Shown: in pieces, positions 1-46,436 of the stretch
How positions within the stretch are numbered: the stretch's first letter is position 1
How the letters are laid out: every line of letters starts with the position of its first letter
Assembly: GCA_017452665.1 (NCBI GenBank)
Contig: JAFTLZ010000143.1
Coordinates: 1 to 46,436, forward strand
Direction of reading: 5' to 3'
Length of the DNA stretch: 46,436 bases
DNA from: Clostridia bacterium
GTDB taxonomy: Bacteria > Bacillota > Clostridia > Oscillospirales > CAG-272
The notes under the pieces: generated by a model
Seen by the model: only the letters and a program-made list of their open reading frames with translations
Database searches by the model: none
What the model was told of the DNA's origin: nothing
Program-made: the position numbers and the translations under genes

Positions 1-28
1 GTGTCAAATGCGCAAGCGCATTTGACAC
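1..28. terminator. Perfect inverted repeat with 13-bp arms (GTGTCAAATGCGC aa GCGCATTTGACAC), ~50 nt beyond the stop of the minus-strand gene 79..1014. Candidate terminator hairpin.
   Basis: Positions 1-13 pair with 16-28 (hand-checked). The window edge hides any U-tract on the minus strand. Confidence 0.35.
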
Positions 29-78
29 GACCCGTTTTGTCTTTGTACCGCTTGCAAGCGCTCGGCACATCGCATCGG

Positions 79-1014
79 TTATTCTTCTTCCACATCGGGG
101 AGCGGTTCGGGCGGGAATGCCGTGACGACCTGGAAATCGGACACGGGCTGATGCTCGGCTTCGGCAATCAGCTCCAGCTGTTCCTCCGAGAGGAGCAAGC
201 GCATATCATACATGGTAAGGTACGCTTTTACGGATGCTAACTGCTCGGCGGGGGTTGCGGAAACCTCGTCGGATGCCGAAACGGTTTGCAGATCCAGTGC
301 GCAAAAATCACATATCTGCAACAGCTTGCCGATAATCTCCCAGCCGTTTTCGCTTTGCGCGACCGAAAGCGGGATCACCACGCCAACGGGAGCGTCCTCG
401 GCAGCGGCTTTCACAGCGGAAACGTAGTTCAGAATTTCATCGGTTTCCACACTGTCAAAGGGGAGCGAGCAAAGCAAAATCTCACTTCCGCCGGCACGCA
501 AAAATTCCCGTAGCAGGGCAACCTCGCGCACGGAAGCGGCATAACGGAGATCGCTGGAGGTTTGAGCAAAGCTTTGCGGGTAAAACACGCCGCTGATGTA
601 GGTTGCGGCGGAGCTGAGCGTGATCATGCTTTCCTGCAGTTGGTATTCGCCGTTGCGCGAAAGACCAAAATATTCTGCTACCTCGGAGGTATAATTGACC
701 GTTCCGTTGGGACGGTTGATCGAAAAGGAGACGTCGGGATATTCCCAGATGCGGTCGGTGTTCTCCCCGAACTGATACGGATAAGCGTGCACGTCGCGCA
801 AATAGGATTGATACACGGGATCTTCGTCCTCTTTTTCTTCCGTTCCGGAGATCAACTTTTGATAGGCTTCGTCATCCAACCAGACCTTCAACAAATTTCC
901 GATGATGACCGTGACGGTCACAGCAACCAGAACGCAGATCAAAACAATCAAAAGCGGAGATATTTTTCCGTTTTCCCGGCCGTAATTTCGTCTGCGGTTG
1001 CCAAACCGATGCAT
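79..1014 (-). CDS. Membrane-anchored protein of unknown function, with a single N-terminal TM helix and a large extracytoplasmic domain.
   Basis: ATG at 1014 is preceded by AGGAGG. TM segment ISPLLIVLICVLVAVTVTVIIGNLL. No family recognised. Sits 36 nt downstream of the previous minus-strand gene. Confidence 0.7.
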   Translation of the reverse strand: MHRFGNRRRNYGRENGKISPLLIVLICVLVAVTVTVIIGNLLKVWLDDEAYQKLISGTEEKEDEDPVYQSYLRDVHAYPYQFGENTDRIWEYPDVSFSINRPNGTVNYTSEVAEYFGLSRNGEYQLQESMITLSSAATYISGVFYPQSFAQTSSDLRYAASVREVALLREFLRAGGSEILLCSLPFDSVETDEILNYVSAVKAAAEDAPVGVVIPLSVAQSENGWEIIGKLLQICDFCALDLQTVSASDEVSATPAEQLASVKAYLTMYDMRLLLSEEQLELIAEAEHQPVSDFQVVTAFPPEPLPDVEEE

Positions 1015-1050
1015 ACCGTTGCCTCCTTTCGGTTGAATTTGATTGGTTTA

Positions 1051-2073
1051 TTATTTGATCGCCAACAGATCAATGCTTTTTCCGTAATCGCTCAGTTCAA
1101 TGCTTACGTCGTCGGCAAAGGTGTCAATGTATTCGCCGACCTTGGTCCATTGGTAATAGTAGAGCAGATTGGGAACGTTGGAAAGGAGCTTTTCGTTGCT
1201 GTCTTCCATACGTACCATTACGTAGTACCCGTTCTCCGTCGAGATCACGGGGCTGACGTTTCCTGCGTTTTCCAGCTGTAAGCCTGCCTCTACCAGCGTT
1301 TCATCGTAAAGATCGCGTACCAGATAGTAGGGAGCGGCATTGGAGGTGTCCTCGTTGTACTTGGCACTGCCCACGTAGTCGTCAATGGTTTTCGAGCCGT
1401 TTGCAATGCTTTGCTGTACTTCCTGGGCAAGTGCCAGATTCTCGGCAGGGTCGTCGCCCTCATCGTTTCCGATAAAAATGTGCTGAACGTATACGCAGTT
1501 CCCATCCTTCAACCAATCGTAAAACTCTCCGGAGTCACTCACAATCGTGGCAAGATCCTGCGTCAACACATAATAAAGCTCGTTTTTCATCTGATCGGTG
1601 GCAAGGAAGAAACGGAAGAGATTTTCGGTCATATAGGAGGCCTCCAGATCCTCCTTGAAGGCTTTTTCATCGCCGCCGTAATCCTCGGTGATCATCGAGT
1701 CGTAAAGCTCGTCCACCGCGTCCTGAATCACGTCGCTCTTTAAATCCTCAACGGTCAAAAGATTTTCGTAGCAGGCAACCAGCGTTGTATAGTTGGAACG
1801 CAAGGTACTCCACACCGCTTCTTCCAGCTCGGCGCGGTATTGCTCGGCAGTTGCCGCATCGTCCCAAATGGTTCCGTTTTCTGCATTTCCGTCTCCGTAC
1901 TCGGTGTCAAGAAGCGTTTTGTAGGTCATGGTTACAAAGCGAAGCTCCTCATAAAGTACGTCGTAACCGCAGCAGGTACCGATCGCTTTTTCATTGTTGG
2001 AGCAGCCCGTCAACGTGAGTGCGCAAATTAACACACACAACACAGCGGCAACAATTTTTGTTCTCCCGTTCAT
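1051..2073 (-). CDS. Lipoprotein of unknown function. PrsA/SurA-like chaperone is only a guess.
   Basis: ATG at 2073 has GGAGGA 9 nt upstream. Signal peptide ends in the lipobox LTLTGC. The ORF-track start at 2109 lacks a comparable RBS. Confidence 0.65.
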   Translation of the reverse strand: MNGRTKIVAAVLCVLICALTLTGCSNNEKAIGTCCGYDVLYEELRFVTMTYKTLLDTEYGDGNAENGTIWDDAATAEQYRAELEEAVWSTLRSNYTTLVACYENLLTVEDLKSDVIQDAVDELYDSMITEDYGGDEKAFKEDLEASYMTENLFRFFLATDQMKNELYYVLTQDLATIVSDSGEFYDWLKDGNCVYVQHIFIGNDEGDDPAENLALAQEVQQSIANGSKTIDDYVGSAKYNEDTSNAAPYYLVRDLYDETLVEAGLQLENAGNVSPVISTENGYYVMVRMEDSNEKLLSNVPNLLYYYQWTKVGEYIDTFADDVSIELSDYGKSIDLLAIK

Positions 2074-2248
2074 GGCATCAAATCCTCCAAAGCTCGTCTT
2101 TTTTATCATTATACTAAATACTTATGTATATTTTGTGAATATGACGAAAAAACGGAACGAAATTTTCAAAAAGGGATTCCTTTTCTGCTTTTTTTATGAT
2201 ACAATAATAATGGAATCGCAAAAAATGACCGAGAGGGGATGGTTTGAT

Positions 2249-3187
2249 ATGAAGCAAACGTATAAGATTCCGCTTTCCAAGATCGTACAGGAGTTCCGCT
2301 TGGAGGTATTGGTTCGTCCGGACAATTATGATGAAATTCAGATTACGTCACCTGAGGTCAACCGTCCCGGACTGGCGCTGGCAGGCTTTTACGAAATTTT
2401 TGAGCCGGAGCGGATCCAGCTGATCGGAAAGGCAGAAACACAGTATCTGCAATCGCTTGATACCAGTACACGCCGCTTGATGCTGCAAAAGCTGGTAGAC
2501 GCGCACCCGGTGGCAATCATTTACACCACCGGAATTCCCGCCGATGCGCCTTTGCTGGAGCGCGCACAAAAGCAGGGTGTGCCCGTGCTGCAAACAAACG
2601 TAAAGACCAGTCCGATTATGGCAGCGCTGATCTCGTCCTTGAACAACCATCTCGCCCCCCGCATCACGCGCCACGGCGGTCTGGTTGAGGTCTATGGCGA
2701 GGGAATGCTGCTTTTGGGCGACAGCGGCGTCGGTAAGAGCGAAACAACCATCGAGCTGATCAAGCGCGGTCACCGGTTGATCGCAGACGACGCCGTGGAG
2801 ATCAAGCGTGTGTCGGATAAAACTTTGGTAGGCTCAGCTCCCGAGCTGATCCGCCACTACATCGAGCTGCGCGGCATCGGTATCGTGGACGTGCGCCGCC
2901 TGTTTGGTATGGGTGCGGTAAAGGAGACCGAGCGGATTGACCTGGTCATTCAGCTGGAAAACTGGGTGGAAGGAAAGATGTATGACCGCTTAGGCATGGA
3001 CGAGGATAAGATCAACATTCTCGGCATTGAGGTACCAAGCATTACGGTTCCCGTACGCCCCGGTCGAAACCTTGCTATCATCTTAGAGGTTGCCGCAATG
3101 AATTACCGTCAAAAGCGTATGGGCTACAACACCGCTGAGGAGTTCAACAAGCGTATGATGCGTCAAATGGGCGTGGATGAGCTTTGA
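2249..3187 (+). CDS. hprK: HPr kinase/phosphorylase.
   Basis: ATG 2249 follows GAGAGGGGA, giving ~312 aa. P-loop GDSGVGKSE followed by LIADD and ELRGIGI motifs. The ORF-track start 1994 is a TTG that overlaps the divergent lipoprotein gene. Confidence 0.9.
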   Translation: MKQTYKIPLSKIVQEFRLEVLVRPDNYDEIQITSPEVNRPGLALAGFYEIFEPERIQLIGKAETQYLQSLDTSTRRLMLQKLVDAHPVAIIYTTGIPADAPLLERAQKQGVPVLQTNVKTSPIMAALISSLNNHLAPRITRHGGLVEVYGEGMLLLGDSGVGKSETTIELIKRGHRLIADDAVEIKRVSDKTLVGSAPELIRHYIELRGIGIVDVRRLFGMGAVKETERIDLVIQLENWVEGKMYDRLGMDEDKINILGIEVPSITVPVRPGRNLAIILEVAAMNYRQKRMGYNTAEEFNKRMMRQMGVDEL

Positions 3188-3242
3188 AGAATGCCGTCAA
3201 ATGACTTTTTATAAAAATTTAGAAATTTTTTCTAAAAATCTA

Positions 3243-3271
3243 TTGACAATCATTTGATTGCGTGATATAAT
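3243..3271 (+). promoter_or_regulatory. Consensus sigma-A type promoter upstream of the flotillin-like gene.
   Basis: TTGACA (3243-3248), 17-nt spacer, TATAAT (3266-3271), with TG at the extended -10 position. AAAGGAGA RBS precedes ATG 3324. Confidence 0.6.
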
Positions 3272-3323
3272 ATAATCGTGGTACCACAAAACCAAAAAAA
3301 TTTATAAAAAAGGAGAACACAGT

Positions 3324-4733
3324 ATGGAATTCTTAATCCCGATTGCCATCGCTCTTGCACTGTTCGTCATCATTTTTGTCAGCGGTTACCTCAAAGCACC
3401 GCCGGATACCGCCTACATCATTACGGGTCTTGGCAAAAAACGGATCCTGATCGGTAAGGCCGGGTGGCGCGTACCATTTTTGACGCGTGTGGACCGTCTC
3501 TCTCTGCGCGTCATGCAGGTGGATGTCAAAACCAGCGAAGCGGTTCCCACCAACGAGTTTATCAACGTTACGGTGGACGGTGTTGCAAACATTAAAATCT
3601 CCTCCGATCCCGAACTGCTGCAGCGCGCATCCGAGGCGCTTTTGAATCTGCGCCAAGCCGACCTGATCACCCTGGTAACGCAGGTGCTGGAAGGTAATAT
3701 GCGTGAGATCGTGGGTTCGGTTGGGCTGAAGGAAATGGTCCAAGACCGTCAAGGCGTTGCGAAAAAGATCACCGAAAACGTGGTTCCCGATATGGAAAAG
3801 CTGGGTATCGAGGTGGTAAACTTCAATATTCAGAACTTTAAGGACGGTGCCGGAACCATTGAAAACATGGGTATCGACAACGTGGAGCAGATCCGCAAAA
3901 ATGCGCAGATCGCAAAGGCAAACGCGCAAAGAGATATCTCGATTGCAACCGCAAACGCACAGCAGGAGGCAAACGCTGTTCGTGTAGACGCGGAAAAGAA
4001 GATTGCCGAGCAGGATGCCGAGCTGGCGGTTCGCCAGGCGGATATGAAGGTCATGTCCGAAACCAAGCGCGCAGAAGCAGACGCGGCATACTCCATCCAA
4101 CAGGAAAATCAGCGTAAGACCATTGAAATCACCAAGGCAAACGCTGACATCGCACGCAAGGAAAAGGAAGCAGAACTGGCGGAAAAGGCGATCGCGCTGA
4201 AGGAAAGAGAGCTGGATGCCGAGGTTCGCAAGCAGGCGGATGCTATGAAGTATCAGATGGAAAAGAAGGCAGAAGCCGAGCTGATCAAGCAGCAACGTGA
4301 GGCAGAAGCCGAGAAGTACCGTGCAATTCAGGCGGCGGAAGCGAAGAAAGCAGAAGCAGAAGCGCTCCGTTACGCGATGGAGCAGGAGGCGGCAGGTATC
4401 CGTGCAAAGGGCCTTGCCGAGGCAGAAGCCATCGAAAAGAAGGCAGAAGCACAAAAGAAGATGGGCGAGGCATCCGTTCTGGAAATGTACCTCACCGCAC
4501 TGCCCGAGGTTGTCAAGAACGCGGCGGCTCCTTTGGCACAAACCGATCGCATCGTGATGTACGGCGACGGCAACTCCACCAAGCTGATCAAAGACGTGAT
4601 GAGCAGCACCAACCAGATCGTGGAGGGCATGAAGGAATCCACGGGTCTGGATCTGGCGGCACTTCTCTCTGGTGTGGTTGGCGGAAAGATCGTTGCCAAT
4701 GCCAACGCGGATACCGAAAATTCCGCAAACTGA
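3324..4733 (+). CDS. Flotillin-like SPFH/band-7 membrane protein (FloT/YuaG type).
   Basis: N-terminal TM helix, SPFH core (GLGKKRILIGKAGWRVPF...), and a long E/A/K/Q-rich coiled-coil region. 469 aa. Confidence 0.85.
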   Translation: MEFLIPIAIALALFVIIFVSGYLKAPPDTAYIITGLGKKRILIGKAGWRVPFLTRVDRLSLRVMQVDVKTSEAVPTNEFINVTVDGVANIKISSDPELLQRASEALLNLRQADLITLVTQVLEGNMREIVGSVGLKEMVQDRQGVAKKITENVVPDMEKLGIEVVNFNIQNFKDGAGTIENMGIDNVEQIRKNAQIAKANAQRDISIATANAQQEANAVRVDAEKKIAEQDAELAVRQADMKVMSETKRAEADAAYSIQQENQRKTIEITKANADIARKEKEAELAEKAIALKERELDAEVRKQADAMKYQMEKKAEAELIKQQREAEAEKYRAIQAAEAKKAEAEALRYAMEQEAAGIRAKGLAEAEAIEKKAEAQKKMGEASVLEMYLTALPEVVKNAAAPLAQTDRIVMYGDGNSTKLIKDVMSSTNQIVEGMKESTGLDLAALLSGVVGGKIVANANADTENSAN

Positions 4734-4752
4734 TCAATTCGGCTCAAACGAA

Positions 4753-5083
4753 AGCGGGAGCAACTGCTCCCGCTCAGGCTGTAGACAAAAGACATACCAA
4801 ATAACAAGTTGCACAAGGTGAACAATCCCTCAGTCACCTAACGGTGCCAGCGCGAGTCGACGAAGTCGATCTCGTTGGCGGCTTGCCGCCTTCCCTTCTG
4901 CACAAGGGAGCCTAAACGTAAAAGACCGCTAAAATATCATTGTTTTGAGTGCAAATGAACTCTTATAGCCGCCCCTGTGTAAGGGGCGGAAGCTCGCGGA
5001 GCGAGCAGGAGGGGTTGTTTTCGTTATTTAACCTACTAACCTTGTTTTGGTTTACAAACTGAGCGGGAGCAACTGCTCCCGCT
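4753..5083. repeat. Intergenic repeat block bounded by two identical 22-nt palindromes, AGCGGGAGCAACTGCTCCCGCT (4753-4774 and 5062-5083). It contains modules shared with 35.0 kb and 40.3 kb.
   Basis: 4826-4912 aligns with 35064-35165 (CCCTCAG..CCAGCGCGAGTCGAC.AAGTCGATCTCG..). CCCCTGTGTAAGGGG (4971-4985) matches CCCCTTACACAGGGG at 40452-40466 in reverse orientation. Confidence 0.8.
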
Positions 5084-5146
5084 ATGCGTCATATAAGGAC
5101 AACCGATCGCGCGGTCGGCTGTTCCCACTACGAAAAGGAAGCTTTT

Positions 5147-6640
5147 ATGGAAGAAAAGAACATCAACGAACCCAAAACGGTAGAAAATATTGCGTCGGAT
5201 GCCGAGTTGTTGCGGCATAGCGAGATCCGTGACGGCAGATTTATTCGCTACTACGGGAAACGAACGGAAATCGTGATCCCGAATCACGTAACTGTAATCT
5301 CCGAGGATGCGTTTCGTAACAACCGCCGCCTGACAAAGGTGGTATTGGGCGCAAACGTATCCGAAATTCAACCAGATGCATTTCGGGGATGCACACAACT
5401 GCGGCAAATTACGTTTCCTTCCGGATTGCGCGAAATCGGCACCAACGCGTTTTTGGGTTGTACCTCGCTGACCACGGTGCTCCTGCCGCGCACGGTCGTT
5501 TCAATCGGTGACGGTTGCTTCCGTGATTGCTCCGCGTTGCGCCTGGTCGTGCTTTCCGCAAGCCTTGCGCACATCGGCGGTTATGCGTTTTGCGGCTGTG
5601 AATCCTTGGAGGAGATCACGCTCCCCCAAAATCTGCAAAACATTCACCGCGCAACCTTTTTTAACTGCCGTTCGCTGAAATCCATCGTTGTGCCGGACGG
5701 CGTGCGCACGGTTGGCAGATACGCGTTTGGGCGGTGCACCTCGCTGACCGAGCTGATTCTACCGGATGCTTTGACGCACCTCGGTATCGGCGCACTGAGT
5801 AATTGCAGCTCCTTGCGTACGTTCCGTGTGCCTGCATCGGTTCGCTTTATCGGTGACGATACCTTTTCCTGCTGCGAAAGTCTGGAAACGGTTGAAATGC
5901 CGGAAGAGATCAACTATATCGGAAATTCGGCGTTTTGTGCTTGCAAAAGCCTGAAAGCGGTGGATCTGCCGCAAGCGCTGACCCGTATCGGTCACTCTGC
6001 ATTTTTGGGATGCGCTTCTTTGAAAGAGGCTGTGATCCCGTCGGCAACGCAGGATATTGCCAGCGCGGCGTTTGCATATTGCGAGAATTTACAGCGGGTA
6101 GAGATATCGGCGTCCCTGACTGAAATTGAGGATTTGATGTTTACCGGGTGCTTCGCATTGCGCGAGATCGTTTTGCCGGACAGCGTGGAAAAGATCGAAT
6201 CGGGCGCATTTTCCAACTGTGCATCTCTGGCACGCGTCGTGCTCTCCTCCAAGCTTGCACAAATCGACGGCAAGGCGTTTGCAGGGTGCGTTTCCCTGCA
6301 GGAGATCAGCCTCCCCGCATCGCTCAAACGGATCGGAAAAGAGGCGTTTGCGGGATGCTCCGCTTTGCAAACGGTGATTTTTCCGAATGTGCGCTTTTCT
6401 ATGGAGCGCGCGGTGTTTGTTGGGTGCGATGCCTTGAAAACGGTGGTGGTTCCGGACGCATATCATGTATTGCGCTTGCGGAGCGCAAAGTTCGGTATTT
6501 CCAAAAATGCGCACATGATTTTGCACAGCGAGCTGTTGCGTGCGTCGATATACGCAAAGCTGTCCGATCCGTCACTGCCGGATGAGCGCCGTGCCGAATT
6601 GGCAAAGCAGCTGAGCGATATGAATCCGAATCAAAAATGA
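5147..6640 (+). CDS. BspA-type leucine-rich-repeat protein with no signal peptide.
   Basis: ATG 5147 follows GAAAAGGAAG. Well over a dozen tandem ~23-aa units of pattern I.IP..V..IG..AF..C..L..V. Confidence 0.85.
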   Translation: MEEKNINEPKTVENIASDAELLRHSEIRDGRFIRYYGKRTEIVIPNHVTVISEDAFRNNRRLTKVVLGANVSEIQPDAFRGCTQLRQITFPSGLREIGTNAFLGCTSLTTVLLPRTVVSIGDGCFRDCSALRLVVLSASLAHIGGYAFCGCESLEEITLPQNLQNIHRATFFNCRSLKSIVVPDGVRTVGRYAFGRCTSLTELILPDALTHLGIGALSNCSSLRTFRVPASVRFIGDDTFSCCESLETVEMPEEINYIGNSAFCACKSLKAVDLPQALTRIGHSAFLGCASLKEAVIPSATQDIASAAFAYCENLQRVEISASLTEIEDLMFTGCFALREIVLPDSVEKIESGAFSNCASLARVVLSSKLAQIDGKAFAGCVSLQEISLPASLKRIGKEAFAGCSALQTVIFPNVRFSMERAVFVGCDALKTVVVPDAYHVLRLRSAKFGISKNAHMILHSELLRASIYAKLSDPSLPDERRAELAKQLSDMNPNQK

Positions 6641-6663
6641 ATCGGAAAGCATCCTTTCCGATT
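6640..6663 (+). terminator. Hairpin AATCGGAAAG-catc-CTTTCCGATT that starts on the last base of the LRR gene stop codon. A second weaker stem plus T6 follows at ~6670-6697.
   Basis: 10-bp perfect stem by hand pairing. The T-run belongs to the second stem only. Confidence 0.4.
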
Positions 6664-6825
6664 GCAGAGAGACGTTGTTTTTGCAGCGTCTTTTTTGTTT
6701 GATTCAAAAAGCAACACCTTTGGGACTTACAAGTCAACCGCATTTCAGTACGGGATTGGAATGAGATGTAATCTTGTAGACCGTTTTGGATGGCGGTAGC
6801 ATCCTTCTCCAACGGAGAAAATTTT

Positions 6826-6870
6826 GACTGTAGACAAAACCAACGAGTTTCGTCAGTTTTGTCTACAGTC
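6826..6870. terminator. Strong hairpin with a 15-bp perfect stem (GACTGTAGACAAAAC / GTTTTGTCTACAGTC) in the convergent intergenic region downstream of the ABC operon.
   Basis: Hand-checked pairing of 6826-6840 with 6856-6870. The 15-nt loop contains a mini-stem. Confidence 0.45.
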
Positions 6871-6927
6871 TGCAGGGAACAACATCGCTTCCCCGTTCTT
6901 TTCAGTTGAATAAAGGTTTGATTCTTA

Positions 6928-8817
6928 TTACGTTGCCATGCCTGCAAACTGGTTGCTGTAAAGCTTGGCGTATTCGCCGTCCGCGGCAAGAAGCGTATCG
7001 TGATCCCCCGCTTCCGCCACAACGCCATCGCGGATGACGACGATCATATCCGCATCGCGAATGGTAGACAGGCGATGGGCAATGATCAAAGACGTGCGGT
7101 TTTTCATCAATGCGAGCATTGCTTGCTGAATGTGCATTTCGGTACGCGTATCCACATTGGAGGTCGCTTCGTCCAGAATCAGGATCTTCGGGTCTGCCAG
7201 CACCGCGCGCGCGATGGCAAGCAGCTGTCTTTGCCCTTGCGAAAGGTTGGAGCCGGATTCCGCCAGAACCGTATCGTAGCCATCGGGCAAGCGGTCGATA
7301 AAATAATCCGCCTTTGCCGTTGCGGCAGCATTTTTCATTTGCTCATCGGATGCCTCCGGATGACCGTACTTGATGTTGTTGCGGATGGTATCCGAAAAGA
7401 GCACCGTATCCTGCAAAACGATTGCGATCATATGCCGCAGAGTTGATTTCGGGATCTCCCGGATATCCACGCCGTCGATCGTAATTTTTCCGCCGTTGGT
7501 CTCGTAAAAACGGGTCAGCAGATTGACAACCGTGGTTTTTCCGGAGCCCGTGGCACCGACGATGGCAATTTTTTGACCGGATCGGATCGACAGATTCAAG
7601 CCCTTCAGCACGGGCTCATCCGGAATATACTCAAATTGAATATTCTGAAAATCAATATCGCCGCGCACCGAGGAGATCTTCATGTCGCGCTTACCCTCGT
7701 CCACCTCGTCGGCGCTGTCCATGATCTCAAAGATGCGTTCCGCGCCTGCCAGGGCCGTCAGAATACTGGAATACTGGTTTGCAATCTGGTTGATGGGGTG
7801 GGTAAACTTTTTGGAATACTGTAGCATTGCCTGGATGCTTCCTACCGTAATGCCCATGTTGTTCAGCACCATCCAGCCGCCGCTTGCCGCGATCAGAACG
7901 TACTGCAAATTTCCGATAAAATTCATCACGGGTCCCATGATCGAGCCCCACACCTTTGCGCTGACTGCACAGGAACGCAGCTCCTGCGACGTGGCGGCAA
8001 ATTTTTCTACCGATTCCTCTTCTTTGCCAAAGGCAACCACCGTTTTGTAGGAGGTTACCGTTTCCTCGACCTGACCGTTGATCTGTCCGAGCAGCTTTTG
8101 CTGGCGGACAAAATATTTGCGCATGAACTTACCCAGCTGTGCGGAAACGCACACAGAGATCGGAATGGTCACAAGCGCGATCAGCGTCATTTGCCAACTG
8201 TAGTACAGCATCATTACCAGGGCGCCGAAAAGCGTGAGCACGCAGGAAAACAGCGTGGTAATCGACTGCGAGATGGCGTTGGAAACATTCTCCACGTCGT
8301 TGGTCATGCGGGACATGATGTCTCCGTGCTTGTGCGTATCGGTATAGCTGATCGGCAGGCGGGAGATTTTTTGAAACAGATCGGAACGCATACTCCGCAC
8401 CGTACGTTGGGAAAGCTGTGCCGACAAAATCCCCTGGAAGAAGGAAAGCACCGCGCTGCAGACGAAAATGATTGCCATCACCGTCAAATATCCCGCCAAT
8501 GCCTCCAAATCTACCTGAAGTCCGCCTGCCAGCTCGTCTACCGAGATCGTATCAATCGCCTTTGCCTGGAAGAACGGCCCCAGCAGATCCGCCGCGGTCA
8601 CCGCCAGCATAATGGCGAGCAAGGCGATCAACAGCACACCGCTGCGCCCAATGTAGTGCAAAAGGCGACCAACGGTCTGTTTGGTATTTTTCGGCTTTTC
8701 GGCGTTCATCCGCGCCGCCATGGGGCCTCCTCCACCGGGTCCGCGTCTGCCACCGATCGGAACGATGGGCGGATCCCCTGCGCTTTTTGCGGCAGGTCTG
8801 TTTGCTTGTTGATTCAT
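6928..8817 (-). CDS. ABC exporter, fused permease and ATPase (multidrug/lipid exporter type), second subunit of a heterodimer.
   Basis: N-terminal 6-TM domain. Walker A GATGSGKTT, signature LSQGQRQ, Walker B ILILDEATS. Confidence 0.9.
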   Translation of the reverse strand: MNQQANRPAAKSAGDPPIVPIGGRRGPGGGGPMAARMNAEKPKNTKQTVGRLLHYIGRSGVLLIALLAIMLAVTAADLLGPFFQAKAIDTISVDELAGGLQVDLEALAGYLTVMAIIFVCSAVLSFFQGILSAQLSQRTVRSMRSDLFQKISRLPISYTDTHKHGDIMSRMTNDVENVSNAISQSITTLFSCVLTLFGALVMMLYYSWQMTLIALVTIPISVCVSAQLGKFMRKYFVRQQKLLGQINGQVEETVTSYKTVVAFGKEEESVEKFAATSQELRSCAVSAKVWGSIMGPVMNFIGNLQYVLIAASGGWMVLNNMGITVGSIQAMLQYSKKFTHPINQIANQYSSILTALAGAERIFEIMDSADEVDEGKRDMKISSVRGDIDFQNIQFEYIPDEPVLKGLNLSIRSGQKIAIVGATGSGKTTVVNLLTRFYETNGGKITIDGVDIREIPKSTLRHMIAIVLQDTVLFSDTIRNNIKYGHPEASDEQMKNAAATAKADYFIDRLPDGYDTVLAESGSNLSQGQRQLLAIARAVLADPKILILDEATSNVDTRTEMHIQQAMLALMKNRTSLIIAHRLSTIRDADMIVVIRDGVVAEAGDHDTLLAADGEYAKLYSNQFAGMAT

Positions 8818-10631
8818 CTTGCCCCTCCTTCCTCGGTCTGCTTCATTTGCGAATTGTAAATATCACGGTAGGTCGCGCTGGTGCGCATCAATTCCTCATG
8901 CGGTGCGCAATCGGTAATGGTGCCGTTCTCCAGCACCGCGATCCGATCGGCATTCTTGACGCTTGCAATGCGCTGTGCGATCAAAATGATCGTCGTGTCC
9001 TGCAAATTCTCGTGCAGAGCCTTTTGCAGCTTTGCCTCGGTGGCAAGATCCAGTGCCGAGGTAGAATCGTCAAAGATCAAGATTTCCGGCTTGCGGGTCA
9101 GCGCGCGCGCAATGGAAAGACGCTGCTTCTGTCCGCCGGACAAGGACGCGCCCTTTTCGGCAATAAAGCTGTTGTATCCGTCGGTAAAGCTCATGATAAA
9201 ATCATCCGCCTGCGCGATTTGCGCGGCTTTTTTGATTTCCGCTTCGCTTGCCTTAGGGTCGCCCCAACGAATGTTATTTGCAACCGTATCCGAAAACAGC
9301 TCGCTCTTTTGCAGGACACATCCAATCTTTTTGCGCAAAGCGGTCAGATCATAGTTTTGAATCGGTACCCCGTTGATCTCAACCGCGCCCTCGGTCGCAT
9401 CGTAAAAACGCGGGATCAGATTGACCAGCGAGGTCTTGCCGCATCCTGTGGCACCGATGATCGCCAGCGTCTCACCCTTACGCACCTCTAAGTTGATGTC
9501 ATGCAAAACCGGTCTGCCCACGGTTCCGGGATAGCGGAACGCCACCTGCTTCATCGAGATCGCAACGTCCGACGCAGAAGCCGTCTCTGTTCCGCTCACG
9601 ATCACGGGATCGGTATCCAGAACCTCACGCACGCGCTTGCCTGATGCCATTGCGCGGGAAATGGATTGAAACATCATGGTTGCCATCATGATCGAGTTGA
9701 CCACCTGCGTAATGTAGGTGATGCCCGCCATAACGGTACCCGTGCTCATACCTGCCAGACCTGCGCTCAAATCCACAGCGCCGATGTAGATCAATGCGAT
9801 CACAGCGCCGTTTTGGATCACCGTCAGAACGGGATTGATGATTGCCATCAGCTTCAGCACGCGATAATTGACCGAGCACAGCCCGTCGTTTGCCTTTGCA
9901 AAGCGTTCGTTTTCAAAGCTCTCGCAAACATACGCCTTGACCACGCGTGCGCCGCTGACGTTTTCCTGCACCACCGAGTTCACTCCGTCCAATCTCTTTT
10001 GCACCTGCGAGAACATCGGGATCGCGCGCTTGAGTACCAAAAAGACAGTAACCGCCAAAATCGGCAGTGCGCACAGCAGGATGACGCCGAACTTTACGTT
10101 CAGCATCAGCAGCATTACGGTGCCGCCCAAAAAGAACATCGGCGCGCGCACAAAATGCCGTGTGATCATTTCTACAAATTCCACCACCATCGAAACGTCG
10201 TTGGTCATTCTTGTCACAAGCGACCCCGTGGTAAAGCGGTCGGTCTGCTCAATAGAGAGCGACATCACACGCCGATACGCATCGCGGCGCAGATCGTGTC
10301 CAAAGCCCTGTGCCGCACGTGCAGAGGTATAGGCGCAGAACGTGCCGAAAAATCCGCCGACCAGCGTGATCAGTAGCATCATGATGCCAAAGGTCAAAAC
10401 GATCTGAAATTGCGTGTAATCATTTCCGTAAAATAAATTCATCACGCTCTCGGCAAATCCGCCATCCTGCCGAATCGTCACCAAGCCGTTTTCCAGGATA
10501 CCGTAATCTACGATGTAGGACATCAAAAACGGCAGGCAAAGGTCAGCCAGCACCTCCCCCATCATCATCAGCGGGGAGATGATGGCAAGGAACAGATACG
10601 GCTTGATGTAGGAGATCAAACTTTTTTTCAA
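8814..10631 (-). CDS. ABC exporter, fused permease and ATPase, first subunit of a heterodimer.
   Basis: Walker A GATGCGKTS, signature LSGGQKQR, Walker B ILIFDDSTS. TTG start at 10631 with an upstream GAGAGGAAA. Its stop overlaps the next gene's start (ATGA at 8814-8817). Confidence 0.9.
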   Translation of the reverse strand: MKKSLISYIKPYLFLAIISPLMMMGEVLADLCLPFLMSYIVDYGILENGLVTIRQDGGFAESVMNLFYGNDYTQFQIVLTFGIMMLLITLVGGFFGTFCAYTSARAAQGFGHDLRRDAYRRVMSLSIEQTDRFTTGSLVTRMTNDVSMVVEFVEMITRHFVRAPMFFLGGTVMLLMLNVKFGVILLCALPILAVTVFLVLKRAIPMFSQVQKRLDGVNSVVQENVSGARVVKAYVCESFENERFAKANDGLCSVNYRVLKLMAIINPVLTVIQNGAVIALIYIGAVDLSAGLAGMSTGTVMAGITYITQVVNSIMMATMMFQSISRAMASGKRVREVLDTDPVIVSGTETASASDVAISMKQVAFRYPGTVGRPVLHDINLEVRKGETLAIIGATGCGKTSLVNLIPRFYDATEGAVEINGVPIQNYDLTALRKKIGCVLQKSELFSDTVANNIRWGDPKASEAEIKKAAQIAQADDFIMSFTDGYNSFIAEKGASLSGGQKQRLSIARALTRKPEILIFDDSTSALDLATEAKLQKALHENLQDTTIILIAQRIASVKNADRIAVLENGTITDCAPHEELMRTSATYRDIYNSQMKQTEEGGAR

Positions 10632-10682
10632 TGTTTTTTCCTCTCTTTTCCATTTTTACATGAATTACCAATCCATCCGGTT

Positions 10683-11159
10683 TTAATCAACCGTATGGTT
10701 TTCTTTTTCTGTGGGTAAAATATTGTCACGCATTCGTTCCAAAAGCTTCCTCAACAACTCGGTCTCCTCCAAAGAAAAGCCCTCCATCATGTCGGCATCC
10801 AAGCCATGCAAGCGTTCCAATACCTTCCTGTTGTGCTCTTTTCCGCGCTCGGTCAAATACACACGCGTCTTGCGCAGATCCATCGCATCCTGCTCGCGCC
10901 GCACCAAACCCTCGTCCTCCATGCGCTTGAGCGTGACGCTGACGGTAGGAGCCTTCAGGTGTGTCCGTTGCGTTAGCTGCAGTTGGCTGATGCCGTCCTC
11001 ACGTGATAATACGCGCATCATCAGCCGCGCACTGTCCTGCGACATTGCTCCCTCCAATTCATACGCGCGCATTCTGGCGGAGAACAGCCTTGCTATCTCA
11101 TTGACCAGCATACACGGAGTCGGCTGAAAATCAGGTTTCTTTCTCTCCACAAAAACCAC
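10683..11159 (-). CDS. MarR-family transcriptional regulator, first gene of the ABC exporter operon.
   Basis: Winged-helix core LTQRTHLKAPTVSVTLKRMEDEGLVRREQD..DLRKTRVYLTERG. GTG start with an upstream GAGGAAAG. An alternative ATG at 11111 lacks an RBS. Confidence 0.85.
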   Translation of the reverse strand: MVFVERKKPDFQPTPCMLVNEIARLFSARMRAYELEGAMSQDSARLMMRVLSREDGISQLQLTQRTHLKAPTVSVTLKRMEDEGLVRREQDAMDLRKTRVYLTERGKEHNRKVLERLHGLDADMMEGFSLEETELLRKLLERMRDNILPTEKENHTVD

Positions 11160-11193
11160 CTTTCCTCTACCCGGATTTCTCTTGGTTTTAAAA

Positions 11194-11207
11194 ATTAGTT
11201 TACTAAT
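11194..11207. promoter_or_regulatory. Palindrome ATTAGT-tt-ACTAAT just upstream of marR. Candidate MarR operator.
   Basis: Perfect 6-bp arms, 35-48 nt upstream of the marR start codon, in an AT-rich divergent intergenic region. Confidence 0.3.
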
Positions 11208-11421
11208 AAATTATATTCAAATTGGTATGCCATTTCAACAACATTTTGTAAACAAATTTGAAAAACGAGCAAAAAATCGGGCTTATTTCCACCGTGCGGG
11301 ACATTATGGTTATCATTGTTACTTATGAAAGCGCGCGCGTCGGCACACATTAGTAACGGCAATATGCAACAGCCTGCCACCGTAAAAAATCAAAGCCGTT
11401 ATACAAGAAAGGTACAAAATC

Positions 11422-12579
11422 ATGAAAAAAAGAATTTGGAAGCTTTTGTGTTGCTTCCTGCTAATGATTACTGCCGCACAGTCGGGCGCGGTCACAATCA
11501 TGGCGGATACACCTCAAAAGGAGATCGTTTTTGCCATGAGCAATCAAGTCACCGAACCCTTGACGCTTCCCGCAACCTCCACAGCACTTTCGGGGAGCGT
11601 CCTTTCCGACACCGTAGCCACTCTTTCCGCCGATGATCTGCAGGATCTGTATCTGTATCCCGGCGGAATGCCTTTTGGAGTAAAGTTTTATACCGAGGGC
11701 GTCACCGTTGTGGGCGTTTCGGATGTGGAAACCGAAAAAGGAACCGTCAATCCCGCAACCGAGGCCGGACTTCGCACAAAGGACGTGATCCTGAAGGTGG
11801 ACGGCGAGGTCTTATCCGGCGCCTCGGAATTGACCGACCGAATTGAAAACTGCAACGGAAACGCGCTGAACCTGATCTGCCGCCGCGGGAGCAAGACCTT
11901 TGAAACAACGCTGAAGCCGGTCTATTGCAAAGCCGAGGCGCGCTACAAAACCGGAATCTGGGTGCGCGACAGCGGTGCGGGCATCGGAACCGTGACCTTC
12001 ATTCTTCCCGACACGGGCGCCTTTGCCGGCTTGGGGCACGGCATTTGCGATGCGGATACGGGCAGCCTGATCTCTATGAAGCGCGGCAGCGTATCGGACG
12101 TGACCATCTCGGCGGTGGTCAGAGGAGAGTCCGGCAAGCCGGGGGAATTGAAGGGGTATTTCAACGCGGGAAAGGTCGGCGCTCTGCTGGGCAATTCTTC
12201 CTGCGGCGTTTGGGGGATGTTCAGTGAAGTTCCCGATTGTACCGCAGAGCCGCTCCCCGTTGGCTTGAAAGGCGAGCTTGAGGAGGGCGACGCCTATATC
12301 CTCTGCACGCTGGATAACAATAAAACCGAAAAATACGACGTCCGCATCTCCAATATCCATCCCGAAGCCACCGGCTCCAAATGCTTCACGGTTACGGTCA
12401 CCGACCCCGATCTCCTCGCCGTAACGGGCGGAATCGTGCAGGGCATGAGCGGCTCCCCCATCATTCAAAACGGTAAGCTCGTCGGCGCCGTCACGCATGT
12501 GCTCATCAACGATCCCACCACGGGATACGGAATTTTTATCGAAAATATGCTGGTCAATATGCCGCTGATGGCGAGATAA
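11422..12579 (+). CDS. spoIVB: Stage IV sporulation protein B, an S55 signalling serine peptidase.
   Basis: N-terminal hydrophobic anchor, PDZ-like segment (GLRTKDVILKVDGEVL), GLGHGI, and the C-terminal motif [34 protein letters not shown]. Confidence 0.9.
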   Translation: MKKRIWKLLCCFLLMITAAQSGAVTIMADTPQKEIVFAMSNQVTEPLTLPATSTALSGSVLSDTVATLSADDLQDLYLYPGGMPFGVKFYTEGVTVVGVSDVETEKGTVNPATEAGLRTKDVILKVDGEVLSGASELTDRIENCNGNALNLICRRGSKTFETTLKPVYCKAEARYKTGIWVRDSGAGIGTVTFILPDTGAFAGLGHGICDADTGSLISMKRGSVSDVTISAVVRGESGKPGELKGYFNAGKVGALLGNSSCGVWGMFSEVPDCTAEPLPVGLKGELEEGDAYILCTLDNNKTEKYDVRISNIHPEATGSKCFTVTVTDPDLLAVTGGIVQGMSGSPIIQNGKLVGAVTHVLINDPTTGYGIFIENMLVNMPLMAR

Positions 12580-12593
12580 AGAGAAAAAAGTTG

Positions 12594-12644
12594 CTCCTCA
12601 TAAACACACGGCAAGTACGTTTTATGAGGAGTAACTTTCTTTTG
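12594..12644 (+). terminator. Rho-independent-type terminator after the intact spoIVB ORF.
   Basis: Stem CTCCTCATAAA (12594-12604) pairs with TTTATGAGGAG (12621-12631), followed by TAACTTTCTTTT. Confidence 0.6.
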
Positions 12645-12748
12645 TCCCAAAAAGTTTTGTACTTATTATAACATACTCGTTGAGGTATCGTTCAAGGAAT
12701 AGGTGTAGACTAATTCATAATTTTATGATATAATTTTATAAAAGCCTA

Positions 12749-12779
12749 TTGACTTTACAGTTAACTATAATGTTATAAT
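12749..12779 (+). promoter_or_regulatory. MerR-type promoter with a 19-nt spacer and an internal dyad.
   Basis: TTGACT (12749-12754), 19-nt spacer containing TAcAGTTAACTaTA (12756-12769, core palindrome AGTTAACT), TATAAT (12774-12779). GAAGGAGG RBS precedes ATG 12801. Confidence 0.55.
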
Positions 12780-12800
12780 GATACCGAAGGAGGCGATGAC

Positions 12801-13901
12801 ATGATAAAAATAGGTGATTTGGCAAAGATTTGTAATGTTAGCACGCAGACCTTGCGGTATTATGATGCTGAAGGAGTTCTAAAACCGGATATTACAGATT
12901 CGTCAAGCGGCTACCGATTTTATTCGGTCGATGCGGTAGAAAAGTATAAAAAGATTTTATTTTATAAGAATCTTGGATTCTCTTTGGATGAAATCAAAAA
13001 AATACAGTCCGCGACAACGGAGAAATTGCGAGACATTCTGCAAAATAAAAAGGTAGCTTTATCGAAAGCTATCGAAAGATATAAGGAACAAATCAAAACG
13101 ATTGACGGTCTATGCGAAGAAAGTTCACAAAAACCTTTTTTTGCAGAAATCTTGCTTTTGCCTTTTGAAAACGATCCCAAAGTGATTGGCAAATGGCAGT
13201 TGTGCGGCGAGCTCTTTGACGAAAATGACTTGACATCTTTTGAAGAAGTAAAAAGTGATATTGCTGACAAAGAAATCATATTTATGCCTGGCGGCTCTTT
13301 CGCTTGGAGATACTTTTGGACAAAAGGCACGCTGTATAGAATTTCTCCTAAATATACCTTTGCAATTCCCAATTCTTACAGAACGGTTGAGCAGAATGGA
13401 ATTCGCTATATGATCATTCAATTTATGAGCGATGATTGTATTGACAATGGAGAAGATATGCTAACACTCTTCTATCGACAAATCGACAATGTGGCATATA
13501 CTGAACATCAGATACGTTCCAATATTGATAAAACAGATTTGCCGTTTATTGATGATGAATCGGTTCGTGGCGAATGGACAGTTTATGACTATGTCCCCAC
13601 CGTATCGGATTTTGATCCCGATTCTCATTACAGCAATAAAGAGGATATATATGCTGTAGATATTAAATTCTTATCTCGCGGCATCTGTACAAGAACGATT
13701 CGTACCATGTCGGGAAATGCAACCTATACGCTTCGCTACACAAAAGGCTTTGTTCTCAACGATAAAGAAATGACCGCCGAAGAATATCAGATCAAATCAA
13801 TAAGTGGCAAAGATTATCTTTTGGTACAGCATAAATCCGGAGATTATTTTTACGGTGATTTGACGCCGCATTGGTATGTTTTTGAGAGAAAGGATAATTG
13901 A
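12801..13901 (+). CDS. MerR-family transcriptional regulator with a ~250-aa C-terminal extension of unknown fold.
   Basis: N-terminal HTH IGDLAKICNVSTQTLRYYDAEGVLKP....SGYRFYS, then a coiled-coil linker. The C-terminal part looks like two related halves, each opening with a G.W motif (VIGKWQL, VRGEWTV). Confidence 0.85.
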   Translation: MIKIGDLAKICNVSTQTLRYYDAEGVLKPDITDSSSGYRFYSVDAVEKYKKILFYKNLGFSLDEIKKIQSATTEKLRDILQNKKVALSKAIERYKEQIKTIDGLCEESSQKPFFAEILLLPFENDPKVIGKWQLCGELFDENDLTSFEEVKSDIADKEIIFMPGGSFAWRYFWTKGTLYRISPKYTFAIPNSYRTVEQNGIRYMIIQFMSDDCIDNGEDMLTLFYRQIDNVAYTEHQIRSNIDKTDLPFIDDESVRGEWTVYDYVPTVSDFDPDSHYSNKEDIYAVDIKFLSRGICTRTIRTMSGNATYTLRYTKGFVLNDKEMTAEEYQIKSISGKDYLLVQHKSGDYFYGDLTPHWYVFERKDN

Positions 13902-13902
13902 T

Positions 13903-14505
13903 ATGAAAAAGGAAAATAGAGTAGAGCAATATTTTTATCAAAAGGATTTTTCTATATTAGAAATAATTTTGCTAATTATAGCTATTGTTTCCTTAATTGT
14001 AACGACATTTATTCAAGGCGGAGGACCTATAGGTCTTTCAACTTTATTGGTTTGTGTTTTGGCTTTTTTCATCTGTCGTTCGTTCAAAATTAAAGATAAT
14101 GAAATTGAACAAGCCTTAAAAAAAATAATGCAGGATAATAAAGTTAAGTGTTCTGAAAATGCTATTGAATGTTATGAATTAAAAAACACGGTAATAAAGA
14201 AGAGAAAGGACGGAAAATTCATTTCTCCAAAATATTATATTACCGATATTATATTTTCTTCAGAATATACTCTTTTTAATATTTATATTATTGATTTAAT
14301 TAAGCAATCTGTGGAAATGGTTTCTTATAGTGTAAATATTAATCAAATAATCACTTTAAGAGAGGAAACAATAAAAACCAATGCTGGATTGGCCAAAGTG
14401 TCTTACCTCGAAATCGAGAATGGTTGTGTAATTCCTGTTGTACTGAATGATTATAAGTCCTCTCAATTATTACAAAAAATATGTGACAGACATAAACAAG
14501 AATAA
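13903..14505 (+). CDS. Two-TM membrane protein of unknown function.
   Basis: ATG lies 1 nt after the MerR stop, with AAAGGA 9 nt upstream. TM hairpin FSILEIILLIIAIVSLIVTTFI / LSTLLVCVLAFFICRSF, followed by a ~130-aa soluble domain. Confidence 0.7.
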   Translation: MKKENRVEQYFYQKDFSILEIILLIIAIVSLIVTTFIQGGGPIGLSTLLVCVLAFFICRSFKIKDNEIEQALKKIMQDNKVKCSENAIECYELKNTVIKKRKDGKFISPKYYITDIIFSSEYTLFNIYIIDLIKQSVEMVSYSVNINQIITLREETIKTNAGLAKVSYLEIENGCVIPVVLNDYKSSQLLQKICDRHKQE

Positions 14506-14531
14506 AATACTTATTAAATAGGAGATATTAA

Positions 14532-15104
14532 ATGATTTTACCAAAAGATTTACAAAAATATTGCAGAAATAGAATTTTAAAAAGAGTCATTCCTTGTATA
14601 ATTCTGATTTCCGTGTTTGCAACAATATTGATTTTATGGGGAAACGTTATTTTTAATACGGGTAACAAGGCGTTCCAAACATCCTGTTTTATTGTCGTTA
14701 TGTTAATTCCGTTTGTTATCACGGGAGTTCCTCATAAACTGATTGATTCAACTTATTACGGAACAGTAAAGAAAGTCGATATTGTTACTACAACGGATAA
14801 TGATTCTTCCGTTAAACCTACCCGTGAGCACTTATATTTGAAGAATACCGTTTATTTGAGCATTGAACGACCAGACAGTAAGCTCATATATAAAAAAGCA
14901 TATAGCGGTAAGGTACAGTTGCAACAAAATATTAATACGTATAACGAAGGTGATTTGGTATTTCATCTTTACGGAACGAATACTGTTGTTGTTTTGCCCG
15001 ATTACAATGACAACACTGTTCTTTGTGCTGTTTGCGGTTCTTCCAACAATATTGAGAATGATAAATGCCGTGAGTGTGGTCATTCACTAATAAAGGATAT
15101 CTAA
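14532..15104 (+). CDS. Two-TM membrane protein with a C-terminal zinc ribbon; function unknown.
   Basis: AGGAGA 6 nt upstream of the ATG. TM hairpin VIPCIILISVFATILILWGNVIF / SCFIVVMLIPFVITGV. C-terminal CAVC-x10-CREC. Confidence 0.7.
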   Translation: MILPKDLQKYCRNRILKRVIPCIILISVFATILILWGNVIFNTGNKAFQTSCFIVVMLIPFVITGVPHKLIDSTYYGTVKKVDIVTTTDNDSSVKPTREHLYLKNTVYLSIERPDSKLIYKKAYSGKVQLQQNINTYNEGDLVFHLYGTNTVVVLPDYNDNTVLCAVCGSSNNIENDKCRECGHSLIKDI

Positions 15105-15112
15105 ATTGAATC

Positions 15113-15153
15113 ACCGCCGAGGTCATCCATTTTGAGTGCTCTCGGCGGTTTTT
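15113..15153 (+). terminator. Terminator of the cassette operon.
   Basis: Stem ACCGCCGAG (15113-15121) pairs with CTCGGCGGT (15141-15149), followed by TTTTT. Confidence 0.6.
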
Positions 15154-15203
15154 ATGAATTTTCCGTTAAAATGTGTCGTTCTTTACCCAGCACACTCGTG
15201 TCA

Positions 15204-15319
15204 GGCTCCCCTATCATTCAAAACGGCAAGCTCGTAGGAGCCGTCACCCACGTTTTAATCAACGATCCCACAACGGGCTACGGAATTTTTATGGAAATAT
15301 GCCGCTGATGGCAAGGTGA
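15204..15319 (+). pseudogene. Detached, frame-broken second copy of the last ~40 codons of spoIVB.
   Basis: It encodes [29 protein letters not shown], identical to the intact gene, despite 11 synonymous differences in 87 nt. A 13-nt deletion follows, then a matching ATGCCGCTGATGGC..stop. Confidence 0.85.
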
Positions 15320-15366
15320 CCGAATGCGGAATAGGGAATGCGGAGTGCGGAATTGAATCAGAAAAG

Positions 15367-15403
15367 GCAATATCATTCCATAATGGTTTGATATTGCTTT
15401 TTT
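15367..15403. terminator. Hairpin plus T6 after the spoIVB remnant. Possibly bidirectional with the convergent AraC gene.
   Basis: Stem GCAATATCA (15367-15375) pairs with TGATATTGC (15389-15397), then TTTTTT. An A-rich run lies upstream. Confidence 0.55.
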
Positions 15404-15447
15404 ACAGATCGGTGCTTGCGGGAGAGGCGGACGGAAAAGTATCCCGG

Positions 15448-16185
15448 TTATGAGCGCGATGCAAAGCGAAAAGCGGATGGCGAAAGGGTTGTATGCTTTT
15501 TGAAGAAGTTACTAAAATAATATTCGTTTTCAAATCCGCAGGCGGATGAAATATCCTTGATCAGAAGATCGGTATCCGCAAGTAGCACTTTCGCCTTTTG
15601 TAAGCGAAGTGCGATGATATAATCGGAGGGAGTCATTCCCGTAAAACTCTTGAAGCGGCGCAAAAACTGCACGTAGGACAGCCCGCTCTCCTCGCCGATC
15701 CTTGCAAGATCCACGCCGATATGAAGGGTGCGGCGAATTTTTCCAACGGCGTCCTCAATGGTGGCGTCGATGCTTTGCATACTGCGGTTTTCCATTGCGT
15801 GTTGCATGGCAAGGTCGGCAAACAGATGGCTGCGACATTCAAAATCATTGCCAAACACCTCGGCGTCCAACTGCTCCAGCATGGAAAGGGTGGTTGAAAG
15901 ACGTGCCTGATCGTGAAAGATCACGTGATCGGTGTCAAATGCATGCTCCTCGGATTTATATCGGAACAGATACATGGTAACGGGGGTGATCACGCGGCGG
16001 TGATACAGCACGTTTTTTCTGAAAAGTGCGCCCTCATTTTTTTGTATGACAAAGCTCCCCTCTTCGTTTTCCATGTAAAAACTCCCGTCCTTGACAAGCG
16101 CAAATATATCATCCGTACCGATAAAATTTTCCATGATGAATTGCTCACGGTATACACGCAGGGCAACGATCAGTTGTATTTTCAT
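15448..16185 (-). CDS. AraC-family transcriptional regulator.
   Basis: C-terminal double HTH (LSYVQFLRRFKSFTGMTPSDYIIALRLQKAKVLL ... ACGFENEYYFSNFFKKHTTLSPSAFR). ATG 16185 with GGAGA 5 nt upstream. Confidence 0.85.
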   Translation of the reverse strand: MKIQLIVALRVYREQFIMENFIGTDDIFALVKDGSFYMENEEGSFVIQKNEGALFRKNVLYHRRVITPVTMYLFRYKSEEHAFDTDHVIFHDQARLSTTLSMLEQLDAEVFGNDFECRSHLFADLAMQHAMENRSMQSIDATIEDAVGKIRRTLHIGVDLARIGEESGLSYVQFLRRFKSFTGMTPSDYIIALRLQKAKVLLADTDLLIKDISSACGFENEYYFSNFFKKHTTLSPSAFRFASRS

Positions 16186-16294
16186 AGCAATCTCCGATGA
16201 TAAAATATTATATCTTTATTATAACAGAGCGTATTGAAAATGTCAATATATCGGTGCTATAATAAAGATACGAAAAAAATCAACGGAGGAAAAA

Positions 16295-17173
16295 ATGGGA
16301 TATATCAGTATATTGATCGCCCTGCTCGCGGGTACGGCCAAGGGCTACATGGGCAAGCGATTGAGCAACACCGTGACAACGCACAGGCAATCGGTGTTTG
16401 TCAACATGGTACGCATGGTGATCTGTATTTTCATCAGCGCAGCGGTCCTTGCCGTCGAGGCATGGAGCAGCGGATTTTATATGGACGGTGCCGCATGGGG
16501 ATTGGGTGTGCTTGCGGGTGTTACGGTTTCGCTGTTTATGGTCACATGGATGCTGACGGTGCGCCGCGGTGCGTTTATGCTGATCAGCGTGGCGCAAATG
16601 TTCGGCGTCGTGGTGACACTGGTCTGCAGTTTTATCGTGTTCCGCGATCCCATCACTCCGTGGCAGCTCTTAGCAATTGCAATCCTGACGGTTGCCGTGC
16701 TGATCATGGTGTCATACAGTGCGGGGATCAAGGGGAGGCTCAGCATCGGCTCGGTGATTCTGCTGATCGTCTGTGGGGTATCCAGCGGATTGTACGACTT
16801 CTCTCTCAAGCTGTTTACCCACTATTCCGAAGCAAGCATCTCCACGCTGAACCTGATCTCGTACTTTGTGGCTGCGATCGCCTTGTTGACCGTATTTTTG
16901 CTTCCATCCGAGGGTGGGAAATTTGATGCGGGAAAAATGCTCCGCTCGACGCTGATCACGATTGCGATCATGTCGGTGTGCTTGTTTATCAATTCCTATT
17001 TCAAGGCGCTTGCCAACGACTATCTTCTGCCGGCGCAGGTCTATCCGATCTATCAGGCAGGCGGCTTGATTTTCAGCGCGGTTATGGCGGCAGTGTTCTT
17101 TCAGGAGAAGATCACTTTGCGATGCGTGATCGGTATGGCACTTGCGTTCGTTGCGATTTTGCTTTTGAAATAA
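16295..17173 (+). CDS. Polytopic membrane transporter, EamA/DMT-like (tentative).
   Basis: About ten hydrophobic helices in two halves. GGAGGA RBS precedes ATG 16295. Confidence 0.65.
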   Translation: MGYISILIALLAGTAKGYMGKRLSNTVTTHRQSVFVNMVRMVICIFISAAVLAVEAWSSGFYMDGAAWGLGVLAGVTVSLFMVTWMLTVRRGAFMLISVAQMFGVVVTLVCSFIVFRDPITPWQLLAIAILTVAVLIMVSYSAGIKGRLSIGSVILLIVCGVSSGLYDFSLKLFTHYSEASISTLNLISYFVAAIALLTVFLLPSEGGKFDAGKMLRSTLITIAIMSVCLFINSYFKALANDYLLPAQVYPIYQAGGLIFSAVMAAVFFQEKITLRCVIGMALAFVAILLLK

Positions 17174-17191
17174 CAAAAAGGAGAAATGAAA

Positions 17192-19066
17192 ATGTATCGG
17201 TTGAAAAACGGAATTCTTTATAAGAGTGAGAAAAAAACGTTCGGCTTGGGAGAGTCCTACTATCCGTCTTTCCATCCCTGCAAATTTCCGGTTCCGCCCG
17301 AGGGGGATCGGATCGGGGAAATGAAAAAGGATCTTGCCATGATGGCGGAGATCGGCTTCAATCATGTTCGCTTTGCCGCGCTGGGAGAGGTGACGTTGGA
17401 TGCGGACGGCACAGCTGCCGTCAACACCCCCTTTATTGACGCCATGGTGGAGGAGGCAGATAAAAACGGTATTTCCGTGTCGATCCGAGAGCAGGGGTAC
17501 GTGGTCAATCTGCGGAATTTTGAAAACGCCGAAATGGTGGACTGGAACGGCGAAAAGCAGGAGACGGTGTGGTCGGATTTCATTCGTACGACGCTTCATC
17601 ACGACGGGATCCTGGAGGACAACCGCACGCACGCAGAGGCGCTTTCAAGGCATTACGGGGCGTACCCCAATACGGTGGCATTCCAGATCTACAACGAGCC
17701 GCACTATCCGGGCACACAGATGTATGACTATCATGAGGAAACTGTCAAGGCGTATCGCAGGTGGCTGGTAGAGAAGCAGATCCTCACCGAGGAGGAGGCT
17801 GTGGAGTATCTGCCGCCGCGCGGAAGACGGGAGCAGGGCGAGCGTATGTGGGCGCTGTGGCGTCTGTTTGCGCGGGACAGCCTGACCAACTTTTTGAACA
17901 ACGCGTCCGTTGGCTCCAAGCGCGGATCCGCGCTCCCGACCTATACCTGTATGACCAACGACCAGATCGCGAAGCGGGCGGCATATAGGGGCTGTGATAT
18001 TTTTGCGAATGCCAAAGAGATGGATCTTGTCGGATATACCTGCTATTTTCACGGGAGGGGCATTGACTACTACCCCCTATGTCTTTTGACGGATATTGCA
18101 CAGTGTGCCGCAGAGCTGGAGGGAAAGGAGTCGTGGTGCATTGAGCTGGACAGCCGTACCTACATTCCGATTCCTCTGTACAATCGCACCACCTATACGG
18201 TGATCGGCTCGGGTGCGAAGGGAATCGTGTACTATCAATGGCGGGGCGACTGTCCCGTGGAGGGCGTGCCGCATCCGAACAGCTGTGGGATCTTGAACTA
18301 TGACGGAACGAAAACGCACAATTTCGAGAACGCGGCAAACGTCAACAGATACGTCATCGGCATGAATGATCTTTTGATGGGGGCAAGACGCGCGCACGAG
18401 GGCGTAGGTCTCCTTCATTCCGATTATGCAATCTATCTCTGCGACGCGCGGGAAAACGGAGAGCGGCAGGCAAGGGGTGAGGACATCCGCAATTCCTATT
18501 TGCTGGAGTACACGGAGGTGCACAAGCAGCTCAGACAAGCAGGATATAATGTTACCGTGACCGATGCGGAGCACCTGGACAAAAACGCATTTGGCATCAA
18601 GGTTTTGTACGTTCCGTATATCAATATGCTCTCGCCCGAGGAAAAGGCAGCGGTGGAGCGGTTTATGAAAAAGGGCGGTGAGGTGTATATGATCTCTTAC
18701 CCTTGCTGGGATGGGGCGTGTTTGGGATACGCGAAATATGAGGGAGAGGTCAAGTCGCGCGAGGGGCTGACGCTGGACAGTATGTGCTCGGTGTACGACG
18801 TTGCCGACCTGACGGGCATTTCTCCGCGGGTTGCACCGCTGGATCCGTACCTTGGTGTGCAGCTTCTTGAGGGGGACGGATACCACTTGGTTGTCCTGAC
18901 CAATATTTCGGTTGCAAGAGAGCGGATACGTGCGAGAATGCGCGTGGATATTCCGTTTGCAACGGCGCGCTTTTATGCCATGGACGGTGAGAAGGCAGTG
19001 CACATCAGCGGCAACGAGCTGACGGTTGAGGACGTGACCGACGGCGGCATTCTCATTTTGAAATAA
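17192..19066 (+). CDS. Glycoside hydrolase, clan GH-A, GH42-like beta-galactosidase type (tentative).
   Basis: QIYNEPHYPG acid/base-type motif and WCIELDS as a candidate nucleophile region. ~620 aa. The AAAGGAGA spacing favours ATG 17192 over 17186. Confidence 0.65.
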   Translation: MYRLKNGILYKSEKKTFGLGESYYPSFHPCKFPVPPEGDRIGEMKKDLAMMAEIGFNHVRFAALGEVTLDADGTAAVNTPFIDAMVEEADKNGISVSIREQGYVVNLRNFENAEMVDWNGEKQETVWSDFIRTTLHHDGILEDNRTHAEALSRHYGAYPNTVAFQIYNEPHYPGTQMYDYHEETVKAYRRWLVEKQILTEEEAVEYLPPRGRREQGERMWALWRLFARDSLTNFLNNASVGSKRGSALPTYTCMTNDQIAKRAAYRGCDIFANAKEMDLVGYTCYFHGRGIDYYPLCLLTDIAQCAAELEGKESWCIELDSRTYIPIPLYNRTTYTVIGSGAKGIVYYQWRGDCPVEGVPHPNSCGILNYDGTKTHNFENAANVNRYVIGMNDLLMGARRAHEGVGLLHSDYAIYLCDARENGERQARGEDIRNSYLLEYTEVHKQLRQAGYNVTVTDAEHLDKNAFGIKVLYVPYINMLSPEEKAAVERFMKKGGEVYMISYPCWDGACLGYAKYEGEVKSREGLTLDSMCSVYDVADLTGISPRVAPLDPYLGVQLLEGDGYHLVVLTNISVARERIRARMRVDIPFATARFYAMDGEKAVHISGNELTVEDVTDGGILILK

Positions 19067-19265
19067 CGGAGGAATACGGACATGGAGAATCGGAAATTTC
19101 CCTGCGGCGGAAACGGAGGAGGAGATTCTTGTCTCCATCAAGCCCTTTATAGAAGCGTGTGGGAAAAAGTTGCTTGGAAAGGAATGAGCAGCGAAGGCAT
19201 TTCCCCCAAAAAAACAAAGCGAGGCTGTCATCAAATCGTAGATTGAGATAGCCCCTTTTTTGATT

Positions 19266-20111
19266 TTATTGATTTTTTACCGATTTCCGATACGCAAGCG
19301 GAGAGATCCCCTCCCGTTTTCGAAACACGTTTGAAAAATAGTTGGAATCGTTAAAGCCTACCGAATAAGAAATTTCGATCACGCTCAGCTTTGAGTATTT
19401 CAATAACCGTTTTGCGTGTTCCAAACGAATTTCCGTCAGATATTCGCGAAAGCTCTTCCCCGTTTCGCGCTGAAATGTATGGCTGAAATACGATCGGCTG
19501 CAATAAAAATTGCGGCAAATCTCCTCGGCGGTTAAATCCATTGCATACTGCTGTTGGATATACCGAAGGATCTGTGTCATCAAGGATTCCTTTTCCGTTC
19601 CTCCCGCGTCCTTCCGATATGCAAGCTCGAGCATTTGACAAAGCGGAAAAATCAGCGTATCGATCTTCTTTTTCTCAGGAGGGGCTGCACGCAACGTGTC
19701 ATACGCTTTTTTGAGGAGCTCCTCAGAATATCCAAAGCGCTCGGCGGTTCCGGCAACCAACTGCTCGCCTTCCGCGCAGGAGTAACCGCCCACGGAGACA
19801 AAGCCGATCATCCGTTGACCGTCGGACAGCGGATACACGTATTCAAACACCCCCGCATGGCAAACACCGCAAAATTCCTCTTTCCGATTGCGGCATTTTT
19901 CAAACACTCTTTTTTGTTGCGCAAGACAGCGGGCATGCCCGGGCAAGGAGGATTTTACGTGGGTGCAGTAGGAATTATCGTGAATATTAAATCGCATCAA
20001 GCGGCTAAAGGTAATCAACGATTCGCTTTCCAGTGGATGAAGCGTCACCGACAGCCCGCAATCGGTGATCAAATATACGATGTAGTTTTCAATCGATTCA
20101 ATCAAATCCAT
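19266..20111 (-). CDS. AraC-family transcriptional regulator.
   Basis: C-terminal HTH pair (..CSRSYFSHTFQRETGKSFREYLTEIRLEHAKRLL ... VGFNDSNYFSNVFRKREGISPLAYRK). Confidence 0.85.
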   Translation of the reverse strand: MDLIESIENYIVYLITDCGLSVTLHPLESESLITFSRLMRFNIHDNSYCTHVKSSLPGHARCLAQQKRVFEKCRNRKEEFCGVCHAGVFEYVYPLSDGQRMIGFVSVGGYSCAEGEQLVAGTAERFGYSEELLKKAYDTLRAAPPEKKKIDTLIFPLCQMLELAYRKDAGGTEKESLMTQILRYIQQQYAMDLTAEEICRNFYCSRSYFSHTFQRETGKSFREYLTEIRLEHAKRLLKYSKLSVIEISYSVGFNDSNYFSNVFRKREGISPLAYRKSVKNQ

Positions 20112-20222
20112 ATTTTTTGCCCGTTTTTCTATAAATTATGCCTGTATTTGCACTCTTTTTCTTTGCTTTTGCGTTATCATTATAACACAAACCGAAGAAA
20201 AAATCAATAGGGGGAAATTTTT

Positions 20223-21911
20223 ATGAAAAACCAATCTTATCAAGCCGACCTCTGCGTGGTAGGCGGCGGTATGTCCGGGCTTTGCTGTGCCATTGCGGCG
20301 GCGCGGCACGGGATCAAGGTCGTACTGGTACAAGACCGCCCGGTTCTTGGGGGAAACGCATCCGGAGAGATCCGTATGTGGATCTGCGGTGCGCATGGAA
20401 AGGATAACCGCGAAGGCGGCATCATCGAGGAGATTTTTCTTGAAAACTTTTATCAAAATCCCTCTCTTAAATATCCGATCTGGGACAGCGTGCTGTATGA
20501 AAAAGCAATGGCTGAAAAAAATCTTACACTTTTGTTGAACACAAGCTGTCTTGACGCAACGATGGACGGAAATCGGATCGTCAGCATCAAGGCTTGGCAA
20601 TCCAATGCCGAGACCTTTCACACCGTATCTGCCACCTATTTTGCCGATTGCTCCGGAGATTCGATTTTGGCTCCGCTGACGGGAGCAAATTATATGTATG
20701 GCAGAGAAGCGAAATCCGATTTTGGCGAAACAATTCCACCGGATACCGCCGATCAGAAAACCATGGGCATGAGCTGTCTGTTCCAGATTCGGGAAACCGA
20801 TCACAAGGTCAAATTTACACCGCCAACGTGGGCGTACAAATACGAGTCCGACGCCGATCTTCCTTACAAGGATCACGACAAGGAGAACAATTTTTGGTGG
20901 ATCGAGCTTGGCGGTGAATGGGATTGCATCCACGACACCGACCGATGCCGCGACGAACTGCTGAAAATCTGCTATGGCGTGTGGGATCATATGAAAAATC
21001 ACGGCGACCACGGTGTAGACAACTGGGAGCTGGATTGGATCGGCTTCCTCCCCGGAAAGCGCGAAAGCCGCCGTTACGTTGGAAAATACACCGTTACGCA
21101 AAACGACGTAGAGGCAGAGGGACGCTTTGACGATATCGTGGCTTATGCGGGCTGGTCAATGGACGACCACTTCCCCGAAGGCTTCTATTATACAAAAGGA
21201 CATCCCACCATTTATCATCCCGCGCCACAGCCCTGGGGCTTGCCGCTTCGGTGCATGATATCGGATAACATTCAAAATTTGGTCTTTGCCGGAAGAAACA
21301 TCAGCGTAACGCACGCCGCGCTTTCCTCCTCGCGTGTCATGGCAACCTGCGCCATTCTCGGTCAGGCGCTCGGAACGGCAGTGGCGCAAGCAATCTGCCA
21401 CGGGTGTGCGGTCGAAGAGGTCGATATCCCCACCCTGCAACAAACACTTATGGCAGACGATTGCTATATTCCTTGGCATACGAGAAAAGTTCCCTGCCTT
21501 ACGCAAAAAGCCCGGTGCAGTGCCGAGGTAGTCAGAAACGGCTTTGACCGAGGCGAAGAAAACTGCTGGACGGGCGTGTGCGGTGACGTAATCGAATACA
21601 AATTTGACAGCGACACCGACGTGCGCGAGATCCGTCTTGTTTTTGACAGCGACTTAAACCGCAACTATCAAAATATGCCCTGCAATTATCCGCTGGTTCA
21701 AACCAAATTCAAGCTGCCAAAAACATTGGTTTGCGAATACCGTATCGAAGGAATCAGCGAAAACGGCAGCACCGTTGTTTTACAAGTCCACGACAACCAT
21801 CAACGCTTTGTACGCCACACGGTAGACTGGCGTGTCAAAACCGTGCGCTTTGTTCCAATATCTACGCATGGATGCGAAAAATTCCGTGTGTTTGATTTTG
21901 AAATTGGCTGA
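20223..21911 (+). CDS. FAD-dependent oxidoreductase (family with an N-terminal GGGxxG Rossmann motif and a C-terminal beta-rich domain).
   Basis: DLCVVGGGMSGLCCAIAAARHGIKVVLVQDRPVLGGN. GGGGGAAA RBS. Confidence 0.75.
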   Translation: MKNQSYQADLCVVGGGMSGLCCAIAAARHGIKVVLVQDRPVLGGNASGEIRMWICGAHGKDNREGGIIEEIFLENFYQNPSLKYPIWDSVLYEKAMAEKNLTLLLNTSCLDATMDGNRIVSIKAWQSNAETFHTVSATYFADCSGDSILAPLTGANYMYGREAKSDFGETIPPDTADQKTMGMSCLFQIRETDHKVKFTPPTWAYKYESDADLPYKDHDKENNFWWIELGGEWDCIHDTDRCRDELLKICYGVWDHMKNHGDHGVDNWELDWIGFLPGKRESRRYVGKYTVTQNDVEAEGRFDDIVAYAGWSMDDHFPEGFYYTKGHPTIYHPAPQPWGLPLRCMISDNIQNLVFAGRNISVTHAALSSSRVMATCAILGQALGTAVAQAICHGCAVEEVDIPTLQQTLMADDCYIPWHTRKVPCLTQKARCSAEVVRNGFDRGEENCWTGVCGDVIEYKFDSDTDVREIRLVFDSDLNRNYQNMPCNYPLVQTKFKLPKTLVCEYRIEGISENGSTVVLQVHDNHQRFVRHTVDWRVKTVRFVPISTHGCEKFRVFDFEIG

Positions 21912-22000
21912 GGAAAGCCTCATGAATTGATCAGAAAAATGCGCCCCTCCTTCGTCAATAGCATACCAAAACAACAAATATTTTACAAAGAAGAAAAAGC

Positions 22001-22041
22001 CGGACAGCGGTTGGATTCCCAACTGCTGTCCGATTTTTTTA
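22001..22041. terminator. Bidirectional terminator between the convergent FAD-oxidoreductase and collagen-like genes.
   Basis: Stem CGGACAGCgGTTGG (22001-22014) pairs with CCAACtGCTGTCCG (22019-22032), with one mismatch. An A-run lies upstream and a T-run downstream. Confidence 0.65.
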
Positions 22042-23628
22042 TTCTGACAAAGAATACCGCGCAATCAATCCCACGCTTTCATTTGGCATTACAAAACAAA
22101 AGGTCAGATCTTCGCAAATCAATCCGTCGGAATACCACCCGATAAAGGTGTATCCCGCGCGCTCCTTGGCGGTAACGGTCACCGTTTCGCCCGCAGATAT
22201 TTTTTCACCCCGATAGACGTACTCCATGCAAAGGAAGGGATCTTCAAACGCATAGTATACACCGTCACGCATATAAAGTGCAGATGTATTTAAAGTATAG
22301 TAAGTATAAACTGCCTCCGCCTCAACATTCTCCTTTCCCATAACAAAGCTGTATTCCAGGTTTTCTTCCACGCATACACCCTTTACAAACCATCCAACAA
22401 ACATGTATCCGCTTTTTACGGTAGCCGTCAGTGTAACCGTTTCTCCTACTGTGATCGGCTTCTCGCTGTATTGCGTATACGTTCCCGCCACAAAAGCATC
22501 CTCGTAGGTTTCGTGCATACGGGAAGAGGTAGAAACCGTATAACAGCTGTATGCTGCCATAATCTGCACGTTTTCGTTCCTCATGGTGTAAATAAATTCC
22601 TCGTCCTCCGAAACACAGATATCATTGATATACCAGCCCTCAAAATTATATCCTGCATCCGCAGTAGCAATCAGTGTAACTGTATCCCCCACAGATACCT
22701 TTTGATTCTGCAAGCTTGTATAGCGTCCAATCTCAATGGGATATTCATCTGCATTGCCAAAGGTCGTGACGGTGTAATAGCTGTAACAAGCCTCTATCTG
22801 CACATTTTCCGCGCGCATCGTATAGGAATATACCGGATTCTTGCTAATACAACTGCCCCCAATATACCAACCTTCAAAATTATATCCGTCGTTTACGGTA
22901 GCCTCAAGCGTTACAATATCCCCAACCGAAACGTTTTCGTCACTCAATTTCGTAAAGGTGCCCGCCAAACCGTATTCGTCTGTATCAGAGAACGTGCTCA
23001 CCGTATAATGACTGAATACCGCTTCGATTGCAACATCACCCGCCTGCGCCACATATTCACAAGTCAGCTCTTTGCTGAAACAAACGTCATCAATATACCA
23101 CCCTTCAAAATTGTAGCCCTTGTTTACGGTAGCAACCAAAGGAATACGGTCTCCAACCGAAACCGTCTCGTTTTTTAGAACCGTATAGGTCCCCGCCAGA
23201 CCGTAATTGTCGCCATTGCAAAAAGTGGATACCGTCGGACCATCGGTAGGCTCGCTCCCCACGTCTTCGGATAAGTGGGTTTCATATTCATAAAGATTTC
23301 TCCATTTCGTATCATCCTCATCCGTATATTTCCATTGAAGCCATCCGTTATCTGCTCGATATTCTGCAGTCTTTCCGTTCGCTCCTTGCAAGCCCTGCAA
23401 TCCTTGTTCTCCCGTCAGACCTTGCTCTCCCTGCGGACCTTGCTCCCCCTGCAGGCCTTGCTCCCCCTGCGGGCCTTGCTCCCCCTGCGGGCCTTGCTCT
23501 CCCTGCGGGCCTTGCTCTCCCTGCGGACCTTGCTCTCCCTGCGGGCCTTGCTCTCCTTTACAAGCCGTGAAGGCAAACAGTAGCATTGCGCAAATCAAAA
23601 TAAGTACAATCCATTTTGTGTTCTTCAT
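22039..23628 (-). CDS. Lipoprotein with a collagen-like Gly-X-Y segment and five tandem Listeria-Bacteroides (InlB B-type) repeats.
   Basis: Signal peptide with lipobox FTAC. 21 G-X-Y triplets (GEQGPQ...). Five ~78-aa units each contain [26 protein letters not shown]. Confidence 0.85.
23368..23556 (-). repeat. 18-nt tandem DNA repeat (CTGCGGGCCTTGCTCCCC and variants) encoding the GEQGPQ collagen-like tract.
   Basis: Near-identical 18-mers are visible from ~23404 to 23556. The whole G-X-Y tract spans 23368-23556. Confidence 0.85.
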
Positions 23629-23644
23629 TTTTTATCTCCTTTTT

Positions 23645-23714
23645 GCCCAATTTGGGCTATTTATAGCCTAATTGTATCATATATAGCCCATTTTGTCAAG
23701 AGGATTGGGCTATA
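23645..23714. promoter_or_regulatory. Cluster of GGGCTAT/ATAGCCC dyads in the divergent intergenic region. Candidate operator set for the adjacent XRE regulator.
   Basis: GCCCAAtTTGGGC (23645-23657), GGCTAT-tt-ATAGCC (23655-23668), and TATAGCCCA (23682-23690) paired with TGGGCTATA (23706-23714). Confidence 0.4.
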
Positions 23715-23746
23715 ATTAGACTAAATATTTTGTTGGAGTGATAAAA

Positions 23747-23989
23747 ATGAACACATATACAGCAGTAAAAAACAGGATTCTTCAGCTTTTGGAAGAAAAG
23801 AAAATGTCGATCCACAAGCTTGCAATGGAATCAGCCGTCGCGCCCTCCTCTATCAAAAATATCCTTTACGGAAAAAGCCAGAATCCCGGAATCGTGACCA
23901 TAAAAATGCTTTGTGATGGCTTTGGGATCACGATAACCGAATTTTTTGACACCGAAGAATTTGCAAGCTTGGAGCAGGAAATTCAATAA
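23747..23989 (+). CDS. XRE-family helix-turn-helix transcriptional regulator.
   Basis: HTH KKMSIHKLAMESAVAPSSIKNILYGKSQNP. ATG 23747 with GGAGTG upstream. The ORF-track start 23738 is a GTG. Confidence 0.8.
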   Translation: MNTYTAVKNRILQLLEEKKMSIHKLAMESAVAPSSIKNILYGKSQNPGIVTIKMLCDGFGITITEFFDTEEFASLEQEIQ

Positions 23990-24009
23990 AAAAACATTTA
24001 TCAAAAATC

Positions 24010-24051
24010 AAAAGGCAACATCACCCAACCGGGGCATGATGTTGCCTTTTT
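24010..24051. terminator. Bidirectional terminator between the XRE gene and the convergent FAD-oxidoreductase.
   Basis: Stem GGCAACATCA (24014-24023) pairs with TGATGTTGCC (24037-24046), flanked by AAAA upstream and TTTTT downstream. Confidence 0.65.
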
Positions 24052-24061
24052 GATATGTTTT

Positions 24062-25342
24062 TTACATATGTCCGCCTTCAATTTCGGCATGGGTTTTGCC
24101 GTGAATGATAACGGTCTTATCCTCCGGAACATACGCATCCGGAAAATGGATCATCACGTTTTCCTTTTCCAGCTTAGCCTGCAACGCTTTGATCTCCACG
24201 TTTGCAACCGCCCGTCCGCTCTTCAGCGCCAGGCAAGCCGCCTCAGCTGCCGCCTGCCCGGTCAAGATCGCAGGCGGAATCACCCGCAAAAGATCCCAGC
24301 CGTATCCCGTACCGTCTGCACTTCTTCCCGCCGTAATGAGATTGGGATAATCCCGTCTTGTCAGGCAGCGCAGGGGCACCTCGAACAAGTGGTCACGGTG
24401 CTCAAAATCATTGATCGCGCAAACCGAATCGTCAAAATGGCGGTAGGCATCCGCAACCCTTAAGGAATAATCCCCCTTGATATGCGCGGTCGTTCTGAAT
24501 TGCGGCATCCCCGGAGTCGTCACAATTTCTCTCGTCTTTCTGTCGGTCTGCTTCAGCTTTTCAAGAACCAGAAGATGATTCCGCACGATATAGTCGGTCA
24601 CCTCCTCGGCAGATAAGCCCGACCAGCGCGGAACGTCATCGGGCTGACCGTCACCAAACAGATTGATGCCGCCACCGCTGATATTTTTGTAAATATGGCG
24701 AATATCTCCGCTCTCAACGGCGGCGCTGCAGCTCTCCAGCGTCACCATTTTTGCAGAAAAGGTGAAAAAGTTCTCCCCGCTTACGGTAGGAACACCGCCC
24801 CGCCGCAAAACGTCGCAGTCACCCGTGGTATCAATCAGCATTCGGCAGGCATAAAATTCGGTTCCGCCCTTGCTTTCGGTAATGACGCCCTTGCAAAGGG
24901 TTCCTTCCATAATCGGATCCACTGCCATGCAATCAAACAGAACATCCGCACCGCTTTTTTTCAGCTCTTCCGTCAGCTGATATGCAAAGATAGCCGGCGA
25001 GTATCGTTGAAAGTACCGAACCTCGGTTTTCTCCTTCGGCTCTCCGTCACGCCACTCCTCGGGAATCGTATCCCATCCAAGCTCGGCGCTCAGGCGCAGC
25101 CATTTTTCGGCAAGCCCAAATATGATCTGCTTTCCTCTGCCGTTGCACATCGGAACAAAAAGGTTGATCAATCCAAGCGTCCCCAAGCCTCCCAAAATGT
25201 TGCTCTTTTCCAAAAGCAACGTAGAAAGCCCGTTTTGCGCCGCACTCACCGCCGCGGCAACACCCGAAACACCGCCTCCGCAAACGATCACATCGTACGT
25301 TTTTTTCACAGCGAGCGTTTTTGAATATGTGATATGTTCCAT
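24062..25342 (-). CDS. FAD-dependent oxidoreductase, distant paralogue type of 20223..21911.
   Basis: YDVIVCGGGVSGVAAAVSAAQNGLSTLLLEKSNILGG. ATG 25342 has GAGGT 5 nt upstream. The alternative ATG 25354 has a poor RBS. Confidence 0.75.
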   Translation of the reverse strand: MEHITYSKTLAVKKTYDVIVCGGGVSGVAAAVSAAQNGLSTLLLEKSNILGGLGTLGLINLFVPMCNGRGKQIIFGLAEKWLRLSAELGWDTIPEEWRDGEPKEKTEVRYFQRYSPAIFAYQLTEELKKSGADVLFDCMAVDPIMEGTLCKGVITESKGGTEFYACRMLIDTTGDCDVLRRGGVPTVSGENFFTFSAKMVTLESCSAAVESGDIRHIYKNISGGGINLFGDGQPDDVPRWSGLSAEEVTDYIVRNHLLVLEKLKQTDRKTREIVTTPGMPQFRTTAHIKGDYSLRVADAYRHFDDSVCAINDFEHRDHLFEVPLRCLTRRDYPNLITAGRSADGTGYGWDLLRVIPPAILTGQAAAEAACLALKSGRAVANVEIKALQAKLEKENVMIHFPDAYVPEDKTVIIHGKTHAEIEGGHM

Positions 25343-25606
25343 TTTGTACCTCATGCAATTTGAAATATTATCCTAATGATACACCATTTTCCGATAAAAA
25401 TCAATAGAACTGTCAAAATTTCCGTACCAAACGGATTTTTCCGTTTTGATTACGCATTCGTTTTCTTCCTGCGAGACGACCCGGACGAAGCTTTTGATCC
25501 CTTCGATCCCTTCCTCGCCGCCTTTTTGGGCGTTTCATCGGGTGCTTGCGCAGGAATGTCATCTGCAGTCTCTGTATTCTCCGCGATCGCCTCAGCCGGT
25601 AGCTTT

Positions 25607-27004
25607 TCATCCGTCGGAGTGGCATCCGACTTTTCTACTTTCTTTTTGCCGGAGGACTTCCGCGGCTTTTTGTTCGTCGTCGGCGCAATGGTGATCACAT
25701 TGGAATTTTTCGGTTCTTCCCGCACCTGTGCAGAGACTTCTTTTTTTTGCTTCCGTCAGTACGTCTGCCTCGGTGGGAGACTCGTTCTGCTCTGCAGGTT
25801 CAGTCAATTCGGCATTTTGGGCTGTTTCGGTCTGTTCTGACGGTTCGGCAGCTTCGGTCGTATCACGTTCAACCGATTCTGCAACTTCCACACCTTCAAG
25901 CGTTTCCGGCGTTTCCACCGTCTCCGCGCGCTCCGTTTCCGCAATGGATTCCTCAGCCGCTAAGGTCTCCTCCGGTGCCTCTGCTTTCAAATCGGCCTCC
26001 GTCGGGATCAGATGCACAGGCTCCGATTCCAAGCTGCTGCGGCGACGCTCCCGCTTGCGTTCTTCAATGCTTTTCCCGATCAAGCAAACGCTCGCCGCCC
26101 CGGACGACCCGCACAAAAACAGCAACCGTTTCATGCGGCGCAGCATATATTCGTTCTCCACGTACAGGACAATTTTTTCGTCTGCGGGACGCGAACCGTA
26201 TCCAAACGCGCCCTTGCCCAGCTTTTTGAGCGTGTGCGGCACAAACACCTCCCGCAAATGTGGCGTATGCGCAAACGCCCACGATGAAATCTTCTGTACG
26301 CCAAGCTCCAGCGTCACCGATTCCAACCGCGTGCAACCGTCAAACGCCTTCGACCCCACCGTTTGAATATTTCCGGGGACGATTACCTCTTTCAGTGCCG
26401 AGCAATCGCGGAACGCGCCGCGCGGGATCTCCCGCAACGATGTGGGGAGGTTGATCTCCTGCAAGGAAATGCACCCGCGGAACAAATCCGGCGCGAATAC
26501 ACTCAGTGCTTCATCCGCCTCCACGCGCACAAGCTCCGTGCAATCGCGAAACGCACCCTTTCCAATCTGCGTCAGCGAGGACGGCAAAGCCAGCGTCTCT
26601 AAAGATCTGCACCCCAAAAATGCGAGCTCCCCGATGCGCTTCAGCTCTCTTCCAAACCGAACGGAGCGAAGCATCATGCAGTTTTCAAACGCACAGTCGC
26701 CAACAGCCGACAGCATCTCGCAGTTTTCCACCTCGTGCAACCGTTCGCATCCGCGAAAGACCGCAAAGGACAATCCCACGTTGTTTTCGGCTGGCAGAGT
26801 CACTTTTTTCAAGCGCTTGCATCCCACAAACGCCTCTGATTTGATGGCGGAAGTGGCAGGCGAAAGCTTCAACTCCTCCACGCGCGCCTTGCGAAATGCC
26901 TTTTTCCCAACCGCAACAAACTCCTCCTGCGAAAGATCCAGCACCGCCTCCGCAGTTCTGCACCGCGTCAACTGCCATTTTTTGATTTTGGTCACGGGTT
27001 TCAT
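25607..27004 (-). CDS. BspA-type LRR protein with an acidic low-complexity C-terminus. The frame is interrupted at an A8 tract, and the ORF probably continues to 25450.
   Basis: LRR units (..AF..C..L..V.LP). ATG 27004 (ORF-track start 27025 is a TTG). Removing one A at 25741-25748 joins this ORF to 25450..25725. Confidence 0.8.
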   Translation of the reverse strand: MKPVTKIKKWQLTRCRTAEAVLDLSQEEFVAVGKKAFRKARVEELKLSPATSAIKSEAFVGCKRLKKVTLPAENNVGLSFAVFRGCERLHEVENCEMLSAVGDCAFENCMMLRSVRFGRELKRIGELAFLGCRSLETLALPSSLTQIGKGAFRDCTELVRVEADEALSVFAPDLFRGCISLQEINLPTSLREIPRGAFRDCSALKEVIVPGNIQTVGSKAFDGCTRLESVTLELGVQKISSWAFAHTPHLREVFVPHTLKKLGKGAFGYGSRPADEKIVLYVENEYMLRRMKRLLFLCGSSGAASVCLIGKSIEERKRERRRSSLESEPVHLIPTEADLKAEAPEETLAAEESIAETERAETVETPETLEGVEVAESVERDTTEAAEPSEQTETAQNAELTEPAEQNESPTEADVLTEAKKRSLCTGAGRTEKFQCDHHCADDEQKAAEVLRQKESRKVGCHSDG

Positions 27005-27071
27005 TCCTTCATTCCCCTTCTGCAATGATGATTTGATACGCCGATTTTATGCGTACAATGCTTTTTACTGA

Positions 27072-27818
27072 TTATTCACGCTTTTCCAGCCCAGTAAACG
27101 GCTCCGTGCGCAAAAACGCATCGGTGCAAACGGTGCCGTTCTCGTCCACGGTGCGAAACAGGTATCCATCCTCGGTCTCCATGCGATACACCTTCAGCAC
27201 GTGCCCATAGGACGCCTCGTGCAAAAATGAGAACATCATCCCCGTCACACTTTTGCCGCAAATATCGGGCGTGTAGTCGCAAAACAAATCCGGATAATGC
27301 GTGTTGTTCATGTGTCCGTTGTAATCAATATCCGAATAAACGATCTGCCGCTCGCCCGCCAGCTCCATGTGCTCCAACGCAGGCACGCGCAAACGCTTTG
27401 GCAAGGTCACCAGCTGCAAATTGTTTTCCGGCTCTATGTGAAACGGCTCCTCCTCGGCTTTCAGTAAGCGGTGCGTATTCAGATCCAACAGCGCCCAAAC
27501 CGACGCCGCCTCTGCCACCACCTGCCCGTTGCGCAAAATGCAAAAGCAACGGTTGTAGCTGAGTCCCCTTCCCTCACAAACCCAGGTCTGCACGTCAATC
27601 TCATCGTATGCGTACAACGCGTCGTAAATGCAGATCGAGATACTGCTCAGCAAAAAAGCCAAGCCCTTGGTGTCGCGCATCTCATCCAAGGACATCGCCT
27701 CGTGGCTGAAATGTGCACCGGCAGTTTCCTGCATATACATCAAAAGCTGTGCCGGCCGCACCCGGCGATTGACGTCGGTATCATGCCATTTTACGGTATA
27801 ATGCTGTGTAAATTTCAT
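27072..27818 (-). CDS. Acyl-ACP thioesterase.
   Basis: Double hot-dog pattern: N-terminal ..YTVKWHDTDVNRRVRPAQLLMYMQE.. and second half ..IVYSDIDYNGHMNNTHY. ATG 27818 follows GGAAAGGA. The ORF-track start is a TTG. Confidence 0.8.
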   Translation of the reverse strand: MKFTQHYTVKWHDTDVNRRVRPAQLLMYMQETAGAHFSHEAMSLDEMRDTKGLAFLLSSISICIYDALYAYDEIDVQTWVCEGRGLSYNRCFCILRNGQVVAEAASVWALLDLNTHRLLKAEEEPFHIEPENNLQLVTLPKRLRVPALEHMELAGERQIVYSDIDYNGHMNNTHYPDLFCDYTPDICGKSVTGMMFSFLHEASYGHVLKVYRMETEDGYLFRTVDENGTVCTDAFLRTEPFTGLEKRE

Positions 27819-27860
27819 GCTGTTCCTTTCCAATCCAAAATCGGTTCAAAGATGTGCGAA

Positions 27861-27888
27861 GGGGAAAACCTCTTGCGAAGTTTTCCCC
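27861..27888 (-). terminator. Hairpin downstream of the giant surface-protein gene.
   Basis: GGGGAAAAC (27861-27869) pairs with GTTTTCCCC (27880-27888). Only a weak T-tract follows on the minus strand. Confidence 0.45.
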
Positions 27889-27920
27889 GGTGCACAAATC
27901 AATCGTAAAAACGATCAGCT

Positions 27921-30900
27921 TTATTTGTCGTTCTGGTCATCCGTTTCGGTAGCATCGTCAGCCACTGCATCCTCTGCGGGAGCAGCCTCCTCAGTGCAAT
28001 CCTCTGCGGCAACCTCTTCGGTTGCAGATGCTTCAGCGGGAGCTTCCTCTGTTACAGCAACCTCCTCGGCAGCTTCTGCAGGAACTTCTGCAGTTGCTTC
28101 TTCGGCAACTTCCTCAGTAGCTGCTTCAGCAGATTCTTCGGCAACTGCTTCGGCAGATTCATCTGCTGCTTCTGCAACAGCCTCATCGGTATTTTCCTCT
28201 GCAACAGCCTCGTCAGCAGGTGCTTCTGCAGACTCCTCGGCAGCTACATCGGTAGCTTCTTCAGCAGTTTCCTCCTCAACGGGGGCAGCCTCTTCCGCAA
28301 CAGCACTTTCTTCCGCAGGAACTGCTTCGGGTTCTGCTTCGGGTTCTTCCTCTGCAAGCAGATCCTCCTCGCGATATCCGAAGAAGCGTGCAATCGCAAG
28401 ACCCGCAGCGGCAACTGCCATGCATACGGCAAAGAAGCCGGAAACCAACCAGGTTACAAAGCGCAGGATGAAGTTGGGCTTCAACTTACCGTTGATGTAA
28501 AGCACGTACAGCACCACGATCACAAGAATTACAAGCAGTACGATCAAAACGATCCACAGTGCCAACAAAGAGGGCTCCTCTTTGTTTTCAAATTCCATGG
28601 AGGCAAAGAGCAGGTTCTTGGAAACAACTGCGCTCCAGCCCTTTACGTGCACGTTTGCGGATGCAACCGATTCTTCTGCGGCGGAGGTGGTTGCGTATGC
28701 CTTACCGTTCATGATGTAAAGCAGATTGTACTTCAGGGCAACCAGATGATCCTCAAATACCTTCACCAAAGCACTTTCGTCGGTTTCGGCGGTCAGCGTA
28801 TAAGCGTAAGTCAGAATCAGATCACCGTTTGCATTGGTCGTAGATCCAACCAGCTCCCAGCCTTCCACGTTCTGTGCCAGCGCATAGCCGCACGGAATGG
28901 TTACCGTAAACTGATTGATGTCACCGTAGTGACCAAGCTTTGTTTCGCCGTTCTCATCAATGTAAGAGATTTCCTTTGCCTCATACACAACCTCAACGGT
29001 CACATTGGAGGCAGGCATCGTAAAGTATGCATAGTAGCAAGAAGTACCGTCGCTATACTTGTGTTCTTCCAACGTCAGCTTGGTAGCCACGCCGGTCGCG
29101 TCGGTCATCGTCACCGTTGTGTTCATACCTGCCTTGTAGGTAATCTCAACGCATACCCGATCGCCGGCAACAATTGTAGCACTTCTCTCGTTCAGGAATG
29201 CATCTGTCACATTGCTGTCAAAATCAACAATCACGATATCGGGACCGGTCGTTGCGATATAAGCGCGGTTGGTAAATATTGCGTACAAATCAATCTTTCC
29301 GCCGTCAACCAGCACGCCGTTCCAGTTGATCTCGGAGAGCTTTGTACCGTTTGCATCTACCCAGTAACCAACCTTGCCGTCAAACAGGGAGGAAACGGTG
29401 GGAAGCGTGGAAAGCTCAGCCTTCCAAGCGCTCACGCTCTTGGTGATAGAAGTCTTCGGAGCTGCCGCATCCTTGTTCTCGTAGAGGTTGACAGTCACCT
29501 GCGTGGTATCGGAACCGTCACCCTTCACCAGGAACACGTACAAATCCTTGTTGTAGAGCATTGCGTTCAGCTCGGTCTGGTTCTGTCCCAAACCGCTCCA
29601 ATGCCAGCCATCCTTGCCCGCGGGCAGCTTGCTGAGCTCTGTGTACTGAGGAGCAGCTGCATCAAACTTGGTATAGGATACGGTATTGGTCAGCTTGTTA
29701 TCTACATAGAAGTAAATATGATAGATTGCGGGAGTTGCCACGTGCGTCAAGGTGACTGCGTGTGCAGGCATGGTAAAGGTTTCGCCCAGCTTACCGCTAA
29801 CATCACCGTAAGCGTAACGGGTTTCAACCAAGGTCAAGCCGCTTGCCACATCGGTAGGCGCCGTGCAAGTCAGGCTCTCGCCCTCTGCATAGTAGCCTGC
29901 CGCAATGGGAGAAGATGCAATCGGGGTTGTGCTCGTCTGTGTCTTTTCAGCACCGTTCAAAACCAGAACGTAATTGTTGTTCAGGCTCAGATTGTACTTG
30001 GTTACAACTGCATACTCGGAGAAGTGCGGTGCGTCAAAGGTTACGCAATCCGTACCAATACCGGCATTTGCATCCAAAGCAACATCCACGCGCACGCCGT
30101 CGGTAATCGTAGAAACAGCGGTCATCTTTTCGGAGGTCTGCACCGTTGCACCGGCGTAAGGCACGGTCACGGTAATCTTTTCGCCGTTTGCAAAGGTCAT
30201 CGAGGTCTCGCTGTCAGCGCTATCATAATAGAAGCCAACCGTAAAGTAGCTTGCTTCCTGATAGCCAAAGGTCTCCTTCAAATCAACAGCATCGGTGTAC
30301 TTCAAGGATACGGTATCATACGCATCTGCACCGTTCAGCTTGGTCAAAACAGCTGCATTCATGCTGATCTTGTGTGCGCTGACCGCAGAATCCATAACTA
30401 CGGAACCCGTCCAGCCGTTCACAAAGCGGTTTTCCATCACCAGCTCAAGCGGCTTGCCCTCAAGCTTGGTGCGAATCAGCTCGGACCAATCCTTCAGGAA
30501 AGTAACCGTATACGCATCATCGGTAATGGTGATGATGTAATCCTCGCCGTAAACCAGACCTGCTGCGCGCAATGCGGAGTTGTGCAGATCCTCGGTAATT
30601 TTCCAAGTCAGCGTTACGTTGCTGTTGATCTTTTCGTTTTCAAGATCAAACGCAGCGCCGCTCAAGGTTACCCAAGTGTGATTATAACTATAGAAGAAAT
30701 GCTCATCATATTCCACGTGTGCATCCAGATCAGCCACAAAGGATTCCCAAGTGTAGCCCTTAGACTCCACATACTCCTTCAGGGTCATACCCTTGGTTAC
30801 GTCCTCAACAACGTATACAACAGTACCGTCGGGAGATACAAACGTCACATCATACGTAGGAATGGGTTCGGGCGGGATCACAAATTCGCCGTCCGGTGTA

Positions 30901-33900
30901 ACACCAAGATCCTTTGCAGGCATCGTGGTCAGCACATCGCCGGTCATCGTATCCTTCCAGTAGCCCGTAGCGGTAAATACTTCGGGATCGGGAGCGTAGG
31001 AATAGATCATCGAAAGATCGGTTCCCACCGGCAGATATGCGGTGTAAAGCAAATTGCCTTTCTCGTTCAAGTAGTTGACGCGGTACAAGCCGTTCACACG
31101 GATAGATGCATCCAAGCCAAGGTTCACAGCGTCGTCCGAGAAATAGGACAAAACGTAGTCGGTCACGTCACTCAAATCGTAACCAAAGCGGTTAGAAATC
31201 ACCGAAACCAGCTTGTTGATGGCTTTTTCTGCCCAAGCCTTGGGATAAAACTCGGTATAAACGTCACCGCCAAAGGTGCCGTTGCCCTCGTACAAATCGC
31301 TCAGAGTGTACTGATTGAGCTTTTGACCGTAAGAAGTGGACAGAATCACGTTCAATGCTTTTACAACAATTTTCTTCAGTGTCACGTAATACCGATCCAT
31401 GGTAGAAATCTTATCCAGAACCGCGTCGTACAGATACTGTACGGGATCCTCGGATGCAGCCGCCGCGGTCAGCACATTCTTCATGTCAAATGCGGTGCTT
31501 GCCTTGTCTACCAGCTTCGAGAAGATCTCTGCAATTTCCTGGTCAAAAATGTTCTGTGCGGAAGCAGGCAGTCTGGAAAGGATCTCCACACCGGTTACCG
31601 CTTCGATCTTTTCGCAAATGGTGGTCATGGTGGGAAGAGCAGTTGCCTTCAGCTCCAGATCCTCCAGCGTCAGATGCGTGAAATCGTATCCGGTTTTTTC
31701 CTTAATATAATTAACTGCCGTATTCAAACGCTGATTGTTCAAGCGATTGAGAATATCCTCGCCGGTAATCTCATAAATTCTGTCGCAGATATCTACAAGA
31801 GACGGCAGAGTAGAAGCTTTGGTGATCCAGTCATCGAGATCCAAATGCGTAAAGTCGCGTCCGGTTGCTTCCTTAATATATTCCAGCACCGTGGAAATGT
31901 AGCGCGCACCCAGCACGCGATTGTATGCGTTATTGATATCGGCGGAATCCACCTTATCAAGAATCGCAACGATCTGCTCCAGCGTCAAGTTGTTTACAAA
32001 CTCGTTAATGTCGGTAATGTTTGCGTGGTAAGCACCCAAAACCTCGTCTCTAACGGTGGGGTTTTCCAACAGCTTCTTCAAAACCGAAGCAACCTCGCTC
32101 GGCAAAGTTACGTCCAGCGTCAGCGTACCGTTTTCGTAGCTGTAGTCAAGAACCTTATCAATCAGGCTCTGCAGCTTGGAGGCTACCTTCTTAACGGTAT
32201 CCACACCGCCGTCAAGCACAATCTTTACAGTAACATTCTTAGTCATGGGAATATTTCCGGTTCCCTCAGACTGATATGTAATTCCCAAAGAGGTCGTCAA
32301 AACCACACCGTCGGAACCGATGTTTGCCAGCTCGTTGAGCGTGGGAACCACGGTTGCGATTGCCTTGATCAGATTATTGGAATTGATGGTCAAAAGAGAG
32401 AACTCGTCAGCCTCGGCAACAACGTAGCCGTTGAGCACAAGCTGATCAATATTGTTCTCCACGCAAGCCACAATCGCCGCCATATATCCGGCATAGTCCT
32501 TGGGGTTCAGCATTTTCAGCAATGCCTGAACACCGCCGTTTGCGTAGAACTGCTGTGCAACTGCCTTAATATCAACCAGCTCCAACAGCTTTTCAACGCC
32601 GATCGCTTCGATCAAACCGTTGACATCGAAAATAGAATTCAGTTTGCCGTCCGCAACAATCTCATTGAGGATGGAATCAAGTCCCAGTTTCTCAATCAAA
32701 CCGTTGAAATCGGAAACGTAAGTATTCAAAAGCTTTTCATAGCCGCCGATCGCATTGACCGCCTTGGTCACGCCGATCGTCTTGATTGCAGCCGCCTTAT
32801 CGGGAATGCAATCCACCAACAGCTGCTTATTTTGTACTGCATTGAGCTGGCTTTCCAGCGTGCTCATCAAAATCAGATTCTCATAAGAGTAATCCTTGGT
32901 CAAGCCGCCCTCGCCGTCCAGATTGACGATGCCCTCGCGAACGAGCTGCGTAGGATCTACTACATTATAAGAAATCAAAAGCTCCACGCCTGCCAGCGCA
33001 GGAATATCGTTGGTAGGATCGCTATCGTTCCTGTCGTCACCGACCACGATGGTCTCCACCTTCAAAAGCTTGTTTGCAATCAGGTCGGCAATGGGAAGAA
33101 TCGGATCAGAACCGGAAACCATCGCAGTGGTATCCAACACATCACCGTTCAACAGTTCGGGAACGGTAAACAAAGGATCAATACCGTTTGCCGCGTCACC
33201 GGAAACAACCAGGTCCGCGTCAATCGCGCCGGTCTGCTCATCCAGCAGCTGCTCAACCGTAAACAGCGCATCAATGCCGTTTGCGGAATCTCCCGCTAGC
33301 ATCAGCTGCACGTCAACGGTACCGTCTGCCTTCAGGTCTTGAACCGTGTACAAAGCATTGGAACCAACCAGCATCGCGGTCGTGTTCAGGTAACCGTTGT
33401 TTACCATTTTGTTATATACATCATTGGACACAACACCGTTCGTAATGGTAGCGCCTACGTTTACGGTAAGGTCCGCATTCAGTACGATATCACTCGGGTC
33501 GATCTCTGCAAGGAACAAATCCTGCACCTTAGCCATATCCACGATGTAGCCTTCCAGTACGGAATATTCCAAACCTGCAACCTTTGCAACCAGCTTATCT
33601 ACGTCCAGATAAGGCTTCAGGTCATTGTAGGTTTTACCGGAGAACATTGCCTGCAGCTTTGCATCGTCCACATACTGATCCAACAGATCAGTCTTGGTTT
33701 CTGCAAGTGCCTGCAGATTTGCATCGATTACGTAATCCAACAGCTCTGCGGGCTTGTAGTTCGCACGAACGTAAGCCTCCAAAGCGTCGATATCCACGTA
33801 ATTGTCGTTGACATCCGACAGATCGATCTCGTTTTTGATCAGCGTTTCCATATTGGTCTTGTTCAGATAATTGGAATTTGCCAATCCTTCAATATCCACG

Positions 33901-34610
33901 TACTTTTCAACCAGGTTGCTGTAGCCAACCGTGTTTTTGATGTACTCCATATTGATCAGCGCCGCCAGATCAACACCGGGAACGTCCAAAAGCTTATCAA
34001 CATCAACGATGTCCAGCAGATTGCCGGAATCCATCGCCAGATCCACCAGCTTGGTGATATTGTCTGCGATCAGACGATCGGTATCGATCAAAGACTTGCC
34101 GGTTACGGGATCGGGATCCAGAATTGCCGCAATATCGTCCTCGTCGATGTAGCTCATCAGCGCGTCGTAGTCGGTTACGTAGTCCTGCAGATTGTCAAGC
34201 TCTTTGATCATACTGATCAAAGCATCCCGATCAATATCCTCCAAGAGTGCGTTTACATCCACATAAGAGATCAGCGTTTCAACATCCAAGTCGTCAATGA
34301 TCGCTTTGATCAGCGACGTAAATTTCTCTTTCGGGATGATATCATACAGATCCTCCACCGAAAAAGCGTCTCTCATGCCATCTACCGTGATTCCGGAGGT
34401 CAGCAAACCGACAAGGTCTGCATCCTGGAGGTAGGAAAGCAAAGCCTTCGCATCCAGCGTTACGGTAACGTCGGTCGACGTCACGTTGCCGGAGGTGGAG
34501 GTATCCGCATCCACATCCAACCACTCGTCCGCAAAGACACTCATCGGCAAAAGAGCCAGAACAGTGACCAGCGTCAGAAGCATGGCAAGAACTCTGTTGA
34601 AAATTTTCAT
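27921..34610 (-). CDS. Giant (2,229 aa) secreted, membrane-tethered surface protein of unknown function.
   Basis: ATG 34610 follows GAGG. Sec signal MKIFNRVLAMLLTLVTVLALLPMSVFA. Internal repeats. Two C-terminal TM helices and a ~190-aa E/A-rich tail. No LPXTG motif. Confidence 0.85.
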   Translation of the reverse strand: MKIFNRVLAMLLTLVTVLALLPMSVFADEWLDVDADTSTSGNVTSTDVTVTLDAKALLSYLQDADLVGLLTSGITVDGMRDAFSVEDLYDIIPKEKFTSLIKAIIDDLDVETLISYVDVNALLEDIDRDALISMIKELDNLQDYVTDYDALMSYIDEDDIAAILDPDPVTGKSLIDTDRLIADNITKLVDLAMDSGNLLDIVDVDKLLDVPGVDLAALINMEYIKNTVGYSNLVEKYVDIEGLANSNYLNKTNMETLIKNEIDLSDVNDNYVDIDALEAYVRANYKPAELLDYVIDANLQALAETKTDLLDQYVDDAKLQAMFSGKTYNDLKPYLDVDKLVAKVAGLEYSVLEGYIVDMAKVQDLFLAEIDPSDIVLNADLTVNVGATITNGVVSNDVYNKMVNNGYLNTTAMLVGSNALYTVQDLKADGTVDVQLMLAGDSANGIDALFTVEQLLDEQTGAIDADLVVSGDAANGIDPLFTVPELLNGDVLDTTAMVSGSDPILPIADLIANKLLKVETIVVGDDRNDSDPTNDIPALAGVELLISYNVVDPTQLVREGIVNLDGEGGLTKDYSYENLILMSTLESQLNAVQNKQLLVDCIPDKAAAIKTIGVTKAVNAIGGYEKLLNTYVSDFNGLIEKLGLDSILNEIVADGKLNSIFDVNGLIEAIGVEKLLELVDIKAVAQQFYANGGVQALLKMLNPKDYAGYMAAIVACVENNIDQLVLNGYVVAEADEFSLLTINSNNLIKAIATVVPTLNELANIGSDGVVLTTSLGITYQSEGTGNIPMTKNVTVKIVLDGGVDTVKKVASKLQSLIDKVLDYSYENGTLTLDVTLPSEVASVLKKLLENPTVRDEVLGAYHANITDINEFVNNLTLEQIVAILDKVDSADINNAYNRVLGARYISTVLEYIKEATGRDFTHLDLDDWITKASTLPSLVDICDRIYEITGEDILNRLNNQRLNTAVNYIKEKTGYDFTHLTLEDLELKATALPTMTTICEKIEAVTGVEILSRLPASAQNIFDQEIAEIFSKLVDKASTAFDMKNVLTAAAASEDPVQYLYDAVLDKISTMDRYYVTLKKIVVKALNVILSTSYGQKLNQYTLSDLYEGNGTFGGDVYTEFYPKAWAEKAINKLVSVISNRFGYDLSDVTDYVLSYFSDDAVNLGLDASIRVNGLYRVNYLNEKGNLLYTAYLPVGTDLSMIYSYAPDPEVFTATGYWKDTMTGDVLTTMPAKDLGVTPDGEFVIPPEPIPTYDVTFVSPDGTVVYVVEDVTKGMTLKEYVESKGYTWESFVADLDAHVEYDEHFFYSYNHTWVTLSGAAFDLENEKINSNVTLTWKITEDLHNSALRAAGLVYGEDYIITITDDAYTVTFLKDWSELIRTKLEGKPLELVMENRFVNGWTGSVVMDSAVSAHKISMNAAVLTKLNGADAYDTVSLKYTDAVDLKETFGYQEASYFTVGFYYDSADSETSMTFANGEKITVTVPYAGATVQTSEKMTAVSTITDGVRVDVALDANAGIGTDCVTFDAPHFSEYAVVTKYNLSLNNNYVLVLNGAEKTQTSTTPIASSPIAAGYYAEGESLTCTAPTDVASGLTLVETRYAYGDVSGKLGETFTMPAHAVTLTHVATPAIYHIYFYVDNKLTNTVSYTKFDAAAPQYTELSKLPAGKDGWHWSGLGQNQTELNAMLYNKDLYVFLVKGDGSDTTQVTVNLYENKDAAAPKTSITKSVSAWKAELSTLPTVSSLFDGKVGYWVDANGTKLSEINWNGVLVDGGKIDLYAIFTNRAYIATTGPDIVIVDFDSNVTDAFLNERSATIVAGDRVCVEITYKAGMNTTVTMTDATGVATKLTLEEHKYSDGTSCYYAYFTMPASNVTVEVVYEAKEISYIDENGETKLGHYGDINQFTVTIPCGYALAQNVEGWELVGSTTNANGDLILTYAYTLTAETDESALVKVFEDHLVALKYNLLYIMNGKAYATTSAAEESVASANVHVKGWSAVVSKNLLFASMEFENKEEPSLLALWIVLIVLLVILVIVVLYVLYINGKLKPNFILRFVTWLVSGFFAVCMAVAAAGLAIARFFGYREEDLLAEEEPEAEPEAVPAEESAVAEEAAPVEEETAEEATDVAAEESAEAPADEAVAEENTDEAVAEAADESAEAVAEESAEAATEEVAEEATAEVPAEAAEEVAVTEEAPAEASATEEVAAEDCTEEAAPAEDAVADDATETDDQNDK

Positions 34611-34739
34611 AACAAAACCTCGCTTTGTTTCAGATTCCGTCTTGAAATTGACGGTCAATGGTTTGTCATTTGGCAAATTTCCCGCCGCCTTCTTTGATAA
34701 AAAGCCGACGAGGGCATAAAAATGCCTATACATATAAAT

Positions 34740-34768
34740 ATAATACCATCAAATCCTCAAAATGTCAA
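34740..34768 (-). promoter_or_regulatory. Sigma-A type promoter for the giant gene.
   Basis: Minus-strand TTGACA (34768-34763), 17-nt spacer, TATTAT (34745-34740), preceded by TGg. This implies a ~130-nt leader. Confidence 0.5.
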
Positions 34769-34984
34769 TAGCAAATTGATACTTTTTTCATTTTTTTGGA
34801 GAGAATTTTGTAATTTTTTCTTGCTTCAAATCGAATGTGTGTTCCTTTTTTCGCAGTCCAAGCCCCTCTCATTGGCACAAAGTGGCACAAAACCCGCTTT
34901 TTTGGGGTACTTTTTACACCAAATTTGCACCAAAATTGAGGAAAACTTACCGAATTGGAACAAAATAAAACAGATTTGAGAGGC

Positions 34985-35535
34985 TTTTGAAAGCCGTTTT
35001 CTGCGGAGGAGTATTGGAAAAGGACGTGGTTAGAGGCGCGATTTCGGGGAAATTTTTGAAAAATCCCTCAGGTGTTTCGCACCAGCGCGAGTCGACAAAG
35101 TCGATCTCGTCGGTGGCTTACCGCCTCCCGATTTGCGCTATCAAATCTTTGCACGAGGGGAGGCTTGGATAGAATTGCAAAATTCCTTTGTAGATCCCGA
35201 TGCTTCGCATCGCCCTACGGGTTCGACCGGCGAGCTTGCGAGCCTTCTCAGAGATGACACATAGGGGGGATGTTGGCAATTTTGAATTTGAGCTTGCGAG
35301 TCTTCTCAGAGATGACATGTGGAGCGGACAGTGGTGTAAGCATTGTGCTACGCACCCATGCGCCCTGACCACTCGCGGGAGCGATTGATCTGTCTGCGCG
35401 CCCGGCAAGAGGTTTGAGCAAAAAATGAAAGGACGAGGCAGGAACTTCCCCTGCCTCGTCAATTTTTATTTATGCGTGAAAAGTTTTTGAGGGTGTGGGG
35501 GACTTTTTCAAAAGTCTCCCACAAAATCCGCGCCC
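34985..35535. repeat. Composite intergenic repeat block (modules shared with 4.8, 38.1-38.6 and 40.0-40.7 kb).
   Basis: Contains palindromes GGGGAAATTTTTGAAAAATCCC (35047) and GGGGGACTTTTTCAAAAGTCTCCC (35507), a CGAGGCAGG..CCTGCCTCG hairpin (35443-35460), and the module at 35191-35260. Confidence 0.85.
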
Positions 35536-35612
35536 TTGTCTTTATAATTTATATTAATTCTAATTCTTTTTCTATATTTTGGAAATTTTTATCGTTTTTC
35601 GATAAAAATATA

Positions 35613-35641
35613 TTGACAAACGATTTTTAATGTGATATACT
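35613..35641 (+). promoter_or_regulatory. Sigma-A type promoter of the DUF2975-HTH-membrane protein operon.
   Basis: TTGACA (35613-35618), 17-nt spacer, TATACT (35636-35641), with TGTGa extended -10. ATCGTTT (35591-35597) and AAACGAT (35618-35624) form an inverted repeat overlapping the -35. Confidence 0.55.
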
Positions 35642-35676
35642 GAGATTACAAAAATTTCCTATGAGGAGGAATTCAG

Positions 35677-36150
35677 ATGTTTCGGATATCGAACAAGGTG
35701 TCAACCGTGATCTCGCTGATTTTGGCGGTTCTGCTCTTTTTGATGATGGGATTTTTGGTTTACTGGCTCCCGGAGGTGGTAAACGGAATGATTGACATCC
35801 CGGACAATATCGGAAATCGGCAAAGCATTACCGATGCGGAACGGCAGTTGATTTTGGTCGGCGCATACGCGGCGGTTGGCGTTGCATACGTGACACTGGT
35901 GTTTTTGGTGCTCTTGCTGCACACGGTTCTGCGGGGGCGCGTGTTTTCAAGCGCGACGCTCCGATGGCTTAATCTGCTCTCGCTTTGCTGTTTTGCAGAG
36001 GCGGTCTTGTTTTTGCTTGGCGGCTTTTATTTTCAGCTGGTGCTTGGTGTTGCGGTTGCAGCCTGCTTTTTAGGACTTTTGCTCCGTGTAGTCAAAAATG
36101 TGATCAACGAGGCGATGCGGATCAAAAGCGAAAATGACCTGACCGTTTGA
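35677..36150 (+). CDS. Small four-TM membrane protein, DUF2975/YoaS-like (family recalled from memory).
   Basis: Four hydrophobic helices in 157 aa. GAGGAGGA RBS. Immediately upstream of a YozG-like HTH gene. Confidence 0.6.
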   Translation: MFRISNKVSTVISLILAVLLFLMMGFLVYWLPEVVNGMIDIPDNIGNRQSITDAERQLILVGAYAAVGVAYVTLVFLVLLLHTVLRGRVFSSATLRWLNLLSLCCFAEAVLFLLGGFYFQLVLGVAVAACFLGLLLRVVKNVINEAMRIKSENDLTV

Positions 36151-36162
36151 GGGGGAACAATT

Positions 36163-36381
36163 ATGATCATCGTCAATTTGGATGTTATGATGGCAAAGCG
36201 GAAAATATCACTCAACGAGCTTTCCGACCGCGTTGGCATCACACCGGTGAATCTCTCGATTCTCAAAAACAACAAAGCAAAAGCCGTGCGCTTTTCTACC
36301 CTGGACGCGCTTTGCCGCGCCTTGGATTGCTCGCCTGCGGACATTCTGGAATACCTCCCCGACCGGGAACAAGCAGAGTGA
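36163..36381 (+). CDS. Small Cro/C1-type HTH transcriptional regulator (YozG-like).
   Basis: MMAKRKISLNELSDRVGITPVNLSILKNNKAKAVRFSTLDALCRALDCSPADILEY. GAGGGGGA RBS. Confidence 0.8.
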   Translation: MIIVNLDVMMAKRKISLNELSDRVGITPVNLSILKNNKAKAVRFSTLDALCRALDCSPADILEYLPDREQAE

Positions 36382-36421
36382 CCGCTCCACTACATGAAAA
36401 TCAGAAAGGAAGGTTTTACTT

Positions 36422-38047
36422 ATGAATGGAAATCCGAATCAAACGCCGAGCTACAACCCGATGTTTGTAATCAGCCAGCCGAAGATACGCCCGGAGTGCC
36501 GCGGCACAGACCGTTTGTTTGCCTGGCTGGCATTCCCCGTATGCTTTTTATTGGCTCAGGCACTCCCCGTTGCGCAAAATCCGTTTGGCGCTTTGTTGGT
36601 TGCTTTGCTGTTGTTCGCTTTTGGCATCACATACGTGCGTCTTTGCGGGGTACGCTTGCGTGCGCAATCGACCTTGCTCTGCGTGCTTGCCGTTCTGCTC
36701 TCCTGCGGTTTGATCACGGGAGCGAACGGTGTGCTGCACACGCTCCTGTTTTTGTTGCTGTCCTGTTTGTTCCTTTATTTTATATACGCCGCGCAGGGGC
36801 ACGCGGGCAAAGGCTTGCTTGACGCGCGCGTGTTTGAGCATTTGCTCCGCGCGGTGTTCGTACAACCGTTTGCGCATCTTGGCGACAGCCTTCCTGCCCT
36901 ACGGTTGAGTGGAAAGTCCGGGCAAAAATCCAAGCTGTTACCCGTGCTTGGCTGGATCGCTTTGGGGCTGATTGCGGCGGTGATCCCCACGCTTGTTATC
37001 GGTTTGTTGCTTTCGTACGACGCGCAATTTACGGCTTTGCTGGATCAAATCTTCTCCTTTTCGATTGACGGTTTTTGGGAGACGGTGTGGGATGTGATTT
37101 TGGCCGTTCTGTTTGCGCTCCCGCTGTTTGGCGCAATGTTTGCCAACCAAAACGCGCGGCTTCAAAAAGAAAAGGACGGGGCGGAAGCGACTGAAAAGGA
37201 ACATCGGATCAGCTTGCGGATTTTGCCGAAGCCCTTGCTTTGTGCGGCGGTAACGCCGATTCTGATTCTTTACAGCATCTTTTTCGTTTCGCAGTGGGAG
37301 TATTATCTTTCGGCGTTCACCAATGTTTTGCCGGGTGAAATGACCTATGCGGAGTATGCGCGGGAGGGATTTTTTCAGCTGTGCGCGGTTTGCTGCATCA
37401 ACGCGCTGATTTTGCTGGTGTTCCATTTGTTTATGCAGAGAAAAGAGGGCGAGCGCGGCATTTTGCGTCGGATTTACACGGCGGTGGTGGCGCTGTTCAG
37501 CTTGATTCTGATCGCAACGGCGATCTCGAAGATGGTGCTTTATATCGGCGCCTACGGCATGACGCAGCTCCGCGTTTACACGACCTGGCTGATGCTGCTT
37601 TTGGCTGCGATCTTTTTGCCGGTGCTGATTGGACAGGTTTTCTCCCGCGTGCGGCTGGGAGCGGTGATTGTGATCGTTTGCCTGGTCTTTAGCGTTCTGC
37701 TTTTTTTGCCGAATGTGGACGGATGGATTGCAGACTACAACGTGGACGCGTATCTATCGGGCGAGCTTGGTAGTGTGGATGTGGCGCTGTTGGAGGATCT
37801 GGACGTTTCGGCGGTCCCTGCGCTGGTGCGTTTGGAGCGTGAGCTGGGTGCAACCCTGGATTCGGCAGGTCAACAGAGTTTACTGGGGGTAGTCTCTGAT
37901 TCGACGGAAGAGCAAAAGCAGTTATTGGAAGAGGTACGCTCGGTACTGGATTCGATGGCATCCCGGATTTTGAATGAAGAAAGGGGGATATTCTCCTTTA
38001 CGGTTCCCGATCTCCGCGCGGCGGAGCTTTTGCGGGAGCGGGGGTGA
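36422..38047 (+). CDS. Polytopic membrane protein of unknown function, DUF4153/DUF4173-like (unverified).
   Basis: More than 10 hydrophobic helices. AAAGGAAGG RBS precedes ATG 36422. C-terminal soluble tail. Confidence 0.6.
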   Translation: MNGNPNQTPSYNPMFVISQPKIRPECRGTDRLFAWLAFPVCFLLAQALPVAQNPFGALLVALLLFAFGITYVRLCGVRLRAQSTLLCVLAVLLSCGLITGANGVLHTLLFLLLSCLFLYFIYAAQGHAGKGLLDARVFEHLLRAVFVQPFAHLGDSLPALRLSGKSGQKSKLLPVLGWIALGLIAAVIPTLVIGLLLSYDAQFTALLDQIFSFSIDGFWETVWDVILAVLFALPLFGAMFANQNARLQKEKDGAEATEKEHRISLRILPKPLLCAAVTPILILYSIFFVSQWEYYLSAFTNVLPGEMTYAEYAREGFFQLCAVCCINALILLVFHLFMQRKEGERGILRRIYTAVVALFSLILIATAISKMVLYIGAYGMTQLRVYTTWLMLLLAAIFLPVLIGQVFSRVRLGAVIVIVCLVFSVLLFLPNVDGWIADYNVDAYLSGELGSVDVALLEDLDVSAVPALVRLERELGATLDSAGQQSLLGVVSDSTEEQKQLLEEVRSVLDSMASRILNEERGIFSFTVPDLRAAELLRERG

Positions 38048-38060
38048 TATATATTTTTTA

Positions 38061-38610
38061 TGGGGGACTTTTGAAAAAGTCCCCCACACCCCTCAAAACT
38101 TTTCATGCATAAATGGAAATAACGAGGCAGGAATGTTTCTACCTCGTCCGTTTATTCAGGCTCCGAAATTCTTTCCAAGTACGCAGCCAGAACAATTGCT
38201 CCCGCCAGCGGCTGGGGGCCACCAACCCCATCCGCTCCACAAGAAATGTTCGCATCCAAAATCGCGTGTCATCTCTGAGAAGGCTCGCAAACTCGCCAAT
38301 CGAACCCGTAGGGCTCTACGAAGCATCGAGACCTATTAAGAAATAACCGCAAAACTGCACGCCAAAATTCTACCTCGTTCCGCTCGGGGTGCTACAACTA
38401 TCTTTGCGGAGCATTTAGTGGTAGAAGAATGGGCAAGCCCATGCACCTAAATGCGCGCGGGAGCGATTGCTCCGTCTGTGCGATTGGAAAAGAGTTTGAC
38501 GCTTGAATAAACAAACGAGGTAGGGACTTCCCTACCTCATCCATCCTATAAATTGCTATAAAAGTTTTGGGGGGCGTGGGGGACTTTTTCAAAAGTTTCC
38601 CAAAAAACGC
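38061..38610. repeat. Composite intergenic repeat block holding two units in tail-to-tail orientation.
   Basis: 38061-38335 is an inverted copy of 35191-35532. 38408-38545 is an inverted copy of 40095-40230. Palindromes at 38062 and 38577. Confidence 0.85.
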
Positions 38611-38634
38611 ATCCCCACGAAAAATCGCGTCCTT

Positions 38635-39870
38635 TTATTTCACAATCGGAATTTCAACCACGTCACGCGGTTTGCGCACGGTCCAAAGACCACCGGTGAA
38701 GTCCGGAATTGCTTGAGGCATTCCGCCTGCGGCAATCGAGGCAGCCGAGAGAGCCGTGACGCACATCCAAGCGGCGGCGTCATAGACGTCAATGGGCATT
38801 TCGCTATTGGACTTAAGCGCATTGATGAACTGACGGAACTCGATCCCGTCCATACCACCATGCCCGATGGCAATGTCCTCTGGCGTGATCTTGCCCCAAA
38901 CATCGGGCAGGTAGTCTTTTTCAAAACGTGCGGCATTATTGAGGACGTCACGGTAATATTGATCGGTCTCCCAATACTCGCGCTCACCTTCAAGATACAC
39001 CGAATTGGTTGCCTGCTCATACAGTCCGCGCGTGCCGCGCACCGTGAATTCACGCGAATAGGAACGCGGAAGCGTGGTGTCCAGACGCAGAGAGATCGTA
39101 GAACCGTCGGCGCAGGTGATCAGCGTGTTGACCATATCCCCCTGGCGGAATTCCTTGCCAACAAGGTCGGGATATTTGTCGGCGTTGCGGTTGACGTAAT
39201 CCTTCATTCCGACCGCTTTGGAGGCGACGGACACCAGGGAAAGCATTTGGTTGCCGCGGTTGATGTTCAGCACCTTTGCAATCGGGCCAAGCTCGTGCGT
39301 GGGATAGTTTTCGCAGTTGCGGGAGAGGTAATTGCGCAGGCGGTAGTGGCGTTTTTCGTTTCCGCTTGCGATCTCCTCGGCAAGATAGTGACCGTAAGCG
39401 CCGTGGCAATGGACGATCTCGCCCAAAAGACCGTTGCGCACCAGCGCGGTTGCCAGCAGCTCGGTTTTGCCAAAGCAACAGTTTTCCATCATCATCAGCG
39501 GCGTGCCGGTGCTTTCTTGCGCGCGCACCATATCCCACAAGCGCTCCACGCTGTAGGCGCCGCCAACCTCAAGCGCCACGGGAATGCCTTTTTTCAGCGC
39601 ATCAATTGCAACCTCCACGTGCGTCTCCCACGAGGTGGAAACCAGCACGGCGTCAAGCGAATCCATGTTCAGAATATCCATATAATTGGTCGAACCAAAC
39701 GGACGGCGGAAGCCTGCTTTTTCTACCAAATCAGCGGCTTTTTCCACGCGGTCAGCGTAGTTGTCGCAAACAGCGATAATCTCCACGTCCTTCATATGTA
39801 ACAGCACATCTTTGGTCAAGCCCGTGCCGCGGTTTCCGTAGCCAATCACGCCCATTTTTACTGTTTTCAT
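38635..39870 (-). CDS. Gfo/Idh/MocA-family NAD-binding oxidoreductase. A GH109-like relationship is possible but unverified.
   Basis: ATG 39870 follows AGGAGG. Rossmann start KMGVIGYGNRGTG. 411 aa. Confidence 0.8.
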   Translation of the reverse strand: MKTVKMGVIGYGNRGTGLTKDVLLHMKDVEIIAVCDNYADRVEKAADLVEKAGFRRPFGSTNYMDILNMDSLDAVLVSTSWETHVEVAIDALKKGIPVALEVGGAYSVERLWDMVRAQESTGTPLMMMENCCFGKTELLATALVRNGLLGEIVHCHGAYGHYLAEEIASGNEKRHYRLRNYLSRNCENYPTHELGPIAKVLNINRGNQMLSLVSVASKAVGMKDYVNRNADKYPDLVGKEFRQGDMVNTLITCADGSTISLRLDTTLPRSYSREFTVRGTRGLYEQATNSVYLEGEREYWETDQYYRDVLNNAARFEKDYLPDVWGKITPEDIAIGHGGMDGIEFRQFINALKSNSEMPIDVYDAAAWMCVTALSAASIAAGGMPQAIPDFTGGLWTVRKPRDVVEIPIVK

Positions 39871-39989
39871 GTTCTTCTTCCTCCTTTGAGAGACACGTTC
39901 GCATCTTTCGTCTTCCATTATATACGCAAATCTCATGCTTGTCAATAGAAAAAAAGTCCAAAAATCTTTAATTTTGTACCGTCAAGGAT

Positions 39990-40700
39990 GCGATTATTGG
40001 GGAAACTTTTGAAAAAGGACGCAATTTTTTGGGGAAACTTTTGAAAAAGTTTCCCCAAGCCCCTTCAAAACTTTCACAACGATTTATAAGATAGGCGAGG
40101 TAGGAATGTTTCTGCATCGTCCGTTTATTCGGACGTCAAACTCTTTTCCAAGCGCATAACCGGAACAATTGCTCCTGCGAGCATTTAGGTGCATGGGCTT
40201 GCACTTGCTTACACCACTAAATGCTCTACGATATATCATTTCCTGTGTCATCTCTGAGAAGGCTCGCAAGCTCGCCGGTCGAACCCGACCTAAGGGAGGG
40301 CGATGCGAAGCATCGGGATCTACAAAAAATGCGCCTCTACCCATGGCTCCCTTGTGTAAAGTGAGCTGGCGCGAAGCGCCTGAGGGATTGTTTTACGGTA
40401 GTTTTTGGTTTTCACAACCCCTCCGGCATTTTCTTGCGAAAACGCCACCTCCCCTTACACAGGGGAGGTGAAGGAACGAGCACAGGGGGAGGCTAAAGAA
40501 CTTCTTGAAGGTGGGCTTAAAGCAATAGCCCAACCCCTGAATGCTTGCGGGAGCAACTCTTTCCGTCCGCTCGCAAAATCTTACAACGCAAAAACAAAAG
40601 AACGAGGCAGAAACATTCCTACCTCGTCTGTCTTATAAACCGCGTTAAAAATTTTGAGGGGGATTGGGGGAACTTTTTGAAAAAGTTCCCCCAAAAAACC
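39990..40700. repeat. Composite intergenic repeat block, the largest in the window.
   Basis: Palindromes at 39999, 40031 and 40666. 40245-40322 is near-identical to the reverse complement of 35191-35260. 40343-40470 carries the GGCTCCCTTGTG..CTGAGGGATTG..CCCCTTACACAGGGG modules. Confidence 0.85.
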
Positions 40701-40716
40701 GTATCCTGTTTTAAAG

Positions 40717-40868
40717 TTTTCCACAATTCAGTTTATGCGAGTTTTCCACAGAAAAGATGAATAAATGGCAAAAAACCGCGAATAATGTCGTCAAAATACG
40801 AGTTTTCCGCATAATCCACAAAGTTTTCCACAGTTTTAAACAAGAATTCCACCGTTTGCTGTGGAAAA
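40717..40868. promoter_or_regulatory. Cluster of six DnaA-box-like 9-mers.
   Basis: TTTTCCACA at 40717, 40742 and 40824. TTTTCCGCA at 40803. TAATCCACA at 40812. Inverted TGTGGAAAA at 40860. Confidence 0.55.
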
Positions 40869-40911
40869 ATAAATTCTCTGTTTTGCACAAAAAAGAGGAT
40901 ATCAAGGCAAA

Positions 40912-41553
40912 TTAGTCCATGGATTCGATCACCCAAACACCGCCGCGGCGAACCTCGATCAAGGCACAGTTTCCGACGATCTCGTTGGAGATTGCCCACT
41001 GGTGCGTGCGCAGAATCTGCCCGTTTTTCAGCGGGTATTTACAGCCCTCGATGGTGATCCCTTTCACCTTTGGGTCGGCAGCGATCAGCGAAAAATAACG
41101 GTAATGCTCGCGCGCCAAAATCACGCCGCTGTTGCGAAGAAAGCGGGCGCGGTTCTTGCCATTGGTGATAACGGCGGGCACGCGGTGCTCCTTGCGTTCA
41201 AACAGGCTTTCCAGAATGGCGAGCGTGGAGAGGGTATGATCCAGTCTGCCCTCCAGCCCGCCGACGATCACGATTTCGGTGGCTCCGCGTTCCAGGGCGA
41301 CAGACACCGCCATTTGCGTATCGCTGAAGTCTTTTTCCGCCTGCACGCGGATCAGCTCGGTGCCGTCGGGAACCTCGGGCTCGCCAAGCGTATCAAAATC
41401 CCCCAGCATGATCTCGGGGCGCACGCCGAAGCGCTTTGCGGTCAAAAATCCGGCGTCGGCGGCAATGACCAGATCCCCTCTCTCCGGGCACTCGATAACG
41501 TATTCATCATACACAGTGCCGCCCGTATAAATGACGGCTCTTTTCGGTTCCAT
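40912..41553 (-). CDS. thiN: Thiamine diphosphokinase.
   Basis: 213 aa. GDFDTLG motif, KDFSDTQMAV, and a C-terminal thiamine-binding-like W.ISNE. GAGGAG RBS. Confidence 0.8.
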   Translation of the reverse strand: MEPKRAVIYTGGTVYDEYVIECPERGDLVIAADAGFLTAKRFGVRPEIMLGDFDTLGEPEVPDGTELIRVQAEKDFSDTQMAVSVALERGATEIVIVGGLEGRLDHTLSTLAILESLFERKEHRVPAVITNGKNRARFLRNSGVILAREHYRYFSLIAADPKVKGITIEGCKYPLKNGQILRTHQWAISNEIVGNCALIEVRRGGVWVIESMD

Positions 41554-41619
41554 GTGATCAGCTCCTCATAGATCTGTTTTGCAATTTGCGGTGTTTTTTG
41601 TCGGAAGAAGCATCGCCTT

Positions 41620-42915
41620 TTATTTCAGTAATTCAATCGCATCGGTGACGGAAAGCTCGCTTTCCTCGCGTGTGGAAAGGTTTTTCAGGCGTACGACGCC
41701 GCGTGCGCACTCGTCACCGCCCATGATGATTGCGTGCGAATATTCGCCCTTTACGGCGTATTCCAGCTGCTTTCCAAACTTTTTCTGTCCCAGATAGATG
41801 GAGGATACGATGCCTGCGTTGCGCAAGGTGTCGGTCAGCTCCATGTATTTTTCATAAGGAACGTCGTCAAAGCGCGTGACAAGAACCTTAACGCCATTCC
41901 CGTAGGTTTGGGGCAGGAGCTTGTGCGTGACGAGGAAGTTTTCCAGTGTGACGTCGCCCATGCCGTAGCCAACACCCGAAATTTTTGCGTTTTTGACGAA
42001 CAGATCAACCAGATTGTCATATCTGCCGCCGCCGAACATAGCGCGGTTGTTTTCGGGCGCGTTGTCGAACACCTCGAACACGGATCCGGTGTAATAATCC
42101 AGACCGCGGATGATGCCAAAATCAAAGATGCAATATTTGGAAAGTCCCATTTTTTCCAGTGCGTCAAACAGCTGGCGCAGCTCTCCCGCTCCGCGGGAAT
42201 CGGGACAGAGATCGGTTGCCTCGGTAACGTTCATGTGATAAAGAGCGTCGATTTTCGCGATCTGCTCGGCAGAAAGTCCTAAGGAGGTCAGCTCCTTTTC
42301 GTAGACCTCGCGCGGAACCTTATTTTTGTGGTCGATGACCTTGGAAACTGCCTTGCTGCCCTCGGTATCCTTTCCGGTGATGGCGGCAATGACGTCATTG
42401 AAAAAGCGGCGGTTATTGATGCGGACGGTGAACATTTTTTCGTCCGCTCCGAACGCGCGCATCAAGCGAATGGCACTGCTGACGATCTCTAAATCTGCCT
42501 CGTAGGTATCACAGCCGAAAATATCCACGTTCAGCTGCCAGAACTCGCGCAGGCGTCCTCTTTGCGTTGCCTCGTAGCGATACATATTTGGGATGGAGAA
42601 CCACTTCAGCGGGAAGGTCAGCTCTCCCATCTTGCCCGCGACCATACGCGCCACGGTGGGCGTCATTTCGGGGCGGATCGCCAGGCGGCGGTCTCCGCGG
42701 TCAAGGAAGTTGTAGGTCTGCTTGTTTGCGATCTCCTCACCGCTTTTGGCGGCGTAAAGATCCAGCGACTCCAGCATGGGGCCGTTGTATTCCTCAAATG
42801 CGGAATTTTCCAGCTCGCGGCGGATCACGCCGAAAAACCAGTTGCGCATCCGCATTTCTGCGGGATAAAAGTCTCTTGTACCCTTGTAGGGTTGTGTGGA
42901 AAGCTTTTCGCTCAT
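41620..42915 (-). CDS. hisS: Histidine--tRNA ligase.
   Basis: N-terminal KGTRDFYP, class II motifs, and GGGRYDNLV. 431 aa. GAGGT RBS. Confidence 0.95.
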   Translation of the reverse strand: MSEKLSTQPYKGTRDFYPAEMRMRNWFFGVIRRELENSAFEEYNGPMLESLDLYAAKSGEEIANKQTYNFLDRGDRRLAIRPEMTPTVARMVAGKMGELTFPLKWFSIPNMYRYEATQRGRLREFWQLNVDIFGCDTYEADLEIVSSAIRLMRAFGADEKMFTVRINNRRFFNDVIAAITGKDTEGSKAVSKVIDHKNKVPREVYEKELTSLGLSAEQIAKIDALYHMNVTEATDLCPDSRGAGELRQLFDALEKMGLSKYCIFDFGIIRGLDYYTGSVFEVFDNAPENNRAMFGGGRYDNLVDLFVKNAKISGVGYGMGDVTLENFLVTHKLLPQTYGNGVKVLVTRFDDVPYEKYMELTDTLRNAGIVSSIYLGQKKFGKQLEYAVKGEYSHAIIMGGDECARGVVRLKNLSTREESELSVTDAIELLK

Positions 42916-42968
42916 TTGTTACCTCGTTGTGTTATCGAATTTATGGATGTTAAAAAAACAGGTTTCAT

Positions 42969-43610
42969 TTACGCGCCGGTAAAGGAATCAAAATACCATT
43001 CTCCGTTCTGCAGAACCAGGCGAAGCTCGATGACCTCGGTCTCCTGTGGCGAATCCTCTAACCAGGAAACCATAGAGACCTTGCAAGCCTCGGACGAGCC
43101 AAGCGAGATGACCTGCATGGTGGAATAATCGTAAATACGCATGGCAGTGTACAGAATATTATCCTCGGTGGATTGATAGATCCAGGTTTCGTCCTCCAGA
43201 TAGCGCGCCATTCCGTAAATGGAGCCGCCCTGACCGTCATCACTTGTGTATCCGGTGAACAGCGCAACCGACAGCACCTCGTCAATATACTGGGCACTGT
43301 AGACCTTTGCGGCTGCCGCCAAAATCTGGTCGGCGGAGGCAAATTTGGAATATTCGGTAACGTACTCGTAGTAGCCTTTTTCATCAAAATCGTAATACAT
43401 ATATTTGATATTTGCATACTCGGAGTCGGTTTGATACACCGGGAGTCCGGGGCCGTAAAGCACGGTGTTGACCTCGTACGATGCCTCAATCAGCTCCACG
43501 ACGCGGTCGTAGATATCCTCCACTGCCGGTGCGGCGGCGCATCCCACAAAAGAGAAGCAGGACGCAACCGCCAGCAGAATGGCAAGGAGAAAAACAATCG
43601 TTTTTTTCAT
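42969..43610 (-). CDS. Lipoprotein of unknown function.
   Basis: Signal peptide MKKTIVFLLAILLAVASCFSFVGC with lipobox-like FVGC. AAGGAA RBS. Confidence 0.7.
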   Translation of the reverse strand: MKKTIVFLLAILLAVASCFSFVGCAAAPAVEDIYDRVVELIEASYEVNTVLYGPGLPVYQTDSEYANIKYMYYDFDEKGYYEYVTEYSKFASADQILAAAAKVYSAQYIDEVLSVALFTGYTSDDGQGGSIYGMARYLEDETWIYQSTEDNILYTAMRIYDYSTMQVISLGSSEACKVSMVSWLEDSPQETEVIELRLVLQNGEWYFDSFTGA

Positions 43611-43640
43611 AAAAATTCCTTGTTTATCAAAAATCAGAGC

Positions 43641-46256
43641 TTATTCGGTCAGATCGGTCGGTTCCTTGCCGTCGGTTTCGGCAGGTTCGGGCTGTTCGGT
43701 TGCTTCCGACTCTGCCACGGATTCGGATTCAACAGATTCCTCGATCAATTCCGCATCGGTATCCGCAGGTTCGGCTTCTTCATCTTCGTTTTCTTCCTTG
43801 TGATCGACCATCGTGAAGTTGACCAGCGACTGTCCCTCGCCAAGTCTCATGACGATGACACCGCCCGCACTGCGCGAGCGTGTGGGAATTCCTGCGACAG
43901 GGGTACGGATGATGGTTCCGGAATCGGTGATCATCATGATATCCATGCTGTCATCCACGGCGGCAATACCGGTCAGGTCGCCGCTCTTTTCGGTCAGGTT
44001 GTAGCAGGTGACTCCGTAGCCGCCACGATGCTTCATCAAGCGGAAATCATCAAACGGGCTGCGTTTTCCAAAGCCATTTGCCGTAATGCAGAGCAGATCC
44101 TTGCCCTCCTCTACAACGCAAACACCCTTGACAAAGTCACCCTCGCGCAAGCTGATGCCGCGCACGCCGCGTGCGGTACGGCTTAAGGTTCTTGCATCCT
44201 TTTCGGAGAAGCGGATTGCCTGTCCCTTTTCGGTTGCGATCAAAAGCTCGCAGCTTCCGTCGGTGCGGACAACGTACAAAAGCTCGTCGCCCTCGTCCAG
44301 TGTCAAAGCGATCTTACCGCCCTTGCGTTGATATTCGTACTCGGAGAGCAGAGTGCGCTTGATAACGCCGTTGCGCGTGACCATGGTGAGATATTCGTGA
44401 TCGGTAAACTCATCCACGCTGATGCAGGAGGTAATCTTTTCGCCCTCGCTAAGCTCCAGGATGTTGACTAGATTTTGCCCTCTTGCGGTTCTGCCCGCCT
44501 CGGGGATCAGGTACGCCTTGCGCATTTGTACCTTTCCGGTATTGGTAAACATCATCAGATAAGAATGGCTGTTGACGGCGATGACCTTTTCGATATAGTC
44601 CTCCTCCTTGGTGGACATACCGATGATGCCGCGTCCGCCGCGGTTTTGTGCGGAATAGGAATCGGCAGGCTGGCGTTTGATATAGCCTGCGTGCGTCAGC
44701 GTGATGACACAGCTGTGGCGTTCGATCAGATCCTCAAGGATGATCTCATGCTCGGCGGGAACGATATCGGTGCGGCGCTCGTCGGCGTATTTTGCACGGA
44801 TTTCTCCCATTTCGTCCTTAATGATCTGCTTGATCTTGCCCATGTCCGCAAGAATGGCTTCCAGCTCAGCAATCAGCTTGTGGAGACGCTCCAGCTCTTC
44901 CTCGATCTTGTTGCGCTCAAGACCTGTCAGCTTACCAAGCGTCATTTCAACGATCGCCTGCGCCTGGATTTCGGAAAGTCCGAATCTTTCCATCAAGGTC
45001 AGCTTGGATTCGGGAATGGAGGGAGAGGTCTTCATGATCTGCACGATCTCGTCGATGTTATCCAGTGCGATCTTATAGCCCTCGTAGATATGGGCGCGTG
45101 CTCTTGCTTTTTCCAGATCATACTCGGTACGGCGGATGATGACCTGCTCCTGGTGTGCGATATAATGATCTAAAATTGCGGGCAGGTTAAGCACCTTTGG
45201 CTCGTTGTTGACCAGCGCCAGCATATTGATTGCAAAGGTATCCTGCAGCTGGGTATATTTATACAGCTGATTGAGCAGAATTTGCGGGTTGGCGTCACGG
45301 CGGTATTCCACCACAATGCGCATACCGTCGCGTCCGGATTCGTCGCGTAACTCGGTAATGCCTTCAATCTTCTTTTCCTTCACGCACGATGCGATGGATT
45401 CGCAAAGCATACTCTTATTGACGCCGTAAGGAATCTCGGTAAAGACAATGCGGCGGTGATCCTCTTCGATGGTGGAGTGGGAGCGAACCATGATATGTCC
45501 CTTACCCGTCAGATACGCCTCTTTGATGCCGTTGACGCCGTAAATGGTTGCATAGGTCGGAAAATCGGGGCCCTTGATGTACTGCATCAAGTCATCGACC
45601 GTACAATCAGGATTGTCCATGCGGTAGATGGTAGCGTCAATGACCTCGCCCAGGTTGTGCGGCGGGATATTGGTTGCCATACCGACAGCGATACCCATAG
45701 AGCCGTTGACCAAAAGGTTAGGAAAACGGGAGGGCAGAACCGTAGGCTCCTGCAAGCGGTTATCAAAGTTTGGCATCATGGGCACGACGTTTTTATCCAA
45801 GTCGCGCATCATTTCGTCGGCGATGCGATCCAATCTTGCCTCGGTATAACGGTATGCCGCAGGGGGGTCACCGTCAACCGAACCGAAGTTTCCGTGTCCT
45901 TCTACCAAAGTGTAGCGCATGGAAAAATCCTGCGCCATACGCACCATGGTGCCGTAAACCGCTGCGTCACCGTGCGGATGATAGCGGCCCAGCACGTTAC
46001 CGACCGTGGTTGCCGACTTGCGGAAGGGTTTGGAATGAACCAAGCCATCCTCATACATTGCGTACAAAATACGCCGTGCGCCGGGCTTCATACCGTCGCG
46101 TACGTCGGGAAGTGCGCGCGCCATGATGACCGACATGGAGTACTCGATGAAGGATTTTTTGACCTCCCTCTCCATTCCGACATCCACAATTTTTTGATTT
46201 TCGAACAGAGATAGCTCCTGTTCTTTGTCAATTTTTTTGTCTTTTTCGTTTGCCAC
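43641..46256 (-). CDS. gyrA: DNA gyrase subunit A.
   Basis: [19 protein letters not shown], active-site [10 protein letters not shown]-terminal beta-pinwheel repeats, and an acidic tail. GTG start follows GGAAAGGGA. Confidence 0.97.
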
Positions 46257-46336
46257 GATTCTTATCCCTTTCCTGTCTGTTTCTGTATGGAATCTCCGTC
46301 CCTCCGGACGGATTCACGTGTTTTATTTAGATATCA

Positions 46337-46436
46337 TTATCCTTTTCGTTCAAGATACGCGCAGATCGGCTTGATGGGCGCGTACAAAATCAGTCCTGCG
46401 ATTGCGGTTCCTCCAAGCTCCGGAAGAACGGAGTAA
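46337..46436 (-). CDS. 3' end of a gene running off the window. The hydrophobic C-terminus suggests a membrane protein; it does not look like gyrB.
   Basis: Minus-strand frame reads YSVLPELGGTAIAGLILYAPIKPICAYLERKG-stop. Only 32 codons are visible. Confidence 0.35.
   Translation of the reverse strand, partial: YSVLPELGGTAIAGLILYAPIKPICAYLERKG

Follow-up and report, generated by a model that had tools for sequence, protein, structure and literature searches.

Why should an AT-rich stretch of DNA, with a promoter, three genes and a terminator of its own, lie between an intact sporulation gene and a second, detached copy of that gene's last codons? The question is raised by spoIVB in the 46-kb window that we analysed, i.e. 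the whole stretch from position 1 to 46,436 of Clostridia bacterium contig JAFTLZ010000143.1 (assembly GCA_017452665.1). The features of the locus are as follows.

11422 to 12579, + strand: intact spoIVB, 385 aa (TIGR02860, 358 bits; Pfam Peptidase_S55, 1.4e-78)
12446 to 12447, + strand: TG of the Met codon, immediately 5' of the repeated segment and the presumed crossover point
12448 to 12579, + strand: attached spoIVB tail copy (SGSP...NMPLMAR, stop), which aligns with 15201-15319
12580 to 12701, + strand: left backbone, from the backbone profile and folding, with a hairpin (12584-12641), the TTTTGTCCC T-run and a third arm copy (12655-12679)
12702 to 15121, + strand: cargo, comprising a promoter, three genes and the start of its own terminator
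12749 to 12779: MerR-type promoter, TTGACT-19 nt-TATAAT
12801 to 13901, + strand: MerR-family regulator gene (Pfam, NCBIfam)
13903 to 14505, + strand: gene for a 200-aa protein, unannotated by Pfam and NCBIfam
14532 to 15104, + strand: gene for a 190-aa protein, unannotated by Pfam and NCBIfam, with a zinc-ribbon-like C-terminal end
15112 to 15155, + strand: the cargo's own terminator hairpin (15108-15155 folds with z -4.4)
15149 to 15200, + strand: conserved right end of the cassette, which aligns with the right ends of cassettes and recombinase-bearing elements
15175 to 15200, + strand: L-arm, GTCGTTCTTTACCCAGCACACTCGTG (nhmmer L-arm profile, E 4e-9 to 1e-7)
15201 to 15319, + strand: detached spoIVB tail copy, with an I-to-M change and a frame-shifting 13-nt deletion
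15320 to 15361, + strand: short GAATGCGGA-like repeats
15362 to 15403, + strand: resident spoIVB terminator, AAAAGGCAATATCATTCC...GGTTTGATATTGCTTTTTT, matching that of L007, L132 and L134

An earlier, sequence-only reading of this DNA had paired 12451-12579 with 15204-15319 as two copies of the spoIVB end, and local alignment bears this out. Positions 12451-12542 match 15204-15295 (92 nt, 87% identical) and, after a 13-nt gap in the detached copy, 12556-12575 match 15296-15315 at 19 of 20 positions; the pair scores 142, whereas none of 287 other window segments exceeds 29. That reading had placed the start of the homology directly after GMS(G), which is correct for the nucleotide alignment from 12451, but at the codon level the similarity begins one codon earlier, at the Ser (AGC at 12448, TCA at 15201) of the G-M-S-G-S-P catalytic motif, the codons of which occupy 12442-12459. 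Before this Ser the gene has ATG, the detached copy GTG. The differences between the tails are almost all synonymous, as had been noted: among 31 comparable codons there are 11 synonymous changes and one non-synonymous change (I to M), where only 25% of random single changes would be expected to be synonymous. The I-to-M change and the 13-nt deletion reported for the detached copy are both seen in the alignment, and both copies encode the clade-typical ending NMPLMAR.

The AT-richness of the insert was examined by windowed GC, one of the checks that had been proposed, and is clear, with values of 25-39% across 12600-15150 compared with 53-62% in spoIVB. The promoter, three genes and terminator previously assigned to this 2.7 kb cassette are likewise present, and each tail copy is indeed followed by a hairpin terminator: a terminator-like hairpin in the left backbone (-28.1 kcal/mol; 12580-12650 folds with z -6.7) and the resident terminator downstream of the detached copy (-21.3 kcal/mol; 15352-15410 folds with z -6.6). 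These data confirm that the tail duplication and the AT-rich cassette between the copies are real. The DNA 3' of the attached tail is cassette-family sequence and not the clade's usual terminator, as a profile built from 14 such backbones at other loci matches 12582-12679 (nhmmer, E 1.3e-7); taken with the L-arm at the right end, this places the window cassette in the family described below at both of its ends. In addition, ~25 nt just 5' of the window L-arm are common to a subfamily. The cargo was captured from elsewhere, as shown by the module 12706-15104, which has 82% DNA identity with three loci in unrelated, non-spoIVB contexts (L121-L123) and is also present in six more (L124-L129). No transfer genes were found in the cassette and, again in agreement with the sequence-only reading, ORF and domain searches found no integrase or recombinase gene within the cassette or elsewhere in the window.

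Related Clostridia have ~50 different cassettes with unrelated cargo 3' of an intact spoIVB, all of which share a terminal L-arm of ~26 nt that meets a detached spoIVB tail at one fixed position, just after the TG of the Met codon in G-M-S-G-S-P. The same motif precedes every detached tail, and all detached copies start at the Ser codon right after this TG. Across 80 loci, each about 20 kb long, the L-arm motif occurs only adjoining spoIVB; a metagenome motif scan recovered 41 sites, and at all of them the next sequence is either the palindromic partner of the motif or a spoIVB tail, truncated or not. TG stands at 46 of the 48 distinct cassette junctions (with unrelated cargo, in some cases with the cargo stop codon inside the motif), at 7/7 recombinase-bearing junctions and in all intact genes. 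An extra tail copy, a second or third, beginning at the same Ser codon was present in 8/52 species-representative loci with at least 3 kb of downstream sequence, and further loci also show extra tails. Between two of the loci, L086 and L098, the right end is far better conserved than the neighbouring coding sequence. The two closest relatives, with SpoIVB 78-79% identical, keep the upstream order ABC-ABC-MarR-spoIVB and hold different cassettes at the same point, and the spoIVB site is occupied in both of the only two contigs that exist for the species itself. The window and all 80+ loci have an intact spoIVB, and no disrupted copy was found in any sequence collection searched. These data clearly show a cassette family with an invariant junction. 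Many of its members carry a 49-bp palindrome (the arm plus an inverted copy), of which the conserved arm makes up just one half; the window and type-1 cassettes have the L-arm at the right and an inverted arm at the left, a pairing missing from many members, and no short target duplication was seen. Recombinases were absent from the 12 cassettes examined and from 90 further ORFs, and no recurrent recombinase family was present among 146 ORFs directly downstream of spoIVB in other species, which matches non-autonomy.

The L-arm-tail junction also terminates large elements, in which three large serine recombinase genes lie directly beside it. At six loci, L136, L137, L138, L156, L162 and L164, three tandem genes with Resolvase, Recombinase and Zn_ribbon_recom domains end 10-40 nt before this junction; the third gene adjoins the arm, and the window has the same arrangement of arm and tail (15175-15200 followed by 15201), with the junction after TG. 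The window right end is homologous to the right ends of these elements (nhmmer E 5.7e-8 and 1.7e-7), a comparison that covers right ends, as the L138 contig, walked for 35 kb, ends before the left end is reached. The closest solved relative of the recombinase is TnpX, with SPbeta SprA also among the solved relatives. Recombinase P0242 recurs unchanged, with an unchanged right end, beside three different tails (L156, L157/L159 and L158), and divergence sets in at the first base after TG. The window cassette is thus shown to have recombinase-bearing relatives, and because the arm-tail junction also ends these elements, we regard it as a non-autonomous one.

The proposal that foreign DNA had entered the spoIVB 3' end and that a replacement end had kept the frame is supported by the recurrence of the junction in ~50 cassettes, by the different cassettes at the same point in the two closest relatives and by the recombinase-bearing elements that share the junction. 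A single arrangement of host-like composition in all relatives had been named as a result that would speak against it; instead, the inserts of the relatives differ and that of the window is AT-rich. We therefore favour, with a probability of roughly 0.6, the reading that 12448-15200 is a non-autonomous member of a family of serine-recombinase integrative elements that insert into spoIVB after TG and replace its 3' end. The left end of such an element would be its own copy of the last ~43 spoIVB codons plus a terminator, spoIVB would read through into this functional replacement tail, and the right end would be the ~26-nt arm, which after insertion would abut the displaced resident tail. We infer that recombinases act on arm-tail sites, that TG is the 2-bp crossover, at which the triplet recombinases of full-size members would catalyse the exchange, and that the tail travels with the element. 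The window cassette would then move only via recombinases in trans or, rarely, via RecA between its two tails; mobilisation in trans and decay of an element had both been left open by the sequence-only reading. The 13-nt loss in the displaced tail probably came after insertion, and since excision would now break spoIVB, the cassette may be effectively locked in.

The classical polarity appears to apply, with the attached copy incoming and the detached copy resident. The detached copy is probably the resident end because close relatives have its terminator, which in three of them follows intact spoIVB. Codon usage had seemed to run against the expectation that the detached copy is native, an oddity that does not survive this finding, nor the observation that at synonymous sites both window tails are about equally distant from relatives. 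A similar picture is seen in L079, a host with 35% GC, where the end of the attached tail and the palindrome match those of hosts with 52-61% GC and the detached tail runs into the neighbouring host gene.

A different mobile unit is conceivable, although we consider it unlikely. The unit would run from the inverted arm to the L-arm (~12621-15200 in the window), with the 49-bp palindrome, formed when its ends join, as attP, and would have entered a pre-existing arm-tail site downstream of an intact gene; on this view the tail would have been duplicated before the cargo arrived, and this cassette would not be the source of the attached tail. The palindromic attP would serve autonomous elements as well, whose entry into spoIVB itself would disrupt the gene, as known triplet elements do their targets (PMC4701971). 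The palindrome does have the size and symmetry of a serine-integrase attP and lies exactly at the left of many cassettes, and L037 is a cargo-free tandem tail duplication with an arm-tail junction. In L097, moreover, two cargo blocks are separated by an arm that runs straight into an inverted arm, without a tail. However, eight cassettes, at L029, L040, L044, L062, L075, L076 and L132 and the first at L134, have no left inverted arm, their left ends consisting of the tail and an ordinary terminator only, and the disrupted genes are not seen. Next to a third arm copy lies a short sequence similar to the spoIVB codons that immediately precede the junction, as would be expected of a reciprocal product of gene and inverted arm, but this likeness amounts to 13-18 nt and was not recovered by a profile search. 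The origin of the first arm-tail platform would also be left unexplained.

It is improbable that homologous recombination alone built these loci, with one ancient illegitimate event making the arm-tail junction, RecA exchange between conserved tails that serve as portable homology without a dedicated enzyme thereafter, and recombinase elements that merely landed in the array. In its favour, no recombinase is linked to any cassette, and tail copies are mosaic: the two tails of L079 are identical for 87 nt and different only beyond, and those of L029 and L076 are identical on the 3' side, terminator included. Given this pattern in L079, RecA-type exchange or gene conversion does also act on tails. 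Such exchange accounts poorly for the three P0242 joins that diverge from the first base, for recombinase genes that always directly abut the arm, for arm-to-inverted-arm junctions without a tail (L097) or for a right end that stays intact beside ~50 unrelated cargos, sometimes overlapping their stop codons, and is better conserved between L086 and L098 than the coding sequence next to it. An old duplication of the spoIVB end, local and fixed in this lineage, followed by an unrelated insertion and implying no mobile family, would fit the NMPLMAR ending of both copies, but merits hardly any credence since it is already contradicted by the differing inserts of relatives at the same nucleotide, the three-tail P0242 joins and the right ends and other flanking motifs common to distant hosts and recombinase-bearing elements, and by the compositionally foreign insert.

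Our literature search found no description of a spoIVB-targeting cassette or element system, and the element family that we favour, widespread in gut Clostridia, is apparently undescribed. Its autonomous members resemble the triplet serine-integrase ICEs of Streptococcus, which disrupt mutT, traG or hsdM and have 2-8 bp repeats (Ambroset et al. 2016; PMC4701971), in their three tandem large serine recombinases at one extremity beside the attachment site, in site-specific insertion within a protein-coding gene, in paralogues that group by triplet position (1-1, 2-2 and 3-3 pairs 45-90% identical, ~30% between positions) and in the conjugation genes of some relatives (L160). Unlike these ICEs, they target a sporulation protease in gut and rumen Clostridia, spoIVB is whole wherever it was seen, the repeat consists of ~130 bp of coding tail, and most copies found are small, recombinase-less and stacked in arrays. 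The window cassette itself was rejected as an autonomous large-serine-recombinase element, there being no such ORF in the cassette or window.

The cassettes are also comparable with cis-mobilizable elements (CIMEs) and with decayed ICEs and IMEs that arise at the 3' ends of genes by accretion (review, PMC5704250; ICEberg 2.0, PMC6323972), having attL/attR-type direct repeats of the target end (in the window, 12448-12579 and 15201-15319), no recombination or transfer genes, tandem neighbours at the same site and a mobility presumed to depend on a related autonomous element, with which the right att end is here shared. In contrast, the CIMEs described so far descend from elements that have a tyrosine integrase and short att repeats; here the recombinases are serine enzymes, the cassettes greatly outnumber the autonomous elements seen and are much more diverse, and compact conserved ends abut unrelated cargo in a more cassette-like manner than in deletion remnants. 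Tycheposons and other tRNA- and gene-3'-end islands likewise retain the displaced target end as a partial copy, include integrase-less members and accumulate remnant arrays at one hotspot, although they target tRNA genes, mostly with tyrosine recombinases, in other hosts (bioRxiv 10.1101/2020.12.28.424599). A diversity-generating retroelement was rejected, as Pfam and NCBIfam domain searches found no reverse transcriptase and the tail differences are synonymous and involve all four bases. Skin (in sigK) and SPbeta (in spsM) are also large-serine-recombinase elements in sporulation genes of spore-forming Firmicutes; both interrupt a mother-cell gene, which is restored by their excision during sporulation. 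spoIVB, which is expressed in the forespore, is never split and receives a replacement end, and a skin-type intervening element was rejected since ORF 11422-12579 is complete.

Arrays of small, diverse, recombinase-less cassettes at one chromosomal site, with a conserved recombination-site-like end motif able to overlap the cargo stop codon, recall integrons, which are essentially not known from the host phylum. Unlike integron cassettes, those described here have their own promoters and regulators, a docking site in coding sequence and a spare gene end each. An integron was rejected, as no intI tyrosine recombinase lies beside any array (a single motif match is 7 kb upstream in L047) and no tyrosine recombinase is among the recurrent Pfam families of cassette and spoIVB-downstream ORFs; so was an attC site, the junction region 15150-15260 having no significant fold or hairpin (z -1.8). 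We tentatively suggest that spore-forming gut Clostridia may use the spoIVB tail as the dock of an integron-like platform for gene capture, in which triple-serine-recombinase elements service many small cassettes. If so, a new cassette system, based on serine instead of tyrosine recombinases, would stack, swap and release both elements and cassettes at the catalytic-serine codons of a sporulation protease that is essential, and decay of the displaced end would make the newest cassette indispensable for sporulation, an addiction through the gene tail.

Several points speak against the favoured reading. Known triplet serine-integrase elements disrupt their targets and have repeats of 2-8 bp only (PMC4701971), and recombinase genes are absent from the window and from all of the 134 host loci. 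In the model of insertion after TG, moreover, the circle junction and the target would share one half-site. The attP and attB half-sites of canonical large serine integrases differ, and the 49-bp palindrome, resembling a classical serine-integrase attP, suggests a different partner site.

The window carries the end of spoIVB twice, once on the intact gene (the attached tail) and once downstream of an intervening cassette (the detached tail), and the features concerned are as follows.

Features of the window around the duplicated spoIVB end
11422-12579, SpoIVB ORF (TIGR02860, 358 bits; Peptidase_S55, 1.4e-78)
12448-12579, attached tail
12448-15200, cassette
12582-12679, left backbone of the cassette (profile match, E 1.3e-7)
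12706-15104, three-gene cargo module
12749-12779, cargo promoter, TTGACT...TATAAT with a 19-nt spacer
14532-15104, third cargo gene (190 aa)
15149-15200, right end of the cassette, closing with the L-arm
15201-15319, detached tail, a repeat of the last ~43 spoIVB codons
15320-15361, GAATGCGGA-like short repeats separating the detached-tail stop from the resident terminator
15362-15403, terminator past the detached tail
15448-19066, AraC regulator (- strand), EamA transporter and GH42-like enzyme

Codon-level likeness between the tails opens at a serine codon (AGC at 12448, TCA at 15201); by alignment 12451-12542 and 15204-15295 are 87% identical, and, once past 13 nt that are missing from the second copy, 12556-12575 pairs with 15296-15315. 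This alignment scored 142, against no more than 29 for 287 other window segments, and 11 of the 12 differing codons are synonymous, where chance would give 25%. These data clearly uphold the sequence-only reading of two tail copies with nearly all differences synonymous. The AT-rich insert that it placed between them was also confirmed, GC being 25-39% over the 2.6 kb separating the copies and 53-62% in the spoIVB gene, as were each of its proposed terminator hairpins, all three of which fold (z -6.7, -4.4 and -6.6), and its statement that the cassette holds no recombinase, the genes there being a MerR-family regulator and two unannotated ones.

The 19-nt spacer of the cargo promoter matches the expectation for a MerR-activated promoter, and the ~250-aa domain that closes the regulator at its C-terminus matches the Cass2 effector-binding family only weakly (E 0.0027). 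A PADLOC run on the cargo returned only the generic helix-turn-helix of this regulator, and an Rfam search of 11000-16500 at a permissive threshold gave chance-level matches only. The cargo module is 82% identical to a three-gene module found in other genomes in contexts unrelated to spoIVB, where it is likewise AT-rich, so the window cargo was acquired from another source. The closest copy (L121-L123; L121 8001-12003) adjoins a prophage-like element with one large serine recombinase, 20-25% identical to the triplet enzymes described below, and capture via aberrant excision of such a neighbouring element is conceivable. In the only other contig of the window's species (L130), the third cargo gene encodes 112 aa (11111-11449), which may reflect cargo decay in that strain.

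The two closest relatives, with SpoIVB 79% and 78% identical, have the same upstream order as the window (ABC-ABC-MarR-spoIVB) and carry at its insertion point a different cassette, each terminated by a detached tail; this favours the insertion that had been proposed over an ancient fixed duplication. The terminator past the detached tail matches that following intact spoIVB in three other loci (L007, L132 and L134), and the hairpin past the attached tail is cassette-family sequence. Locus L079 shows the same polarity, with the detached copy as the resident: in this 35% GC host the attached tail has an end sequence common to 52-61% GC hosts, and the detached tail continues into the host's next gene. 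The earlier remark that codon endings in the window tails point to the opposite polarity did not hold, since synonymous-site distances to relatives are about the same for the two tails, and the oddity thus carries no signal.

A SpoIVB scan with one genome per species returned 80 loci, all from uncultured gut or rumen Clostridia/Oscillospiraceae, the best only 70% identical. Extra tails lie downstream of intact spoIVB in 11 loci (L017, L021, L029, L037, L040, L044, L062, L068, L075, L076 and L079), including 8 of the 52 with at least 3 kb of downstream sequence; they begin at exactly one residue, with a spacing of 0.14 to 6 kb, and differ from the attached copies by 125 synonymous and 19 non-synonymous codons. 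The cargos are mutually unrelated accessory genes.

Cargo sets of individual cassettes
sialidase, lyase and AraC
two AAA_14 ATPases
XRE/TPR regulators
Fic and antitoxin
AraC, glycyl-radical enzyme and the activase of that enzyme
xylose-utilisation set
KDG kinase and aldolase
GH32 enzyme

Of 90 ORFs from other loci, 13 encode AraC and 5 EamA proteins, the two commonest kinds of cargo, and HTH_18 of the AraC type occurs in 17 of 146 ORFs. None of the inserts examined encodes a recombinase, nor was one linked to any cassette or array among the arrays, the 90 ORFs and the 146 ORFs downstream of spoIVB. A search for closely related glycyl-radical cargo in different hosts found distant relatives only, and so did not demonstrate recent cargo transfer. 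Separately, detached tails of three species (L040 ~11809-11860, L132 ~15245-15300 and L110 ~2085-2132) contain, at one site after ...VGA, a hairpin-rich insertion of 45-51 nt with 70-75% mutual identity, which in L040 leaves the reading frame open and which may represent either a very small mobile insert or an event that has recurred.

In front of each detached tail stands the L-arm, a motif of ~26 nt with the consensus GTTGTCCCTnCTTGAmCACACTC, after which come three variable bases, the last two nearly always TG. Across the 80 loci its profile matched solely beside spoIVB, and a metagenome scan gave 41 sites, ~30 of which are followed by V/L/M-SGSPIIQ...; at ~8 of the 41 the motif makes up the left half of a palindrome of ~49 bp, and the remainder precede truncated tails. 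In total we recovered 48 distinct arm|tail junctions, at some of which 0-25 nt separate the L-arm from the stop codon of the cargo, or the codon falls inside the arm (L079 and L132). Many cassettes also share a left backbone, in which the attached-tail stop is followed by a terminator-like palindrome (arm, 3 nt, inverted arm and T-run), ~50 nt homologous to the right end, and a third arm copy. The window has both family ends. The left backbone had no BLAST match in plasmid and phage collections, and a test for circular contigs found none. A right-end subfamily (L017 ~14105-14160; L081, L101, L103, L104 and L134) has repeated TGTCGAA motifs, which resemble the Spo0A box and lie 25-60 nt ahead of the arm. 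Many metagenome contigs break at the arm, and 7 of the 80 loci end within 400 nt of the spoIVB tail (L001, L002, L007, L008, L011, L034 and L069), a pattern to be expected if tails are repeated or the site is polymorphic among strains.

A strict L-arm scan of viral contigs gave 0 matches and missed the recombinase-bearing elements, whose arms differ slightly; these were later found via the tail peptide, which identified three viral contigs ending in L-arm|tail. All three have, immediately upstream of the arm, three tandem genes of ~540-570 aa with Resolvase, Recombinase and Zn_ribbon_recom domains, the nearest solved relative being TnpX of Tn4451, with the TP901-1 and SPbeta integrases next. 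Homologues are very common, in protein clusters of up to 1733 members, and their contigs run from a DUF6870 gene through three recombinase genes, arm and spoIVB tail into host genes. In L164, the first host gene past the tail is spo0A, the classical and ancestral downstream neighbour of spoIVB. When aligned, the right ends of the cassettes and those of the recombinase-bearing elements prove homologous. Recombinase P0242 is the decisive case, its protein and right end being identical throughout while the three tails joined to them (L156, L157/L159 and L158) diverge from the first base after TG. The triplet paralogues are orthologous by position, as reported for the triplets of streptococcal ICEs (PMC4701971). 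The DUF6870 gene always stands ahead of the first recombinase gene, and its product is a candidate directionality or accessory factor.

DUF6870 genes (82-89 aa)
L156, 6260-6508
L160, 6261-6509
L162, 6267-6536
L164, 6267-6515

In L160 a related triplet (third gene 63% identical) lies inside a conjugative-type element that ends in an arm-like sequence, GTGTCGTTTTGTCAAGAGAAGTGTG (11612-11680), with no spoIVB tail after it and with a transposase gene fragment nearby (Pfam Transposase_mut, 95 aa); the triplet may use a different target, or the site may be rearranged.

The most economical reading is that of an integrative element with strand exchange at TG. Serine recombinases would exchange strands at the TG that A-TG-AGC in the gene has in common with arm-TG-tail at the element junction; the element would supply a replacement tail, by which spoIVB survives, the displaced tail would remain fused to the arm, and repeated insertions would give stacked cassettes. 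The window feature looks like an inactive member of this family: having ends and no enzymes, it would depend on recombinases in trans, and now that the tail it displaced has decayed, selection would act against excision. The chief uncertainty is that the left end of the autonomous elements lies outside the recovered sequence. Walking leftward along the L138 contig in three viral-contig scans, we reached the contig end before any element left end; in the viral contigs carrying the 5' part of spoIVB the gene was always intact and belonged to another clade; and a search downstream of spoIVB in host loci for homologues of autonomous-element genes gave one match, an XRE-type regulator in L071, judged uninformative.

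We therefore keep alive a rival model in which what moves is the stretch bounded by the inverted arm and the arm, inserting at an arm|tail site already present, as suggested by the 49-bp palindrome, a cargo-free tail duplication in L037, an arm-to-inverted-arm junction in L097 and a possible reciprocal-junction relic, which was not confirmed when a later gene-side junction profile returned nothing significant. RecA-type exchange also acts on the tails, as shown by mosaics in L079, L029 and L076, but it cannot account for an identical element in three hosts, or for ends kept beside ~50 different cargos. A tyrosine-integrase island (no tyrosine integrase near any array), an integron (no intI, no attC fold) and a diversity-generating retroelement (no reverse transcriptase; synonymous changes at all bases) were rejected.

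The interest lies in the family revealed rather than in the window's own copy. To our knowledge, the replacement-gene-end strategy is described for tyrosine-integrase elements and not for triplet serine integrases, and a full-text literature search linking spoIVB with integrases, attB, serine recombinases, islands or hotspots found nothing relevant. Two of the closest described systems are the CIME type, in which integrative elements have given rise to non-autonomous derivatives (PMC5704250, PMC6323972), and the streptococcal ICEs with triplet serine integrases, whose insertion disrupts the target and leaves repeats of 2-8 bp (PMC4701971), whereas the spoIVB family has a ~130-bp replacement tail instead. 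Integrons, tRNA-end islands/tycheposons and skin/SPbeta intervening elements each share single features with this family. It stands apart from all of these by joining serine recombinases, a target in the catalytic motif of a forespore sporulation gene, the replacement tail, and extensive arrays of small cassettes that lack a recombinase. This identifies a recurrent accessory-gene hotspot in uncultured gut and rumen Clostridia, tied to one enzyme family and one 2-bp position, with AraC-regulated sugar and glycyl-radical-enzyme modules, sialic-acid use, toxin-antitoxin pairs, regulators and iron uptake among its cargo, and a serine-recombinase element family that spares its target through a carried gene end. 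As the recombinases and their ~50-bp sites are abundant and sequence-defined, the system is directly testable, and it could attract interest as a tool for genome integration. In annotation terms, it accounts for the short Peptidase_S55 pseudo-ORFs downstream of spoIVB and for the breaks that assemblies show there.

The window showed no other detectable arm or tail. Repeats similar to those following its detached-tail stop (AATGCAAA) occupy the equivalent position in L023 and L037. The AraC, EamA and GH42-like block just past the detached tail may be an older cassette with an eroded right end.

Follow-up and report, generated by a model that had tools for sequence, protein, structure and literature searches.

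Three open reading frames for proteins of 366, 200, and 190 amino acids (aa) are packed between positions 12801 and 15104 on the forward strand of the window, i.e., the whole stretch of 46,436 nucleotides that was analyzed. The genes are designated here as G1 (12801 to 13901), G2 (13903 to 14505), and G3 (14532 to 15104). Their tight packing, which an initial annotation had described, was found again, with 1 nt separating the G1 stop codon from the G2 ATG and 26 nt lying between G2 and G3, and each of the three starts has a good ribosome-binding site. On the same strand, the genes are followed by an intrinsic terminator (15113 to 15154) consisting of a 10-bp GC-rich stem (hairpin 15113 to 15149) and a UUUUU tract; its folding energy of −20.8 kcal/mol (z = −3.6) was equaled by none of 200 shuffled sequences. 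Outside the module, the upstream gene on the forward strand is spoIVB (11422 to 12579; GC3 of 0.68), which encodes a peptidase of family S55 (PF05580, E = 1.4e-78) and whose intact copy ends in a terminator hairpin (12579 to 12643, forward strand) with a folding energy of −28.8 kcal/mol (z = −6.8). The further neighbors of the cassette in the window are ABC transporters and AraC. A search of the region for riboswitches and other known RNAs found none.

According to the initial annotation, the genes lie between one promoter and one terminator. The terminator and a promoter at 12749 to 12779 stood up to reexamination, but instead of a single promoter there are probably two in tandem. The proximal one, P2, is formed by TTGACT (12749 to 12754), a spacer of 19 bp (12755 to 12773), and TATAAT (12774 to 12779) on the forward strand. 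Its spacer harbors the operator dyad TTACAGTT|AACTATAA (12755 to 12770), which has the consensus TTACAGTT|AACTRTAA across related loci, and P2 thereby displays the over-long (19- to 20-bp) spacer with an internal dyad operator that marks the promoters of the MerR family. P2 is unique in the 46-kb window, where no match is expected by chance. With up to 6 mismatches, the site was found in 74 loci, never in more than one copy per genome locus, and it is conserved even where G1 identity is only 32 to 37%. In every case it precedes the first gene of the operon, also in permuted gene orders, and it heads operons starting with G3 or G2 in the loci L024 to L027, L029, L031, and L049. Symmetric C·G, T·A, and G·C variants occur at the mirrored fifth position from the dyad center in each half-site, as fits a dimeric binder. 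Judged by its sequence, P2 is a conserved MerR-type operator-promoter, which had been overlooked initially. Directly upstream lies the promoter-like site P1 (12706 to 12734, forward strand), composed of TAGACT, a 17-bp spacer, and TATAAT with an extended −10 region (TGATATAAT); in a consensus scan it showed 10 of 12 consensus matches plus the TG. A TGnTATAAT sequence precedes the P2 −35 hexamer by 12 to 14 nt in 17 related loci and by 25 nt in two others. Because of this conserved site in front of P2, P1 and P2 are probably tandem promoters.

G1 is a regulator of the MerR family. Its residues 3 to 103 correspond to the MerR helix-turn-helix (HTH) and dimerization helix (PF13411, E = 5e-15), and residues 3 to 70 scored 55.8 bits for PF13411 (cutoff, 21.6) and 48.7 bits for PF00376 (cutoff, 28.2). 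PF09278 reached 23.7 bits on residues 52 to 103, slightly below its cutoff of 25.4, and was recorded for many homologues. Both the winged HTH and the dimerization coiled coil of the family are present, together covering residues 1 to 104. The homologues of G1 form 181 clusters, and nearly all of them are ~366 aa long and carry the MerR HTH, i.e., they have the same length and the same fusion. An HTH and coiled coil followed by two related halves had already been recognized in the initial annotation, and PF13411 and hhalign bear this out: the C-terminal ~260 aa consist of two homologous halves (hhalign probability, 96.6%; E = 7e-10), each starting with LPFxxDxxVxGxW. In an AF2 model of G1 (pLDDT of 84), the C-terminal part is all-beta and forms two β-barrels (residues 118 to 240 and 241 to 366) with the GxW motif on strand 1 of each. 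The best fold neighbors of these barrels are DUF3598 (tandem lipocalin-like), lipocalins, and fatty acid-binding proteins (FABPs), with probabilities of 0.97 to 1.0 and TM scores of 0.4 to 0.49 per barrel, a likeness at the level of the fold (Foldseek E values of 1e-3 to 5e-2). No sequence match to the C-terminal domain was found in Pfam or among PDB chains, lipocalin families included. As modeled, the C-terminal part is a tandem lipocalin-like barrel with a fold resemblance to the lipocalin/calycin superfamily.

The motif (V/I)QHKSGDY occurs in G1 and close relatives, and EWKSGDY is found across the wider barrel family, which comprises 1,053 representative clusters (at 50% identity). Among 75 sampled clusters, the barrel domain was fused to a MerR part in 28 and to Peptidase_M56 of the BlaR1 type in 15. 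The model indicates that G1 carries a previously undescribed double β-barrel sensor domain; no relevant paper on MerR proteins that carry lipocalin-like domains turned up in a literature search. A GyrI-like effector domain (BmrR/Cass2) was rejected, as Cass2 scored 18.3 bits versus a cutoff of 27 and the model consists of two lipocalin/FABP-like barrels, in line with the earlier view that the domain is neither GyrI-like nor TipAS-like. Assignment to the metal-sensing MerR proteins (CueR, ZntR, MerR proper) was likewise rejected, with 48 to 63 bits versus NCBIfam cutoffs of 143 to 168 and with Cys105, which ends the dimerization helix, being unconserved across the G1 family.

G2 has an N-terminal hydrophobic hairpin of two helices, deduced from hydropathy, that contains a QGGGPIG turn and is followed by a soluble domain of ~135 aa ending in a predicted helix. 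Its homologues form 81 clusters, none of which is annotated, and the residues G39, G40, P42, G44, K102, G104, E154, E155, P178, and C194 are invariant. G3, whose homologues form 98 clusters, is predicted by an AF2 model (pLDDT of 86.5) to contain two long transmembrane helices (residues 5 to 40 and 46 to 64) and a β-meander domain, and it ends in a CxxC-x10-CxxC zinc ribbon (nt 15024 to 15077). This ending, C165-A-V-C168-x10-C179-R-E-C182, had been noted before and was confirmed, its four cysteines being invariant in 32 homologues; further invariant motifs are TGVP, LID, and FHLYG. In searches of Pfam, NCBIfam, PADLOC, and PHROGs and in PDB profile searches, neither G2 nor G3 gave a match above threshold, and Foldseek found no confident structural neighbor of the G3 model in PDB or BFVD. 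The resemblances of G3 to a COMM domain, an OB-fold, DUF35, and DUF3592 were all below threshold; in a paper on bacterial COMMD-like proteins, the words zinc, MerR, and operon are absent and "transmembrane" is used for eukaryotic cargo only. All three families of the trio are unannotated, consistent with the initial description of the module as uncharacterized.

It had also been proposed that G2 and G3 share one architecture. The layout of hairpin plus soluble domain is indeed common to both, but homology between them was not detectable (hhalign probability, 0.3%). The accompanying guess that they are bacterial PH-domain (bPH) proteins of the YdbS/YdbT type was rejected for G3 and found no support for G2: bPH families were matched by none of 34 G2 homologues and none of 32 G3 homologues, a PDB profile search with G2 was empty, and nothing PH-like was among the best 50 PDB matches listed for the G3 model. 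The beta-rich domain of G2, which ends in a helix, is still compatible with a PH-like fold. Membership of G3 in the NfeD family was rejected as well, with no PF01957 match in 32 homologues and no SPFH gene in the window. A variant of G3 from the same species in another sample carries the nonsense mutation R113*, so that G3 appears dispensable at least sometimes. In two related lineages from the human gut, distant relatives of G3 that lack G1 are encoded immediately behind a Band_7/SPFH gene, and G3 is thus not strictly bound to the G1 regulator.

The three genes differ in composition from their surroundings, with GC3 values of 0.21 to 0.36 versus 0.55 to 0.70 in the neighboring genes, and the GC content of the module lies more than 5 points below that of the flanks in 41 of 60 loci. 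The low-GC island begins directly past the hairpin behind spoIVB. In alignments, locus L001 shares sequence with the island from ~12650, and farther upstream its gene order is syntenic with that of the window. The right end of the island (...GTTAAAATGTGTCGTTCTTTACCCAGCACACT; 15152 to 15196, forward strand) is also common to L001, despite different cargo there. It is followed by a degenerate second copy of the 3′ end of spoIVB (15198 to 15315, forward strand; direct repeats D1 and D7), which is 87% identical to 12451 to 12544 and has its frame broken by a 13-nt deletion; tblastn showed 94% identity over 33 aa, and the called 58-aa open reading frame matches PF05580. Such a duplication flanks the island in both the window and L001, and the spoIVB 3′ end is the insertion site. 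Flanking repeats, sought as a general sign of mobility, were found around the cassettes of the window and of loci L001 and L014 and, in weak form, at L002; they were absent in L076 and most other loci. The island contains no recombinase. No empty insertion site was found in the same species, as both contigs with the AraC neighbor that reach the site carry the island. The GC3 contrast and the degenerate spoIVB copy corroborate the earlier claim of foreign DNA, and the sequence comparisons support the view that the three genes are a small mobile cassette, imported as a low-GC island at the spoIVB 3′ end. A link to sporulation through spoIVB was rejected: loci other than L001 lack spoIVB, and the Pfam-annotated neighborhood of one related locus is housekeeping (tig-clpP-clpX). 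The adjacency to spoIVB is due to the insertion of the island there. No relatives of the G1 barrel domain or of G3 were found on the phage, plasmid, or viral contigs searched: IMG/VR contigs contained neither these relatives nor the operator, G3 was unmatched in phage records, and the G1 barrel domain was unmatched in plasmid records.

Co-occurrence of the trio outside this genome, on which the initial reading had been made to depend, was observed in at least nine other species, in the order G1-G2-G3 in L004, L005, L007, L008, L009, and L012 and in the order G3-G2-G1 in L024, L029, and L031. Counting the trio, about six alternative sets of cargo follow this regulator. In 64 loci anchored on G1, the genes of recurrent families that are codirectional with G1 encode predicted membrane proteins or lipoproteins. 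The alternative cargo, which comprises the unannotated families F2, F4, F5, F8, F12, F13, F20, F22, F36, and F89, includes secreted lipoproteins with hydrolase-like motifs, and in many G1 operons the cargo consists solely of extracytoplasmic lipoproteins (F2 plus F5 or F2 plus F20) or is devoid of G2 and G3. Homology among the cargo families was rejected by hhalign, F12 and F89 (84%) being the sole related pair. As far as comparison of the loci goes, the cargo behind one regulator and one promoter is interchangeable, a feature that had been missed at first. Because the cargo sets are mutually unrelated, "envelope protection" is to be taken as their common denominator and not as a demonstrated activity.

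The proposal of a self-contained cassette of a sensor/regulator and membrane proteins agrees with the presence of the MerR protein G1, P2, two membrane-hairpin genes, and a terminator. We consider the odds about even that the locus is a ligand-switched, self-regulated MerR operon for an envelope response, carried on a small mobile cassette and probably sensing a hydrophobic compound. A G1 dimer is predicted to bind the dyad TTACAGTT|AACTATAA within the over-long P2 spacer, a placement suggested by the conserved promoter architecture. Without ligand, G1 would hold P2 closed, as do MerR, BmrR, and TipA; upon binding of the signal by the tandem β-barrel, the spacer would be untwisted and RNA polymerase would fire, a step assumed from the established mechanism of the MerR family. 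G1, G2, and G3 would be transcribed as one unit, and G1 would thereby activate its own gene. The most likely signal is a small molecule of hydrophobic or amphipathic character that can permeate membranes, for example a lipid, a bile acid, a fatty acid, an ionophore, or another antimicrobial, because the barrel has the shape of lipocalins and FABPs and because the same domain is the outward-facing module of BlaR1-type proteases. G2 and G3 would be inserted in the membrane by their helical hairpins with the soluble domains in the cytoplasm, an orientation suggested by the zinc ribbon as well as by the positive-inside rule, and as output they would probably modify or protect the cell envelope.

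An alternative that we regard as unlikely is that G2 and G3 are cosensors which relay the status of the membrane or envelope to the G1 barrel by a partner switch, the real regulon lying elsewhere. Their soluble domains are most probably on the same side of the membrane as G1, the G3 model exposes a long β-meander suited for protein contacts, with interlocking COMM domains as its best, though weak, matches, and membrane anchors encoded in SPFH operons recruit stress proteins in Bacillus subtilis (PMC8581546). However, each genome locus has at most one operator, and besides the single one in the 46-kb window no other target was seen there. As many G1 operons have only lipoproteins or lack G2 and G3, binding of G2 or G3 cannot be the general signal, and in BlaR1-type proteins the same barrel domain operates extracellularly.

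It is very improbable that the cassette serves in phage defense or abortive infection, as had been suggested initially. In such a role, G1 would sense a cue of infection, and the cell would be killed or arrested by G2 and G3 as holin-like membrane disruptors. MerR activators keep their targets tightly off, an advantage if the effectors are toxic, and the locus is small, AT rich, and horizontally moving, encoding two small membrane proteins of two helices each but no enzyme that can be named. Nevertheless, PADLOC (PADLOC-DB 2.0, mad1) matched the HTH of G1 only, and the empty searches of PHROGs (G2 and G3) and IMG/VR (G1 barrel domain, G3, and operator) described above, like the lack of G3 matches in phage records and of barrel-domain matches in plasmid records, argue against this role. 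The neighbors are housekeeping genes both here and at the tig-clpP-clpX locus, secreted lipoproteins among the alternative cargo do not fit a suicide effector, and positive transcriptional autoregulation would be slow for abortive infection.

More improbable still is an inert hitchhiker, left over from a larger mobile element, now decaying and with no current role in the host, in spite of the missing recombinase, the decayed spoIVB-end duplicate, and the R113* variant of G3. Across species, all three genes are under purifying selection with dN/dS values from 0.06 to 0.38 (G1, 0.06 to 0.10; G2, 0.18 to 0.38; G3, 0.13 to 0.16), the operator-promoter is almost invariant over ~70 loci, and in the window the three frames are intact, as are the ribosome-binding sites and the terminator. 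A metal- or redox-responsive MerR system with a metal-handling zinc-ribbon G3 has a very small probability: the first 100 residues of G1 find their best NCBIfam matches in ZntR, CueR, and CadR and the four-Cys site of G3 is invariant, but these matches are far below the cutoffs and cover the HTH and helix only, the Cys that ends the helix is unconserved, the short loop of metal sensors is replaced in G1 by a barrel domain of 260 aa, and the four Cys of G3 form a zinc ribbon of the usual structural kind.

A ligand-switched MerR operon agrees in many respects with the MerR activators BmrR, Mta, and TipAL. Like these, G1 has an N-terminal winged HTH, an antiparallel coiled coil, and a large C-terminal domain of the ligand-binding type; P2, like their promoters, has a dyad centered in a 19-bp spacer between good hexamers, with the geometry of Tn501 Pmer; and G1 is predicted to be cotranscribed with its target genes, as in tipA and bmr-bmrR. 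It differs from them in having a duplicated lipocalin-like barrel in place of a GyrI-like (SHS2) or TipAS effector domain, in that the targets are small uncharacterized membrane proteins rather than an efflux pump, and in that the cargo is swapped between species. With lipocalins, FABPs, and DUF3598 (PDB 2o62), G1 shares the β-barrel topology, GxW on the first strand, and, in the case of 2o62, the tandem arrangement; unlike lipocalins, it has no Pfam or PDB sequence match, and the (V/I)QHKSGDY and EWKSGDY motifs are not known there. Lipocalin-shaped β-barrels as a class can also bind nonlipids.

The barrel domain is shared with Peptidase_M56 transducers of the BlaR1/MecR1 type, in which it follows the membrane-protease part, often in several copies; residues 136 to 261 of the C-terminal G1 query match this region. 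G1 is a cytoplasmic one-component DNA binder, whereas the BlaR1 type is a membrane zinc protease that cleaves a BlaI-type repressor. The sensor of classical BlaR1 is a penicillin-binding domain and not a barrel of the G1 type. Small membrane proteins, one with CxxC, in a stress-controlled operon are also reminiscent of the SPFH/PspA envelope-stress anchors (B. subtilis pspA-ydjGHI; NfeD-SPFH), among which YdjG and YdjH serve as anchors for PspA and an SPFH protein (PMC8581546). G3 shows no sequence or confident structural similarity to YdjG, YdjH, or NfeD and no PF01957 match; SPFH and PspA genes are absent from the window and from all G1 loci, and control is by a MerR protein instead of sigma-W as in B. 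subtilis pspA-ydjGHI.

The regulatory logic is that of a textbook MerR system, with no sign of a new gene-control mechanism or a new defense principle. We tentatively suggest, as a possibility that we would not yet call probable, that the C-terminal module of G1, a duplicated calycin-like barrel, represents a large unrecognized class of sensing domains for cytoplasmic MerR switches and BlaR1-type membrane proteases, and that in Clostridia of the gut and rumen promoter and sensor form a portable head for shuffled envelope cargo. If this is true, the cassettes would constitute a new modular envelope-response system for a hydrophobic compound derived from host, diet, or drugs. The barrel domain is a widespread sensor without a family model, and its reuse in BlaR1-type sensors bears on antibiotic-response signaling. 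A single regulator and a single invariant operator connect about a dozen unannotated families, namely the alternative cargo families together with G2 and G3, so that an inducer of a single reporter gene would give a first functional handle on every one of them. The communities of gut and rumen are shaped by how their members respond to bile acids and fatty acids, to compounds from plants, and to ionophores in feed. All carriers of the cassette are uncultured Clostridia of the gut and rumen, where they are abundant.

The three genes of the module were found again on the forward strand with unchanged coordinates: G1, encoding the MerR regulator, at 12801-13901 (366 aa), followed by G2 (13903-14505, 200 aa) and G3 (14532-15104, 190 aa), which encode two small membrane proteins. 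The ATG of G2 follows the stop codon of G1 after 1 nt, a gap of 26 nt lies between G2 and G3, and a Shine-Dalgarno sequence is present at each of the three starts. The proposed terminator, a hairpin at 15113-15149 plus U5, folds with -20.8 kcal/mol (z = -3.6), and the proposed promoter P2 (12749-12779, TTGACT-19 bp-TATAAT) is unique in the window, where none is expected by chance. The observation of a three-gene module in the initial annotation was confirmed as a whole. A standard promoter scan had missed P2 because its spacer exceeds the allowed 16-18 bp.

For site comparison, the region upstream of G1 was taken from genome loci. Allowing up to 6 mismatches, 74 loci contained the 31-nt site TTGACT-TTACAGTTAACTATAATGT-TATAAT, among them loci where G1 was only 32-37% identical. 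Each genome locus with the site carried one copy, always in front of the leading operon gene; if the gene order places G3 or G2 before G1 (L024-L027, L029, L031, L049), the site lies upstream of G3 or G2 and not of G1. As the site is single, conserved, and moves with the head of the operon, the comparison of loci places G2 and G3 under the control of the same predicted MerR-type promoter as G1, and we rank this as our strongest result. With its 19-bp spacer and the dyad TTACAGTT|AACTRTAA centred 8-9 bp past the -35 hexamer, P2 has the same geometry as the well-established promoter Pmer of Tn501. In both half-sites the fifth position varies in mirrored fashion (C.G, T.A, and G.C), as would be expected for a symmetric dimer. 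P1, a further promoter-like sequence whose -10 is of the extended type (TGATATAAT), is located at 12706-12734, 14 nt upstream of P2; among related loci, 17 have TGnTATAAT at a distance of 12-14 nt upstream of P2 and two others at 25 nt. P1 may drive basal transcription that would have to pass the operator and could be repressed by G1.

A scan with one genome per species yielded 72 loci from human, ruminant, and other guts, all in uncultured Clostridia, Oscillospiraceae, or Eubacteriales. Once ORFs had been called independently and clustered, 64 loci anchored on G1 were kept, in which the operon partners included a G3-type protein (28/64), a G2-type protein (16/64), or both (12/64). The trio co-occurs in at least nine loci outside this genome, in the order G1-G2-G3 in six (L004, L005, L007, L008, L009, L012) and G3-G2-G1 in three (L024, L029, L031). 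Other cargo families behind G1 were F2 plus F5, two lipoproteins (11 loci), F2 plus F20 (5 loci), F12 and F13 with G3 (5 loci), and combinations of F4, F8, F22, and F36 (9 loci). With the exception of the F12/F89 pair, the cargo families are mutually unrelated, and none of those listed had a Pfam or NCBIfam match. The lipoproteins among the alternative cargo (L003, L053, L054, and other loci) belong to F2, with a weak alpha/beta-hydrolase signal, F5, with an HExxH motif, and F20, with a weak peptidase C25 signal. A G3-anchored metagenome scan revealed G3 relatives (43-48% identity) that keep the zinc ribbon and have neither G1 nor the operator nearby; in two related human-gut lineages (L084-L092, e.g., L090 5821-7567) they lie directly 3' of a Band_7/SPFH gene, reminiscent of SPFH-NfeD or ydjGHI pairings. 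Given the alternative cargo and these G1-less relatives, the trio is, as judged from the loci compared, real and recurrent, yet its genes are not obligately linked; what stays constant is the regulator with its operator, and G3 is the most frequent partner.

A MerR HTH followed by the dimerisation helix occupies residues 3-103 of G1 (PF13411, E 5e-15). With the C-terminal 262 residues as query, 181 clusters at 90% identity were obtained, almost all of ~366 aa with a MerR HTH, and an alignment of 18 family sequences contained 47 invariant positions. The C-terminal part was confidently modelled by AlphaFold as two all-beta units (pLDDT 84, pTM 0.63). The two halves were described initially as related, and they are in fact homologous (hhalign 96.6%, E 7e-10), both opening with LPFxxDxxVxGxW. 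No PDB chain matched this domain by sequence, whereas a Foldseek search of the PDB with the model gave DUF3598 (2o62, E 1e-3), itself a tandem lipocalin-like protein, followed by lipocalins (Bla g 4, BACOVA_00364, Can f 1) and fatty-acid-binding proteins (probability 0.97-1.0, TM 0.4-0.49 per barrel). A Cass2 identity was rejected, the match being weak and under threshold; this result and the barrel model agree with the earlier view that the domain is neither GyrI-like nor TipAS-type. No Pfam model exists for the barrel domain, and when its profile was run against 1.84 billion representatives, 1,053 clusters were obtained at E <= 1e-3 and 719 at E <= 1e-10. Among 75 sampled clusters, 28 carried a MerR HTH and 15 Peptidase_M56, the BlaR1-type membrane-protease sensor chassis; the remainder were mostly without a Pfam domain. 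In the M56 proteins the barrel is placed C-terminal of the membrane protease, in the position taken by the extracellular sensor domain in BlaR1. Its occurrence on both chassis, and in this place, argues that the barrel behaves as a portable sensor module. In the 15 M56 proteins (P0304, P0336, P0345, and 12 others) it is the second G1 barrel that is found, often repeated; one M56 protein also contains an FGE-sulfatase domain, and a secretin domain is present in a second.

Homologues of G2 (81 clusters) and G3 (98 clusters) are unannotated throughout and come exclusively from Clostridia metagenome assemblies. Both proteins are under purifying selection (dN/dS 0.13-0.38), and no homology between them was detectable. 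The C-terminal CAVC-x10-CREC of G3 is present as first described, with all four cysteines invariant in 32 homologues. In the G3 model (pLDDT 86.5, pTM 0.73), two long helices (5-40 and 46-64) lead into a three-stranded meander (75-127), followed by short strands and the zinc ribbon; due to the basic N-terminus and the zinc ribbon, both ends are predicted to be cytoplasmic. It had no confident structural neighbour in the PDB or BFVD, the best matches being COMM domains, OB-fold or DUF35 proteins, and a DUF3592 protein (E at least 3.5e-3, TM about 0.25). G2 contains a hydrophobic hairpin with an invariant GGxPxG turn and a predicted beta-rich domain ending in a helix, and matched no family or PDB entry. 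The initial guess of bPH proteins was not borne out by sequence for either protein, or by structure for G3: bPH families matched none of the 66 G2 and G3 homologues scanned, and no PH-like protein was among the matches listed for the G3 model. In L073, from the same species in another sample, a C-to-T change at window position 14868 (CGA to TGA) truncates G3 at R113; this is one of only four differences over ~3 kb of the island from L074, the contig matching the window. Natural loss-of-function variants of G3 thus exist, which calls for caution.

Of the interpretation offered initially, the imported, self-contained regulator/membrane-protein module with an unusual effector domain stood, and a role in phage defence did not. 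Such a role is unlikely, since PADLOC matched the HTH alone, PHROGs gave nothing for G2 and G3, relatives of the G1 barrel and of G3 as well as the operator were absent from IMG/VR, the barrel had no match in plasmid records and G3 none in phage records, and the neighbours of the module are ordinary chromosomal genes. We favour the reading that the module would be a ligand-activated envelope-response cassette, based on the MerR logic, the calycin-like sensor, the recurrence of this sensor in proteins of the BlaR1 type, and a predicted cargo located exclusively in the envelope. The pspA-ydjGHI operon of B. subtilis encodes, besides an SPFH protein, small membrane proteins by which a stress response is anchored (PMC8581546); its likeness to the module is a functional analogy only. 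The system is a MerR one-component switch, a well-known kind; its sensor domain is new and widespread, its operator remarkably conserved, and its cargo interchangeable and wholly from unannotated families.

The assumed foreign origin of the module was supported by its composition and by its insertion site. GC drops from ~0.50 to 0.30-0.36 over the module, GC3 is 0.36, 0.21, and 0.31 for G1, G2, and G3 compared to 0.55-0.70 in the surrounding genes, and in 41 of 60 loci the module lies more than 5 GC points under its flanks. On the left it adjoins an intact spoIVB (PF05580, E 1e-78), whose last ~125 nt (compare 12451-12579) are repeated at 15198-15315 as a degenerate remnant with 87% identity, its frame disrupted by a 13-nt deletion. 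Past the remnant lies a hairpin (15362-15402) that looks like the original spoIVB terminator; the terminator of the intact copy is a different one (12579-12643, -28.8 kcal/mol, z = -6.8). L001 is arranged likewise (spoIVB, regulator, and a 118-nt duplicate of the spoIVB end with 90% identity), sharing both cassette ends with the window but carrying different cargo. The resemblance of L001 to the window extends upstream of spoIVB, so these two loci may conceivably go back to one ancestral insertion, after which the cargo was exchanged. In L014, 214 nt of the 3' end of another neighbouring gene are duplicated, and the three loci together suggest a recurrent mode of insertion that duplicates the 3' end of the neighbour, by a cassette without a recombinase. 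No recombinase was found within the island, and no repeats surround the module located after tig-clpP-clpX in another species. Within the same genome pairs (window vs. L004, L007, and L012), the dS values of G1 and of G2/G3 differ by a factor of two to five, e.g., 1.1 against 0.31 and 0.59 for L004, indicating different, mosaic histories of regulator and cargo. Horizontal movement of the module, as distinct from its mechanism, is well supported. A similar hairpin (AAAGGCAATATCA...TGATATTGCCTTTT), with only a sub-threshold Rfam match, recurs close to the ends of the cassette in three genomes, at 15362-15402 in the window, at 12876-12920 and 14322-14365 in L001, and on both flanks in L014; this hairpin probably represents the bidirectional terminator native to the interrupted locus, or possibly a repeated element.
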